NCBI GenBank assembly: GCA_944391425.1
Contig: CALXTO010000001.1
Location: 75,066 to 139,065 of the forward strand
From: an uncultured Alphaproteobacteria bacterium
GTDB lineage: Bacteria; Pseudomonadota; Alphaproteobacteria; RF32; CAG-239
Reading direction: 5' to 3'
DNA: 64,000 nt
Shown: positions 1 through 64,000 of the stretch, in pieces
Position numbering within the stretch: position 1 is the stretch's first letter
Layout of the letters: the number at the start of each line of letters is the position of its first letter
The notes under the pieces: generated by a model
What the model was told of the DNA's origin: nothing
Database searches by the model: none
What the model saw: the letters and a program-made list of their open reading frames with translations, nothing else
Program-made: the position numbers and the translations under genes

Positions 1-228
1 GACGTGTTTTTCAATCGGATTGGGCAACACCTTGTCATAAACTTCCGCTTCGACACCGTTTTGTTCCAGCAGCGACGCGACTTTATCCAGATATCCCAAA
101 TTGCGCATGGATTTACCATTGGTAATAACAATCAGCGCTTTTTTGCCCGGCAGCGGAAGAGATGACAACTCATCCAGGCGTCCGCGTCCGAAAATAATGC
201 GGGTGGGAATAAAATAATCAAAATGCAT
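1..228 (-). CDS. iron-containing (group III) alcohol dehydrogenase, N-terminal fragment cut by window edge
   Basis: Own translation of the minus strand from the ATG at 226-228 gives MHFDYFIPTRIIFGRGRLDELSSLPLPGKKALIVITNGKSMRNLGYLDKV..., a typical Fe-ADH N-terminus. A GGAGG RBS (revcomp of 236-240) lies upstream. The ORF is open at the window edge, so it is absent from the ORF track. Confidence 0.6.
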   Translation of the reverse strand, partial: MHFDYFIPTRIIFGRGRLDELSSLPLPGKKALIVITNGKSMRNLGYLDKVASLLEQNGVEAEVYDKVLPNPIEKHV

Positions 229-282
229 AGGAACACCTCCAAATAAAACTTTTTTATTTAGATAGTGTTTGTCCGCTGCGAT

Positions 283-1143
283 TCAAGGCAGGACTTTCCG
301 TTTCAGGAAATCCGGAAGTTCTTTAAGCTTTGATGCTCCTGCCGCCCTGACATGTCCGCCGCCGCCGAAAGTTGCGGCAATCCGGGAAACGTCCACGCCG
401 TCTTTGGCCGTGTAGAAAGACAGGTTCCAGGTGTTTTTTTTGTTCATGAAGAAGTTACACATAAAATCGTATTCTTCTATGCCGGGGACGGAATCAAAAA
501 ACTCGGAATATCCCTGCGGCATATTAGCGCAAATACAGCGATAACCCATATACTCGCTTTCAAAAGCCATGCTGCGGGATAAACGCGCATTGCGCACTCT
601 TATCCAAGACAAAATCGCTTTCCCCTTTTCTACCATCTCGTCTATATTGATTTGACCGGACAGCAGCTTATCCCAGACCGGATCATCCGGACGGTTGACA
701 CCCAGAGATTGAAAGGCATACTCAAAAGGACGCACCCTTTTATCCCGCAAATCAAAAATGTCATTCAACCCCAAAAGTTTCACCCCTTCCGGTGTTTCCT
801 CGCCGGGATGAAAATATTCCCAGGTCAGACAGACGGCCGCCGTTCCGATGCGGCGGATGCCTTTTATTTCATCATGTCCGGAGGCGACGGCATTGTTATA
901 TTCATTGATAACCGACGCATGATGGTCTATCCAGGTCAAATCCGCTTTTTGATTAAGTTCGAACATGAAATCAAGAGGCAGAGCAATATCGCAGACAACA
1001 ATTTTGTCATGCTTTTGTATTTCTTCAAAAGGAATGTCCATATCATGGTTCAGCCCGAAAAGCTCTGTTTCGGGAAATGCACGTTTGACGATGGCCGCAG
1101 AGCCTTTCCCGTCATGATCGGCAATATGGTATATGCATAACAT
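283..1143 (-). CDS. DHH/DHHA1 family phosphoesterase
   Basis: 286-aa ORF with the motifs ADHDGKGS, IDHH and C-terminal GGGGHVRAAG (DHHA1 GGGH). Confidence 0.75.
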   Translation of the reverse strand: MLCIYHIADHDGKGSAAIVKRAFPETELFGLNHDMDIPFEEIQKHDKIVVCDIALPLDFMFELNQKADLTWIDHHASVINEYNNAVASGHDEIKGIRRIGTAAVCLTWEYFHPGEETPEGVKLLGLNDIFDLRDKRVRPFEYAFQSLGVNRPDDPVWDKLLSGQINIDEMVEKGKAILSWIRVRNARLSRSMAFESEYMGYRCICANMPQGYSEFFDSVPGIEEYDFMCNFFMNKKNTWNLSFYTAKDGVDVSRIAATFGGGGHVRAAGASKLKELPDFLKRKVLP

Positions 1144-1147
1144 CTGC

Positions 1148-1939
1148 TTAGTCCTTTATTTCAATTATCATGTTGTCATAAGCCGGAAAGACGTTGTCGG
1201 GCGTTTTAGAATTAATTTCGTCGTAGTCACATTCGGCGGCCATATGATTAATAATAGTCCGTTCCGGGTTAATTTTTTCTATATATTCCAAAACTTCGCC
1301 CAACCCGGCATGAAAAGGCTGCCCAAACGGCGTGGTGAGCGGAATAATCAGCAGTTTCGGGCGGCGTTTGATCAGCCTCAGGCTTTCAGGACTGATGGAT
1401 TTGAAGTCTGCCAGATGAACGATTTCCCCTCCGTTTAAGATATAGCCGGTAGAAACGGCGTTATGCCCTGAAAGTTCCATCGGAATGATGCTGATATTTT
1501 TAATGATAAACGCTCTTCCCCACTCAACCTGATTGGGGATTAAACTTGGCCGACGGATAACATTGTTGACATGATCCGGCTGGGTCAGCATATAGGAAAA
1601 ACGTTCGCGGATGCCGGCCATAGTGTCCGCCTGCGCATAAATATTAATATTCTTCAGCATAATACGGTTTACTTCCCGCAAATCGTCAATTCCGTGCAAA
1701 TGATCCGCGTGTTTGTGCGTATAGAGAACCCCGTCCAGATGTTTGATTTGGTTGTCAAGCAGCTGCTGGCGCAGATCAGGCGATGTGTCTATCAGGATAT
1801 GCGTGCCGTCAAAATCGTAATATATCGAAGTCCGGCGGCGGATATTTCTGGGATTTTCAGGATTGCAGTCTCCCCATCCGTAACTCAAAGAAGGGACACC
1901 CGGAGCAGCCCCCGCCCCCAAAATAACAACCCGGGTCAT
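1148..1939 (-). CDS. MBL-fold metallo-hydrolase
   Basis: 263-aa ORF with the HxHxDH motif (THKHADHLHG). It overlaps the upstream tatD stop by 4 nt. Confidence 0.8.
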   Translation of the reverse strand: MTRVVILGAGAAPGVPSLSYGWGDCNPENPRNIRRRTSIYYDFDGTHILIDTSPDLRQQLLDNQIKHLDGVLYTHKHADHLHGIDDLREVNRIMLKNINIYAQADTMAGIRERFSYMLTQPDHVNNVIRRPSLIPNQVEWGRAFIIKNISIIPMELSGHNAVSTGYILNGGEIVHLADFKSISPESLRLIKRRPKLLIIPLTTPFGQPFHAGLGEVLEYIEKINPERTIINHMAAECDYDEINSKTPDNVFPAYDNMIIEIKD

Positions 1940-2751
1940 TTCTGATATGCCCTCCGTCCTTTGTCGCTGGCCTTGCGAAAAAGATTGCAGAAATTGTCGG
2001 ATGTTATCTGAGCGATTTTTTCAAAAGGCATTTCCCGCAGCTGCGCAAGCTTTTCAGCCGTATAGCGTACAAATGCCGGTTCGTTGCGATGTCCGCGGTG
2101 CGGAACCGGCGCCAAAAAAGGAGAATCTGTTTCGACCAAAAGACGGTCCAGCGGAATTTCGGCAAAAATATCCCGCAATTCCCCGCATTTGTTAAAGGTT
2201 ATCATACCGGACGCTGACAGATAAAAACCGATGGACAATGCAAAGTCAGCCAGTTTTCGCGAAGAGCTGAAGCAATGAATAACGCCGCTGAAAGGTTTAT
2301 TTCGAAAAGCCTCGCCCAGAATGTCCATCATATCATCATCGGATTCGCGGTTGTGGATAATTAGCGGAAGCCCGCTCTCCTGCGCAGCCTTGATATGTTC
2401 GCGCAACAGCTTAATCTGCAAATCCCGGGGGGCATAATCATAGTAATAGTCCAATCCTGTTTCGCCGATGCCGATGACTTTGTGATGCCCGGTTCTGCTA
2501 ATTAAATCTTCAGCTGTTAAATCCTGATACTCGGAAGCATTATGGGGATGCACACCGACGGCCGCATATACAAAAGGATATTTCTCTGATAATTCAAGCT
2601 GGTTGTCCAGTTCATCAATATTGTTGCCGGCATTTAAAATCATGTTGACGCCGTTTTCCCTGGCCCGTTCGATTATTTCGGCAATGTCATCTTCAAAATC
2701 GTTAAAATCCAAGTGGCAATGGCTGTCGACTAGCATTTTTATCCTCTGCAA
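1936..2751 (-). CDS. tatD: TatD family hydrolase
   Basis: The ORF carries MLVDSHCHLDF near the N-terminus, with conserved TatD metal ligands downstream. The true start may be the Met at 2736. Confidence 0.9.
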   Translation of the reverse strand: MQRIKMLVDSHCHLDFNDFEDDIAEIIERARENGVNMILNAGNNIDELDNQLELSEKYPFVYAAVGVHPHNASEYQDLTAEDLISRTGHHKVIGIGETGLDYYYDYAPRDLQIKLLREHIKAAQESGLPLIIHNRESDDDMMDILGEAFRNKPFSGVIHCFSSSRKLADFALSIGFYLSASGMITFNKCGELRDIFAEIPLDRLLVETDSPFLAPVPHRGHRNEPAFVRYTAEKLAQLREMPFEKIAQITSDNFCNLFRKASDKGRRAYQK

Positions 2752-3791
2752 ATATGATTCACTATGTTTATTAAAGCCTGTTTTTTATCCAAATTCAAGC
2801 CTTCGGTTTCAGAAAAAGTCCGGACGGCGTATTCCCATATATCCGCCGTTTCCGCCACACGGGAAGTGTTTTTGATTTTTTCGCTGAGAAATTTCAGAAT
2901 CAATTCCTTGCTCAGTTCATAACTGCCTTCATCGGCAACGGCATTACCGCAAAAATCCAAGACATCGGAGATCCGGGCAGAACTTCCGGCTCCTGCCAGT
3001 GCGCAAAGGTCATCATAAAGGGAAACGGCATCATTATCAGCATAATTCAGGGCCTTGCCGATACTTCCCGAAGCAATTGTGACGATCTTTTTGATTTGCG
3101 CTTCCGTCATCTCCGGACGGTAACGGCGCAGCAGGCTTGCAACCTGAACATCTGCCAGCGGCTTCAGCTCCAGCTTGGCACAGCGAGAGCGGATTGTGGG
3201 CAGCAGTCGTCCCGGATTGTGGCTTACCAACAACATCAGAGCCTTATGCGGCGGTTCCTCCAAAATTTTCAATACGGCATTAGCCGAAGCGTTATTCATA
3301 TCGTCGATACTGTCAATCAAGACGACGCGCCAACCGTCTTGTGAAGAACGCCGCGACAGAAATTCATTAATTGTGCGAACATCGTCTATACGGATAAATG
3401 CGGATTTTTTCAAACCGTCCAGTTCTTCCCGGCTCATCTGTCCGCCGTCTTTTATGGCTTTAATGATTTTTTTGCGGTCGGTGTCGGTATAGTCGCGTTC
3501 GATAACCTTAAAATCAGGATGAGCGTTGTTTGAAATCAGTCGGAAAGTCTGCGTATCCGGAGCCACGTCCAACTTATCGTAAGCATCCCGCCGGCTGTCG
3601 TCCGCATGCAGGATAAAACGCGCCAGGCGGTAAGCCAACGTAGCTTTGCCGATGCCTTCAATCCCGCTGATCAGCCATGAATTATGCAGGGAATTGTTTT
3701 TCCAGCATTGCAGAAAAAGCTTTTCAGCCTCTTCATGACCGATGAGAAAAGTATTGTCCCGGGGAGTGACTGCAGCGCTGTTTTCAGGCAT
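2739..3791 (-). CDS. holB: DNA polymerase III subunit delta-prime
   Basis: 350-aa ORF with a Walker-A-like GIEGIGKATLAYRLARFIL and an SRC motif (TIRSRCAKL). It sits in conserved tmk-holB order. Confidence 0.85.
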   Translation of the reverse strand: MPENSAAVTPRDNTFLIGHEEAEKLFLQCWKNNSLHNSWLISGIEGIGKATLAYRLARFILHADDSRRDAYDKLDVAPDTQTFRLISNNAHPDFKVIERDYTDTDRKKIIKAIKDGGQMSREELDGLKKSAFIRIDDVRTINEFLSRRSSQDGWRVVLIDSIDDMNNASANAVLKILEEPPHKALMLLVSHNPGRLLPTIRSRCAKLELKPLADVQVASLLRRYRPEMTEAQIKKIVTIASGSIGKALNYADNDAVSLYDDLCALAGAGSSARISDVLDFCGNAVADEGSYELSKELILKFLSEKIKNTSRVAETADIWEYAVRTFSETEGLNLDKKQALINIVNHICRG

Positions 3792-4439
3792 TTACTCCCA
3801 CCCCAGTCTTTCAGCAACCGTCTGGACAATCTCACGATGCAGTGCTTCAATACTTTTATCGGCATTCAGCACGACGCAGCGGTCCGGCTCAGCAGCGGCA
3901 ATTTCCAAAAAACCGCGGCGCAGATTTTGGTGGAATTCCAGCTGTCTGCTCTCAAAGCGGGTTTCTTTGACTTCCATCCCCGCCGCTTTGGCAAAAGAAC
4001 GTGCCAGACCGATTTGAGGATCAATATCCAAGATAAAAGTCAGATCAGGACGAAAATCTCCGACAGCAATTTGATACAAATTTTCCAGAGCCTGCTTCGG
4101 CAGTTTCTTATTATAGCCGTAATATTGGTAAGCCATGGTAGAATCTGCGAACCGATCGCTCAAGACCCAATTTCCGTCCCGGAGTGCCGGCCAGATTTTC
4201 TGTGTCAGGTGGATGCGGCGGTCGGCAAAATACAACAAGGCTTCGGCCACGCCGTCAAATTTATCTTTATCACCGCAACAGAGCAACCGGCGCAGTTCCA
4301 GACCGATTTCCGTACCGCCGGGCTCCTTGGTGCGTACGGCGGAAATTTTTCTGGAAGCCAAAACGTCGGCCAGAAGTTTCAGCTGTGTCGACTTTCCTGT
4401 TCCTTCTCCGCCTTCAAAAGTGATAAATTTGCCGCTCAT
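3792..4439 (-). CDS. tmk: thymidylate kinase
   Basis: MSGKFITFEGGEGTGKSTQ P-loop, 215 aa, abutting the holB start. Confidence 0.95.
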   Translation of the reverse strand: MSGKFITFEGGEGTGKSTQLKLLADVLASRKISAVRTKEPGGTEIGLELRRLLCCGDKDKFDGVAEALLYFADRRIHLTQKIWPALRDGNWVLSDRFADSTMAYQYYGYNKKLPKQALENLYQIAVGDFRPDLTFILDIDPQIGLARSFAKAAGMEVKETRFESRQLEFHQNLRRGFLEIAAAEPDRCVVLNADKSIEALHREIVQTVAERLGWE

Positions 4440-4441
4440 TT

Positions 4442-5596
4442 TTATTCAGCTCCGAAAAGCAGATATTTGAAATTTTTGGAAATTCGTCCCCACAAGCCGA
4501 CTTTTTCGACATCTTTGGCCGCCACCAGCGGGATTTCAACGGTACCGCTGCCGGGAACCTCCGCGCGGATATATCCGAGCTTCTGTCCTTTTTTGACCGG
4601 GGCTTTGACCGGTTTGTCATAGACGGCCGTCAGCTCCACCTTGTCAGATTTGTTCTTTTTCATGGTGCGAACAACATCGTTTTCTACCAACATATCGACG
4701 GTTTCTTCCTGTCCGAACCAAACCGGCATAGATGCAATTTTGGCGCCTTTTTTGACAATCGTATAATTGTCAAATTCGCGGAACCCCCAACTCATTAACC
4801 GTTCGGTTTCTTCCGAGCGCTCTTTGTTGGAATTTAAGCCGCTGAATACGCCAATCAGACGGCGGTTGCCTTTTTTGGCCGAGGCCGTCAGGCAGAAACC
4901 GGCTTCCTCAGTATGTCCGGTTTTAAGCCCGTCGGCGGAAGGCATGCTGTACAGCAAAGGGTTGCGGTTGCCTTGGCGGATATTGTGATAAACAAATTCT
5001 TTTTGAGAAAACAGGTGATAATACTCGGGAAATTCGGCAATCAGCAAACGCGCCAGATGAGCCAAATCTTCCGCAGACATACGATGATCCGGATGCGGTA
5101 AGCCGGTCGAGTTTACAAAATGAGAATTTTTTAATCCGATTTTTTTAGCTTTTTCGTTCATCAAGTCAGCAAAATCTTCTTCGCTTCCGGCAATATTTTC
5201 AGCGGCAACGATACAGGCATCATTACCCGACTGAATGATAATGCCTTTCAGCAAGTCTTCTACCCGCACCTTGTCATTAATAGCCAAAAACATCGTTGAG
5301 CCACCACTGGCCGCACCACCTTTGCGCCAGGCGTTTTCACTGACGGTAAATGTGTCGTCAAGCGAAAGTCTGCCGTCTTTCAGCTTGCTGAAAAGGATAT
5401 AGATGGTCATCAGTTTGCTCATGGAAGCCGGCGGAATTTTTTTATCGGCATCTTTGGCGTATAAATATTGTCCGGTATCATAATCCATTAGAATCATGTT
5501 CCGGGCTTTGGTTTCAATAGCACCGGCTTGAAACGAAGCCAGCATGAACCCGCTTAAAATTGTTCCGAAAAGCAAAGTTTGGGATTTTGACATCAT
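4442..5596 (-). CDS. D-alanyl-D-alanine carboxypeptidase (PBP5/6 class)
   Basis: Signal peptide plus the SMSK (SxxK), SGN and KTG motifs. Length is 384 aa. Confidence 0.9.
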   Translation of the reverse strand: MMSKSQTLLFGTILSGFMLASFQAGAIETKARNMILMDYDTGQYLYAKDADKKIPPASMSKLMTIYILFSKLKDGRLSLDDTFTVSENAWRKGGAASGGSTMFLAINDKVRVEDLLKGIIIQSGNDACIVAAENIAGSEEDFADLMNEKAKKIGLKNSHFVNSTGLPHPDHRMSAEDLAHLARLLIAEFPEYYHLFSQKEFVYHNIRQGNRNPLLYSMPSADGLKTGHTEEAGFCLTASAKKGNRRLIGVFSGLNSNKERSEETERLMSWGFREFDNYTIVKKGAKIASMPVWFGQEETVDMLVENDVVRTMKKNKSDKVELTAVYDKPVKAPVKKGQKLGYIRAEVPGSGTVEIPLVAAKDVEKVGLWGRISKNFKYLLFGAE

Positions 5597-5614
5597 ATCT
5601 ATACCTCTGTTCTT

Positions 5615-6481
5615 TTAATCTTGTACGACTTTGGCATTGTAAATGCCGAAATTTTTAACCTTAGCCAAAGTAACTTCGGCTTCTTTTTTATAGGAATATG
5701 GTCCGATGCGGACACGATAAAACTTTTGCCCGTCAACGGTTACAAAATATACGTTTGTTCGGCCGAAACGACTTAGCTGATTGCTTAAATTTTGAGCCGA
5801 ATCTTGTTTGGAATATGCTCCGGCCTGAACAAAATAGCTGCCCTTTGGATAAGCCGTTCCGTCTCCCTGATAACCTGTTGCACGCAAAGGCTCATTTGAT
5901 GAAGATGCCGACGAAGAAGAGCGGCTGATTGTTGCAGAGGGCGTATATTTTTCGCCCAGCAACGCCGCTTTTAATTCTTTGCTTTCTTTTTCCAATATTT
6001 CCACGCGGACTTTGGCAACGCCCTGCGTTTGAAAACCCAGCAGTTGGGCGCTGCGTTTGGAAACGTCAATAATGCGGTTTTTGGCATACGGCCCGCGGTC
6101 ATTGATCCGCAGCACCAGGGAGCGGCCGTTTTCCAAATTGGTAACCCGGACGATCGACGGCAAAGGCAATGTCCGGTGGGCTGCCGTCAGCGTATTCATG
6201 TCATAATTTTCGCCGTTGGCAGTTTTGCGGGCATGAAAATCTTCCCCGTACCAAGAAGCCATTCCGACTTCAGAATAACTGTAATCCTCCGCCGGATAGT
6301 ACCATTTGCCCATAATCTTATAGGGATTTCCGACTTTATATGTTCCTCCCTGCCCTTTGATGGCCGCGGCCTGGGAATACTTGCCGTTTCCGAGGTCAAT
6401 CCTTCCGTAGGTACAGGCGCTCAGAGCCGCAGTCCAGAGAATGAGTGTCAGAATTAACAAAGTTTGTCGGTGGTTCTTCAT
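5615..6481 (-). CDS. rlpA: septal ring lytic transglycosylase RlpA family lipoprotein with C-terminal SPOR domain
   Basis: RlpA double-psi barrel block (GMASWYGEDFHARKTANGENYD...RVTNLENGRSLVLRINDRGPY) and a C-terminal SPOR-like FYRVRIGPY. I placed the start at MKNHRQTLL...LSAC (lipobox). The ORF track extends to 6550. Confidence 0.85.
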   Translation of the reverse strand: MKNHRQTLLILTLILWTAALSACTYGRIDLGNGKYSQAAAIKGQGGTYKVGNPYKIMGKWYYPAEDYSYSEVGMASWYGEDFHARKTANGENYDMNTLTAAHRTLPLPSIVRVTNLENGRSLVLRINDRGPYAKNRIIDVSKRSAQLLGFQTQGVAKVRVEILEKESKELKAALLGEKYTPSATISRSSSSASSSNEPLRATGYQGDGTAYPKGSYFVQAGAYSKQDSAQNLSNQLSRFGRTNVYFVTVDGQKFYRVRIGPYSYKKEAEVTLAKVKNFGIYNAKVVQD

Positions 6482-6549
6482 CAGACGTCCTATATTTCTT
6501 TTTTCCATTGTGCAACAATTTATACTGTTTTTGAGTATTCGTAAAGCCA

Positions 6550-7836
6550 TTAATTCCCCTTGTGTAATTTTCTCGGCGGCACGGGAACGGCGAAACCGAT
6601 TTCAGGGTCATAGTTCCTGATTTTTTTCAACAGCAGATAATCCGGATATCCGTCTTGCGGCAGACCGGCCTTTTCCTGCACCTGTTTGACCGCCGCGCGA
6701 GTTTTGCTGCCCAGTTGCCCGTCTTCGTCAAGTTTTGACCAGCCCAAGCGGTTAATAAACGATTGAAGCGTGACAACATCATCCGTTTTCAGGCGTACGG
6801 CCGGATTTTCCTTCAATGGTGTATACGGCCGGCCGGAAACGGCGTAATCCGCCAAAATACCGACTGCCAGAGCATAGTTTTCAGAACGGTTCCATTGCAT
6901 AATACGGCGGTAGTTGTCAAATATCAGGTAAGCGTTGCCTTTTTTGCCTTCGGGCGTGATGACGGATGCTCGCAGTTCCGGGGATAGCTTAATCCGGCGA
7001 TTGTTAAGGTCTCGAACCCCCATCCGGTTCCACTCTGATAAGGGCTTAACAATATTTCTGCCACTTTGCGAAAAATCAAAATTCCATGGAAGAGAAACGG
7101 ATATTCCCCAAGGTTCGTCCTTTTTCCAGCCGATAGAAGAAAGATAATTGGCCGCTGACGCCGCTGCATCTTCAAAAGAATGCCAAATATCAATTGTGCC
7201 ATTGCCGTCAAAATCTACGGCATAAGCGTTAAACGTCGACGGCATAAATTGAAAATGCCCCATGGCACCGGCCCAGGATCCCTGCATACGCGTATAGTCA
7301 ATCTCCCAGGTATCGATTATTTTGAGGGCATGATACAATTCGTTGCGGAAAAACTGCGAACGGCGGCGGTCATAACTTAAGGTCGTCAGGGCTTCAATTG
7401 TATTATAACCGCCGAAATTGCTTCCGAAATTGGTTTCTATTCCCCAGAACGCGATGATATAATTACCCGGAACGCCATATTTTGCTTCAATCTTTTGTAA
7501 TAACGGACGCAGTTTGCGGTAGTTTTCCCGGGCCTGTTTTACGCGTCTGGCAGAAACAACGCGGTTAACATAGTCCGCAGAAGTTAAAACAAATTCAATC
7601 TGCCGACGGTCGATTTTGACGATTTCGGAATCCGGGGTATAAAAATCCTGTGCGTAAACTTTATCCAGCGTTTTTCTTGAAATTCCCCTGTCTGCCATTT
7701 CCTGTTTGAGCTCATCAAGCCATTGTAAGTATTCCGGCGGTGCAAAAGATGTCACGTTGGCGCAGGCCGAGGCGGCAAAAAACAGAGCAAAAGCAAACAA
7801 AGGCATAAATCGAAAAGTTTTCATTTCTGTTATCAT
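6550..7836 (-). CDS. lytic murein transglycosylase with C-terminal peptidoglycan-binding domain
   Basis: 428 aa with a signal peptide, an MltB-like core (GIETNFG, GAMGHFQFMPSTF) and a PG-binding repeat near the C-terminus. Confidence 0.85.
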   Translation of the reverse strand: MITEMKTFRFMPLFAFALFFAASACANVTSFAPPEYLQWLDELKQEMADRGISRKTLDKVYAQDFYTPDSEIVKIDRRQIEFVLTSADYVNRVVSARRVKQARENYRKLRPLLQKIEAKYGVPGNYIIAFWGIETNFGSNFGGYNTIEALTTLSYDRRRSQFFRNELYHALKIIDTWEIDYTRMQGSWAGAMGHFQFMPSTFNAYAVDFDGNGTIDIWHSFEDAAASAANYLSSIGWKKDEPWGISVSLPWNFDFSQSGRNIVKPLSEWNRMGVRDLNNRRIKLSPELRASVITPEGKKGNAYLIFDNYRRIMQWNRSENYALAVGILADYAVSGRPYTPLKENPAVRLKTDDVVTLQSFINRLGWSKLDEDGQLGSKTRAAVKQVQEKAGLPQDGYPDYLLLKKIRNYDPEIGFAVPVPPRKLHKGN

Positions 7837-7900
7837 CTTCTTGAAAAAACGGTTTATGACATTATTACATTACAGATGTAAATAAATGATAAAAAATTGC

Positions 7901-7929
7901 TTGACGGCATTAAAACTTTCAGCTAAAAG
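7901..7929 (+). promoter_or_regulatory. candidate sigma70 promoter for tRNA-Ser
   Basis: TTGACG (7901-7906), 17-nt spacer, TAAAAG (7924-7929), about 19 nt upstream of the tRNA 5' end. Confidence 0.35.
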
Positions 7930-7947
7930 TTTCGTAACCGCTTACAT

Positions 7948-8037
7948 GGAGAGGTGGCAGAGCGGTTTAATGCAGCGGTCTTGAAAACCGTCGTGGGCGC
8001 GAGCCCACCGTGAGTTCGAATCTCACCCTCTCCGCCA
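7948..8037 (+). tRNA. tRNA-Ser (anticodon UGA)
   Basis: Hand-folded. The acceptor stem is GGAGAGG/CCTCTCC, the anticodon loop is CTTGAAA, there is a long variable arm, the T-loop is GTTCGAATC, and CCA is encoded. Confidence 0.95.
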
Positions 8038-8044
8038 TTTTGAT

Positions 8045-8078
8045 AAAAAAGCGCCTGTCAGGATGACAGGCGCTTTTC
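8045..8078. terminator. bidirectional intrinsic terminator
   Basis: Hairpin AGCGCCTGTCA-GGA-TGACAGGCGCT, flanked by an A-run on the left and a T-run on the right. It lies between tRNA-Ser (+) and the autotransporter (-). Confidence 0.8.
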
Positions 8079-8134
8079 CGTTTAACTAATGGAGATTTTA
8101 ATGCGGGGAACGGAAAAACCGTTCCCGTTATTCA

Positions 8135-10624
8135 TTAGAATTTATATTTTGCGTTGAGCAAACCGCTATGATCGGTGTAATCCTCACGGAAGCGGCCTTC
8201 ATACCCGACGGACATTTCGACATCGTCATTGACGTCTGCCGTCAGGCTGGCGCCGACTTCAACGCCGAAGCGATCCAAAGCTTCGCCCTCAACGCTGTAT
8301 GCAGCGCCATTGGCCAGCGTAACGACGGAATTGGCGTCGTCGTTTGTCAGGTCATAAGTCATGGCTACCCGCGCTTCAGGACGGAGGCTCATGCCGTTTT
8401 CCAAAGCAAAATCTTTTCCTGCTTTGGCACCGATAACACCGGTTAAGATATCAGACTTATTGCCGGAAACATGGTTGCCCATACTATCGGTATAAGATTT
8501 CTGATTGATGTTAACATATCTTAATCCGGCTTCCGGTGTAACGTTGACACCGCCAACCAGCATATCATACCCGGCCATGGCCTGCAAACCGAAGCTGTCT
8601 ACATCATACGAAGCGTTTTTGACGCTGTTTTTCTCGTCATAATCACCCCAAGAGTAGTTGGCAATACCGTTGATATACCAATCGGCCGGTTTGTATTCCC
8701 CGTAAACAATCGCGGAATGCGTGTCGACATCGGTTTTGCGATTGTCAGTATCAATATCCGTATTGGTATAAGCATAACCGACACCGACTTTGACTGCATC
8801 AGTAACTTGTTTTTCGGCACCGCCGGCAAAACCGTAACTGTCGGCATCAAAACCGTTAACCTTTTTATCCAGCTCGGTTTTGTTAATCAGTCCCTGAGCC
8901 CATACGGCTCCGTTTTCAAACGGAGTATCGCCGGAAGACATTCCCTGCTGTGCTGCAGAGAGGCCGCCGCTCAAACGTGTACCGACGACATTTGCGATTT
9001 GCGTATTGTGGGCCACCATTGTCGACTGAGCAAAGGAAGACGTATCGACAGACAATTGATCCACAACTTTCAAACCGGCGGCAACCTCTTCGGGATTATC
9101 AGACTGCAGCAAAGCCGTTGCCGTTGAAGCAACATTGTTAAAAGCCGTATTTTCGGCAGGAGCTTTTCCGCCGGCTAAAACGGCCTGAACGGCATTAGCC
9201 TGGTTACTGTTTGCTCCGGTAGAAGCGGCAATTTCATCTCCGGCTTTTTGTTCAACAATCAGGCTTTTGTTGTCTTCTCCGACGGCAAGATTATACAAAT
9301 TGTTGTCCTGAGCCAAAACCCAGCCGACTTTATCGGCATCAATTTCTTTACCGTAGGTTTCCGTATTGCTGACGGTTTTATCAATATAAGATATGTTTCC
9401 GTCGGTGATGAAATTATGGGTTCCGTCAGCCGTTCCCAAGGCAATCGTCGGTTTTAGATTTACCTTGCCTTCAAGGTTGACGTTACCGGCAATTTGTCCG
9501 CCTTTGCTGCCGTCATAATAAAAAGCCAAAGTAGATCCGTCCATGAAGCGGGCAAAATCATTACCCTGGAACTGTCCGCCGGAAATCGTCAGCGTGTTTT
9601 GTCCGAGATCCAAAGTCGATCCCTTGTTGACCTTGGCGCCGCCAACCTCTGCATCATCTTGCAAGACCAAGTTTCCAACCGCACCGCTCTTGCTGCCAAG
9701 AACCAGGTCATTGGCTTTAAAGGCTCTATCGGCGGTAAGGCTGCCGCCGTTGCTGACCATAATCTGAGCTGCGTTAATATCTCCGGTAACCGCAGACTTT
9801 AAACTATGCGCATTGTTAAAATACAAATTGACATTATCAACGTCACCGTCGATTTTTGATTGTGCCGTATCCATATTTACTTCTGTGTTGGTAACCATTA
9901 ATCCGGTATCGGCATTTCCTACAAGATTGGCATTGATTGTACCTGAGTTGTTGATAACAGTTTGAGATTCTGCATCGGTAATATCCATAAAGATTGAACC
10001 TTTATCCGGCGCATCACCGCTGGTGTCTACAATGCCGAAAGAAGAATTTTCACCAACATTCAAAGTTGCATGAAGCAAACCGATGCCGCCGTCTTTGGTA
10101 TTGACTGTATTGGTTCCGGAGGCGTTGATTGTCTGGTTCTTTCCGCGTATATCCAAAGCTCCGGCCGTTTCAACGTTAACCGTGGTGTTTTCGATGTTCA
10201 GTACCGGAGTTCTGAGTGTGTTTGTACCTCCACTGAAATTCAGAGTTGTGTTTTTGAAATCCATAGAATCGGCCGTAATGCTGTTTCCGTTCAAATTGGC
10301 AGTGCCTCCGGTTGTTTCAATTCCCGCTGCAGTGATTTCAGAGCCTTCCATATTTAACGTCGCTGTATCCGACATAATGAATTTACCGGTACCGCCATCT
10401 TCATCAGTGATGTCCACTTTTGTACCTTTGATACCCAAAGTAACATTTTCTTTTAAAGTGATGCTGTTGGCTTTGGTATCTTCCTGACTGTCAATGTTGT
10501 ATACTTCATTGGGATCATATCCGGGTGCTCCAGGCATAAACCAATCGCCCAATTCAAGCGCTTTGGCACTGCCGGCTAAAGTCAGGCCGACAATCGCTGT
10601 TGAAATAAGTAAAGTGTTTCTCAT
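8135..10624 (-). CDS. autotransporter outer-membrane protein (Thr/Asn/Gly-rich passenger plus C-terminal beta-barrel)
   Basis: 829 aa with a signal peptide and a repetitive T/N/G-rich passenger. The C-terminal roughly 270 aa show an alternating beta-strand pattern ending in ...LNAKYKF (terminal Phe). Confidence 0.85.
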   Translation of the reverse strand: MRNTLLISTAIVGLTLAGSAKALELGDWFMPGAPGYDPNEVYNIDSQEDTKANSITLKENVTLGIKGTKVDITDEDGGTGKFIMSDTATLNMEGSEITAAGIETTGGTANLNGNSITADSMDFKNTTLNFSGGTNTLRTPVLNIENTTVNVETAGALDIRGKNQTINASGTNTVNTKDGGIGLLHATLNVGENSSFGIVDTSGDAPDKGSIFMDITDAESQTVINNSGTINANLVGNADTGLMVTNTEVNMDTAQSKIDGDVDNVNLYFNNAHSLKSAVTGDINAAQIMVSNGGSLTADRAFKANDLVLGSKSGAVGNLVLQDDAEVGGAKVNKGSTLDLGQNTLTISGGQFQGNDFARFMDGSTLAFYYDGSKGGQIAGNVNLEGKVNLKPTIALGTADGTHNFITDGNISYIDKTVSNTETYGKEIDADKVGWVLAQDNNLYNLAVGEDNKSLIVEQKAGDEIAASTGANSNQANAVQAVLAGGKAPAENTAFNNVASTATALLQSDNPEEVAAGLKVVDQLSVDTSSFAQSTMVAHNTQIANVVGTRLSGGLSAAQQGMSSGDTPFENGAVWAQGLINKTELDKKVNGFDADSYGFAGGAEKQVTDAVKVGVGYAYTNTDIDTDNRKTDVDTHSAIVYGEYKPADWYINGIANYSWGDYDEKNSVKNASYDVDSFGLQAMAGYDMLVGGVNVTPEAGLRYVNINQKSYTDSMGNHVSGNKSDILTGVIGAKAGKDFALENGMSLRPEARVAMTYDLTNDDANSVVTLANGAAYSVEGEALDRFGVEVGASLTADVNDDVEMSVGYEGRFREDYTDHSGLLNAKYKF

Positions 10625-10879
10625 ATGATTAAACTTTCCTTTTGTTTCAGTTACAAATAAAAACCACCTTGTTTACAGGGCGGACACCATTTATTGGTGT
10701 TAAATGCGGAAAATTTCTGCATCTACTGGTAGGTTATATACTATACATTTTATTGTCAAGACAAAAAAATAACTTTTTCCTTGTGTTTTCAAGTGTTTCC
10801 ATCTTAAAATAGCTTTTGCCCCGGAGGACAAAAACTGTATTCCTGTCATAAAACTGAAAAAATTGAAAGTATGCGGATT

Positions 10880-11482
10880 TTAAGGACGGCTGATGAATTT
10901 GCTGCCTTTGATATAAAAGCGCCAGGGTTTGTCCTTATATTCCTCGGCATAATCAATTCCTACCCGGGGAACGGCGCAATAATCCCAGCGGCGTTCCCGG
11001 CGCGCCAACCAGATTTCATCTCCGGACAGATTAATTCCATCGTGCTTTTGGGCTGTAATTCCCAGAGCCTGGCATAATTTTCCCGGTCCGGTGGTTAGGT
11101 TTTCAATTTTTGAGGTCTTGCGCCGTTCCATCATTGTTTCCAGCCCGGCAGTAGGTTCTAAGGCACGTATTAAAACGGCGTTAGCCTCGCCTTCGGGACT
11201 GACGACAACATTAAATTGATTATACATGCCATACACGAAAAACACATAAGCGCAGCCTCCGGCTTGAAACATGGTTTTGGTCCGCGGCGTTAATTTATTA
11301 GGATAAGCATGACAAGCCTTGTCGCAACTGCCGATATAGACCTCCAGTTCGGTAATCATGCCGGCGCAAAAACGGCCGCCGACATTTGAACACAGATAAG
11401 CGCCGAGGAGATGTTCCACGGCGACTTCAAAAGCGTTTCCTGCGTAAACCGAGAGCGGAATTTTCAAATTGTAATCCGGCAT
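10880..11482 (-). CDS. mpg: DNA-3-methyladenine glycosylase (Mpg/AAG family)
   Basis: Family blocks ITELEVY, FFVYGMYNQFNVV, AVLIRALEP and GPGKLCQALGI. Confidence 0.85.
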   Translation of the reverse strand: MPDYNLKIPLSVYAGNAFEVAVEHLLGAYLCSNVGGRFCAGMITELEVYIGSCDKACHAYPNKLTPRTKTMFQAGGCAYVFFVYGMYNQFNVVVSPEGEANAVLIRALEPTAGLETMMERRKTSKIENLTTGPGKLCQALGITAQKHDGINLSGDEIWLARRERRWDYCAVPRVGIDYAEEYKDKPWRFYIKGSKFISRP

Positions 11483-11538
11483 GAGAAATTGTTATCATGC
11501 TTTGAACGACATGTCAATCAGCGGTTTCAGAGAGCAAA

Positions 11539-11625
11539 TCAGTCTTCCCTTTTGCGTGAGGATTTATACTCCCCATACCCATAAACAATTCCGGCTAAAG
11601 TAAAAATCACCTCTACAAATCCCAT
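11539..11625 (-). CDS. possible 28-aa hydrophobic small protein
   Basis: Own translation gives MGFVEVIFTLAGIVYGYGEYKSSRKRED. A GGGGAGG RBS lies 7 nt upstream, and the ORF starts 14 nt after the upstream lipoprotein gene. It is below the ORF-track size cut-off. Confidence 0.2.
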   Translation of the reverse strand: MGFVEVIFTLAGIVYGYGEYKSSRKRED

Positions 11626-11639
11626 GGCTGCGGCCTCCC

Positions 11640-12026
11640 CTAATCCCCGGCGATGCAATCATCACCGTTAAAACTGTAGTTTACGACGATTCCGTTACGA
11701 ATTGTAAACGACGTTTTGCAATAATATGTGGTATACTGCGGTTGCCCGGGAAATCCAAAATCCGGTGTCGCAATTGCAGGATAGTAGACCTCGTTGGCAT
11801 ATGGTTTTTTGTTGCCATTGAGAGGATGTGAAGATATTCGCAAAAAAGTAACAACCTTTTCATCCGGAGTAACATAAAAGACATTATGCGGCATACCCCA
11901 AGACTGCTGAAGACGTTCCTCAGACTGGCCGATCCAGGGTTGCAGGGTGTCTCCGTAACTGCGGCGATTCATAGTGCATGAAATAAGCGTACACAAACAA
12001 ATAAGACAAGCTATTGATTTTTTCAT
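11640..12026 (-). CDS. hypothetical lipoprotein
   Basis: 128 aa. The signal peptide has a lipobox (LCTLISC). No recognisable domain. Confidence 0.6.
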   Translation of the reverse strand: MKKSIACLICLCTLISCTMNRRSYGDTLQPWIGQSEERLQQSWGMPHNVFYVTPDEKVVTFLRISSHPLNGNKKPYANEVYYPAIATPDFGFPGQPQYTTYYCKTSFTIRNGIVVNYSFNGDDCIAGD

Positions 12027-12067
12027 CCGGCGCCTCCTACAAAAAATGTAGTTGTCAAACGACGGAT

Positions 12068-13375
12068 TTAAAGTCTGTGCTTTAGTTTGGCTCCATTGGC
12101 TTTGCTGATTCGAACCCGGACAGTTACGCAGGTTTCACCGCGGCAAATATCCAGCACTTCGGCATTAGCATACAACCAGGCCAGATTTTTACCGTCTTCC
12201 GGTTTCAGTTGAAATGTCGAGACTTCATCGGCAGATGAAAGACGAGAATCCAGCATATGCAAAAATGCTGACATTCCTTCTCCCGTTAGGGCTGAAATTC
12301 CCAAATGTCTGTCATGCCCGGCAAGCTCTTTCCTTCGGTCAACGGCAAGCAGGTCAATTTTGTTCAGGACTTCCAGATAGCGGTTGTCCTCTTCAATATT
12401 TTCCAATCCTAACCCGGACAACACTTTTAAGACGTCTTTTTTTTGTTCCCGGTTTTCCGGGTTGGCAATGTCCCTGACATGGACAATAACATCTGCTTCC
12501 AGCACTTCTTCCAGTGTTGCTCTGAACGCCATTACCAGTTCATGCGGCAAATCTGAGATAAATCCAACCGTATCTGACAAAATGACATCACGTCCGGAAG
12601 GCAGGCGGACTTTGCGCATGGTCGGGTCAAGCGTGGCAAAGAGCATATCTTCCGCCAAAACGTTTCCGGCGGAAAGACGATTAAACAAAGACGACTTTCC
12701 GGCATTGGTATAACCGACCAGAGCTACTACCGGATATGGTACGCGTTTGCGGGCAGAACGTTGAATTTCTCTAGTTTTGCGAACTTTTTCCAAATCTTTT
12801 TTAATACGGATGATTTTTCCGTCGATGATACGCCGGTCAAGTTCAATCTGGGTTTCGCCGGGCCCACCCAAAAATCCGGCGCCGCCCCGCTGACGCTCCA
12901 GGTGAGTCCAGCTTCTGACCAGGCGGCTACGCTGATAAGTCAGATGCGCCAATTCAACTTGAAGCTTACCTTCCCGGGTCTGTGCCCGTTCTCCGAAGAT
13001 TTCTAAAATAAGGGCTGTCCGGTCAATTACCTTAATCTGGAGTTTTTTTTCAAGATTACGTTGCTGAATAGGCGTCAAAGCGGCATCAAAAATAACCAGT
13101 TCTATTTGTTTTTCCCTAATGGCCTCCACCAGCTTTTTAAGCGAGCCTTCCCCGATGAATACAGCCGGTTTTACCTCCCGAACTCTAACAATCTCGGAAT
13201 AGACGACATTTAGATTGATTGCCGAAGCCAGACCACAAGCTTCTTCCAACCGAGCCTCCGGCAGAAGGCCTGCTTTTTGGCTTAAGACATCGGGAAAAAT
13301 AACAGCAGCCTGAATCTGCTTGTTTGAAGAAAATTCAATTGCCGGCAATTTATGCGTCGCCGTCTTTAGGTTCAA
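12068..13375 (-). CDS. hflX: GTPase HflX
   Basis: 435 aa with G-motifs ([21 protein letters not shown]), immediately downstream of hfq. Confidence 0.95.
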
Positions 13376-13580
13376 TATCTACGGCTTCGCCCGGCATGAT
13401 TGTTGAAACGGCGTGTTTGTAGATTAATTGGGTATGCCCGTCCCGGCGCAGCAGTAGCGTATTGTCATCATACCAGGTAATCAGCCCCTGAAGTTTTACG
13501 CCGTTAACCAAAAAAACGGTTACCGATATTTTATTGCTGCGGATATTATTTAGAAAATCATCCTGAACGTTTTGAGGCAT
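13350..13580 (-). CDS. hfq: RNA chaperone Hfq
   Basis: Sm1/Sm2 blocks: [25 protein letters not shown]...[11 protein letters not shown]. Confidence 0.95.
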
Positions 13581-13651
13581 TTTTTTATTCCTTACTTATT
13601 TTTAGTACTATATTAAAATCTAACAACATTTTTTTTGATTAGTAAAGAATT

Positions 13652-15010
13652 TTAAGAAAAAATTTTTTCCACCTGTTTAATAACTCCCGAATCGATATAT
13701 AACAAGATGACGTCTCCCGGTTGCAAAAGCGTTGCCGGTTCAGGATAACAAATGCCATCCTTGTTCTGAACGACAAAAATCCGGCTTTGTTTGGGTAAGT
13801 TGATTTCGCCTATTTTTTTGCCGGCGGCGATGCTGTCATCACTGACACAGATTTCCCATATCTCTCCGCATCCGCGGCTGACCGAATAGGCATCCTGCAT
13901 CCGTGTTTTGCGGATTTCTTTGAGGATTTTGGAAATCGTCACTGCACTACGATCAACTAAAATGCTGCTGCCCATATTAAAAATCAATTCGTTGTAAGCG
14001 GGCGTATTAACTACGGACACAGCCGTTGTCACGCCGCTTTGGGCCGCGATAAGCGAAATCAGGAGGTTGTCTTTGTCATTGTCCGTAACGGCAATACTGG
14101 CATCGGCATGGCGGATATCCGCCTCATTTAAAATCAGGTCACTCATCATTTCGCCCTGAATCACGACAACATGATTTAAATCCAGAGCAATACGACGAGC
14201 AATATTGATGTCTTCTTCAATAATTTTACAGCCGGCAATGTTGTCATCGTGCTCTATCTCCTGCCCTAAATACTGGGCGACGGCATTGCCGCCGAAAATC
14301 AGCAGCCGCTCATTGACCGGTTTTTCCAGCCCGAACGAACGGATTGTTTTTTCAATTTCGTTCTGCGGCGTATAAACAGTTATTTCATCTTCACTTTTGA
14401 GACAGTCATATGATTCCGGAATAAAACATTCGCCATTGCGGACAACGTTAACAAAAGCGACGTTAAGCTCTTCATCCTGACGTCCGATTTGCAACAGAGG
14501 AATATCCGCCAAAGGGCATCCTGGTTCAAGCTTCAGCGTCAGGATACAGCCTTTGCTGCCTAAAACAGGCAAGACTCCGGAACTTCCCGGATACTTTAAA
14601 ATACGCAAAATATTCTCGGCAATATCAATATCAGGCGATATGATCAAATCAATGGGGATATTTTTATCGTTATATAATGTCGACCATAACGGATCCAAAA
14701 ATATTTCGTTGTTAATGCGGGCGATTTTACGCGGAATGTCAAACAGCGTATAGGCCACCTGGCAAATGACCATATTAACTTCGTCAATATCCGTTACGGC
14801 TAATATCAAATCGCATTCGGCAGCCCCTGCCCGCTCCAAAACCGTCGGATGAGAAGCCTGCCCCAGCACCGGCATTACGTCAAATTCTTTGGAAATTTCA
14901 TCAAGATTTCGCTGGTCTTTGTCAATGACCGCAATGTCATTGTTGCCTTTCACTAAATAACTGACAATGCTCTTTCCTACACTTCCGGCGCCACAGACGA
15001 TTATTTTCAT
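13652..15010 (-). CDS. trkA: Trk system potassium uptake protein TrkA
   Basis: Two Rossmann/RCK halves, with an MKIIVCGAGSVGKS start. I placed the start at 15010, which gives an ATGA overlap with the dusB stop. The ORF track extends to 15037. Confidence 0.9.
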   Translation of the reverse strand: MKIIVCGAGSVGKSIVSYLVKGNNDIAVIDKDQRNLDEISKEFDVMPVLGQASHPTVLERAGAAECDLILAVTDIDEVNMVICQVAYTLFDIPRKIARINNEIFLDPLWSTLYNDKNIPIDLIISPDIDIAENILRILKYPGSSGVLPVLGSKGCILTLKLEPGCPLADIPLLQIGRQDEELNVAFVNVVRNGECFIPESYDCLKSEDEITVYTPQNEIEKTIRSFGLEKPVNERLLIFGGNAVAQYLGQEIEHDDNIAGCKIIEEDINIARRIALDLNHVVVIQGEMMSDLILNEADIRHADASIAVTDNDKDNLLISLIAAQSGVTTAVSVVNTPAYNELIFNMGSSILVDRSAVTISKILKEIRKTRMQDAYSVSRGCGEIWEICVSDDSIAAGKKIGEINLPKQSRIFVVQNKDGICYPEPATLLQPGDVILLYIDSGVIKQVEKIFS

Positions 15011-15987
15011 TTTCCGTTTCCTTCCTGTTCGGAACACCTGTCAAAATAGCGGCAGACTTCCGCTACGGCTTCCGCCAAATCGGCAATGTGCACATATCTT
15101 TCACGAAACTTGCGGGCGTCACGCATATTCTTGCAGTACCAGCAAACATATTTGCGAGACAGTCCCAAAGCTAATTTTTCTCCATAATAGGCCGTCAATT
15201 CTTTAATATGGGTTAACAAAGCTTTCTTGACAAGCGGCAGCGGCATATTTTGCGGAGCAATCCCTTTTTCCAGATAATCATGGGTTTGGGCAATCAGCCA
15301 CGGGCAACCCAGCGCTGCACGGCCGATCATCACGCCGTCCGCTTTCGTATAGTCCAGCATTTCTTTGGCTTTTTCGGGCGAATCGACATCACCATTGCCG
15401 ATGACCGGTATGGATATGGCATTTTTAACGGCGGCAATAATGTCCCAATCGGCCTTGCCTGAATAAAACTCCGACCGGGTGCGGCCATGAACGGTAACAT
15501 AAGATGCGCCGCTTTCTTCGCACATCTTGGCAAACTCTACCGCATTGATGCTCCGGCAGTCCCATCCCTTGCGAAATTTGACACTGACTTTCAGCGGCGT
15601 TGCTCTGACAACCGTTTCAATGATCTTGGCTGCCTGCGGCATATCCGTCATCAGATAAGAGCCTGAATTCCCGTTGACAATTTTGCGAACGGGGCAACCC
15701 ATATTAATATCCAGAGCATGAGCGCCCAGTTCATAAGCCAGTTTGGCGGCATAATCAAAAATTTTTGCATCGCTGCCGACAAGCTGGACAATAACCGGAT
15801 AGCTTTCATCCCGAACATCGGCAATCCGGTATGTTTTCGGATTTTTGCGAGACAGCGCGTTGATCGCTACCATTTCCGAAACAATGTTGCCTCCGCCGAA
15901 CGAAGATACCAGCCGACGCATCGGTTTGTCGGTAATTCCTGCCATCGGCGCCAGAAAAACCCGGCTATTCAGATCCAATATCCGCAT
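15007..15987 (-). CDS. dusB: tRNA-dihydrouridine synthase B
   Basis: 326 aa with Dus family blocks (LAPMAGITD, VDINMGCP, VTVHGRTR). Confidence 0.9.
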   Translation of the reverse strand: MRILDLNSRVFLAPMAGITDKPMRRLVSSFGGGNIVSEMVAINALSRKNPKTYRIADVRDESYPVIVQLVGSDAKIFDYAAKLAYELGAHALDINMGCPVRKIVNGNSGSYLMTDMPQAAKIIETVVRATPLKVSVKFRKGWDCRSINAVEFAKMCEESGASYVTVHGRTRSEFYSGKADWDIIAAVKNAISIPVIGNGDVDSPEKAKEMLDYTKADGVMIGRAALGCPWLIAQTHDYLEKGIAPQNMPLPLVKKALLTHIKELTAYYGEKLALGLSRKYVCWYCKNMRDARKFRERYVHIADLAEAVAEVCRYFDRCSEQEGNGK

Positions 15988-16323
15988 TTACACCTTAAAA
16001 TCAAATTCCCGGTTATTTTTGAACATAAAATCAATCAGAACCGTCGGTTCTCTTAAAACCTGTCCGGCATTACCGTAACTGGCCGCGGCATAGGCCGTGT
16101 TGACGCTGTTTTCCGTTCCGTACCTCAGCAACTGATAGGAAACGCCGCTGTCAAGCAGTTTATAGGCATAATTTTCAACGCCTTGCCGTCCGCCGCCCCA
16201 ATCTTCATCTGTCGGTTCATTCTGCCGTTCAAAGGTTCCGGAATTGCGCTTTATTTTTTCGACAGAGCCTGATATCTGCCGGTGCAGCTGGCTGAGATAG
16301 TCATTTAAATAAAGCTTGTCCAT
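15988..16323 (-). CDS. hypothetical protein (111 aa) coupled to the giant coiled-coil gene
   Basis: It starts 8 nt after the stop of the 1393-aa gene and abuts the dusB start. No recognisable motif. Confidence 0.5.
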   Translation of the reverse strand: MDKLYLNDYLSQLHRQISGSVEKIKRNSGTFERQNEPTDEDWGGGRQGVENYAYKLLDSGVSYQLLRYGTENSVNTAYAAASYGNAGQVLREPTVLIDFMFKNNREFDFKV

Positions 16324-16330
16324 TTTTATC

Positions 16331-19300
16331 CTAATTCAGCTTATCCAGCGTTTTGGCCAAGATATAATAAAGTTTGCCGATGTCTGCGCCGGAAATAACC
16401 GAGAGCAGAATTCCCGAATGTTCATGCGTTTGCGCCTGCGAAATCAAAACCTCAAATTCCGACAGGTACGAACTGATGAGGTTGCGGAACTCGGCATTTT
16501 TTTCATATTCCTTACGTACGGCGGCAATCTGCTGTTTGCTCAGGTTTTTGGCCAGATAACGGACGAAAACCGCACTATCGCCGTTGTAATATTTTTTCCA
16601 TAAATCATCTTCATCTTTGGGATTAAAGACACGATTGATGTCAACGGAAATATTTTGCAGCTTTTCAATAATTGCGGCGGCTTTTTTAAGGAAGTCGTCA
16701 ATCTTCATGCCCTGATATCCGGAAGAAAGCTTTTTGAAAGCTTCATCGGCCTTTTTGGTTTGTTCACCAAGCAGTTTGACCTGGTTGCCGACAACATCGG
16801 TAAACTGGATAGACTGCTTGACAATGCCGTCGCCTTTATTGGCAAAATCCTGCCCCGTTTCGGCCAGATCTTTCATAACCAGGTTGACTTTGTTGATTGT
16901 CTCGTCCGCAGTTGCCACCAAAACATGTGACTGTTTGACAAAGACTTCGCCGGAAGAAAGAATTTCATTGGAAATCCGTTCGGCGTTTGCCGCGGCTTCG
17001 CTGATGGAAGCACGCAGTTTGTCTCCCGAATTCTCAAAATGGGCGGCGCTGATACGGGTTGCTTCTTCCATCTGCAGGCCGAGATTTTTCAGATCCTGCC
17101 CCAATGCCTTGACTTTGTCATAAGCAAGATTGGCGCGGTCGGAAAGCGCGTTTGAGGTATCATTCAAAACCGTATTGAAACAATCGACGAGTTTGCGGGT
17201 ATCTTCCGATATTTTGACCATTTTATCGCTTTGCGCCGAAATAAGACTGTTAATCTCATAAACGCCGCTGCTGGTTTCGGCTGTGACGGTATTGAAGCCG
17301 GCGATATATTTTTCATAGTCCTTAAATACACCGCCCAAATTTTCGACCGAATGATGAATGGCCGCGTCCAAATCCTCGCTGTACTGACTCAGCGACAAAT
17401 TGACCTGTTCCAGATTTTTCATGGAAGATTTGGAAACCTTGGCAATGTCTTCTCCGGCTTTGATCATGCGATCGCCGAGTACGTCAAATTCGTAGGCAAA
17501 CTTGGTGGAAGCCTCAAAAATATCGCCGGTATTGTTTTTGAAAGCGTCGTTAATTTCCTTCATCTTCTGGGCAACGTCATTGGTGGCGTCCGACAGATAT
17601 TTATATTGCTGGGCAAGCGAGGCTTCGCTCAGACGCGCCTGGGTTGCCAACGTATTGGCAACTTCGGTCAGGTTTTCTTTTTGCTCGGACAAAACCTTGC
17701 CGATGTCTTCTGACTGGGTTTTGGTTTTAATGATAGAAACGTCTATGTTTTTAATATGTTCGTCCAGCAGTTTGACAACATTCGACGTTTCTTTGGAGAG
17801 TTCACCCTGAGCAGATGAAAGCTTGGAACAGCTGTCTAAAATTCCTTTGGACGCTTCCGTACTGTCAGTTTTAACCTGCTTTACCGTATTGGTGAAACGC
17901 GTGATGTTGTCCTGAACCCGGTTGGCAATGCTGTTGAAATTTGTCGTAATTTCCGTAACCATTTTATTGACTGCGGTATTTTTGGCGCTGATGAGCTCCT
18001 CAATTTCCGACAGGCGGTCAATGGAACGATGACTGTTGTTAACCACGGACTCCGTGTGGCGGTTGGTATCTTCTTCAAGCATGACCATCCGGGAGAAAAC
18101 CTTATCCGCGCTTTGTTCAATAACCGCAATCTGCTTTTTCAAAGCTTCGCTCATCGTTTCCGTATTATCGGCAATTTTGTCGCACAAGTTATAGAACTCG
18201 TTTTCCTGCCGCTTAAACAAAACATGGAGAGCCGCCGCCTTATCGTCCAGACTTTGGGCAACGTCAGCGACATAGCCCGCCGCCGCTTTGGAAACAGAAT
18301 TAAGCGACTGGCTCTGGTTTTCAAATGCGGAAACAGATTGATTCAGACTCTCTTCAGCCGAAGAGGTAACGTCGTTAACAGCTTTAATCTGGCGTTCCAG
18401 AATGCTGTCGACCATGTTGGCACGGTCGGCTATGCTTTGCGAAAGTACATCCATATTCTGCGACTGCGCCATCAGGGTATTCTCAAACTGCGTTACCTTG
18501 GCCAGAGTCCGGTTGACGCTGTCATCAAACATGTTTGACTGCTCTGCTAAATTGTCGTTGATGGCTTTGCTCTTATTGATAACCTCATTGCAGGAAGCCA
18601 GCATGACACCGAGATTGCTCTTGAGCTTTTCGACCGTAACCGACGCGTCGTTTTCCAAAGAGGCGGAAACTGCCGACAGTTCTTCAATCTGGCGTTTGAG
18701 CTCAGCTTTGATGTCCTCAACTTTGTTGACCGAATTGGTAATATTTTTCTGCTGTTGGGCCAAAGAAGCCTCGCTGATCTGGCTTTGGGCAACCACCAGA
18801 GAAGAAGCCTCGGTTAAAGACGTCGCATACTTATTCATGTTTTCCGCCACGTTATTCATATCGATAATGGAGGAATCCGATTGGATTTTGATATGTTCGG
18901 CAGAATGTTTGACTTCTTCGTTGAGTGCGGCAATCTGCAAAGAAACATTGTTTATCGTGTCATTGACGTGTTTATGGCGCGCCAGCAATTCTTCCGCCGC
19001 AGCCGTAATCTTGTCCATGGCATCGCTGTTCAGGCGGTCCAGGTCGGCGGTTTTTTCCTGCAGGGTTTCAATATAAGAAACGATGTCGTCATTGGCGGCA
19101 GCTGATTTCTCTCCGATTGCATTGGCGCTCAGGGCCAAAGTATCGTCAACACGCTGCATTGCTTCGGCTGCCTGCTGAGAAACCATGTTCAGGTTTGCAA
19201 CCTGGGTAGCCACGCTTTCTTCCAGATTGCTGCTTCTGACCATCAGACGATCAATTTCCTGAGCGATGTTTTCGCCGTGTTTGGCGAATTTCTGAATCAC

Positions 19301-20512
19301 CCCGTCAGCCCGTTGATCCAAAGCGTTCATAAAGTCCAGAATCTCGTGGTTGTGTTTAGCTAAAGCCCCGTCGACTTTTTTGATTTGCGCGTCAACCGAT
19401 GTATCCAGACCTTCCAAGCCCTTGGCAAGGTTGCCGTTGATTATATTCAGATTGTCTGCGGCATGCTTGCCGAGCTCGTCGATTTTACCGCGCATCATAT
19501 TGCCGCTGGACGCCAGAACCTGTTCCAGTTTTGCGCTGTGGCTGTCAACGGCATTCTCCAGACTGACGACCTCGGATGCAACGGCTTTCTTTATCATGTT
19601 GCAGTTTTCAATTGCCGATTGGGAAACCTGCTGCAGCACATTGGTCTGCCCTTCCAGCATTTCCACCACTTTGGAAAGGCCTGCGCCGGCCTCTTCATTA
19701 TATTGCTGCAACAGCTCATTGGCACGCGCAATATCGCGGTTGCTGGACGAGGCAATATTATTGAGCAGTTCCGCAGAAGTCTTGATCTCCTTCAACCGGG
19801 GCAAAAGTTTATCAAACAGTCCGTTCATGCTGCTCTCAATTTCATCGGCGCCGGAAACGAACTGGCGGTTCAATCCGGCAAACGTTTCTGCCGAGGCAGC
19901 CGCCTTATCCGATATTGTTTCAAAATTTTTGAGCAGAAACTTCACGCCTTCGCTCAATTCAACAATCGTTTTGGAGGAATAAGTATCTAGAGTGCCGATT
20001 AGTTTGGAAAAGTCTTCAATGTTGCTTTTGATGCCGTCTTTTATTAAAGCTGTTTGTTCGGTTGCCGTTTTGGTGGCCTGCTGAAGCTCCACCACTTGGG
20101 AACGGATGGCGTCGGCCATGGCCTTGGCCGTCTGAGGTGCGCCGTCTTCCGGGTAAACCAGTTGGTTCATATAAGCACGCAGAAATTTAGCCTCTTGTTT
20201 GAAAGAAGTGCCACGGTCAATGTAGGCCATGACAACCCAAATAATCGCCAGCGGCAGCGTAATCCCCGCCAAAAAGCCGCCAAACTCGTCCGGCATCATC
20301 AGAAACAGGTTCGACCAGCCGAAAAACTGAGTGATATAAATCAGAACAACAGCAAACCAAACCACACTGACTCCCACCATCAGCCGGTGCAGATTGTTGT
20401 TCAACCAAGACTGTTTTTCTTCAATCGCGGCATAATTTGGTTCTTCATTCATAAATTGCGGAAGATTGGTGCTAGGTACGGCTTTGCGGCTCTCACCAGT
20501 TTGTTCTGACAT
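16331..20512 (-). CDS. very large membrane-anchored coiled-coil protein (TipN/GPR-like architecture), function unknown
   Basis: 1393-aa uninterrupted ORF. There are two N-terminal hydrophobic helices (LMVGVSVVWFAVVLIYITQFF and FLAGITLPLAIIWVVMAYI). About 1100 aa of S/N/A/E/K/Q-rich helical sequence follow, with internal duplication (...SEASLAQQ... twice). The C-terminal domain of about 150 aa looks globular (LWKKYYNGDSAVFVRYL...GKLYYILAKTL). Confidence 0.85.
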   Translation of the reverse strand: MSEQTGESRKAVPSTNLPQFMNEEPNYAAIEEKQSWLNNNLHRLMVGVSVVWFAVVLIYITQFFGWSNLFLMMPDEFGGFLAGITLPLAIIWVVMAYIDRGTSFKQEAKFLRAYMNQLVYPEDGAPQTAKAMADAIRSQVVELQQATKTATEQTALIKDGIKSNIEDFSKLIGTLDTYSSKTIVELSEGVKFLLKNFETISDKAAASAETFAGLNRQFVSGADEIESSMNGLFDKLLPRLKEIKTSAELLNNIASSSNRDIARANELLQQYNEEAGAGLSKVVEMLEGQTNVLQQVSQSAIENCNMIKKAVASEVVSLENAVDSHSAKLEQVLASSGNMMRGKIDELGKHAADNLNIINGNLAKGLEGLDTSVDAQIKKVDGALAKHNHEILDFMNALDQRADGVIQKFAKHGENIAQEIDRLMVRSSNLEESVATQVANLNMVSQQAAEAMQRVDDTLALSANAIGEKSAAANDDIVSYIETLQEKTADLDRLNSDAMDKITAAAEELLARHKHVNDTINNVSLQIAALNEEVKHSAEHIKIQSDSSIIDMNNVAENMNKYATSLTEASSLVVAQSQISEASLAQQQKNITNSVNKVEDIKAELKRQIEELSAVSASLENDASVTVEKLKSNLGVMLASCNEVINKSKAINDNLAEQSNMFDDSVNRTLAKVTQFENTLMAQSQNMDVLSQSIADRANMVDSILERQIKAVNDVTSSAEESLNQSVSAFENQSQSLNSVSKAAAGYVADVAQSLDDKAAALHVLFKRQENEFYNLCDKIADNTETMSEALKKQIAVIEQSADKVFSRMVMLEEDTNRHTESVVNNSHRSIDRLSEIEELISAKNTAVNKMVTEITTNFNSIANRVQDNITRFTNTVKQVKTDSTEASKGILDSCSKLSSAQGELSKETSNVVKLLDEHIKNIDVSIIKTKTQSEDIGKVLSEQKENLTEVANTLATQARLSEASLAQQYKYLSDATNDVAQKMKEINDAFKNNTGDIFEASTKFAYEFDVLGDRMIKAGEDIAKVSKSSMKNLEQVNLSLSQYSEDLDAAIHHSVENLGGVFKDYEKYIAGFNTVTAETSSGVYEINSLISAQSDKMVKISEDTRKLVDCFNTVLNDTSNALSDRANLAYDKVKALGQDLKNLGLQMEEATRISAAHFENSGDKLRASISEAAANAERISNEILSSGEVFVKQSHVLVATADETINKVNLVMKDLAETGQDFANKGDGIVKQSIQFTDVVGNQVKLLGEQTKKADEAFKKLSSGYQGMKIDDFLKKAAAIIEKLQNISVDINRVFNPKDEDDLWKKYYNGDSAVFVRYLAKNLSKQQIAAVRKEYEKNAEFRNLISSYLSEFEVLISQAQTHEHSGILLSVISGADIGKLYYILAKTLDKLN

Positions 20513-20544
20513 TTAATTATTCCCCAGAAAATATTATGTTCCCC

Positions 20545-20942
20545 AACCTGCTTCCCCACAGGCTGGAGGTATCTTACAGCATTATTTTCAAAAGGGAAAC
20601 ATTAAAAAAATCTCGCACTCACTTATCCACAACTGTAGGAGACTCCCAGTGCGTATCCCTTGCTGTCAATCGCGATACTCCCTGTGGTCGGCTTGCTGGC
20701 GGCAGCTCTGGTATCCGCAATAAGGTTTGTTCGGCAAGGTAAAATTTAATTGCATTTTAAGGTTTTTGCTTTAGGATAACTTCTGCTGTTGAGAGTTTCA
20801 GTGGCGGAGTCTGAAAACTCCTTATCTAGTATCCTTCTCCCTTTGGGGAGCCGGGGGAATAAGGCTATGCACGAAGAACCCGGACTGTCTACTAGAGCAG
20901 TTTTCAGCTCCCCGCCTTAATTTGTTTAAGGCGGTTTCTTTT
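20545..20942 (+). ncRNA. unassigned structured RNA or leader ending in an intrinsic terminator
   Basis: No credible ORF. A nested long-range rod spans 20556-20687 (pairings 20556-20573/20674-20687, 20576-80/20662-66, 20592-97/20656-61, 20614-19/20648-53). Hairpins lie at 20791-20821 and 20820-20866. Two mutually exclusive partners exist for 20811-20820. A terminator sits at 20912-20942. Confidence 0.35.
20912..20942 (+). terminator. intrinsic terminator (plus strand only)
   Basis: CCGCCTTAA-tttgt-TTAAGGCGG followed by TTTCTTTT. There is no A-run on the left side. Confidence 0.75.
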
Positions 20943-20961
20943 AACAAGAAATTCAGGAGTT

Positions 20962-21204
20962 ATGAAAATGAAACACAGAAAGACAATCAAAACATTAATT
21001 GAAGACTGCCATTCGCTGGCGGTGCAGCTGCATGCGCTGCGGATTTCCAAGCAGCTGTCTTTTGAACAGGTTTGCCACGAAACCGGGATACCGCCCTATG
21101 TTCTGGACAATATGGAGCTTGGGCGCGGCACTTTAAATCTTGGTTCTTTGTATGTGTTGGCCAAATACTACGGCAGAAAAGTGAGGATTTCGCTGGTTGA
21201 ATAA
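20962..21204 (+). CDS. XRE-family helix-turn-helix protein (80 aa)
   Basis: HTH segment LSFEQVCHETGIPPYVLDNMELGRG, with an AGGAG RBS 3 nt upstream of the ATG (the second in-frame ATG at 20968 would give a more typical 9-nt spacing). Confidence 0.7.
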   Translation: MKMKHRKTIKTLIEDCHSLAVQLHALRISKQLSFEQVCHETGIPPYVLDNMELGRGTLNLGSLYVLAKYYGRKVRISLVE

Positions 21205-21205
21205 T

Positions 21206-21240
21206 AAAAACGAAGCCCGCTCAATTGAGCGGGTTTTCTT
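21206..21240. terminator. bidirectional intrinsic terminator
   Basis: AAGCCCGCTCA-at-TGAGCGGGTT with flanking A- and T-runs. It lies between the XRE gene (+) and the small ORF/parC unit (-). Confidence 0.8.
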
Positions 21241-21419
21241 TATTCCTCGGCTTTTTTCTGCAGGACGTAACGAAGCTTGTTCAACGCCTGAAGCTGCATT
21301 TGATCCTGAGGCAGGTTTGCCGGAACAACCACGCTGGCTTCAATCTTTGTCTCCGGCTCGATGGCCGTCACTTTGACATAAGCCCCGTTACGCACATATT
21401 CAAACAAAATTTCCGCCAT
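21240..21419 (-). CDS. small conserved-looking hypothetical protein (59 aa) downstream of parC
   Basis: Own translation gives MAEILFEYVRNGAYVKVTAIEPETKIEASVVVPANLPQDQMQLQALNKLRYVLQKKAEE. An AAGGAA RBS lies upstream, and the start is 8 nt after the parC stop. It ends at the terminator and is below the ORF-track cut-off. Confidence 0.55.
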   Translation of the reverse strand: MAEILFEYVRNGAYVKVTAIEPETKIEASVVVPANLPQDQMQLQALNKLRYVLQKKAEE

Positions 21420-21426
21420 ACGCCGT

Positions 21427-23649
21427 TTATTCCTTCAAAAATTTGTTGCTCTTGGGGAAACCGAACGGTGCCAGTTTGCCGACCTGAGCGCGGTGTCCGA
21501 GCCAGGTGAGCAAATCGGTTTCGGTTTTGGTGCCGCCGGCGCGAGTATAAGTAAAGCCCTCCGCTTCGTTAAAAATCTGAATATCCGACAACCCGCCGTC
21601 TTTGTATTTTTGCAACGTAACGCCGCGTCCGCGAGCCATGGTCGGAACTTCTTCAATTTTGAAAACAAGCAGCTTACGATTGTCGCCGATGACAGCTACC
21701 ATATCCCCGGTAATTTTTTTGCAGAAGACGGTCTTCTCACCGTCGGCAACGTTCATGATTTTCCGTCCGTTACGGGTTTGCGCCAACAGGTGGTTTTCAT
21801 CAACCACAAACCCCCTGCCCGTATTAGAGGCAATCAGATAGGACGCCCCGGGTTCAAAAACAAACATATCGGCAATATTGTCGTTGTTACCCAAATCCAC
21901 CATCAGACGCAGCGGTTGTCCGAAACCGCGGCCGCTGGGAATCTCGCTTCCGGAAATATTGAAAAATTTGCCCGAAGTGTCAAATAAGACGATTTTATCC
22001 GTTGTCTGGGCATGAATGGCCATTAACAACGAATCGTCATCCTTAAACTTAAACTCCTCATTAAGCGGATTATGCCCCTTGGTGCAGCGGATCCACCCCT
22101 TTTGTGACAGGATAACCGTAATCGGTTCCTTTTCAACCAAAGCCTCAATTGAAATTTCTATATCATCGGCAATTTCGGAAAATTCAGTACGGCGGCGGCC
22201 CAGAGCCGTCTTTTTGCCGAATTTTTCGCGAATGGCCCTGATTTCTTCGGCAACTTTCTGCCAACGAAGGTTCTCGTCTGCCAGCAGAGCTTCCAGCTCG
22301 CCTTTTTCACCGGAAAGATCGTCAAACTCACGTTTGATTTCGGCTTCCTCAAGCTTGCGGAGACTGCGCAGTTTCATATTTAAAATAGATTCCGCCTGGT
22401 TTTCGGTCAGTTCAAAAGCCTTCATCATCACGGCTTTGGCGTCTTCTTCCTCGCGGATGATGCGAATAATTTCATCCAGATTAAGATAGGCAACCAGGTA
22501 TCCGCTCAAAATTTCCAGCCGATTGTTGATTTTCTGCAGGCGGTAATTGGAACGCCGCTGCAGGACAATATGGCGGTGCTGCAAAAATTCCTGCAAAACT
22601 TCCTTGAGGCTCATTACCCGCGGTACGCCGTCCGAATCCAAAACATTCATGTTCATGTTGAATTTGGACTCCAGTTCGGTTTGTTTAAACAGCAGTTCCA
22701 TCAGCATGCCGGCGTCGACATTGCGGTTTTTGGGTTCCAGAACAATGCGCACGTCATGCGCCGATTCATCGCGGACGTCGTTTAGCAGCGGAACTTTCTT
22801 TTCCTGCAGCAGCTGGGCGATTTTTTCAATCAGCTTGGATTTGACAACCTGGTACGGAATTTCCGTCACCACAATCTGGTACTGCCCCATGCCAAGGTCT
22901 TCCTTTTCCCACTTGGCGCGAATACGGAAATTTCCCCTGCCTTGGGTGTAGGCATCCAAAATGGTGCTGAATTTGTCAACAATGACGCCGCCAGTCGGAA
23001 AATCCGGTCCGCGGACTTTGCGCACCAAAGGTTCAATGTCGATATCCGGCTTTTCAATCAGCAGAAGCAACGCATCGCAAACTTCCGAAAGGTTATGCGG
23101 CGGAATATTGGTTGCCATGCCGACGGCAATGCCGGAAGAACCGTTGCACAACAGATTGGGAACGGCACCGGGCATAACCACCGGTTCGGATTCCTCGCCG
23201 TCATAAGTATCGCGAAAATCAACGGCATCATCATTCAGCCCGTCCATCAGCGCAATGGCAAACTCGGTCAGCCGCGCTTCGGTATAACGCATGGCGGCCG
23301 GGCCGTCGCCGTCGATATTGCCAAAATTGCCCTGCCCGTCAACCAGCGGATAGCGCACCGAAAAATCTTGCGCCAGGCGCGCCATGGCCTGATAAACGGC
23401 ACTGTCGCCGTGCGGATGATACTTACCGATGACATCGCCGACAACGCGAGCACATTTCTTAAACCCGGATTTGGGATCAAGATGCAGCTGGCGCATGGCA
23501 AAAAGCAATCTGCGGTGCACCGGTTTCAGGCCGTCGCGGACATCCGGCAGCGAACGCGCCACGATGGTTGACATTGCATACGAAAGGTAGCGGGAGCTCA
23601 GTTCTTCGGCAAGGGCCACGTTTTTTATTTTTTCTTCAAGTTCTGCCAT
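21427..23649 (-). CDS. parC: DNA topoisomerase IV subunit A
   Basis: 740 aa with type IIA A-subunit blocks (DGLKPVHRR, catalytic AAMRYTE). The length and lack of a GyrA box favour ParC. Confidence 0.9.
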
Positions 23650-23671
23650 ATTATAAGGGTCCAGTAGTCGG

Positions 23672-24385
23672 TTATTTTACAATTTCTGCCAAATTAACAC
23701 GGCATTCGGGAAATTTCAAGCCATGTGCGGCAAAAAAGTTTTTATAGAGGAAAAACTCGGTCATTTTCAGCAAATCCGCTACTTCCGAAGCATCCGGACG
23801 ATAATTCTGCCTAAGGATAAAATGCGGATATTTGTACAAGCGCTCCTTGTATGGTTCTCCGGCTTCGGCACAAACGGCGCGACCAGTCTTGGGTGAAACA
23901 TAAGCCAGATTTTCGGTGGTTCCGGTAGCGGAACATTCACTCAGGTCCAACCCGATACCGAGAAAATCCATAAGATAAAATTCAAAGTAACAATAATGTG
24001 TTAGCCAGTTATCTTCATTTATAAGATTAAAAAAACTGTCCACATAATAATAAAAACGTTCCAAATCTTCAAGCTCCGGCATACAGGCATTCGACAAAGC
24101 GCAAAATGATGACAAGACGCGGAGCTTGTCGCTGTCGCCCCAAAAACTGACGGCAAACGGCGTTATTAATTCGCTTTTAAAGCTGAGCATATTGTCATCT
24201 ACCCGGGCATAAGCCTCAACAGAAATCAAATTGCCCAGCTGATAAACGGAAAGATTCTTTTTGGAGAGGCTGTTTTTGGCATAACCGGTAACTTTGCCGT
24301 GACTACGCGTCAAAACGGTGAGGATCAGAGATTTTTCACCGTGCCTGCGCAAGTTCACAATATAGCCTTCGTCTTTGAATTTCAT
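23672..24385 (-). CDS. recO: DNA repair protein RecO
   Basis: 237 aa with an OB-fold N-terminus (EGYIVNLRRHGEKSLILTVLTRSHGKVTGYAK). Confidence 0.8.
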   Translation of the reverse strand: MKFKDEGYIVNLRRHGEKSLILTVLTRSHGKVTGYAKNSLSKKNLSVYQLGNLISVEAYARVDDNMLSFKSELITPFAVSFWGDSDKLRVLSSFCALSNACMPELEDLERFYYYVDSFFNLINEDNWLTHYCYFEFYLMDFLGIGLDLSECSATGTTENLAYVSPKTGRAVCAEAGEPYKERLYKYPHFILRQNYRPDASEVADLLKMTEFFLYKNFFAAHGLKFPECRVNLAEIVK

Positions 24386-24483
24386 GTAAATACCTTAACT
24401 TCCCGGACTGATGCCGTCAACAAATTTATTGACAAAATCCCCTCGCCGGTTACTATAAACGTACTCATCAATTATTTACGGCT

Positions 24484-24798
24484 ATGAAATACATTATTTT
24501 TTCCCTTTACAGGTTCTATTACGTGCTGCTGATTGCCGTTTTGGGCGTTTCGATTTATGTTTCATGCAGTTTTTGGGACAAGAACGTCATGGTTTTCGGA
24601 GCCGTTTTGGTTCTTCCGGTTTTAGCCATCGCCTCGACAATGGCTTTTGGGGCTTCCCGGATCCGAAAACAACATGGACAACGCTTGTCCGCGCACCTGA
24701 AAAGCCTGAATTTTGTTTTGGGTTTTCTGTGGAGCCTCGCGTTTATGCTGTTTCTTATTTTAGGCTGTGCGGCAATGTTTGCACCGATGCTGGGATGA
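24484..24798 (+). CDS. hypothetical membrane protein
   Basis: 104 aa with three hydrophobic helices, followed directly by a terminator. Confidence 0.5.
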   Translation: MKYIIFSLYRFYYVLLIAVLGVSIYVSCSFWDKNVMVFGAVLVLPVLAIASTMAFGASRIRKQHGQRLSAHLKSLNFVLGFLWSLAFMLFLILGCAAMFAPMLG

Positions 24799-24835
24799 AA
24801 GAGCCTGAGTTTAACTCAGGCTCTTTTGTTTTTTT
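24799..24835. terminator. bidirectional intrinsic terminator
   Basis: AGAGCCTGAGT-tta-ACTCAGGCTCT plus a T-run, between convergent genes. Confidence 0.8.
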
Positions 24836-25679
24836 AATAGTCATGGATCATGCTTTTGGTAATCCGATCATATGCCTGAAGTTCCGTCAAGACCCGTTCC
24901 ATATCTTTCAGAGCAATGGTGTTGGGACCGTCAGAAAGCGCCTTGTCCGGATTTTCATGCGTTTCGATAAACACCGCCGCAACGCCGACAGCTACCGCCG
25001 CCCGCGCCAACACAGGCGCAAATTCCCGTTGTCCGCCCGAACAACCGCCCAAACCGCCGGGCTGTTGTACCGAATGGGTCGCATCCATGATGACCGGGCA
25101 GCCCGTATCCCTGGCCATTTGCGGAAAAGAGCGCATATCCGTAACCAGAGTATTGTAGCCAAAAGAGGTGCCGCGTTCGGTAATGCAAACATTGGAATTA
25201 CCGCTGTCGTCAGACTTTTTGACCAGATTCTTCATATCCCAGGGCGCAAGGAACTGCCCTTTTTTGATATTAATGACTTTACCGGTTTTGGCTGCAGCAA
25301 CGACCAAATCCGTCTGGCGGCACAAAAAAGCCGGAATTTGCAACATATCGACATGACGGGCAACCTCGGCGCACTGCCCCTGCTCGTGCACGTCCGTTAC
25401 AATCGGAATATTGTCATATAACTTCTTAATTTCATCAAACGTCCGCATCCCCTCTTCAAGCCCGACGCCGCGGGCACCATTGATGGAAGTACGGTTGGCT
25501 TTGTCAAAAGAAGCCTTGAAAACATAATTCATGTTCAGCTTTTGGGTAATTTCAACCATTGCTCCGCAAATATCGACGGCATGCTGCCGGCTTTCAATTT
25601 GGCAGGGACCGCACAACAACGCGAGCGGAAGTTTGTTGCCAATCTCAAAATCTCCGATTTTGATTATTCTTTGTTCCAT
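24834..25679 (-). CDS. kdsA: 3-deoxy-8-phosphooctulonate synthase
   Basis: 281 aa with KdsA blocks (LLCGPCQIES, FKASFDKANR, DATHSVQ). Confidence 0.95.
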   Translation of the reverse strand: MEQRIIKIGDFEIGNKLPLALLCGPCQIESRQHAVDICGAMVEITQKLNMNYVFKASFDKANRTSINGARGVGLEEGMRTFDEIKKLYDNIPIVTDVHEQGQCAEVARHVDMLQIPAFLCRQTDLVVAAAKTGKVINIKKGQFLAPWDMKNLVKKSDDSGNSNVCITERGTSFGYNTLVTDMRSFPQMARDTGCPVIMDATHSVQQPGGLGGCSGGQREFAPVLARAAVAVGVAAVFIETHENPDKALSDGPNTIALKDMERVLTELQAYDRITKSMIHDY

Positions 25680-25795
25680 TGTCTGAAAACCTTTCAGTAA
25701 TTGTTTTTAGATATTCCTGTTCTATCAGGTTTCCGCCTTTTTGGCAATTAAATAAAAAAAATCCCCAGTTTTTTTGCCGCAGCCGGAGCTTTCGC

Positions 25796-26344
25796 TCAAA
25801 AAGAAAAACGTATCCAAGTAAAGAGGACGTTCCCGTCGTTTTTGACACCCGGAACATATGCCGCCTGCACAGCCAGTTTTTTATACTCTATTCCGGCAAT
25901 CGGCAGAGGTATGGGTATTGGAATATAAGAGTATTCGTGCCGCTGGGTAACACCAAGCGTATAGCCCACCCCGGCCCTGAAATCCGGGTTGCCGCCGATG
26001 CTCCAGTTCTTTTGGAAAGCGTAACCGAAAAAAGTTTCAAGATAGCTGTTGGAATCTTTAAATGCCATGGCATAAAGGCCATGCCAGTCACCATCTTCGT
26101 CATAGCAGGATTTTCCCAACCCCGCGCCCCAGGGATTTTCGTTATATTTGTCAATATGTTCACGGTCATAAGTCAGGCGGTTATGCCAGGCGTAAACCGG
26201 AATATACAGGTCATAGCTGCCGGAATTCCACGCTGCGCGGACATTCTTGTCCAGTTCATCCCAATATTTTCGCAGGCTGAAACCAGCATGTGCCTGCGGG
26301 CTGAACAATATGAAAGCAAAAATTAAAATGCAGAAGCGATACAT
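25796..26344 (-). CDS. pagP: lipid A palmitoyltransferase PagP
   Basis: 182 aa with a signal peptide and PagP blocks (YIPVYAWHNR, YNENPWGAGLG, ends ...FTWIRFSF). Confidence 0.8.
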   Translation of the reverse strand: MYRFCILIFAFILFSPQAHAGFSLRKYWDELDKNVRAAWNSGSYDLYIPVYAWHNRLTYDREHIDKYNENPWGAGLGKSCYDEDGDWHGLYAMAFKDSNSYLETFFGYAFQKNWSIGGNPDFRAGVGYTLGVTQRHEYSYIPIPIPLPIAGIEYKKLAVQAAYVPGVKNDGNVLFTWIRFSF

Positions 26345-26521
26345 CCGTTTATTCTTATAAGTTTATGTTTAATGAATTTATAGTTATGAATTCAGCGTTT
26401 GACAAGGGTTGGTTTGAAATAACTTTTCTGAATATTCCCTGACAGAAAACAGATCAATACGACTTTAATGACGCGAAGCCGCACGAGCAATAAGGGCTCC
26501 GCTCCCTGTTGTAAAAGACAT

Positions 26522-26547
26522 AAAAAAGCCCCTCATACGAGGGGCCG
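26522..26547 (-). terminator. intrinsic terminator of pyrG
   Basis: Minus-strand hairpin GCCCCTC-gtatga-GGGGC followed by TTTTTT. Confidence 0.8.
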
Positions 26548-26551
26548 AAGA

Positions 26552-28189
26552 TTATAAAAGCCGACTTTTGTCAATTGCCGCTTTAATAAACGACACGAAC
26601 AAAGGCGCCGGAGCAAACGGTCGGGATTTCAATTCGGGATGGAATTGAACGCCGATAAACCAGGGATGATCCGGAATTTCAACAATTTCAGGCAGTTTGC
26701 CGTCCGGCGATTTTCCAGAAATCAGCATCCCGCCCATACGCAGCTGCGGTTCATATTTCATATTTACTTCATAACGGTGGCGATGCCGCTCGGAAATTTT
26801 ATCCGTTCCATAAACTTTGGCAGCCAATGAATTGGGATTCAACACACATTCATAAGCCCCAAGGCGCATGGTTCCTCCCAAATCTCCGTCTTTATGGCGA
26901 ATCTGCCGCGCTCCTTCTTTGTCCCATTCGGTCATCAGCCCTACGACAGGTTCGCAATCAGGCATGAACTCCGTCGTACCGGCGTTTTTGATGTTTAATA
27001 CATTGCGCATAGTTTCAATAACCGCCATCTGCATGCCGAAACAAATGCCGAGGAACGGAATTTTATGTTCGCGCGCGTAGCGGATGGCATTGATTTTGCC
27101 TTCGGTGCCGCGTTGCCCGAAACCGCCGGGAACCAAAATGGCGCTGACATCGTTCAAATGGTCTGCCGGATTTTCTTTTTCTAAAAGTTCCGAGTCAATC
27201 CATTTGATTTTGACCTTGTATTTATTGGCTATTCCGCCATGAGTCAAAGCTTCGTTCAACGACTTGTAAGCTTCCAGAAGCTGGGTATATTTGCCGACAA
27301 CAGCCACCCTGACTTCGCCTTCGGGATGACGCAGGGTTTCGACAATGTTTTCCCATTTGCTTAAATCCGGCTCCCGATCGCAAGGAATACCAAAATGTCT
27401 GCAGACCTGTCTGTCCATTCCTTCATGAGAATATGCCACGGGAACCTGATAAATACTGCCGACATCAAGGGCAGTGATGACATTTTCCTCGCGAATATTA
27501 CAAAACAGCGCTATTTTGCGCTTTTCATTTTGAGGAATCGGCATCTGCGAACGGCAAAGCAGCATATCCGGCTGAATTCCGTATTCCTGAAGCTTTTTGA
27601 CCGAATGCTGAGTCGGTTTAGTTTTCAATTCTCCCGCCGTCGGGATATAAGGCAGCAGCGTCACGTGGATAAACATTGCGCGTTCGCGCCCCAGGTCATA
27701 TGCGACCTGACGGATAGCCTCCAGATAAGGCTGACCTTCAATATCACCGACTGTGCCGCCTATTTCGCACAAAACAAAATCCTCGTCCGTAATGTCTGAT
27801 AAAATAAAATCTTTGATTTCGTTAGTGACATGGGGAACAACCTGAATGGTAGCGCCCAAATAATCGCCGTGACGTTCTTTGTCAATCACGCGCTGATATA
27901 TTTTGCCAGTGGTAATACTGTCCGTTTTATGACAGGCAACTCCGGAAAAACGCTCGTAATGTCCGAGATCCAAATCGGTTTCAGCACCGTCATCGGTTAC
28001 AAACACCTCACCGTGCTGATACGGGCTCATGGTTCCCGGGTCGACGTTCAGATAAGGGTCGAGTTTACGCAGCCTCACCTTAAACCCCCTCGCCTGCAAA
28101 ATGGAAGAAAGCGAGGCGGATGCCAAGCCTTTTCCCAAAGAGGAAACCACACCGCCGGTGATAAAGATATATTTTGTATTTTCAGACAT
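26552..28189 (-). CDS. pyrG: CTP synthase
   Basis: 545 aa. N-terminus [16 protein letters not shown] and a glutamine amidotransferase domain (GICFGMQ, HRHRYE). Confidence 0.97.
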
Positions 28190-28286
28190 TTGAGTACCTT
28201 TTACTAGTTCATTAACTATTTTATTTTAAAGTGACAAAGGCACCTTTTGTTTCAGGTGCCTTTGTATTTCGGGTTTGTTTGTTCAT

Positions 28287-28607
28287 TTATTTTTCCGCTA
28301 CCGGAGCTTCAGGAACCGCCGGAACTTGATCCGTTTGAACGGGGGCAGCTTCCAAAATGGAACCGGACTGACGATGGACGCCTTTATAATACAGGGAAAG
28401 CGAAATGCAGGTAACAAACAGCATTACCGCCAAAACGGCCGTGGTGCGGGTCAAAAAATTGCCGGTGCCGCGCGCCGTCAAAAAATTTGAAGCGCCGGAA
28501 CCGCCACCCAAACCATCCAGAGCACCGCCGCTGGAACGTTGCAATAAAATAACGGCCACCAGAAAAATGCAGACCAACAAGTGTATTACCAATAAAACTG
28601 TTCCCAT
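28287..28607 (-). CDS. secG: preprotein translocase subunit SecG
   Basis: 106 aa with two TM helices and a Gly-rich loop (LLQRSSGGALDGLGGGSG), in tpiA-secG order. Confidence 0.85.
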   Translation of the reverse strand: MGTVLLVIHLLVCIFLVAVILLQRSSGGALDGLGGGSGASNFLTARGTGNFLTRTTAVLAVMLFVTCISLSLYYKGVHRQSGSILEAAPVQTDQVPAVPEAPVAEK

Positions 28608-28633
28608 AGCTTATTTTTCCTTATTTATTATCG

Positions 28634-29395
28634 TTAGCAACCGGAATTTCTGGCAATGCCGAGAAAATCATCAACTTTGAGGCTGGCACCCCCGACCAGA
28701 GCACCATCAACATCGGGCAGAGACAACAATTCCTTGGCGTTTCCGGGTTTGACCGATCCGCCGTATAAAATGCGCATTTTATTGGCATTGCTCTTGCCGA
28801 GTTTTTTGGACAAGACTTTGCGGACAGCGGCATGAACCTCTTCTACGTCCGCAGCGGTCGGAACTTTTCCGGTGCCGATGGCCCAAACAGGCTCATAAGC
28901 GATGACGGTGTCAGCAGATGTGGAATCTTCCGGAACGGAACCCATAATCTGGCGGCTGCAGACATCAATCGCTTTGCCGTCATTGCGCTGCTCCAGAGTT
29001 TCGCCGATGCAAATAACGGTTTTTAAGCCGGCCGCATGAGCGGCAGCAGCCTTTTTGCAAACCAGTTCGTCCGACTCGCCATGATCGGCACGGCGTTCGG
29101 AATGTCCTAAAATTACATAAGAGCAGCCGGCATCTTTAAGCATCAGCGGGCTGATATCTCCGGTATGGGCGCCCTTGGCATTAAAATGGCAATCTTGCGC
29201 ACCCAACGCGACCTTGGCGCCGCGAAGCGCCTTTTTGACCGAAGTCAGAAGCGTAAACGGCGGACAAACCAGAAACTCGCATCCGGGCTTGCCCAAAGCT
29301 TTCACTTCCCGGGCAATGCCTTTTGCCAAATCAACGCCGTCGGCCATCAAGCCGTTCATTTTCCAATTGCCTGCAATCAGTTTTTTTCTAGCCAT
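28634..29395 (-). CDS. tpiA: triosephosphate isomerase
   Basis: MARKKLIAGNWKMNG start, GHSERR and AYEPVWAIGTG. The ORF-track start at 29461 is a 22-codon upstream extension. Confidence 0.95.
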   Translation of the reverse strand: MARKKLIAGNWKMNGLMADGVDLAKGIAREVKALGKPGCEFLVCPPFTLLTSVKKALRGAKVALGAQDCHFNAKGAHTGDISPLMLKDAGCSYVILGHSERRADHGESDELVCKKAAAAHAAGLKTVICIGETLEQRNDGKAIDVCSRQIMGSVPEDSTSADTVIAYEPVWAIGTGKVPTAADVEEVHAAVRKVLSKKLGKSNANKMRILYGGSVKPGNAKELLSLPDVDGALVGGASLKVDDFLGIARNSGC

Positions 29396-29540
29396 CGCTG
29401 TATCCTCTGTTATCAAATCTTGTTTTTTTCTAGCACAATCGAAAAAACTTTTCAACATCAATATTTATAAGTTGTATAAATTATCAATATTGATATATAA
29501 TCGCGCCAGATGTTTGTTTTATAATAGGAATGCAATTGCG

Positions 29541-31421
29541 ATGATTACAAAAATAAGAAGTCTTCAAGACTCGTGGTTTGTTAAAGGTGTCCTTATCCTT
29601 ACAGCTTTAAGCTTTATGTCTTTGTTTGGAATTTCGGGATATATCGGCCGCTCGGGAGCCAACTCGGAAGTCATCCGGGTGGGCGACGAGGTTGTATATC
29701 AGGACGAAATCAACCAGCAATACGAACAGCAGCTGCAAATGACAAAAAACCTGTTCGGCGAAGATTTTGAGATCAGCGATGAAATGCGTACGGCTATTCT
29801 GCAAGGCATTGTCCAGAAAGATTTGGTCAACGCCATTATTAAAGAAACGGCCGGAGATTTCGGAATCAGCATCGGAAACGATCTGATTCGCAAAATCATT
29901 TATTCGCAGGCCGAATTTATGGACGCCAATGGCAATTTCAGCCTTGAAAAAATGCGCCGTATGCTCAGTTTGTCCGGTTGGAGCGAACAACGTTACATTG
30001 AAGCTTTGCGCATGGATATCCTCAAACAGCACCTGTTGTCAAACCCTGTTGAAAATCTTAACGTTCCCAAGTTTTTGAACAAATATCTCAATCAGCTTGA
30101 AAACCAGAAAAAAGTTTTCAAATATGTTGTAGTTAACCCGGCATCCATGAATGTGGATCGCAAAATTTCCGAAGAGGAGTTGCAGCAGTATTATGACGAT
30201 TTTGCCCCGCAGTTTGAAGAGCCGGAAAAACGAGACCTCTCCTTCATCCGGCTGTCCCTGGAAAAGCTCGCATCAGGATTTACGCCTTCTGATGAAGAGA
30301 TAAAAGCCTATTATCAGGACAATATCTCTCAATATGTCATTCCGGAAAAACGTCATGTCCTGCAGATGGTTTTTGACCGTCAGGAAGACGCGGACAAAGC
30401 CATGGCAGCTTTAAATGCCGGCGGAGATTTTTATAACGTTGCCCGGGATATCGCCAAACAAAGCCGGGAAGACACCGACTTCGGCGAAGTTTCCAAAGAT
30501 ATGCTTATTGCCGATATCAGCGATGCCGTATTTGACTTGAAAAAAGGCGAAACGGCCGGTCCCGTTAAGTCAGAACTGGGATGGCATATCATGAAAGTAA
30601 CGGCAATCATTCCGCAGAAGGAAACAAAACTAAACAGTGCCAAAACGCAGATTATCGACACCATCCGTCAGGAAAGAGCTTATGACGAAGCAGCCGAGGT
30701 TATCGCCGAAATTGAAGACAAACTCGGCGGCGGTGCCACTCTGGATGAGGTTGCTTCGGAATACGGCGTTAAAATCCATAAGATAACCGGTTTCGGAGAA
30801 GACGGGCAAGCGGCTCAAATCGCCTCTTCTTTCAAAAAGACCGCTGCTTCGGCAGATTTTATCGATACGGCTTTTTCTTACAACAGCGGCGAAGTCAGCC
30901 AGGTTTTGGAAGAAGATGACGGTTTTTACATCATCAGGGTTGATGCCATTCATGACGCCCATTTGAAAGATATGGATGAAGTCCGGCCGCAAATCCAAAA
31001 ACTATGGGCTGACAGCGAGAAAAATGCCATCGCACAGGAAATCGTCAACGATGTGATGCATGATCTTGAAAACGGAGACGGCATTGAAAGCGCCGCTCGC
31101 CGTTTTAACCTGTCCCTGAAAACAACGCTGCCTCTGAAAAAAGACGGTTCGTTTGCAGGCCTTTCTCCGCAACAGATGAAAGAAATGTTTCAGGAACGCT
31201 CAGGAATGCCCAAACTGGTTAATCAAGGCGGCAATATGATCATTGCCGTTCCGGTCAGGACTATTCGTGCGGACGCAAATATTTCGGCTGAAGAAACGGA
31301 AGCTCTTCGCTCACAAATGCAATCCGACATGGCACAGGTAACAGCCAACGAACTGGCAGACGCCTACGCTTCCAATCACGACGTTAAAATAGAATACAAA
31401 CAATTGGGATTGGCTGATTAA
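29541..31421 (+). CDS. PpiD/SurA-like membrane-anchored peptidyl-prolyl isomerase (parvulin domain)
   Basis: Start at MITKIRSLQDSWFVKGVLILTALSF (N-terminal TM anchor), with a parvulin block GETAGPVKSELGWHIMKV. The ORF-track start at 29175 runs antisense through tpiA. Confidence 0.8.
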   Translation: MITKIRSLQDSWFVKGVLILTALSFMSLFGISGYIGRSGANSEVIRVGDEVVYQDEINQQYEQQLQMTKNLFGEDFEISDEMRTAILQGIVQKDLVNAIIKETAGDFGISIGNDLIRKIIYSQAEFMDANGNFSLEKMRRMLSLSGWSEQRYIEALRMDILKQHLLSNPVENLNVPKFLNKYLNQLENQKKVFKYVVVNPASMNVDRKISEEELQQYYDDFAPQFEEPEKRDLSFIRLSLEKLASGFTPSDEEIKAYYQDNISQYVIPEKRHVLQMVFDRQEDADKAMAALNAGGDFYNVARDIAKQSREDTDFGEVSKDMLIADISDAVFDLKKGETAGPVKSELGWHIMKVTAIIPQKETKLNSAKTQIIDTIRQERAYDEAAEVIAEIEDKLGGGATLDEVASEYGVKIHKITGFGEDGQAAQIASSFKKTAASADFIDTAFSYNSGEVSQVLEEDDGFYIIRVDAIHDAHLKDMDEVRPQIQKLWADSEKNAIAQEIVNDVMHDLENGDGIESAARRFNLSLKTTLPLKKDGSFAGLSPQQMKEMFQERSGMPKLVNQGGNMIIAVPVRTIRADANISAEETEALRSQMQSDMAQVTANELADAYASNHDVKIEYKQLGLAD

Positions 31422-31425
31422 GCAG

Positions 31426-31452
31426 AAAAGGCGCCAGGCGGCGCCTTTTCTT
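31426..31452 (+). terminator. intrinsic terminator
   Basis: AAAGGCGCC-aggc-GGCGCCTTTT. Confidence 0.8.
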
Positions 31453-31624
31453 ATTCCTGTAAACAGATATAACCATATGTTTTTATACTGCATATGCCGC
31501 AACTTCGGCATGCAATATTTTCAAGCGCAGCATAAAGGCTGTTTTTATTGTTGATATTTTGAAAAATAGGGTTAAAATCGGGACACTTGCTTCTTATTGT
31601 TTCTATAATTTAAAAACACGAACC

Positions 31625-31954
31625 ATGGCACACAATGAAATCTTTATCGTTGTTTTGGCGGTGCTGCTGATTGTTTCAGTATTCGGGTTTAAGCAGCTTA
31701 TTTTTTTGTTCGGCTACGCACGATATCTGCTTTTGCCCCCCGTCCAGAGGTCTCCTTTTGTCTGGAGACTGTACCGAGTTTTTTACCGCAGGAAAAACCA
31801 CTGCGGCTATTTCAAACTTCTCCTGTTGCAGGCCTATTTATCGGCTCATTGCGACTGGTGCCAGAAAAGCGGCATGCCTTTTGCGGAGCGCCAGCTTTGG
31901 ATATACCGCCTTACGGATGTATGCATTGCTCTGGAGAAATATGAAAACTCTTAA
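31625..31954 (+). CDS. hypothetical membrane protein
   Basis: The ORF has a hydrophobic N-terminus (MAHNEIFIVVLAVLLIVSVFGF). It has no known motif and is followed by a terminator. The start is uncertain (track: 31559). Confidence 0.35.
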   Translation: MAHNEIFIVVLAVLLIVSVFGFKQLIFLFGYARYLLLPPVQRSPFVWRLYRVFYRRKNHCGYFKLLLLQAYLSAHCDWCQKSGMPFAERQLWIYRLTDVCIALEKYENS

Positions 31955-31957
31955 ATC

Positions 31958-31997
31958 AATCCCCTTTAATCGTTGATTAAAGGGGATTTCGTTTTTT
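31958..31997 (+). terminator. intrinsic terminator
   Basis: AATCCCCTTTAATC-gtt-GATTAAAGGGGATT followed by TCGTTTTTT. Confidence 0.8.
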
Positions 31998-32586
31998 ATT
32001 CCGTAAATTCGTATAAGCCCGCGGCATTCAGATCAGAACCTATGCCGGCCGCCTGCCCCAACGGATAATAATTAAAGTACAAGCTCAACAGTACCAGAGC
32101 CGCAACCGGAACAAATACCTTTTCGAAAGGAAAGTGGGCGTGTCCGCCGTTGCGGGCTTTCATCCAATCATAAAATTTGGAAGCGTATATGAAGACCAAA
32201 GCTCCGAGGACAGTGCTGAAAAGCAGCGGATCAAGATAAAAAATGCCGATAACTTTGGGGCTATACACAATTTCCGAAATATACATAAAGCCGATCATGC
32301 CGACGGAAATGACCATCAGCAGCAGGTTGCGCCCCGGGAAATTCCAGTTTTTCTTCTGAAACCACAAAATCAACCAGTAACCGAGCAGCGCCAAAAGAGC
32401 TCCAGCCCACACACCGACGATGCTGTCGTCAACGCCGTATCGGCGGGCAATTTCCAAAGAAGCGCCTATTGCAACCGTACAAACGGGACAAGCCGGATTG
32501 GCAGCCGCTTTTCCCGCAAAAGCCAAGACAATAAGCAAACTTAAGATAACAGCCATTTGTTTTTCCTTTCTTTTAATTTTTTTCAT
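31996..32586 (-). CDS. hypothetical polytopic membrane protein with CPVC motif
   Basis: Signal-like N-terminus, a CPVC motif, then 4-5 hydrophobic helices. The start is ambiguous (32613, 32586 or 32556). Confidence 0.5.
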   Translation of the reverse strand: MKKIKRKEKQMAVILSLLIVLAFAGKAAANPACPVCTVAIGASLEIARRYGVDDSIVGVWAGALLALLGYWLILWFQKKNWNFPGRNLLLMVISVGMIGFMYISEIVYSPKVIGIFYLDPLLFSTVLGALVFIYASKFYDWMKARNGGHAHFPFEKVFVPVAALVLLSLYFNYYPLGQAAGIGSDLNAAGLYEFTE

Positions 32587-32669
32587 TAAATTATAAACCT
32601 GTTTAAATAGCAATCTTTTTTTGTTGCTTATTTACATGTTGTATAGTAGTTTGCCAAGGGGTTGATGTT

Positions 32670-33695
32670 ATGAAAAAATTAATCGAAAAGGCAAAATCCG
32701 AACATAATCTGAATCAGGAAGAGTTGCTTGCCCTGCTGAAAAGCAACGACTGCAACGAACAGCTGTTTCAAGCTGCCGATGACGTGCGACGGCAATTTGT
32801 CGGTGATGAAGTGCATCTGCGCGCCTTAATCGAATTTTCCAATATTTGCAAAAACAATTGCTGCTATTGCGGCCTGCGCCGGGACAATAAAAATATTGAA
32901 CGTTATCGTATCGATGAAGAAACCATTTTCCAACTGGCGGAACATGCGGTACGGAATATGGGGCTGAAGACCATTGTTTTGCAGTCCGGTGAAGATATGT
33001 TTTTTACAACGGACAAGTTATGCCGTATCATTCGCAGGATTAAAACTTTGGATACTGCCCTCACCCTGTCCATCGGCGAGAAAAGCCTTGAGGAATACGA
33101 GGCTTACCGCCAGGCCGGAGCCGACAGGTTTCTTTTGAGGATTGAAACGACAGACCGCCGGCTGTATGAAGAACTTGATCCGGGCATGAGCTGGAAAAAA
33201 AGAGCAGAATGCTTGAAAAATATCGGATTATCAGGCTTGGAAACCGGGTCCGGCTGTCTGGTCGGACTTCCGGGACAAACTGTGGAAAGCTATGCCGACG
33301 ATATTTTGTTTTTCAAACAAATCAAGGCCGACATGATCGGAATCGGACCTTTTATCCCTCATAAAGATACGCCGCTTAAAGATGCCGCGGGCGGAACTCT
33401 GACAATGGCTTTGAAAGTCATGGCTCTTACGCGTCTGCTGCTGCCGGATATTAATATTCCGGCAACGACGGCGATGGAAACGCTGGAGGCCGACGGACAG
33501 GTAAAAGCCTTGCAAGCCGGTGCAAACGTTATTATGCCCAATGTTACCTTAACGCAATATCGTAAACATTACGAATTATACCCGGGAAAATCCGCAACGA
33601 ATTATACGCCGGATGAGAGCCTGTGTAAAGTGAAGGAAAAAATTGCCGCTATCGGGCGAAGTGTTGGTCAAGGATACGGTTCGCACCGGCATTGA
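32670..33695 (+). CDS. hydE: [FeFe]-hydrogenase H-cluster radical SAM maturase HydE-like protein
   Basis: 341 aa. It has the radical-SAM motif CKNNCCYCGLR preceded by HLRALIEFSN, and LQSGED. The overall layout is HydE/BioB-like. No hydF, hydG or hydA lies in the window. Confidence 0.7.
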   Translation: MKKLIEKAKSEHNLNQEELLALLKSNDCNEQLFQAADDVRRQFVGDEVHLRALIEFSNICKNNCCYCGLRRDNKNIERYRIDEETIFQLAEHAVRNMGLKTIVLQSGEDMFFTTDKLCRIIRRIKTLDTALTLSIGEKSLEEYEAYRQAGADRFLLRIETTDRRLYEELDPGMSWKKRAECLKNIGLSGLETGSGCLVGLPGQTVESYADDILFFKQIKADMIGIGPFIPHKDTPLKDAAGGTLTMALKVMALTRLLLPDINIPATTAMETLEADGQVKALQAGANVIMPNVTLTQYRKHYELYPGKSATNYTPDESLCKVKEKIAAIGRSVGQGYGSHRH

Positions 33696-33716
33696 TGAGG
33701 TTTTACATTGTCATAA

Positions 33717-33749
33717 GAGAACAGAAAATTGTTTCTGCTCTCTTTTTTT
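33717..33749 (+). terminator. intrinsic terminator of hydE
   Basis: GAGAACAGAAA-attg-TTTCTGCTCTC plus TTTTTTT. Confidence 0.75.
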
Positions 33750-33802
33750 GTTGAAGATTAGTTTTTTCGGGTGTAGATAATTCTGCGGTAAAAAATTTAA
33801 AG

Positions 33803-35188
33803 ATGGTGTTGAAGAAAATGAGCTATGTCGAAAGAATTTACAGATGTTTGCAAGAAATCCTGAAACTTACGCTGCCAATTACCACCGCCTTTGTGGCCAT
33901 GGGCTTGATGGGAATTGTCGATACAATCATCGTCGGGCATTATCAGACCGACCAGCTTGCCTACATCGGCCTGGCCAATTCTATTTTCATGGTTTTGTTT
34001 ACCATTCCGATTGCTCTGCTGCAAGGCGTTTTGATTAAATCCTCACAGAAGTTCGGCGCCCGCAAGTTTGCCTCCTGCGGTAAAATTTATAATGAAGGAC
34101 GTAAATATCTGGTGGTTTTGGCCGTCCTTTTCACACTGCCCGGCCTGTTTGGCGAATCCATCCTGCGCCTGCTGGGGCAAGATCCGGTCATGGCGCAAAA
34201 TGCCGGAGAAGTTTTGCGCATTTTTGTGTTTTCCATACCTTTCATTCTGGTTTACGTTAATTCCAATTTCTTTTTGCAGTCAATCAAACGCCCGTATGTC
34301 GGTATGTACGGTATTTTGGCTGCCAATGTTCTTAATCTGATGATTAACCCGGTACTGGTTTACGGCCTGTTGAATTTTCCGGAAATGGGCGCCTGCGGTT
34401 CGGCAACCTCCACACTGATTGTGCGCATCTTTTTGGCTGTTTATATCCAATATTACATTTACCGTATGAAACGCAATCCCAAGCTTAACCATCGTTTCGG
34501 CCTTGACCGCAGCTATGATACCTGGTGGAATGACAGCCGCACGACACGCAAAATCGGCTTCGGCATTGCCATTACAACCGTGGCAACTAACGGTTCTTTT
34601 TCCATTGTCAGCACTTTTGCCGGCTGGATGGGCGCACATACCATGGCGATGTATGTTATTATGCTAAACGTAATCGGTATGATGTTTATGATTTGTTTTT
34701 CGATTGCGCAATCTACCTCAATTGTCGTTGCCAATAACTTCGGGAAACGCAGTCGCGAAGGTATTATTGCTTCTACCATTGCCGGATATCTGATTTCTTT
34801 TGTCGTTATTCTGGTTTTATCGGTTGCCGTTGCGTTGTTTCCGACTCAAGTATTTGGTATTTTTACCAGCGACGAAACTTTGATCTCGGCAATCAACGCC
34901 ATTTTGGGCTATGTTTTGCTGTACATCGTTTTGGATACGGTTCCGTTGGGAATTTACGGCGCTCTGAACGGCCGAGGTGATGTTAAAATTCCGACGATTA
35001 ACCAAGTTATTTCCTTTTTGGGCGTCAGCATTTCAACCTGTTATATGCTGGCCTTTGGTTATGATCTTGGCATCCGCGGCCTGCTGCTAGGGATGTCCTG
35101 CGGCGGTTTTACATCTTTAGTTTTAAATACGAGCCGTTTTTTGTATTTACGGCGACAAGATTTAAAATACGGACTTCCGGCTAAATAA
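33803..35188 (+). CDS. MATE family efflux transporter
   Basis: 461 aa with about 12 TM helices and a typical MATE N-terminus (LKLTLPITTAFVAMGLMGIVDTIIVGH). Confidence 0.9.
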   Translation: MVLKKMSYVERIYRCLQEILKLTLPITTAFVAMGLMGIVDTIIVGHYQTDQLAYIGLANSIFMVLFTIPIALLQGVLIKSSQKFGARKFASCGKIYNEGRKYLVVLAVLFTLPGLFGESILRLLGQDPVMAQNAGEVLRIFVFSIPFILVYVNSNFFLQSIKRPYVGMYGILAANVLNLMINPVLVYGLLNFPEMGACGSATSTLIVRIFLAVYIQYYIYRMKRNPKLNHRFGLDRSYDTWWNDSRTTRKIGFGIAITTVATNGSFSIVSTFAGWMGAHTMAMYVIMLNVIGMMFMICFSIAQSTSIVVANNFGKRSREGIIASTIAGYLISFVVILVLSVAVALFPTQVFGIFTSDETLISAINAILGYVLLYIVLDTVPLGIYGALNGRGDVKIPTINQVISFLGVSISTCYMLAFGYDLGIRGLLLGMSCGGFTSLVLNTSRFLYLRRQDLKYGLPAK

Positions 35189-35196
35189 CGGATATG

Positions 35197-35224
35197 AAAA
35201 AGCCCCTTTTCAAAGGGGCTTTTA
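35197..35224. terminator. bidirectional intrinsic terminator
   Basis: AAAAGCCCCTTT-tca-AAAGGGGCTTTT, between the convergent MATE gene and proS. Confidence 0.85.
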
Positions 35225-35225
35225 A

Positions 35226-36743
35226 TTAATAGCTGCGGGCGTAAATTACATCCGTTACCGCCGGTTTTCCGGTCAGCAGGCAGATGCCTTCGCTTCCGCT
35301 TTGGTCAAACGGGATGCAACGGATTGTAATTTTCATGGCTTTGAGTAGTTCTTCGCTTTCAGGATCGCCGCTCCATTTGCCGCGGACAAAAGCTACTTTT
35401 CCCGACTGTCCGTCTTCAATCCATTCATTGGATTGGGTAAAATACGCCTTAAATGCTTCCGGCGTGACAATATCGGTACGAATATTTTGTGCCAAACGTT
35501 CTTGAGCGCGGGTAAACATTTCATGCTGAATTTTTTCCAAACGCTGCGCCAAAGAAGAAACAAACTCATCACAATCGGCAATTTCCTTGGCATTCGGCGT
35601 ATTGATTTTCAAACGTTCTTTAACCATAACTTTGTTTTCAGCCACATCGCGCGGGCCGATTTCGCAAATAACCGGCGCCCCTTTGCGGGTCCATTCCCAA
35701 AACTTATCAACGCTCTTGCGATCGCGACGATCAACTTTCAGCCGGATTTTTTCACCGAAAGGCATCTGCGTTTTGGCGGCATTGACGAGCCGGCCGATGT
35801 AATCCATGACAGACGCTTCATCTTCCGGCTTTTTGATAACAGGAACGATGACAACCTGATAAGGCGCAATCCGCGGCGGCACGACCATGCCTTCATCATC
35901 GGCATGCGTCATGATTACGCCGCCGATCAGCCGCGTTGAAACGCCCCATGACGTCGTATAGGCGTATTCGGGCTGGTTGTTTTTGTTTACAAAGGAAATA
36001 TTAGCCGATTTGGCAAAATTCTGCCCCAGAAAATGTGAAGTTCCGGCCTGCAGGGCTTTGCCGTCCTGCATCATGGCTTCAACGCAATAGGTGTCAACCG
36101 CACCGGGAAACTTTTCGTGCTCCGGTTTACGCCCCATTAAAACGGGCATAGCCAAAGTATCTTCGCACAACTCGCGATAAGCTTCCAACGCCCATTTGGT
36201 TTCTGCTTCGGCTTCTTCCGGTGTTGAGTGAGCTGTATGCCCCTCCTGCCACAGAAATTCGCGAGTACGCAGGAACAAACGCGGACGCATCTCCCAGCGC
36301 ACGACGTTGGCCCACTGATTGATCAGCACCGGCAGATCGCGGTAAGATTTGACCCATTTGGAAAACGAATCGGCAATAATCGCTTCTGACGTCGGCCGGA
36401 CAATCAAAGGTTCCTCAAGCTTGGAATCCGGTGCCAGACGACCTTCTTTCATTGACAGGCGCGAGTGGGTAACGACGGCCATTTCTTTGGCAAAACCGTC
36501 AACATGCTCGGCTTCCTTTTGAAAAAACGACAAAGGAATAAACATGGGAAAATAACAATTTTCGTGTTCGGCGGATTTGATTTTTTCATCAAAGACATCA
36601 CGGATGCGCTCCCAAATGCCGTAGCCCCACGGTTTGATGACCATGCAACCCGGCGAAGAAGAATTTTCCGCCATATCCGCTTCAGAAATCACGCATTGGT
36701 ACCATTCGGGGTAATTTTCTTTTCTTGTTTTTTTCAGTGCCAT
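35226..36743 (-). CDS. proS: proline--tRNA ligase, archaeal/eukaryote-like type
   Basis: N-terminus MALKKTRKENYPEWYQCVISEADMAENSSSPGCMVIKPWGYGIWERI, class II motifs, and a C-terminal extension ending ...IYARSY (terminal Tyr). Confidence 0.95.
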   Translation of the reverse strand: MALKKTRKENYPEWYQCVISEADMAENSSSPGCMVIKPWGYGIWERIRDVFDEKIKSAEHENCYFPMFIPLSFFQKEAEHVDGFAKEMAVVTHSRLSMKEGRLAPDSKLEEPLIVRPTSEAIIADSFSKWVKSYRDLPVLINQWANVVRWEMRPRLFLRTREFLWQEGHTAHSTPEEAEAETKWALEAYRELCEDTLAMPVLMGRKPEHEKFPGAVDTYCVEAMMQDGKALQAGTSHFLGQNFAKSANISFVNKNNQPEYAYTTSWGVSTRLIGGVIMTHADDEGMVVPPRIAPYQVVIVPVIKKPEDEASVMDYIGRLVNAAKTQMPFGEKIRLKVDRRDRKSVDKFWEWTRKGAPVICEIGPRDVAENKVMVKERLKINTPNAKEIADCDEFVSSLAQRLEKIQHEMFTRAQERLAQNIRTDIVTPEAFKAYFTQSNEWIEDGQSGKVAFVRGKWSGDPESEELLKAMKITIRCIPFDQSGSEGICLLTGKPAVTDVIYARSY

Positions 36744-36913
36744 AATTTTATTCCTTTTCATAACGTAATGAAATATCCGCGAGCCCCATTGCCGCGGATG
36801 CAGGCGTTAATCTAGCAGAATAAAATCAATTTGAAAAGACTTTTTTATACCTTAAAAATCCGGCCGGAATCTCTTTTCCGACCGGGTATACAGCAAAATG
36901 AACAAAATTCACA

Positions 36914-37411
36914 TTATCCGATTTTATTGACTTTCTTGACAGCTTTACGATTTGCCTTGTCTTTCAGCATCTGAGGGATTTCATATTCCTGACGCTCCTG
37001 CATCTGCCGGTTACGCAACTCCTGGCGCTCGTTCAGCTGTTTGATGGCAAGATCGCGATTTTCAGTAGCCTGTTTGACCAAGATGGCCTTTTGTTTGTCG
37101 GAAAAAGAAGATTTGCTGATCTTATTCAGCGCCTTCTGATAATCTTCCTGATATTCGGCGATCTGCTCGTCTATAAGTTTTTTATGCTTCTTTTGGCAGT
37201 CCTTTTTGTCTTTACATTCGTGTTTATGCTTTTTGGAAGATTTACGATAACTGTCTGATGCCTCTGAAGACGAAACGTTTTCCTCGGCCATGTTGACGAC
37301 TTTTACATCATGGGAAGTCGTATTGCGGCGCTGAGCCTGTGCCGAAACGCCTGTAAACATTGCCGCACAAAACAATAACAAGGCAGCAAGCGGATAATTT
37401 ATTTTTCTCAT
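36914..37411 (-). CDS. hypothetical secreted Lys/Gln-rich helical protein
   Basis: Signal peptide (MRKINYPLAALLLFCAAMFTGVSAQA), then charged, low-complexity helical sequence. Confidence 0.5.
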   Translation of the reverse strand: MRKINYPLAALLLFCAAMFTGVSAQAQRRNTTSHDVKVVNMAEENVSSSEASDSYRKSSKKHKHECKDKKDCQKKHKKLIDEQIAEYQEDYQKALNKISKSSFSDKQKAILVKQATENRDLAIKQLNERQELRNRQMQERQEYEIPQMLKDKANRKAVKKVNKIG

Positions 37412-37499
37412 CTTTAACCCTTTCAAAAGACTATACGACATCGAATCAGATAATCATCAAAAAAACGTTTGCAAGCTCGGGCAAATATAAATTTTAGTT

Positions 37500-37701
37500 A
37501 AAATAGCTTGCAAACTAAAATAGTTGGACTACACTTAAATGGTAACTAACCTTCGTGGTCTAAAAGCGAATACTTTGAATAACAAAAACAAAACAAGTCT
37601 TCTGCCGCCGATACGATTGTTATGTTAGGGCAGAGTCAGGCCTTGCATAAGGATACACAAAGCTCATTTGTTTTAATTTGCTTATTTAAAGGATTTTGAA
37701 A
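37500..37701 (+). promoter_or_regulatory. long 5' leader of the cold-shock gene (possible CspA-type thermosensing UTR)
   Basis: A non-coding gap of about 290 nt lies upstream of csp, with TTGCAA -35-like hexamers at about 37470 and 37508. The boundaries are not determined. Confidence 0.3.
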
Positions 37702-37905
37702 ATGGCAACAGGAACAGTTAAATGGTTTAACAAAAGAAAAGGCTATGGTTTTATTACCCCGGATGAAGGCGGCGCAGACGTGTTCGTTCACATTTCAGCC
37801 GTGCAAAAAGCCGGTTTGCGTTCTCTGGACGAAGGCATGAAGATAGAATATGAACTGCTGGCGGAAAGAGGCAAGACTGTGGCCGGCAATCTTAAAGTGG
37901 CTTAA
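37702..37905 (+). CDS. cspA: cold-shock protein (CspA family)
   Basis: MATGTVKWFNKRKGYGFITPDEGGADVFVH (RNP1/RNP2 motifs), 67 aa from the ATG at 37702. Confidence 0.95.
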   Translation: MATGTVKWFNKRKGYGFITPDEGGADVFVHISAVQKAGLRSLDEGMKIEYELLAERGKTVAGNLKVA

Positions 37906-37916
37906 AGCCAGCGTAA

Positions 37917-37950
37917 CAAAAAACCTCAGTTCTTCAACTGAGGTTTTTTG
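37917..37950. terminator. bidirectional intrinsic terminator
   Basis: AAAAAACCTCAGT-tcttca-ACTGAGGTTTTTT, between csp (+) and rubrerythrin (-). Confidence 0.85.
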
Positions 37951-37966
37951 TTAAACATTACGAAAC

Positions 37967-38506
37967 TTAAAACTGTTCCTGCAATTCAAAGAAATAAGCC
38001 TGCGGATGATCGCAAACCGGACATTTTTCCGGAGCCATCGGTGATTCAACCCGGTGTCCGCAATTGGCACACTCCCAAATTACCTTGGTCGGACGGTTGA
38101 AAATTTTGCCTTCCATCAGGGAATTGAGCAAAGCCTGATACCTTTCTTCATGCCCCTTTTCAATTTTGCCGACGGCTTCAAACAGAAAAGCGATTTTATC
38201 AAAACCTTCTTCTCTGGCTTCTTTGGCCATGCGGGCATACATGTCCGTCCACTCGTAATTCTCGCCGGCTGCGGCATCTTTCAGATTTTCAAGAGTGGAA
38301 GGAACAGCACCGCCGTGCAAAAGTTTGAACCAGATTTTGGCATGTTCTTTTTCATTGTTGGCCGTCTGTTCAAATTTGTCGGCAATAATGTTATAGCCTT
38401 CTTTTTTAGCTTTGGAAGCATAATAGGTGTATTTGTTGCGAGCCTGAGATTCGCCGGCAAAGGCTTCCATAAGGTTTTTTTCAGTTTTTGAACCTTTAAG
38501 TTCCAT
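37967..38506 (-). CDS. rbr: rubrerythrin
   Basis: Diiron ExxH motifs ([18 protein letters not shown]) and a C-terminal rubredoxin-like CANCG...CPVC. Confidence 0.95.
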
Positions 38507-38531
38507 AGTACAACTCCTAAAATAAAGTTTG

Positions 38532-47243: not shown

Positions 47244-47861
47244 ATGTCTTTTTTTATGCATTTTTCTTTTCAACAGTTTGTCAGCGCTTTTTTTGTACTG
47301 TTTGCCATTATTGACATTCCGGGTTCTATTCCGATTATTTTGTCTTTAAGAAAAAGAGGCAAAAAAATATATCCCCTGAAAGCGGCTCTCCTTTCTCTGA
47401 TTATCTTTGTTATTTTCTTTTATGTCGGAGATGCCTTTTTGACCCTTTTCGGCGTTGATATTTCGTCCTTTGCCGTAGCAGGTTCTCTCATTATTTTCGT
47501 TATGGCTCTGGAGATGATTCTGGATATCAAAATTTTCAAAGATACGGAAGACGCGCCTAAAGATTCAACCTTTTTTCCCGTTGTCTTTCCCTTGATTGCC
47601 GGCGCGGGCGCCCTGACAACCCTGCTTTCTATCCGTGCTCAATTTGCCAGCATTAATATTTTACTGGCCGTTTTGTGCAATATTTTCATTATTTATTTTG
47701 TTCTGCGCCTGACTAAAAAAATCGAACACATTCTCGGTGCAGGCTCTATCTATATGCTGCAAAAGTTTTTCGGCATTATTTTGCTGGCTATCTCAGTAAA
47801 GCTGTTTACTACCAACCTGACCCGTATAATTGAAGAATTTATTCTCAGCGGCAGGTTATAA
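47244..47861 (+). CDS. MarC family (UPF0056) membrane protein
   Basis: 205 aa with six TM helices. The N-terminal block FVSAFFVLFAIIDIPGSIPIIL is typical of MarC. Confidence 0.85.
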   Translation: MSFFMHFSFQQFVSAFFVLFAIIDIPGSIPIILSLRKRGKKIYPLKAALLSLIIFVIFFYVGDAFLTLFGVDISSFAVAGSLIIFVMALEMILDIKIFKDTEDAPKDSTFFPVVFPLIAGAGALTTLLSIRAQFASINILLAVLCNIFIIYFVLRLTKKIEHILGAGSIYMLQKFFGIILLAISVKLFTTNLTRIIEEFILSGRL

Positions 47862-48551
47862 AACCATATGCTTGGCAAAACTGTAATAATCGCTGCGGCT
47901 GATGATAATATGGTCAACCAGTTTCATACCGACGGCACGACAGGCATTGCTGATAATTTGTGTCATGGAAATATCCGCCGATGAAGGTTTGACCTCACCC
48001 GACGGATGGTTATGCAGCATGATGATGGAACTTGCCTGATTGGACATTGCCGCTTTGATAACCTCTCGCGGATGAATTGCCACAGTGTTAATCGTTCCTC
48101 TCTGCATGATTTCCTTGCCCAGAATGTGCAGTTTGGTGTCCAGATAAATCAGATGAAACTCCTCGACATCCGAAAACCCGATAACCGTGCGGCAATAATC
48201 AATCAGGGACGCCGTATTGGTAATAACCGGCACTTCGCTTTCCGACAACCGCTGCCAAGATACTCTTTGCGTCGCGACCTGGATTACCTTGAGCATAGTC
48301 AAAGTCGTTTCCTTGATGCCGTCAATGGCCAGCAGCTCTTCTTTGGGCGCATTAATAACGCCGGCAAAACTGTTAAACTTATTAATCAGAATTTTGGCAA
48401 GAGGTTTGACGTCTTTTCGCGGCAGAGCCATCGTCAGCACCAATTCCAAAAGTTCATAATCGGCCATATCGTTACCGCCGCCCAACAAAAATCTGTTTCT
48501 CAGGCGTTTGCGATGACCAATGTAATCCGGTTCTTGTTTCTGTTCAGTCAT
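47856..48551 (-). CDS. radC: RadC family JAB-domain protein
   Basis: 231 aa with an HhH N-terminus and the JAMM motif HNHPSGEVKPSSAD. Confidence 0.9.
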   Translation of the reverse strand: MTEQKQEPDYIGHRKRLRNRFLLGGGNDMADYELLELVLTMALPRKDVKPLAKILINKFNSFAGVINAPKEELLAIDGIKETTLTMLKVIQVATQRVSWQRLSESEVPVITNTASLIDYCRTVIGFSDVEEFHLIYLDTKLHILGKEIMQRGTINTVAIHPREVIKAAMSNQASSIIMLHNHPSGEVKPSSADISMTQIISNACRAVGMKLVDHIIISRSDYYSFAKHMVL

Positions 48552-48566
48552 GTAGTCCCTTGTAAT

Positions 48567-49373
48567 TTAAAAATTATACGGAGGTTTATCCAGTCCTTTC
48601 GGAGAATATGTAAATACTTCGTATCCGTCTTTGGTTACGGCGAGAGAATGTTCAAACTGCGCCGAAAGAGATTTGTCTCTGGTGACGGATGTCCACCCGT
48701 CCTGAAGAATAATTCCGTCCGGACGCCCGATGTTGATCATCGGCTCAATTGTAAAAAACATGCCTTCTTCCAACAGGGCTCCCGTCCCTTTGCGGCCGCA
48801 GTGCATCACATTTGGTTCGTCGTGAAAAACCTGGCCCAGCCCGTGTCCGCAGAACATATCCACTACGGAATAACCATATTTGTGGGCATACTCTTCAATG
48901 ACGGCGCCGATATCGCCCAAGCGCGCCCCGGGTCTGACGACGTCTATACCGCGCATCATGCATTCGTATGTTACGTCGCACAGGCGTTTGGCTTTGATTT
49001 TAGGCTTACCGGCATAATACATCCGGCTGGTATCGCCGTACCAACCGTCCAAAATAACCGTTACGTCGATGTTCAGAATATCGCCGTCAGCCAGTTTGCG
49101 CTCATAGCTCGGAATGCCGTGACAGATGACATGATTAATGGAAATGCACAAAGTTTTGGGATAGCCGCGGTAGCCCAGGCAGGCAGGCACGGCTCCGTGC
49201 TGAAGAATGAATTCCCGGCACAGATCGTCCAACTCTCCGGTAGAAACGCCGACTTGAACGAACGGCGTCAAATAATCCAGGCACTCGGCTGCAAGGCGCC
49301 CGGCTTTGCGCATCTTTTCAAAATCTTCTTTATTGTCATGAATGACAATCCCGTCTTTTCTCTTAAAACTCAC
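48567..49373 (-). CDS. map: type I methionyl aminopeptidase
   Basis: 268 aa with metal-ligand blocks (NIDVTV, GHGLG, FTIEP, QFEHS). Confidence 0.95.
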   Translation of the reverse strand: MSFKRKDGIVIHDNKEDFEKMRKAGRLAAECLDYLTPFVQVGVSTGELDDLCREFILQHGAVPACLGYRGYPKTLCISINHVICHGIPSYERKLADGDILNIDVTVILDGWYGDTSRMYYAGKPKIKAKRLCDVTYECMMRGIDVVRPGARLGDIGAVIEEYAHKYGYSVVDMFCGHGLGQVFHDEPNVMHCGRKGTGALLEEGMFFTIEPMINIGRPDGIILQDGWTSVTRDKSLSAQFEHSLAVTKDGYEVFTYSPKGLDKPPYNF

Positions 49374-49388
49374 GGCTGACCTCTTAAC

Positions 49389-50084
49389 TTAATATAAAAT
49401 ATGCATTTTTTTTGATATAGTTACACTCTTTTTATCTATATTGCAACCATAACAAACAAAATTTAAACCATTTTTTGCTTCTTCAAAAATACCGGCGGCT
49501 GCGGCCGGATCAAATTTCCAGCTAAATTTGGCTTCCAGGCAGTCCATGCGCGGCACCAAGATAAAAACCGCCGTTTTCATTCCCCGGCCGCGCAGCTTTT
49601 TCATCTCTTCAAACATGGCAAATTCAAAAAAGTTCCGTTTGGACGGAAAAACAGCCGAGGTTCCTTCTTTGGTATATACGGTGTCAATAAACACCATACA
49701 TTTACTGCCGTCCGGCGCGGTAAGTTCAAAATCGACGTTATTCAACCCTTCCCCGCTTTCAATCCGGCGGCAGGAAGCATAGGTCGCAAAGTCTTCGAGC
49801 ACTTTTTTTTGAAAAGCTTCCCGGAACAAATGGCGGCGATAAGATGGATTGGCCAAAATCAGGGCTTCGGGAAGCTTTATAAATTCAAGTTCGTATTTTA
49901 TACGGCTTTGCGGCTGCCGTATTTTTTTCAGAAACAAGGAGATTCCAGGCACGCATAGGGCAGAAACCTCTGCCGATGCGCAAAAAACGGCGACAACGCT
50001 GCCATCTTCCAGCCTGGCATCCAAAATGAGCCCGTTTTGTCTTTTGACAACAACGGCTTTTTGCAATTGTGCCGTTAATTCCAT
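49389..50084 (-). CDS. sfsA: SfsA-like nuclease (divergent)
   Basis: 231 aa with an OB-like N-terminus and a PD-(D/E)xK-like C-terminal half (VFIDTVYT...AVFPS). It is placed next to map. Similarity was judged by eye only. Confidence 0.5.
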   Translation of the reverse strand: MELTAQLQKAVVVKRQNGLILDARLEDGSVVAVFCASAEVSALCVPGISLFLKKIRQPQSRIKYELEFIKLPEALILANPSYRRHLFREAFQKKVLEDFATYASCRRIESGEGLNNVDFELTAPDGSKCMVFIDTVYTKEGTSAVFPSKRNFFEFAMFEEMKKLRGRGMKTAVFILVPRMDCLEAKFSWKFDPAAAAGIFEEAKNGLNFVCYGCNIDKKSVTISKKMHILY

Positions 50085-50157
50085 TTCCGTCCTGATTTAA
50101 ATTAATGAGTTAATGATTAAGTATGATATGATTTTTGTAATTTGGCAAGGAGCTGTT

Positions 50158-50643
50158 ATGAAAAATTTTGCAAAAGCGCTGTATGTCACCGTTTGTATTG
50201 CAGCCGTCTGGCTGATCAACGCAAAACTTGTACATTTAGGCATTGACAATTGGTATGCAGGTTTTGAAAAACCGGCCGTTACGCCTCCCGATATTGTCTT
50301 TCCCATCGTCTGGAGTATTTTGTATCTGATGCTCGGCGCCGCTTTTTATCTGGCTTTAAAAAACGGCAGTCGGGAACAGGCATCCAGAGCTAACCATATT
50401 TTTTTGGTGCAGTTGTTTCTGCAAGCGATCTGGGCTTTCCTGTTTTTTTACAAGGGCCAAGTCGGCGCGGCTCTTGCCTGCATTATCCTGCTGGATTTTG
50501 CCGTTTATAAAATGTTGCTGGCATTCAAAAGCACCGGCCGGATTTCCGCATATCTTGCCGCACCTTATTTCTTATGGCTCGTTTATGCAACCCTCCTTAA
50601 CCTTAATTTCGTTTACGCAGCCGGGCTGATTGTCAATTTTTAG
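50158..50643 (+). CDS. tspO: TspO/MBR family tryptophan-rich sensory protein
   Basis: WYAGFEKPAVTPPDIVFPIVWSILYLMLG and five TM helices. The start is at MKNFAK; the track start at 50113 is an extension. Confidence 0.85.
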   Translation: MKNFAKALYVTVCIAAVWLINAKLVHLGIDNWYAGFEKPAVTPPDIVFPIVWSILYLMLGAAFYLALKNGSREQASRANHIFLVQLFLQAIWAFLFFYKGQVGAALACIILLDFAVYKMLLAFKSTGRISAYLAAPYFLWLVYATLLNLNFVYAAGLIVNF

Positions 50644-50721
50644 GCAAAAAAATACTAGACAGTAACATAAGTTTGCAGTATTAATGCAGGGTTAACGAAT
50701 TTTTTATCTTGGGAAGCAAAA

Positions 50722-53346
50722 ATGACTGTTACTGTTAAACAAATCAGAAACACTTATCTAGATTATTTTGCCAAACACGGGCATAAGATCATTCCATCGT
50801 CCTCTCTGGTTCCGGACAACGACCCTACCTTGATGTTCACCAACGCAGGAATGGTGCAATTCAAAAACATTTTCACCGGCAATGAAACCAGGGATTATAC
50901 CCGTGCGGCAACTTCCCAAAAATGCGTCCGTGCCGGTGGAAAACATAATGATCTTGATAATGTCGGCTATACGGTGCGTCACCATACTTTCTTTGAAATG
51001 CTCGGCAATTTTTCGTTCGGCGATTATTTTAAAGACGATGCCATCGCTTTTGCCTGGGAAGTCGTTACCAAAGAATTCGGGCTGCCCAAAGACAGGCTGG
51101 CCGTTACGATTTTTCATGACGACGACGAAGCTTACGCTATCTGGAAAAAAGTCGCCGGCCTGCCTGACGACCGTATTATCCGTATTGCAACCAAAGATAA
51201 CTTCTGGCAAATGGGCGACACCGGTCCCTGCGGTCCCTGTTCGGAAATTTTTTACGATCACGGCCCTGAAGTCTGGGGCGGCCTGCCAGGAACACCGGAA
51301 GAAGACGGCGACCGCTGGATTGAAATCTGGAATCTGGTTTTCGACCAGTTTGAAGATTTGCCCGACGGTAGCCGAATTCCGCTGAAACGTCCGTCGATTG
51401 ATACCGGCATGGGACTGGAGAGAATTTCCGCCATTTTACAGGGCGTTCACTCTAACTATGAAATTGATATTTTTCAGAACCTGATTAAAGCGATTGCCGA
51501 TATTGCCAACTCAGATCCGAATGGGCCGTTAAAGGCTTCTCATAATGTCATTGCCGACCATTTGCGTTCGACAGCTTTTCTGATTGCCGACGGTGTGCTG
51601 CCGTCCAATGAAGGACGCGGCTACGTCCTGCGCCGGATTATGCGCCGGGCCATGCGCCATGCGCACTTGCTGGGCGTCAAAGAACCGATGATGTATAAGC
51701 TTTTGCCTGCTCTGCAGAAGGAAATGGGTGATACTTATCCCGAATTATACCAGGCGGAAACATTGATTAAAGAAACCATTCGGACAGAAGAAGAACGCTT
51801 TATCAAAACCATGGAAAAAGGGTTGCGCCTGTTGGACGATGAAGCCGCCGGCCTTCAAAAAGGCGACACTTTTCCCGGCGAGACGGCCTTCAAGCTCTAT
51901 GACACTTACGGTTTTCCGCTGGATTTGACCCAAGATGCGCTTAAGCTTAAGGGAATTAAAGTCGACACCGACGGCTTTGACAAAGCCATGGCGCGCCAAA
52001 AAGCCGAAGCCCGCAAAAGCTGGGCAGGTTCAGGTGATGCCGGGACCGAGAAAATATGGTTTGAACTGCAAGACAAACTCGGAGCCGGCGAGTTTTTGGG
52101 GTATCATACTCTCAAAACAGACTGCCGGATTACGGCTTTGGTGCAAAACGGCCAAGAAGTCCCTGAAGTGAGCGCCGGCGAATTTTTCCTGCTGGCCAAT
52201 CAGACGCCTTTTTACGGCGAAATGGGCGGGCAAGTCGGTGATAAAGGCATAATCTGCGGCGCCGATTTTGAAATCGAAGTTACGGATACCAAGAAAAAAC
52301 TTGACGGTTTGTATGTACATGTCTGCAAAATGGTTAAAGGCTGCGTTAAAAACGGTGATTTTGCCAACTTCCGCGTTAACGAAGAAAACCGCCGCGCCAT
52401 TGAGGCTAATCATACGGTCACACACTTGCTCCACCGAGCCTTGCAAAATAAGTACGGTAAAACCGTTACTCAAAAAGGTTCCATGGTGGCGGCAGACAGG
52501 ATGCGCTTTGATATTGCCTACCCCAAGCAAATTCATGAAGATGAACTGAGGGAGTTGGAAGATGCCGTCAATAAAATGATTCGCGCCAATTATCCCGTCA
52601 CTGCCAATATTATGTCGCAAGATGAAGCAATCAAGGCCGGAGCCATGGCTCTGTTCGGCGAAAAATACGGAGATGAAGTCCGCGTTATATGCGTCGGCGA
52701 CGGCGTATCTATGGAACTTTGCGGCGGAACACACGTCCGGCGCACGGGGGATATCGGCTACTTCAATATTGTCAGCGAAGGCGCCATTGCCGCTGGTGTC
52801 CGTCGTCTGGAGTGCGTTACCGGACACGGCGCTGAAAATTTTGTTCAGGGAATCGAAGATAAACTTCATCGCGTTGGAAATAGTTTAAAAGCCAGTTTCA
52901 ATGATATAGAAGCACGAGTTAATCAATTACTTGAAGAAAAGAAAAAGCTTGAAGCACAAGTTTTTGAACTGAAAAAGAAGCTGGTCAGCAACAAAGCCGC
53001 CGATAATCCGGATAATTTTGAAAGTGTTAACGGTATCCGTTTTGTTGCTAAAATTTTGGAAAATATCCAAACAAAAGAACTAAAAGCTTTTATTGACGAG
53101 ATTAAAGCTCAATATCCGCAAAATCTGGTTGCGGCACTACTCACCAACAACGATGGCAAAGCATCCGTCGTTATCGGGGTCAGCGACGATTTGAAAGAAA
53201 AATATCCGGCGGTTGAGCTGGTTAAACACGTTGCGCCTTTTGTCGGTGCCCAAGGCGGCGGCGGACGGCCGGATATGGCGCAGACCGGCGGACCAGATGT
53301 CGGCCGGTTAGAAGAAGCCATTGAGGCTTTGCGGCAAGCATTGTAA
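50722..53346 (+). CDS. alaS: alanine--tRNA ligase
   Basis: 874 aa with class II motifs, the HxxxH / CxxxH editing motifs (HTVTHLL, CGGTHV) and a C-terminal DHHA1-like GGGGRPDMAQ. Confidence 0.98.
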   Translation: MTVTVKQIRNTYLDYFAKHGHKIIPSSSLVPDNDPTLMFTNAGMVQFKNIFTGNETRDYTRAATSQKCVRAGGKHNDLDNVGYTVRHHTFFEMLGNFSFGDYFKDDAIAFAWEVVTKEFGLPKDRLAVTIFHDDDEAYAIWKKVAGLPDDRIIRIATKDNFWQMGDTGPCGPCSEIFYDHGPEVWGGLPGTPEEDGDRWIEIWNLVFDQFEDLPDGSRIPLKRPSIDTGMGLERISAILQGVHSNYEIDIFQNLIKAIADIANSDPNGPLKASHNVIADHLRSTAFLIADGVLPSNEGRGYVLRRIMRRAMRHAHLLGVKEPMMYKLLPALQKEMGDTYPELYQAETLIKETIRTEEERFIKTMEKGLRLLDDEAAGLQKGDTFPGETAFKLYDTYGFPLDLTQDALKLKGIKVDTDGFDKAMARQKAEARKSWAGSGDAGTEKIWFELQDKLGAGEFLGYHTLKTDCRITALVQNGQEVPEVSAGEFFLLANQTPFYGEMGGQVGDKGIICGADFEIEVTDTKKKLDGLYVHVCKMVKGCVKNGDFANFRVNEENRRAIEANHTVTHLLHRALQNKYGKTVTQKGSMVAADRMRFDIAYPKQIHEDELRELEDAVNKMIRANYPVTANIMSQDEAIKAGAMALFGEKYGDEVRVICVGDGVSMELCGGTHVRRTGDIGYFNIVSEGAIAAGVRRLECVTGHGAENFVQGIEDKLHRVGNSLKASFNDIEARVNQLLEEKKKLEAQVFELKKKLVSNKAADNPDNFESVNGIRFVAKILENIQTKELKAFIDEIKAQYPQNLVAALLTNNDGKASVVIGVSDDLKEKYPAVELVKHVAPFVGAQGGGGRPDMAQTGGPDVGRLEEAIEALRQAL

Positions 53347-53347
53347 C

Positions 53348-53381
53348 AAAATCCCCTCCGGTTTGAGGAGGGGATTTTTTT
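53348..53381 (+). terminator. intrinsic terminator of alaS
   Basis: AAATCCCCTCC-ggtttga-GGAGGGGATTT plus TTTT. Confidence 0.85.
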
Positions 53382-53619
53382 GAAAAAAATATTGACAAAT
53401 TTCCATAAAGGTGTTTTTATCATCTTACTTTCTTATTTTTGTTATATCATTTTGTTGATTTATCCCGTATTAAATACCGGATTAAATATAAGTTTTTCAT
53501 CCACAAGATTCATTCATACCATGATCAGGGGCAGCTTGTACGTTATACTTCTTTTGCCATCTTGTTAAGCAAGTTTCCATACCAGCTCCTGTTTTTTAGA
53601 TGAAAAACTAAATTATATT

Positions 53620-53695
53620 GTCCTGAAGTTTTGCCGTGAATCTCGTTACCTTAGGAAAGTACGGGCTCACGTGAGGCAAACTTCAGGACTTTTTA
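53620..53695 (+). ncRNA. candidate small RNA / hairpin module 1
   Basis: Long hairpin GTCCTGAAGTTTTGCC ... GGCAAACTTCAGGAC with extra inner pairing (GTGA/TCAC), followed by TTTTT. Confidence 0.3.
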
Positions 53696-53697
53696 TG

Positions 53698-53783
53698 AAG
53701 CTCTGATCCCCCTCGTTATTTCGTGTACATGTGAATTATCGAAGAGTTGTGCTGTGGTACATGTGCGGGGATCGAGCTTTTTT
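53698..53783 (+). ncRNA. candidate small RNA / hairpin module 2
   Basis: Outer stem AAGCTCTGATCCCC ... GGGGATCGAGCTT followed by TTTTTT. The interior contains a duplicated GTACATGTG and a C-rich CCCCCTCG stretch. Confidence 0.3.
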
Positions 53784-53802
53784 ATTAGGTAAGTTATCAT
53801 TG

Positions 53803-53837
53803 AAAGCCCCTGCTGTGAAGCATGGGCTTTTTTTGCT
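53803..53837 (+). terminator. intrinsic terminator-like hairpin module 3
   Basis: AAAGCCC-ctgctgtgaagcat-GGGCTTT plus TTTTT. Confidence 0.5.
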
Positions 53838-53957
53838 TTTAAATATTTTTTTGTATATTTTGTCATTTTTAGCTTGCCGAATCGTTCATTATGTGTTTTA
53901 ATGCATGGTATCAAAAAGTACAATTAATTTTATTATTAACATTTAAAGCTTTTTGTT

Positions 53958-54302
53958 ATGAACACTAACAATAATAACAGAGTTCAAGCCTATATCATCG
54001 GCAAATTCCAAAAATTCGCTTGTCCCCGCGGCATCAAAATGGTTGATACTCCCTGTATCTGTACGGTTTCTATTTTCGGTAACCGGAAAAAGAAACAACA
54101 TATGGCGGCTCCGGCAACCGATGCCAAAGGAAATAACGGTTTCGTTATTAACCTCGGCGGCAAAAAGCTGAAATTCCTACCGGCTTCCAAAGCTAACGCT
54201 GTCCCACTGAAGAACGACCACATTGTCGAATGCGGACACATTAAAGGGCAGAAGCCGAAATTGGTGAAAAACAGGAGCGGCATTTCCTTCGCCACGGCGT
54301 AA
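53958..54302 (+). CDS. hypothetical protein (114 aa)
   Basis: It is the only sizeable plus-strand ORF between a candidate promoter (TTGCCG-17-TTTAAT, 53874-53902) and the strong terminator at 54350-54396. It has no clear RBS and no known motif. Confidence 0.4.
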   Translation: MNTNNNNRVQAYIIGKFQKFACPRGIKMVDTPCICTVSIFGNRKKKQHMAAPATDAKGNNGFVINLGGKKLKFLPASKANAVPLKNDHIVECGHIKGQKPKLVKNRSGISFATA

Positions 54303-54349
54303 AAAATGCAAAAAAACTTTTCATAATCAGTTCAATACCCTTCGGGGGG

Positions 54350-54396
54350 AAAACAGGGTCTTGTCGCGACGACAATGCCCTGTTTTCTTTTTTTTT
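54350..54396 (+). terminator. intrinsic terminator
   Basis: AAAACAGGGTCTTGTCG-cga-CGACAATGCCCTGTTTT followed by a long T-run. Confidence 0.85.
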
Positions 54397-54499
54397 GCAA
54401 TCGGCGTATTAGTTTTTCTGTGGAAAAGTTTTTCCTGTCTGTTGTCTGTCTTGGTAATGATTAATATATTGTCGATATAGGTAATCAAAGAGGACAACC

Positions 54500-56137
54500 A
54501 TGGATAAAGTAAGCCTGACCGTAAGTATGAGGAGCAATTTGCTGAGCCTGCAGAATATCAGCAGACAGGTTGATATTACCCAGAACAGATTATCCACCGG
54601 CAAAAAGGTCAATTCGGCAATTGACAATCCGTCCTCTTATTACACGGCGCGCAGTTTAAGCAACCGCGCTAATGATTTGGATGCTCTGCTTGACTCTATG
54701 GGACAGGCTGTTTCTACCATTAAGGCGGCGACCACATCTCTGGAAACGGCAGCGGATTTTCTGGAACAGGCCGCGGCGGTAGCGACGCAGGCGCTGGAAA
54801 GCGCTGAAAGAATTTATATTCGGCAACCAAGCGGCATCAGCGATGACGCGGACATCCGTGATACCAGCCTTTTTGACGGTCGCGCCAACACACAGGCGAT
54901 GTTGGATCAGATTGGTGCCGATGCTCTGGCAGCGACAGCGTGCAATCAGTTCTATGCGCCGGGCGTAGATAAAGATGATGCCAATTTCGGTCAGGGACAA
55001 TGGTATCTTCCCGCTGTTGGTGAGTTAATGGAAATGTATGGCGTTGATGTTTCAAATATGACTGGAGGCTATGGGCAAAATGGAGCAAATGGTAATACTA
55101 GAACATCCATTAATAATGCTCTTGCAGCTTTAAAAGATGCTGGTGTTGATTGCGCAACTTTAACAGATGGATATTATTGGTCTTCTTCTGAGTTTGACAG
55201 CAGTTACTCTTGGCAAGTCGGTATGCTTAGTGGAGACCGAAATACTCACAATAAAGATTTTGCCTATTTTGTTAGGTGTTTCTCATATTTAGAAAATAAA
55301 TTCAACCCGACGGACGCAGATTTCACGCCCAAAATCGGCGATGTGATGTACTCGGATTTAACCTACGGTTCGGCCGATGATTATGACGGCAGCAAAACTG
55401 CCGTTGGCATTGTTACTTGGATTTCGGAAGACGGTAAATCCGCTAAAATCGTCAACCTTAAAGATTTGCAATTTAGTTCTAATAATACAGTCGGCAATTT
55501 TAATCCCGACGATCCTTATACCGGTACTTCCGCTACAACTTTTCACACTACCAGTGCTAAATCCCATGAGGACGTCACCGGTATAGACAATTATAATTCC
55601 AGCCAGTTTCTGGTCGCCATTCAGGAAGCTATAGCGAAAAGTTCTTTGCCCTTGGCAGAAGAAGAACAACAGTATCAGAATATTTTGTCTCAGTATGATT
55701 CCCTAATCAAAGACAGCGGTTATAAAGGCGTGAATTTGCTGCAAGAACAGGATTTGAAAGTAACGTTTAACGAAAGCCACAGCGCCTGGTTGGATGTTAA
55801 AGGCAAAGATGCGTCTTCCGCCGCTCTGGGAATTAAAACTGTCGAATGGCAGACACAGGAAGACGTGGTTGCCGCCGTGAAAGAACTGACCGATGCCTTA
55901 AATAAAATCCGCAGTATGTCGGCGGAACTGGGCAGCTATTACAACATCGTGCTGAACCGTCAGGACTTTACCGAAAATTTAATTAACGTTCTGGAAGAAG
56001 GTGCAGATAAGTTAACCTTGGCGGACATGAACGAAGAAAGCGCCAACATGCTTGCTCTGCAAACCAGACAACAACTGGCAACCAATTCCCTCTCGCTCGC
56101 CTCCCAGGCCGCCCAGTCTATTTTGAGATTGTTCTAG
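54500..56137 (+). CDS. flagellin-family protein with DUF1566/Lcl-C-like domain inserted in the variable region
   Basis: Flagellin N-domain (LLSLQNISRQVDITQNRLSTGKKVNSAIDNPSSYYTARSL) and C-domain (...LALQTRQQLATNSLSLASQAAQSILRLF). The central roughly 280 aa carry the motifs QWYLPAVGELMEMY, GYYWSSSEF, SWQV and FAYFVRCF. RBS is AAGAGGA. Confidence 0.85.
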   Translation: MDKVSLTVSMRSNLLSLQNISRQVDITQNRLSTGKKVNSAIDNPSSYYTARSLSNRANDLDALLDSMGQAVSTIKAATTSLETAADFLEQAAAVATQALESAERIYIRQPSGISDDADIRDTSLFDGRANTQAMLDQIGADALAATACNQFYAPGVDKDDANFGQGQWYLPAVGELMEMYGVDVSNMTGGYGQNGANGNTRTSINNALAALKDAGVDCATLTDGYYWSSSEFDSSYSWQVGMLSGDRNTHNKDFAYFVRCFSYLENKFNPTDADFTPKIGDVMYSDLTYGSADDYDGSKTAVGIVTWISEDGKSAKIVNLKDLQFSSNNTVGNFNPDDPYTGTSATTFHTTSAKSHEDVTGIDNYNSSQFLVAIQEAIAKSSLPLAEEEQQYQNILSQYDSLIKDSGYKGVNLLQEQDLKVTFNESHSAWLDVKGKDASSAALGIKTVEWQTQEDVVAAVKELTDALNKIRSMSAELGSYYNIVLNRQDFTENLINVLEEGADKLTLADMNEESANMLALQTRQQLATNSLSLASQAAQSILRLF

Positions 56138-56236
56138 CAGAACGATTTTGAGTGCTGCCAGTGTCGCCTCCGGACGCTTGCCCGGCCTCACCCGCTTGGG
56201 TACGCCTCCGCACCGCTTCGGTGCGGCTGCGGTGTT

Positions 56237-64000: not shown

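Follow-up and report, generated by a model that had tools for sequence, protein, structure and literature searches.

The best-matching characterised relatives of the giant protein described here are GPR of Agrobacterium tumefaciens (Atu1348, 2115 aa) and RgsE of Sinorhizobium meliloti (SMc00190, 2089 aa). GPR has two N-terminal transmembrane (TM) helices and 1700 aa of helical sequence, and its function requires the C terminus, including the last 10 aa (PMC8262873). TolQ, RgsA, and RgsS are partners of RgsE, which has distant homologs in the Rhodospirillales, and the other Rgs proteins were reported to be absent outside the Rhizobiales (PMC7327166). GPR has been likened to TipN, and the pole-growing Rhizobiales lack MreBCD (PMC8546619). 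TipN, a new-pole marker with two N-terminal TM helices and a coiled coil, recruits TipF and ParA (PMC4085708).

The locus analysed here lies within a stretch of 64,000 nt (the window) from the genome of a gut alphaproteobacterium and encodes a 1393-aa protein, hereafter the giant, followed by a 111-aa partner and dusB (Table 1). As judged by profile comparison, both ends of the giant share homology with GPR and, at a greater distance, with TipN, and its membership of this family is true but distant. The original prediction had noted the likeness to TipN and GPR but restricted it to architecture; the likeness is supported, whereas the restriction does not hold, since both terminal domains are homologous.

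The locus and its conservation

Both open reading frames were borne out with their predicted lengths and positions, and the junction sequences confirm that the small ORF closely follows the giant and abuts dusB. The giant's TAG is followed by gataaaa and the ATG of the small ORF, whose last codons (AAG GTG) in turn form the Shine-Dalgarno sequence of dusB.

Table 1. Features of the giant locus. Positions refer to the window; residue numbers refer to the giant.
Feature	Position	Strand	Basis or remark
Giant, 1393-aa membrane-anchored helical protein, distant GPR/RgsE/TipN member	16331..20512	-	ORF list
111-aa partner gene, lineage-restricted	15988..16323	-	ORF list
dusB, context gene	15007..15987	-	ORF list; ATG directly behind the TAA of the small ORF
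N-terminal domain, residues 33-148: TM hairpin, short periplasmic loop, juxtamembrane helix	20069..20416	-	
Predicted TM helix 1, residues 44-64	20321..20383	-	Kyte-Doolittle, 19-residue window, maximum 2.14
Predicted TM helix 2, residues 79-99	20216..20278	-	Kyte-Doolittle window maximum 2.26
Helical rod, residues 149-1243, 25/7 hydrophobic periodicity	16784..20068	-	
Internal duplication copy A, residues about 501-652	18557..19012	-	hhalign
Internal duplication copy B, residues about 883-1038	17399..17866	-	hhalign
C-terminal domain, residues 1244-1393, conserved core about 1269-1393	16334..16783	-	
TAG of the giant and 7-nt spacer up to the ATG of the small ORF	16324..16333	-	AGGA overlaps the giant's stop codon, ahead of the small ORF

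The giant is a single-copy gene in its own genome and in 148 of the 151 genomes of its order (genome sizes 1.3-2.0 Mb). Homologs of near-identical length are found in gut and rumen alphaproteobacterial MAGs, and sister genera encode half-length forms of about 700 aa. The gene order parC-giant-(small)-dusB recurs in the related loci whose flanks could be read, and each of the 80 gut-clade loci has dusB downstream of the giant; the GC content across the locus (0.44-0.51) resembles that of its flanks. Because GC content is normal and gene order is shared by related loci, a recent insertion of the giant upstream of dusB, as originally proposed, is unsupported; within the clade, the giant is ancestral at this locus. 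Among 160 Rhodospirillales-type loci (excluding L274, a gut-clade contig), only L203 has a sequence weakly resembling dusB, located about 2.3 kb downstream.

Terminal domains of the giant

The two N-terminal TM helices that had been predicted were confirmed by Kyte-Doolittle hydropathy, with segments above 1.6 only at residues about 40-71 and 76-99 and none later in the protein. Arg and Lys residues follow the second helix, in which a Pro and a Trp are conserved family-wide. The N-terminal domain has a mean column identity of 94% in an alignment of six gut-clade sequences and is present in 102 of the 401 sampled Alphaproteobacteria. A profile built from gut sequences only did not reach GPR, for which a broader profile was needed; this broad HMM matches GPR residues 102-208, which are GPR's own TM hairpin and next helix, with 26.7 bits (E = 2e-4 at Z = 1e6). 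Against TipN, the domain scores 19 bits by HMM and 85% probability in hhalign (E = 6e-6). The TM hairpin and juxtamembrane helix are homologous to their GPR and TipN counterparts, through matches that are weak but collinear.

For the other end, the original prediction of a compact domain of about 150 aa agrees with an AlphaFold2 model of the last 150 aa (mean pLDDT 85, pTM 0.76), in which seven helices are predicted and the chain is compact from about residue 30 of 150. The C-terminal domain matches residues 1985-2098 of GPR (sequence from Fig. S3 of PMC8262873) with 46.5 bits using the gut profile, a score that a diverse profile raises to 92 bits (E = 1.3e-24 at Z = 1e6), and it matches Caulobacter TipN with an hhalign probability of 97.5% (E = 5e-12). 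Three Caulobacter genomes, reached by way of CtrA, contain one match each (per-genome E-values from 1e-10 to 1e-7), and the domain was not found at E <= 1 in Asticcacaulis and Brevundimonas. The matching ORF of Caulobacter sp. AP07 has close homologs that bear the NCBI name "polar localization protein TipN". At E <= 1e-3, 1515 representative proteins contain the C-terminal domain, and N- and C-terminal domains are paired within proteins of 326-2000 aa.

Membership of the C-terminal domain in an unrelated characterised family was looked for in Pfam, NCBIfam, PDB profiles, and Foldseek, and none was found. Pfam and NCBIfam scans of the giant and the small protein gave nothing above cut-off, and no NCBIfam model, including the one that confers the name TipN, matches the giant at E <= 1. 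PDB sequence profiles yielded no match to the C-terminal domain. The modelled domain appears to have no fold relative in the PDB, because the best Foldseek E-value was 0.13 and TM-scores reached only 0.37.

The partner gene and the rod

The 111-aa ORF is a real gene, because an intact ORF occupies its slot in 77 of the 80 syntenic loci, where it mostly takes a form of ~105-119 aa or ~185-199 aa, and its dN/dS is 0.07-0.40 (9 pairs). Its co-occurrence with the giant was predicted and is found, albeit in part of the order: the two genes are adjacent in these 77 loci, and the small gene is present as a single copy in 72 of the 151 genomes, but 76 genomes encode the giant without it. It is limited to 9 of the 20 genera, always between the giant and dusB, and the genera of all 72 genomes encode the giant in each genome sampled. 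Outside the gut clade, no conserved small partner was found behind the family members. Since the gene is confined to a sub-clade, it is an accessory rather than part of the family core. It is linked to the giant by adjacency and coupling, and the 111-aa protein is probably an adaptor that folds only on binding the giant.

The small gene may instead be functionally unrelated to the giant, either as a protein of the dusB-trkA-hfq-hflX operon or as an orphan kept for the dusB ribosome-binding site, which we regard as somewhat unlikely. That its end serves as the dusB Shine-Dalgarno sequence and that it is missing from so many giant-bearing genomes would fit such a reading, as would the lack of a detectable fold or family, with no match in Pfam, NCBIfam, or PDB searches and a low-confidence AlphaFold2 model (pLDDT 59) without a stable predicted fold. 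Its evolution is also about fivefold faster than that of the adjacent genes, with a dN of 0.376 compared to 0.069 (giant) and 0.108 (dusB). [quoted passage not shown] Furthermore, the gene is seen only beside long-form giants, in most loci starting ~6-20 nt past the giant's stop codon, and since two loci without it (L063 and L080) have dusB directly behind the giant, dusB expression does not depend on it.

Between the two terminal domains, the long helical rod of the original prediction was confirmed, with roughly 1100 residues and a single Pro within residues 151-1240. Its hydrophobicity has one sharp peak at 3.57 residues (25/7), with a power of 456 compared to a maximum of 96 in 200 shuffles. 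This period is seen in each 200-aa window of the rod, the autocorrelation peaks at lags of 25, 50, 75, and 100, and the periodicity is partly in phase, as the whole-rod power is about half of that expected for perfect coherence. An internal duplication had also been predicted, and profile-profile comparison supports it with about 150 aa per copy, near the positions first given: hhalign of clade sub-alignments pairs residues 501-598 with 883-980 (97.3% probability, E = 1.6e-11) and, extending the copies to about 652 and 1038, 562-652 with 944-1038 (96.4%). The duplicated peptides originally quoted are located at residues 566-590 (nt 18743-18817) and 948-972 (nt 17597-17671), and the motif SEASLAQQ is kept in both copies throughout the clade. 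Self-BLASTP of the giant did not detect the duplication.

Such a rod could also work independently of the pole, as a ruler or membrane skeleton that sets cell dimension or shape, for example a spirillum-like curvature, through its fixed length and amphipathic stripe. Of 105 relatives, 73 have precisely 1173 aa between anchor and tail and another 23 have 1111 aa, despite modest rod identity (about a quarter to three quarters of residues in common, depending on the 50-residue window). This constancy, the periodicity along the entire rod, the half-length forms in sister genera, and the near-universal presence of the giant in the order are all consistent with this possibility. Nevertheless, a polar scaffold may have a fixed length too, the characterised relatives are both proteins of the pole or the division site, and a pole-independent rod seems unlikely to us.

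Possible role and comparison with GPR, RgsE, and TipN

Taking the domain matches and the analogy to characterised relatives together, we consider, with moderate confidence, that the giant, as a GPR/RgsE/TipN family member, is a cytoplasmic scaffold anchored in the inner membrane, with a TipN-like role and a 111-aa accessory. The host genome encodes a full-score MreB (522 bits), TolQ, and a DUF2497 (PopZ-type) protein, the latter searched with PF10691. Since MreB, TolQ, and a PopZ-like protein occur together with flagella, the likeliest function is to mark the new pole or the division site in the manner of TipN, rather than polar wall growth of the Rhizobiales type. A TipF-like protein with TM helices and an EAL domain was searched for in the host genome and not found; the two weak EAL paralogs present have no evident hydrophobic N-terminal segment when their sequences are read by eye.

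In analogy to the RgsE-TolQ interaction and the recruitment of TipN to the division site, the hairpin of the proposed scaffold would dock the giant to a conserved partner of the envelope or the division apparatus. The rod may act as a spacer or self-associating scaffold, spanning about 160 nm if fully extended, and client proteins could be recruited through the C-terminal domain. The giant would thereby mark the new pole or division site in a TipN-like manner, with the 111-aa gene as a putative translationally coupled, lineage-specific accessory. A more specific and distinctly speculative version, to which we assign a low probability, is that the rod is a molecular ruler of 1173 or 1111 residues in 25-residue units that fixes a spacing or the size of a ring at the pole or division site, and that the fast-evolving small protein is a clade-specific adaptor joining a client, such as the flagellar or chromosome-segregation machinery, to the C-terminal domain. 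If so, one scaffold family comprising TipN, GPR, and the giant's branch would have been re-tooled by exchanging rods and adaptors.

Alternatively, the giant could function as GPR/RgsE proper, i.e. as a growing-pole ring that organises unipolar peptidoglycan synthesis. Both end domains are common to the giant and GPR, and the C-terminal domain of roughly 115-125 aa includes the last 10 residues that are important in GPR. However, the host has MreB, unlike the pole-growing hosts of GPR and RgsE, the other Rgs proteins are those reported to be restricted to Rhizobiales, and the rod is about 700 residues shorter and built differently, with a period of 3.57 instead of the about 3.63-3.65 in GPR. 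This role is therefore quite improbable. Finally, an unrelated coiled-coil protein (SMC-like, ZorA-like anti-phage, chemoreceptor, or phage tape-measure) is extremely improbable and effectively refuted by the C-terminal matches to GPR (92 bits) and TipN (hhalign 97.5%), as the weak sub-threshold matches to SMC (25.5 bits, cut-off 729), ZorA (23.9 bits, cut-off 190; model positions 406-602 of 619), and ATG17 (26.8 bits, cut-off 43) are coiled-coil noise confined to the rod and to coiled-coil parts of the models, the hairpin and C-terminal domain match none of those families, and the giant has one copy per genome, conserved synteny, and normal GC content and is found almost throughout its order.

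With the favoured scaffold reading, the polarity-scaffold family of Caulobacter, Agrobacterium, and Sinorhizobium gains an abundant group of uncultured gut Alphaproteobacteria. Like GPR and RgsE, the giant combines a TM hairpin and juxtamembrane helix with a very long continuous helical rod. In contrast to GPR, in which residues 1890-2000 form a Pro-rich linker before the C-terminal domain, the rod of the giant passes straight into this domain, and PF01442 (apolipoprotein A1/A4/E) domains, which have been used to describe GPR, have no above-cut-off match in the giant (none in the Pfam scan at E <= 1; 19.3 bits vs. a cut-off of 90 in the genome search). The coupled small gene of the giant's clade is an extra element compared to GPR and RgsE. 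A narrow definition of GPR/RgsE by PF01442 domains, a Pro-rich linker, and an MreB-less pole-growing host does not cover the giant, nor does a narrow definition of TipN by the NCBI naming model and orthology to the Caulobacter protein.

TipN of Caulobacter (about 880-970 aa) resembles the giant in its two N-terminal TM helices and cytoplasmic coiled-coil part, and the cell biology of its host, with MreB, PopZ, Tol-Pal, and a flagellum, is nearer to that of the giant's host. Unlike the giant, it has a long Pro-rich N-terminal tail, a Pro-rich linker, and a much shorter rod, and its C-terminal domain lacks the W-K-x-Y-x-x-G-D motif. NCBI naming as TipN covers the AP07 homologs but not the giant, whose similarity to TipN is at the profile level only. 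The N- and C-terminal domains of the giant are also shared by single-copy, GPR-like proteins of the Rhodospirillales type (C-terminal domain 90-200 bits), including those of Dongia (2000 aa), Haematospirillum and Novispirillum (about 890 aa), Roseospira (1075 aa), Kiloniellales, Rhodovibrio, and Tistlia. Their helical middle varies in length, their rod lengths and periods are unlike those of the giant (3.62 in Dongia), and they have neither the small partner nor the linkage to dusB. The gut clade also offers natural variants that are compact and constant in length, together with a candidate for an accessory subunit, and these could help to map binding by the end domains. Across these systems, the family is conserved at its two ends, the TM hairpin plus juxtamembrane helix and a C-terminal domain of roughly 120 residues, with a freely rebuilt rod in between.

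Locus and architecture of the giant protein

The gene for the 1393-aa membrane-anchored helical protein (hereafter the giant) is followed by a small ORF, dusB, trkA, hfq, and hflX, with parC and recO located upstream. The GC content of the locus (0.44–0.51) is like that of its flanks. The host assembly (1.47 Mb, 52 contigs, 100% complete) has gut and rumen MAGs as its closest named relatives, e.g. 'Proteobacteria bacterium CAG:495' and Candidatus Scatocola, the latter placed by NCBI in the Rhodospirillaceae incertae sedis. The promoter of the giant must sit in the intergenic region upstream of its start (20513–20961, ~450 nt), called highly structured in the original prediction. In a simple consensus scan of the minus strand from the giant start to hflX, only weak terminator-like hairpins were found (5–8 stem pairs, 3–4 G-C pairs), and the scan total of 21 was not clearly above expectation (shuffled mean 12.5, sd 4.3).

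Position of the giant gene and the two genes downstream of it
Feature	Coordinates	Strand	Remark
Giant gene, 1393 codons	16331–20512	-	ORF
Small gene, 111 codons	15988–16323	-	ORF
dusB	15007–15987	-	downstream of small ORF

The TAG of the giant is separated by 7 nt from the ATG of the small ORF, with an AGGA overlapping the stop codon, and the TAA of the small ORF directly abuts the dusB ATG. The final codons of the small ORF, AAG GTG (in TTT AAG GTG TAA; window 15988–16005), form the Shine-Dalgarno sequence of dusB, and thus conservation of the C-terminal 'FKV' of the small protein may in part reflect nucleotide-level selection for dusB translation.

Only two segments of the giant exceed a Kyte-Doolittle value of 1.6 (residues ~40–71 and ~76–99), in agreement with the two N-terminal transmembrane (TM) helices proposed originally. 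The helical rod that follows contains a single proline in 1090 residues (151–1240), and its hydropathy has one dominant period of 3.57 residues (25/7), seen in all 200-residue windows, with a power of 456 (200 shuffles gave 57 on average and 96 at most) and with autocorrelation maxima at lags 25, 50, 75, and 100. In the 1334-aa class of relatives (P0057), this periodicity is almost perfectly phase-coherent across the whole rod (power 1177 vs. about 1320 expected), whereas coherence is only about half in the 1393-aa giant; the 62 extra residues of the latter may therefore introduce a phase shift.

An internal duplication had been proposed from two similar peptides (residues 566–590 and 948–972). 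It was not detected by BLASTP of the giant against itself; profile–profile comparison of clade sub-alignments showed it to be genuine, aligning residues 501–598 with 883–980 (97.3% probability, E 1.6e-11) at an offset of 382 residues and extending to about residues 652 and 1038. A SEASLAQQ motif is kept in both copies throughout the clade. The predicted compact C-terminal domain of about 150 aa was likewise borne out by a confident AF2 model of the last 150 residues (pLDDT 85, pTM 0.76), in which a long helix leads into a compact six-helix bundle. A Foldseek search of the PDB with this model returned no fold relative (best E 0.13, TM-scores ≤0.37).

A family with conserved ends and a variable middle

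Pfam and NCBIfam scans of the giant yielded no model at cut-off. Both of its ends are strongly conserved, with a mean column identity of 94% over the N-terminal 110 residues (six gut-clade sequences) and 73% over the C-terminal 150 residues (nine sequences). An HMM of the C-domain matched 1515 representative proteins at E<=1e-3 among 1.84 billion. Since the N-domain (the TM hairpin plus juxtamembrane helix) is present in all full-length C-domain proteins, with total lengths of 326–2000 aa, these belong to a single family, conserved at either end and with a helical middle that varies. Among 401 sampled Alphaproteobacteria, 161 have the C-domain, and a narrow N-domain profile has matches in 102; named members of the family include Dongia, Kiloniellales, Rhodovibrio, Tistlia, Algihabitans, Haematospirillum, Novispirillum, and Roseospira.

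A new survey of the giant and the partner gene across the order found the C-domain protein in single copy in 148 of 151 genomes, in two length classes that follow genus (long, about 1310–1450 aa; half-length, about 685–790 aa). The half-length form, encoded in sister genera of the order, shares the C-domain and lacks the small partner. Rod length is strikingly constant: of 105 cluster representatives, 73 have exactly 1173 residues between an N-domain and a C-domain motif, and 23 have 1111. The share of rod residues common to relatives varies by 50-residue window from only about a quarter to three quarters. In the Dongiaceae and Kiloniellales (loci L124–L183), there is no small partner beside the GPR-like gene. 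A ~620-aa protein follows this gene in 18 of 94 loci with a downstream ORF found; its start reads like that of a membrane protein, possibly an ABC-type exporter.

The 111-aa partner gene

Of 80 syntenic loci in the gut clade, 77 have an intact ORF between the giant gene and dusB, in most cases starting about 6–20 nt past the giant stop and ending at the dusB start or within a few tens of nt of it. In two loci it is missing entirely, and dusB directly follows the giant. The ORF occurs mainly in a short (about 105–119 aa) and a long form (about 185–199 aa), which have in common an N-terminal helix (L..L..QI..SV..IK), a Y-A-x-x-L-L...S-Y motif, and a C-terminal PTVLIDFMFxNNREFDFKV motif. The dN/dS values of 0.07–0.40 (nine pairs) are new evidence of purifying selection and thus show the small ORF to be a genuine coding gene. 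Its rate of evolution is about fivefold that of the adjacent genes (dN 0.376, compared to 0.069 in the giant and 0.108 in dusB). The protein has no relative in Pfam, NCBIfam, or the PDB, and its AF2 model is poor (pLDDT 59), as would be expected if it needs a partner to fold.

The proposed co-occurrence with the giant holds within part of the order. The small gene is single-copy in 72 of 151 genomes, spanning 9 of 20 genera, all with a long giant, and adjoins the giant at the places listed in the whole-genome census; another 76 genomes encode the giant without it. Beyond the gut clade, the giant gene was found to adjoin neither the small gene nor dusB; the one exception, at locus L203, is a weak dusB-like match some 2.3 kb downstream. 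The small gene is thus a clade-specific accessory, and its product may plausibly bind the giant.

Relationship to GPR, RgsE, and TipN

The C-domain is also found in Agrobacterium GPR, for which an OCR copy of the sequence (2099 of 2115 residues; Fig. S3 of PMC8262873) was used. The last ~115 residues of GPR (1985–2098) are matched by the gut-only C-domain HMM with 46.5 bits and by a diverse C-domain HMM with 92 bits (E 1.3e-24 at Z=1e6). Residues 102–208 of GPR, which comprise both TM helices and the next helix, are collinear with a broad N-domain HMM (26.7 bits, E 2e-4 at Z=1e6). Three Caulobacter species, whose genomes were reached via a CtrA query, have one C-domain match each (per-genome E 1e-10 to 1e-7), located C-terminally in an ORF that also encodes two TM helices; in Caulobacter sp. 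AP07, close homologs of this ORF (66–90% identity) carry the NCBI name 'polar localization protein TipN'. In hhalign comparisons with TipN alignments, the C-domain reached 97.5% probability (E 5e-12, 108 columns) and the N-domain 85% (E 6e-6, 100 columns), a new profile-level link at both ends of the giant. The resemblance to TipN and GPR, originally described as one of architecture only, is thus real homology, present at both ends, and the giant is a distant member of the known GPR/RgsE/TipN family. GPR has already been likened to TipN (PMC8546619), and distant homologs of Sinorhizobium RgsE are reported from Emcibacterales and Rhodospirillales without other Rgs proteins (PMC7327166).

TipN (Caulobacter sp. 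AP07, L358:3953–6859) and GPR have more in common than the C-domain alone. In both, a Pro-rich linker and then a 'GGW(S/I)...LL.G' motif lie just ahead of the C-domain, whereas both elements are missing from the giant and other gut-clade proteins. Compared to GPR, the giant also differs in its rod period (3.57 vs. about 3.63–3.65) and scores only 19 bits (cut-off 90) with PF01442, which is used for describing GPR.

RgsE has TolQ, RgsA, and RgsS as partners (PMC7327166), and GPR depends for its function on its C terminus, the last 10 residues included (PMC8262873). In the giant, the invariant TM hairpin might serve as a docking element, the rod as a fixed-length spacer, and the C-domain as the client-binding end. 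TipN marks the new pole, relocates to the division site, and brings in TipF and ParA (PMC4085708). No TipF-like protein was found in the host genome; two weak EAL paralogs there have no hydrophobic N-terminal segments evident by eye. These tandem ORFs of 425 and 422 aa (L361:853–3405, contig C16, outside the window) have only degenerate EAL matches (31 and 22 bits) and may encode proteins resembling c-di-GMP effectors. MreB (matched at full score) and TolQ are encoded in the host genome, as is a protein with the PopZ-type DUF2497. The DUF2497 C-terminal motif (G000:C24:3986–4093, also outside the window) exceeds the Pfam cut-off and lies in a 360-aa open frame, and the host therefore probably has a PopZ-like pole organiser. 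In its cell biology, Caulobacter is nearer to the host than are the Rhizobiales, which lack MreB and grow from the pole. The favoured role of the giant is therefore that of a landmark or scaffold of the TipN type, which would act at the new pole or the division site.

Follow-up and report, generated by a model that had tools for sequence, protein, structure and literature searches.

A flagellin gene with a predicted lectin-like outer domain in an uncultured alphaproteobacterium, and its DGR-linked relatives

The flagellin gene and its surroundings

The locus lies in a 64-kb stretch of DNA from an uncultured alphaproteobacterium, hereafter called the window; its features are listed in Table 1. 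The 545-aa ORF carries exactly the terminal sequences and internal motifs quoted for it in the first-pass annotation, and the identical protein is also encoded on ENA contigs from two samples. Both terminal domains score above their Pfam cut-offs (39.4 bits versus 26.6 for Flagellin_N and 36.6 versus 23 for Flagellin_C), which bears out the earlier description of the termini as those of flagellin D0/D1. In the full-length AlphaFold2 model the termini form helices, at residues 6-32 and 44-101 and at residues 453-544. The best PDB matches by both sequence and fold are the flagellin filaments of Caulobacter (phmmer E 7e-16); the core of the model superimposes on Caulobacter FljK (8uxj) with a Foldseek E of 5.7e-6 and a TM score of 0.69 on the target. 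The Flagellin_N region is 93-100% identical across close homologues. Residues 492-545 are identical at 100% of positions to those of a paralogue from the same sample, while only 56-67% of the third codon positions agree, and the termini are thus under purifying selection. FlgL was ruled out as an identity, as the FlgL models reach 27 bits against a cut-off of 127. Judged by its sequence, the product is a genuine filament flagellin with flagellin D0/D1 termini. Since the view of this genome ends at the 64 kb of the window, we infer a working flagellum in the organism from its relatives.

Table 1. Features of the flagellin locus, with window coordinates
Feature	Coordinates	Strand	Basis
Conserved motif TGTGGAAAAG, 81 nt upstream of the start codon	54419..54428	+	Shared with flagellin genes of relatives
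Sigma-70-like promoter match (TTGTCT, 17 nt, TATATT)	54442..54470	+	Consensus scan, 9/12 matches
Flagellin gene, 545 aa plus stop	54500..56137	+	ORF listing, Pfam, NCBIfam, PDB sequence matches (Caulobacter flagellins)
Flagellin_N region, residues 12-101, N-terminal D0/D1 helices	54533..54802	+	PF00669
Insert forming the outer domain (residues 103-388), a single compact A-B unit	54806..55663	+	AlphaFold2, homology to giant secreted proteins
Module A, residues 122-264, C-type-lectin-like, Lcl_C/DUF1566-like	54863..55291	+	Pfam, phrog_4245, BFVD Foldseek, profile match to 8q4e
VR-equivalent, residues 227-264 (WSSSE...VRCFSYL)	55178..55291	+	Codon-for-codon alignment with TRs/VRs of L027, L028, L038
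Module B, residues 271-345 (PKIGDVMY...NFNPDDPY), beta-rich	55310..55534	+	Conserved in family, match to 4eps
Flagellin_C region, residues 462-545, C-terminal D1/D0 helix	55883..56134	+	PF00700

The gene sits between alaS and dut-thyA-folA, and a check of the neighbouring genes found no other flagellin or flagellar gene within the 64-kb window, as had been noted before. The AT-rich flank reported at the same time is also present: the upstream kilobase (53001-54000) has a GC content of 0.384, compared with 0.40-0.51 typical of the window. The stacked terminators said to accompany it did not stand out, a consensus scan giving four against the 3.3 expected, with no enrichment over shuffled sequence. 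A 114-aa upstream ORF (53958..54302) was considered as a FlaF- or FlbT-like regulator and rejected, having no Pfam match and not being conserved beside the paralogues. A second ORF of 545 aa (26552..28189) encodes CTP synthase, and the equal length is a coincidence.

The start codon is preceded by a Shine-Dalgarno-like AGAGGA and, further upstream, by TGTGGAAAAG. Of the 51 flagellin genes analyzed, 16 have the corresponding pattern, TG[TA]GGAAAA, between 74 and 105 nt upstream, and a seventeenth has it at -149; these genes belong to four MAGs and the window. Its background frequency is 0.035 per kb, and its single occurrence in the 64 kb is the site described here. In three relatives, among them the copy that follows flaF in a flagellar cluster (L082; the others are L096 and L097), the motif stands at -80. 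It could serve as a promoter or operator, through which the flagellin genes carrying it may be co-regulated. As a sigma-54 or sigma-28 promoter it was rejected by eye, because the spacing and the -12/-10 elements do not fit. The sigma-70-like match downstream of it argues little for a promoter, since such sites are not enriched over shuffled sequence in this region.

The outer-domain insert and its two modules

The region between the flagellin termini had been proposed to be a folded globular domain and not a linker, and structure prediction agrees. Block pLDDT values are 92-98 for residues ~120-385 of the full-length model. A Foldseek search with that model matched flagellin cores only, and the insert was therefore modelled separately, giving a confident fold (pLDDT 95.9, pTM 0.93). 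No solved structure is significantly similar to it (Foldseek against the PDB, best E 0.09); the match to Lcl's C-terminal domain (Lcl-CTD, 8q4e) is local, covering 60 columns at E 0.23 and probability 0.60. Among predicted structures, the best matches are gut-phage DUF1566 and tail-fibre models. In BFVD, phage DUF1566 and Peptidase S74 proteins are matched with probability 0.96-1.0 and tail-fibre proteins more weakly; for the DUF1566 proteins the probability is 0.96-0.99 and the rmsd 9-12 Å, in a superposition that is not permutation-aware.

The first-pass annotation had assigned the insert to the DUF1566/Lcl-C type, and this assignment stands as homology while formal family membership does not follow from it. 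Residues 162-260 align to positions 39-115 of the 117 in the Pfam Lcl_C model with an E-value of 5e-6; the score, 27.2 bits, falls short of the curated cut-off (34.9). The same was found for every flagellin tested: nine of ten relatives scanned give a sub-threshold match (20.0-32.8 bits), and the tenth gives none at E 0.001. Four of the five giant signal-peptide proteins scanned pass the cut-off, with 50.8-84.6 bits, and the insert matches Lcl_C-passing proteins at E 1e-197 to 1e-70. Further, module A matches the C-terminal end of phrog_4245, a phage family in PHROGs, at E 1.3e-11, and a profile of the insert matches Lcl-CTD (8q4e) at E 0.0049. Given the E-value, the transitive homology through the Lcl_C-passing proteins, the PHROGs match and the phage structure matches, the homology of module A to the Lcl_C/DUF1566 superfamily is established, despite the sub-threshold Pfam score.

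Module B is strongly conserved across the flagellin family and matches residues 257-303 of 4eps, where it lies N-terminal to the YWSS module. The earlier suggestion that this second module (IGDVMY...KIVNLKDL) corresponds to a segment preceding the lectin-like part in other proteins is thereby confirmed: B precedes A in 4eps and in five of the seven small proteins that were mapped, whereas A precedes B in the giant proteins and in the window flagellin. Some paralogues are longer and add a Pectate_lyase_5 "adhesive" domain, which scores above its cut-off.

Flagellin paralogues and DGR cassettes in related genomes

The same fusion recurs in related genomes, as many dispersed paralogues in uncultured gut Alphaproteobacteria. 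A genome scan yielded 415 matching stretches, the best 80 of which all belong to uncultured Alphaproteobacteria or Proteobacteria MAGs. One MAG contains 25 intact flagellin copies plus fragments, and paralogues are present in both of the window's own samples. Frameshifts split several of the paralogues found in related MAGs. One contig of 44.6 kb bears three flagellin paralogues. An 81%-identical homologue (L082) is located directly after flgF-flgG-flgA-flgH-flaF, FlbT is encoded beside flagellins in related MAGs, and fliK, flgD, flgE and fliF are present there as well. Thus "orphan", the term first applied to the window gene, holds for its position, with no flagellar genes in 64 kb, but not for its affiliations, namely a large dispersed family, a close member in a flagellar cluster and a common upstream motif.

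In several related lineages, a cassette consisting of a TR, a reverse transcriptase (RT) and bAvd lies directly upstream of such a flagellin; in one case (L027) it is found within a flagellar cluster, and the same cassette order was found again in further lineages. The RVT_1 (61-65 bits) and bAvd (55-60 bits) domains score above their cut-offs. The TRs are rich in AAY codons, and mismatches between TR and VR fall at TR adenines only (14 of 14 in L027, 18 of 18 in L028, and 18 in the core of L038). The VR is internal to the protein, at about 57-62% of the gene, and forms the C-terminal end of the lectin-like module. One locus, represented in five samples (L085-L089), has four different VRs, and for four of these samples A-only changes account for the VR. 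Targeting in trans also occurs in the family: in JAHALQ, the TR on contig 8 corresponds to the VR of a contig-6 flagellin, and 16 of the 17 mismatches between them lie at A. A phage origin of the cassette was rejected, as the TR core has no match in viral contigs. These comparisons strongly support the proposal that chromosomal DGRs diversify flagellin outer domains, through internal VRs and with targets in trans, in sister lineages among the gut Alphaproteobacteria. A literature search returned no description of DGR-diversified flagellin outer domains, save for the word "flagellin" in a list of target annotations (PMC6642488).

In the window protein, the VR-equivalent stretch ends module A and shows position-by-position homology with the verified VRs. 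No other part of the protein varies as much: across 19 close homologues, identity drops to 29% at residues 241-255. Variation also clusters outside the stretch covered by the TRs, at residues 175-219, 342-356 and 447-461, and these patches fit general surface diversification as well as specificity tuning. A DGR inside the window was rejected: blastn detected no TR-like copy of nt 54800-55700 in the 64 kb, and phmmer searches with the RT and Avd of the relatives found neither protein. Likewise, none of the RT-homologue contigs retrieved comes from the window's own samples (ERZ28614520 and ERZ28614613; SAMEA6814507 and SAMEA6814500). No hairpin was seen on folding the sequence 3' of the VR, whether from the window or from DGR-linked copies, which makes this character uninformative. 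A TR shared by the window copy and its same-sample paralogue was also rejected, since the two VRs differ in length and at synonymous sites and so were not written from one TR. Comparison with a 97%-identical strain (P0001) shows two residue differences in the VR-equivalent stretch and 13 elsewhere. With no TR, RT or Avd in the window, a VR that is stable between strains and a protein that is identical in two samples, the window copy is most likely a family member of fixed specificity.

Proposed function and comparison with known systems

Taken together, these data are probably best explained by a filament flagellin that displays a lectin-like A-B domain for ligand binding, belongs to a repertoire of paralogues and, in this copy, is not currently rewritten. 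Export through the flagellar type III system and assembly into the core of the filament would depend on the conserved D0/D1 termini. The central 286 residues would form a compact two-module outer domain, with the C-type-lectin-like module A and its beta-rich partner B, repeated in many copies along the filament surface. We suggest that the most likely role of this domain is to bind a surface ligand, for instance a glycan, carried by host mucus, by particles or by other cells, and that the hypervariable loop (residues 227-262) would set its specificity. Because the many dispersed paralogues differ mainly in this loop and share the upstream element with the copy in the flagellar cluster, they would provide the organism with alternative filament surfaces as a germline repertoire. 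The TR, the reverse transcriptase and bAvd of the sister lineages rewrite the same loop by adenine-specific mutagenic retrohoming.

It is unlikely that the window flagellin is itself a current DGR target, with a cassette elsewhere in the genome, probably beside another paralogue, rewriting residues 227-262 of this gene and of the dispersed paralogues in trans. The visible genome amounts to 64 kb, the trans pair in JAHALQ provides a precedent within the family, and the window stretch and the TRs can be aligned codon by codon, with the variable codons of the former at the AAY codons of the latter; its 5' boundary TGGTCTTCTTCTGAG is also close to the conserved TR/VR boundary. However, TR, RT and Avd are absent not only from the window but also from the DNA flanking three close paralogues or homologues, and the near-identity of the VR in the 97%-identical strain and the identical protein in two samples differ from the active locus L085-L089, where VRs are scrambled among similarly diverged strains. 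The 3' end of the window stretch reads TTC TCA TAT TTA, whereas the TRs and DGR-linked VRs end in TTC CAG CTT TTA. All five TRs seen, which come from relatives, have 10-16 non-adenine mismatches each to the window stretch, and the VRs of same-sample paralogues differ in length by one codon, so a single TR cannot serve them all.

We regard as similarly improbable an outer domain without a specific ligand, acting as a variable antigenic or phage-receptor coat or as a mechanical stabiliser, with the paralogues and the DGR serving evasion of antibodies or flagellotropic phages. Numerous interchangeable paralogues are typical of antigenic variation, and the variation here extends over several surface patches beyond the lectin loop. 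Outer domains can have purely structural or antigenic roles, and in other flagellins they are reported to affect motility via domain-domain contacts (PMC8931119). On the other hand, the relatives of the domain are binding modules, including Lcl (PMC11162425), 4EPS-like type V pilus proteins (10.1101/2024.11.15.621889) and phage tail-fibre/DUF1566 proteins; the longer paralogues carry the pectate-lyase-like domain, and ligand-binding proteins are the main described DGR targets. The coat and binding roles are compatible. That the gene is a relic, a displaced copy whose expression or assembly has been lost, would agree with its location at alaS and dut-thyA-folA away from flagellar neighbours and with the several frameshift-split paralogues in related MAGs, but seems very improbable: the ORF is intact, its termini are 93-100% conserved in protein among close homologues while synonymous sites have diverged, the upstream motif held in common with the cluster-resident copy and the Shine-Dalgarno-like site are kept, and an identical protein persists in two samples.

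Flagellin is both the propeller of the motor and a major target of host immunity and phage recognition. If a lectin-like domain is carried on every subunit, the flagellum would be an adhesin of very high avidity, whose surface is varied in gut Alphaproteobacteria in two ways, by a dispersed flagellin repertoire and, in several lineages, by a loop-rewriting retroelement. This ties to the flagellum the biology of DGRs, hitherto described mainly for phage tail fibres, pili and surface lipoproteins. Were the window copy rewritten in trans after all, the filament would be a programmable adhesin or decoy, with its ligand-binding loop rewritten on demand. The system allows two questions to be tested, namely what gut ligands such domains bind and how an internal, domain-inserted VR serves as a retrohoming target.

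Enzymatic flagellins of the flagellinolysin type are a known precedent for functional outer domains. Flagellins with elaborate outer domains have been surveyed (PMC11532411), and the window protein resembles them in having a conserved D0/D1 core into which a foreign folded domain is inserted, between the N- and C-terminal segments of D1, and presumably exposed at the filament surface. It differs in that the insert is a C-type-lectin-like A-B unit of the Lcl_C/DUF1566 type and in that the insert of its relatives is hypermutated by a retroelement. The text of the survey mentions neither DUF1566 nor lectins, and our literature search, in agreement with the first-pass annotation, found no description of a flagellin with such a lectin-like, DUF1566-type insert. 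The closest solved cores are those of the Caulobacter FljJ-O flagellins (PDB 8uxj, 6xl0); there too, several flagellin genes are found per genome and FlaF/FlbT-type regulators beside flagellins. However, the solved Caulobacter flagellins, of ~270-273 aa, are too short for an outer domain, whereas in the relatives of the window organism the dispersed copies number in the dozens and have outer domains that are large and differ from one another.

The Legionella adhesin Lcl has a C-terminal domain with a C-type-lectin-like fold that binds glycosaminoglycans (PMC11162425). Lcl-CTD (PF07603) and module A have in common the ordered motifs A..C, W.LP..EL, YWSS and VR., but the window sequence scores below the Lcl_C cut-off, covers about two-thirds of the model and has the extra module B after the domain; further, the domain is carried on a collagen-stalk trimer in Lcl and as a flagellin insert here. 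The C-type-lectin DGR proteins, such as Mtd of the Bordetella phage, TvpA of Treponema and those of Bacteroides, are matched by the relatives in the TR-RT-bAvd cassette, mismatches at adenines only, TRs rich in AAY codons, a VR that closes the lectin-like module at its C-terminal end and gut bacteria as hosts. In Bacteroides, DGR VRs are reported to be uniformly C-terminal and the targets have 4EPS-like type V pilin folds (10.1101/2024.11.15.621889), whereas the target described here is a flagellin with an internal VR, and the window copy is without a cassette. Finally, the best non-flagellin homologues of the insert are giant secreted A-B repeat proteins (P0129, P0130, P0153 and others), which match it over all 255 residues of the unit, with A and B in the same register. 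They differ in possessing a signal peptide and two to four clear tandem A-B units and in lacking flagellin termini, and are presumably cell-surface adhesins.

The window flagellin and its insert

The 545-aa protein quoted in the first-pass annotation is, by the ORF listing, the exact product of the flagellin ORF, and the flagellin termini claimed there are borne out by profile searches: both Pfam models exceed their cut-offs, Flagellin_N at residues 12-101 (39.4 bits, cut-off 26.6) and Flagellin_C at residues 462-545 (36.6 bits, cut-off 23). The top NCBIfam matches are long alphaproteobacterial flagellin models, aligned via the termini, and the nearest solved relatives are Caulobacter flagellins. 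Between the termini, Lcl_C (PF07603) aligns residues 162-260 with model positions 39-115 of 117; the E-value of 5e-6 favors the proposed DUF1566/Lcl_C-like insert, but the score of 27.2 bits lies below the curated cut-off of 34.9. The same sub-threshold match recurs in nine of the ten relatives scanned, and in longer paralogues it is accompanied by a Pectate_lyase_5 "putative adhesive" domain above its cut-off.

The globular character ascribed to the insert is upheld by AlphaFold2 (82 sequences in the underlying homologue alignment). In the full-length model (mean pLDDT 84.6), the D0 tips score low and residues ~120-385 form a block with pLDDT 92-98; residues 103-388 alone give pLDDT 95.9 and pTM 0.93, indicating one compact folded unit. 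The PDB matches of the full-length model are all flagellin filament cores, with Caulobacter FljK (8uxj) at the top (TM 0.69 on target). The insert model has no significant structural match in the PDB; the Lcl C-terminal domain (8q4e) ranked second, over 60 columns only, with probability 0.60. Among predicted viral structures, its best matches are gut-phage proteins (probability 0.96-1.0, E 6e-5 to 4e-2, high rmsd), several of them named DUF1566 domain-containing, FISUMP domain, Peptidase S74, or tail fibre, and in PHROGs protein residues ~120-262 match the extreme C-terminal end of the phage family phrog_4245 (E 1.3e-11).

Against 1.84 billion representative proteins, the insert matches only 288 clusters at E <= 1e-3. 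The top non-flagellin matches are proteins of 1100-1840 aa (E 1e-197 to 1e-70, query residues 18-272 covered) that lack flagellin domains and are built as tandem arrays of a lectin-like module A and a beta-rich module B (A-B-A-B). Four of the five scanned pass Lcl_C (50.8-84.6 bits), and the three whose N-termini were read (P0129, P0130, P0219) begin with signal-peptide-like sequences; these giants are presumably surface adhesins. By transitivity through them, the insert is homologous to Lcl_C proteins. The window flagellin has a single A-B unit, whereas the order is B-A in the Bacteroides type V pilus protein 4eps, which the insert profile matches with E 0.0039, and in five of seven mapped proteins of 340-460 aa, where A is C-terminal. 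The impression of a permuted arrangement thus reflects a real difference in module order. We regard the observation of a flagellin with a DUF1566/Lcl_C-like insert as confirmed and its interpretation as lectin-like as supported.

Genomic setting and the paralogue family

No second flagellin was found in the 64-kb window, and the remaining genes are non-flagellar, mostly housekeeping (including TatD, holB, tmk, HflX, ParC/GyrA, PyrG, ProRS, alaS, dut, thyA, and folA, besides an autotransporter). The description of the gene as an orphan therefore holds for its neighborhood, but not for its family, which is large and has many dispersed copies in relatives. Between alaS and the flagellin, the AT-rich spacer contains a basic 114-aa ORF that is annotated as a gene in ENA contigs; Pfam gives no match to it, and it was found in same-species contigs only, not beside the paralogues. 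Where the flagellin and dut genes converge, a GC-rich hairpin (CCGCACC...GGTGCGG) without a T-run lies between them and may serve both as a non-canonical terminator. Elsewhere in the window, an 829-aa protein, with a passenger region and an autotransporter beta-domain at its C-terminus (162.8 bits), is a further candidate for a role at the surface or in adhesion, and the Pfam matches of a 1393-aa ORF are limited to weak ones of coiled-coil type (ATG17_like and Leu_zip, each under its cut-off).

The homologue search yielded 4128 homologues, and species-representative genomes contain 415 matching stretches, the best 80 of which all lie in MAGs titled uncultured Alphaproteobacteria, Azospirillaceae, or Proteobacteria. 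MAG CAKQMD01, counted in the fetched loci only, has 25 intact flagellin ORFs along with split copies and fragments at contig ends, and CALXUM01, among the closest MAGs, at least ten flagellin pieces. The expansion is extreme in uncultured gut Alphaproteobacteria MAGs (loci L003-L079), where many contigs end inside flagellin genes. The window's insert type occurs in a subset of paralogues only; hence outer domains differ between paralogues. In the two samples containing the window protein, paralogues of 81-83% identity likewise lie in non-flagellar contexts; an 81%-identical homologue is directly 3' of flgF-flgG-flgA-flgH-flaF. At one locus, three short flagellins in tandem (358-402 aa by ORF listing) come after FlbT in a MAG with dozens of long ones; the short ones may be core filament flagellins and the long ones accessory surface variants.

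Of the 51 flagellin genes analyzed, 16 have the motif TG[TA]GGAAAA 74-105 nt upstream and a 17th has it at -149, against a background of 0.035 per kb. Its sole occurrence in the window, within TGTGGAAAAG, is 81 nt before the flagellin start, and the copy that follows flaF has the motif at -80. From this common element we infer that the dispersed copies form one regulon. By eye, its spacing does not fit a sigma-28 or sigma-54 promoter.

Diversity-generating retroelements and the window copy

Among 19 homologues of >75% identity, conservation is 90-100% in the D0/D1 core and across most of the insert scaffold, and identity falls to 29-67% at residues 181-255, with the minimum at 241-255. Within this stretch the scaffold residues SW, G.R, K, and VRCF persist, and the intervening positions vary. 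A search of all fetched loci revealed, in L027, L028, and L038, a ~115-nt copy of the variable stretch, rich in AAC/AAT, that precedes the flagellin by 1.8-2.2 kb. This copy is the template repeat (TR) of a diversity-generating retroelement (DGR): all mismatches to the variable region (VR) fall at TR adenines (14/14, 18/18, and 18 in the core, respectively), and between repeat and flagellin are genes for a reverse transcriptase (RT; RVT_1 61-65 bits, phrog_1423 303 bits) and a bAvd (55-60 bits; PHROG "Avd protein of DGR"). The RT-Avd-flagellin order is repeated in L018, and RT homologues led to two further lineages with RT-bAvd-flagellin. In L027, the cassette has fliK-flgD-flgE on one side and the flagellin on the other, and fliF is located downstream. 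The unmutated TR core matched two more sites in metagenome contigs, an RT following each, and nothing in viral contigs. In MAG JAHALQ, a 1-nt length difference within the VR breaks the flagellin of the L038 cassette into two ORFs; this could be a genuine frameshift, or an artefact of assembly from population VR heterogeneity.

One locus, recovered with an identical RT from five samples (L085-L089), shows four VR versions and a common TR. Four of the samples have their TR/VR mismatches at adenines exclusively (18/18, 16/16, 16/16, 17/17); the fifth has 19 of its 23 mismatches there and differs in length by 3 nt. These differences are direct evidence of DGR activity in natural populations of the relatives. 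Measured along the gene, the VR of this locus is at about 57-62%, which makes it internal, not C-terminal.

The window flagellin has a stretch that aligns codon for codon with the VRs and TRs of these relatives, and the 64-kb window contains no TR, RT, or Avd. Trans targets of such DGRs are indicated by MAG JAHALQ, where the TR also fits the VR of a flagellin on a second contig (16 of 17 mismatches at adenines). Targeting of the window gene in trans by an unseen cassette is nevertheless unlikely. Its VR-equivalent stretch differs from the five TRs seen by 10-16 non-adenine mismatches, the cross-species baseline; its 3' boundary is unlike the conserved TR/VR end, and its length is not that of the VRs of close paralogues. 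Moreover, the VR is practically unchanged in a 97%-identical strain, and the exact protein was found in two samples. On these grounds, the window flagellin is most likely of fixed specificity, within a family in which DGRs diversify the binding loop in sister lineages.

Features of the window flagellin, its surroundings, and related loci
Feature	Location	Remark
Autotransporter protein, 829 aa	8135-10624 (-)
ORF, 1393 aa	16331-20512 (-)
Basic ORF, 114 aa	53958-54302 (+)
TGTGGAAAAG element	54419-54428; L006, L041, L042, L082, L096, L097 and others	~80 nt upstream of many flagellin paralogues
Flagellin ORF	54500-56137 (+)
Module A, lectin-like	residues 122-264
Module B	residues 271-345	IGDVMY...NFNPDDPY
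VR-equivalent	55178-55291	residues 227-264
Hairpin	56208-56226
Giant A-B array proteins	P0129, P0130, P0134, P0153, P0168, P0219	representative library
DGR cassettes	L027:7556-11817; L028:8084-12085; L038:7704-12071; L018:3-3562; L085-L089:5850-10131; L093:5841-10169	complete; directly upstream of flagellin genes
Split flagellin	L038:9994-12071
FlbT and short flagellins	L068:12980-17412

Relation to known flagellins and retroelement targets

The searchable literature contained no link between flagellin and DUF1566, and the 2024 survey of flagellin outer domains (PMC11532411) mentions neither DUF1566 nor lectins. DUF1566 is the commonest target domain according to DGR papers, and the Lcl domain is C-type-lectin-like and binds glycosaminoglycans (PMC11162425). 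"Flagellin" is listed once, without detail, among BLAST annotations of DGR targets (PMC6642488); "flagell" is absent from the main text of the global DGR survey, and mutagenic retrohoming or template repeat together with flagell* returned nothing in the searchable literature. The combination of a lectin-like flagellin family, dozens of dispersed genes, and hypermutation by chromosomal DGRs in related lineages, which appears to be undescribed and is open to ready testing, joins two things known already, flagellin outer domains and C-type-lectin-like DGR targets.
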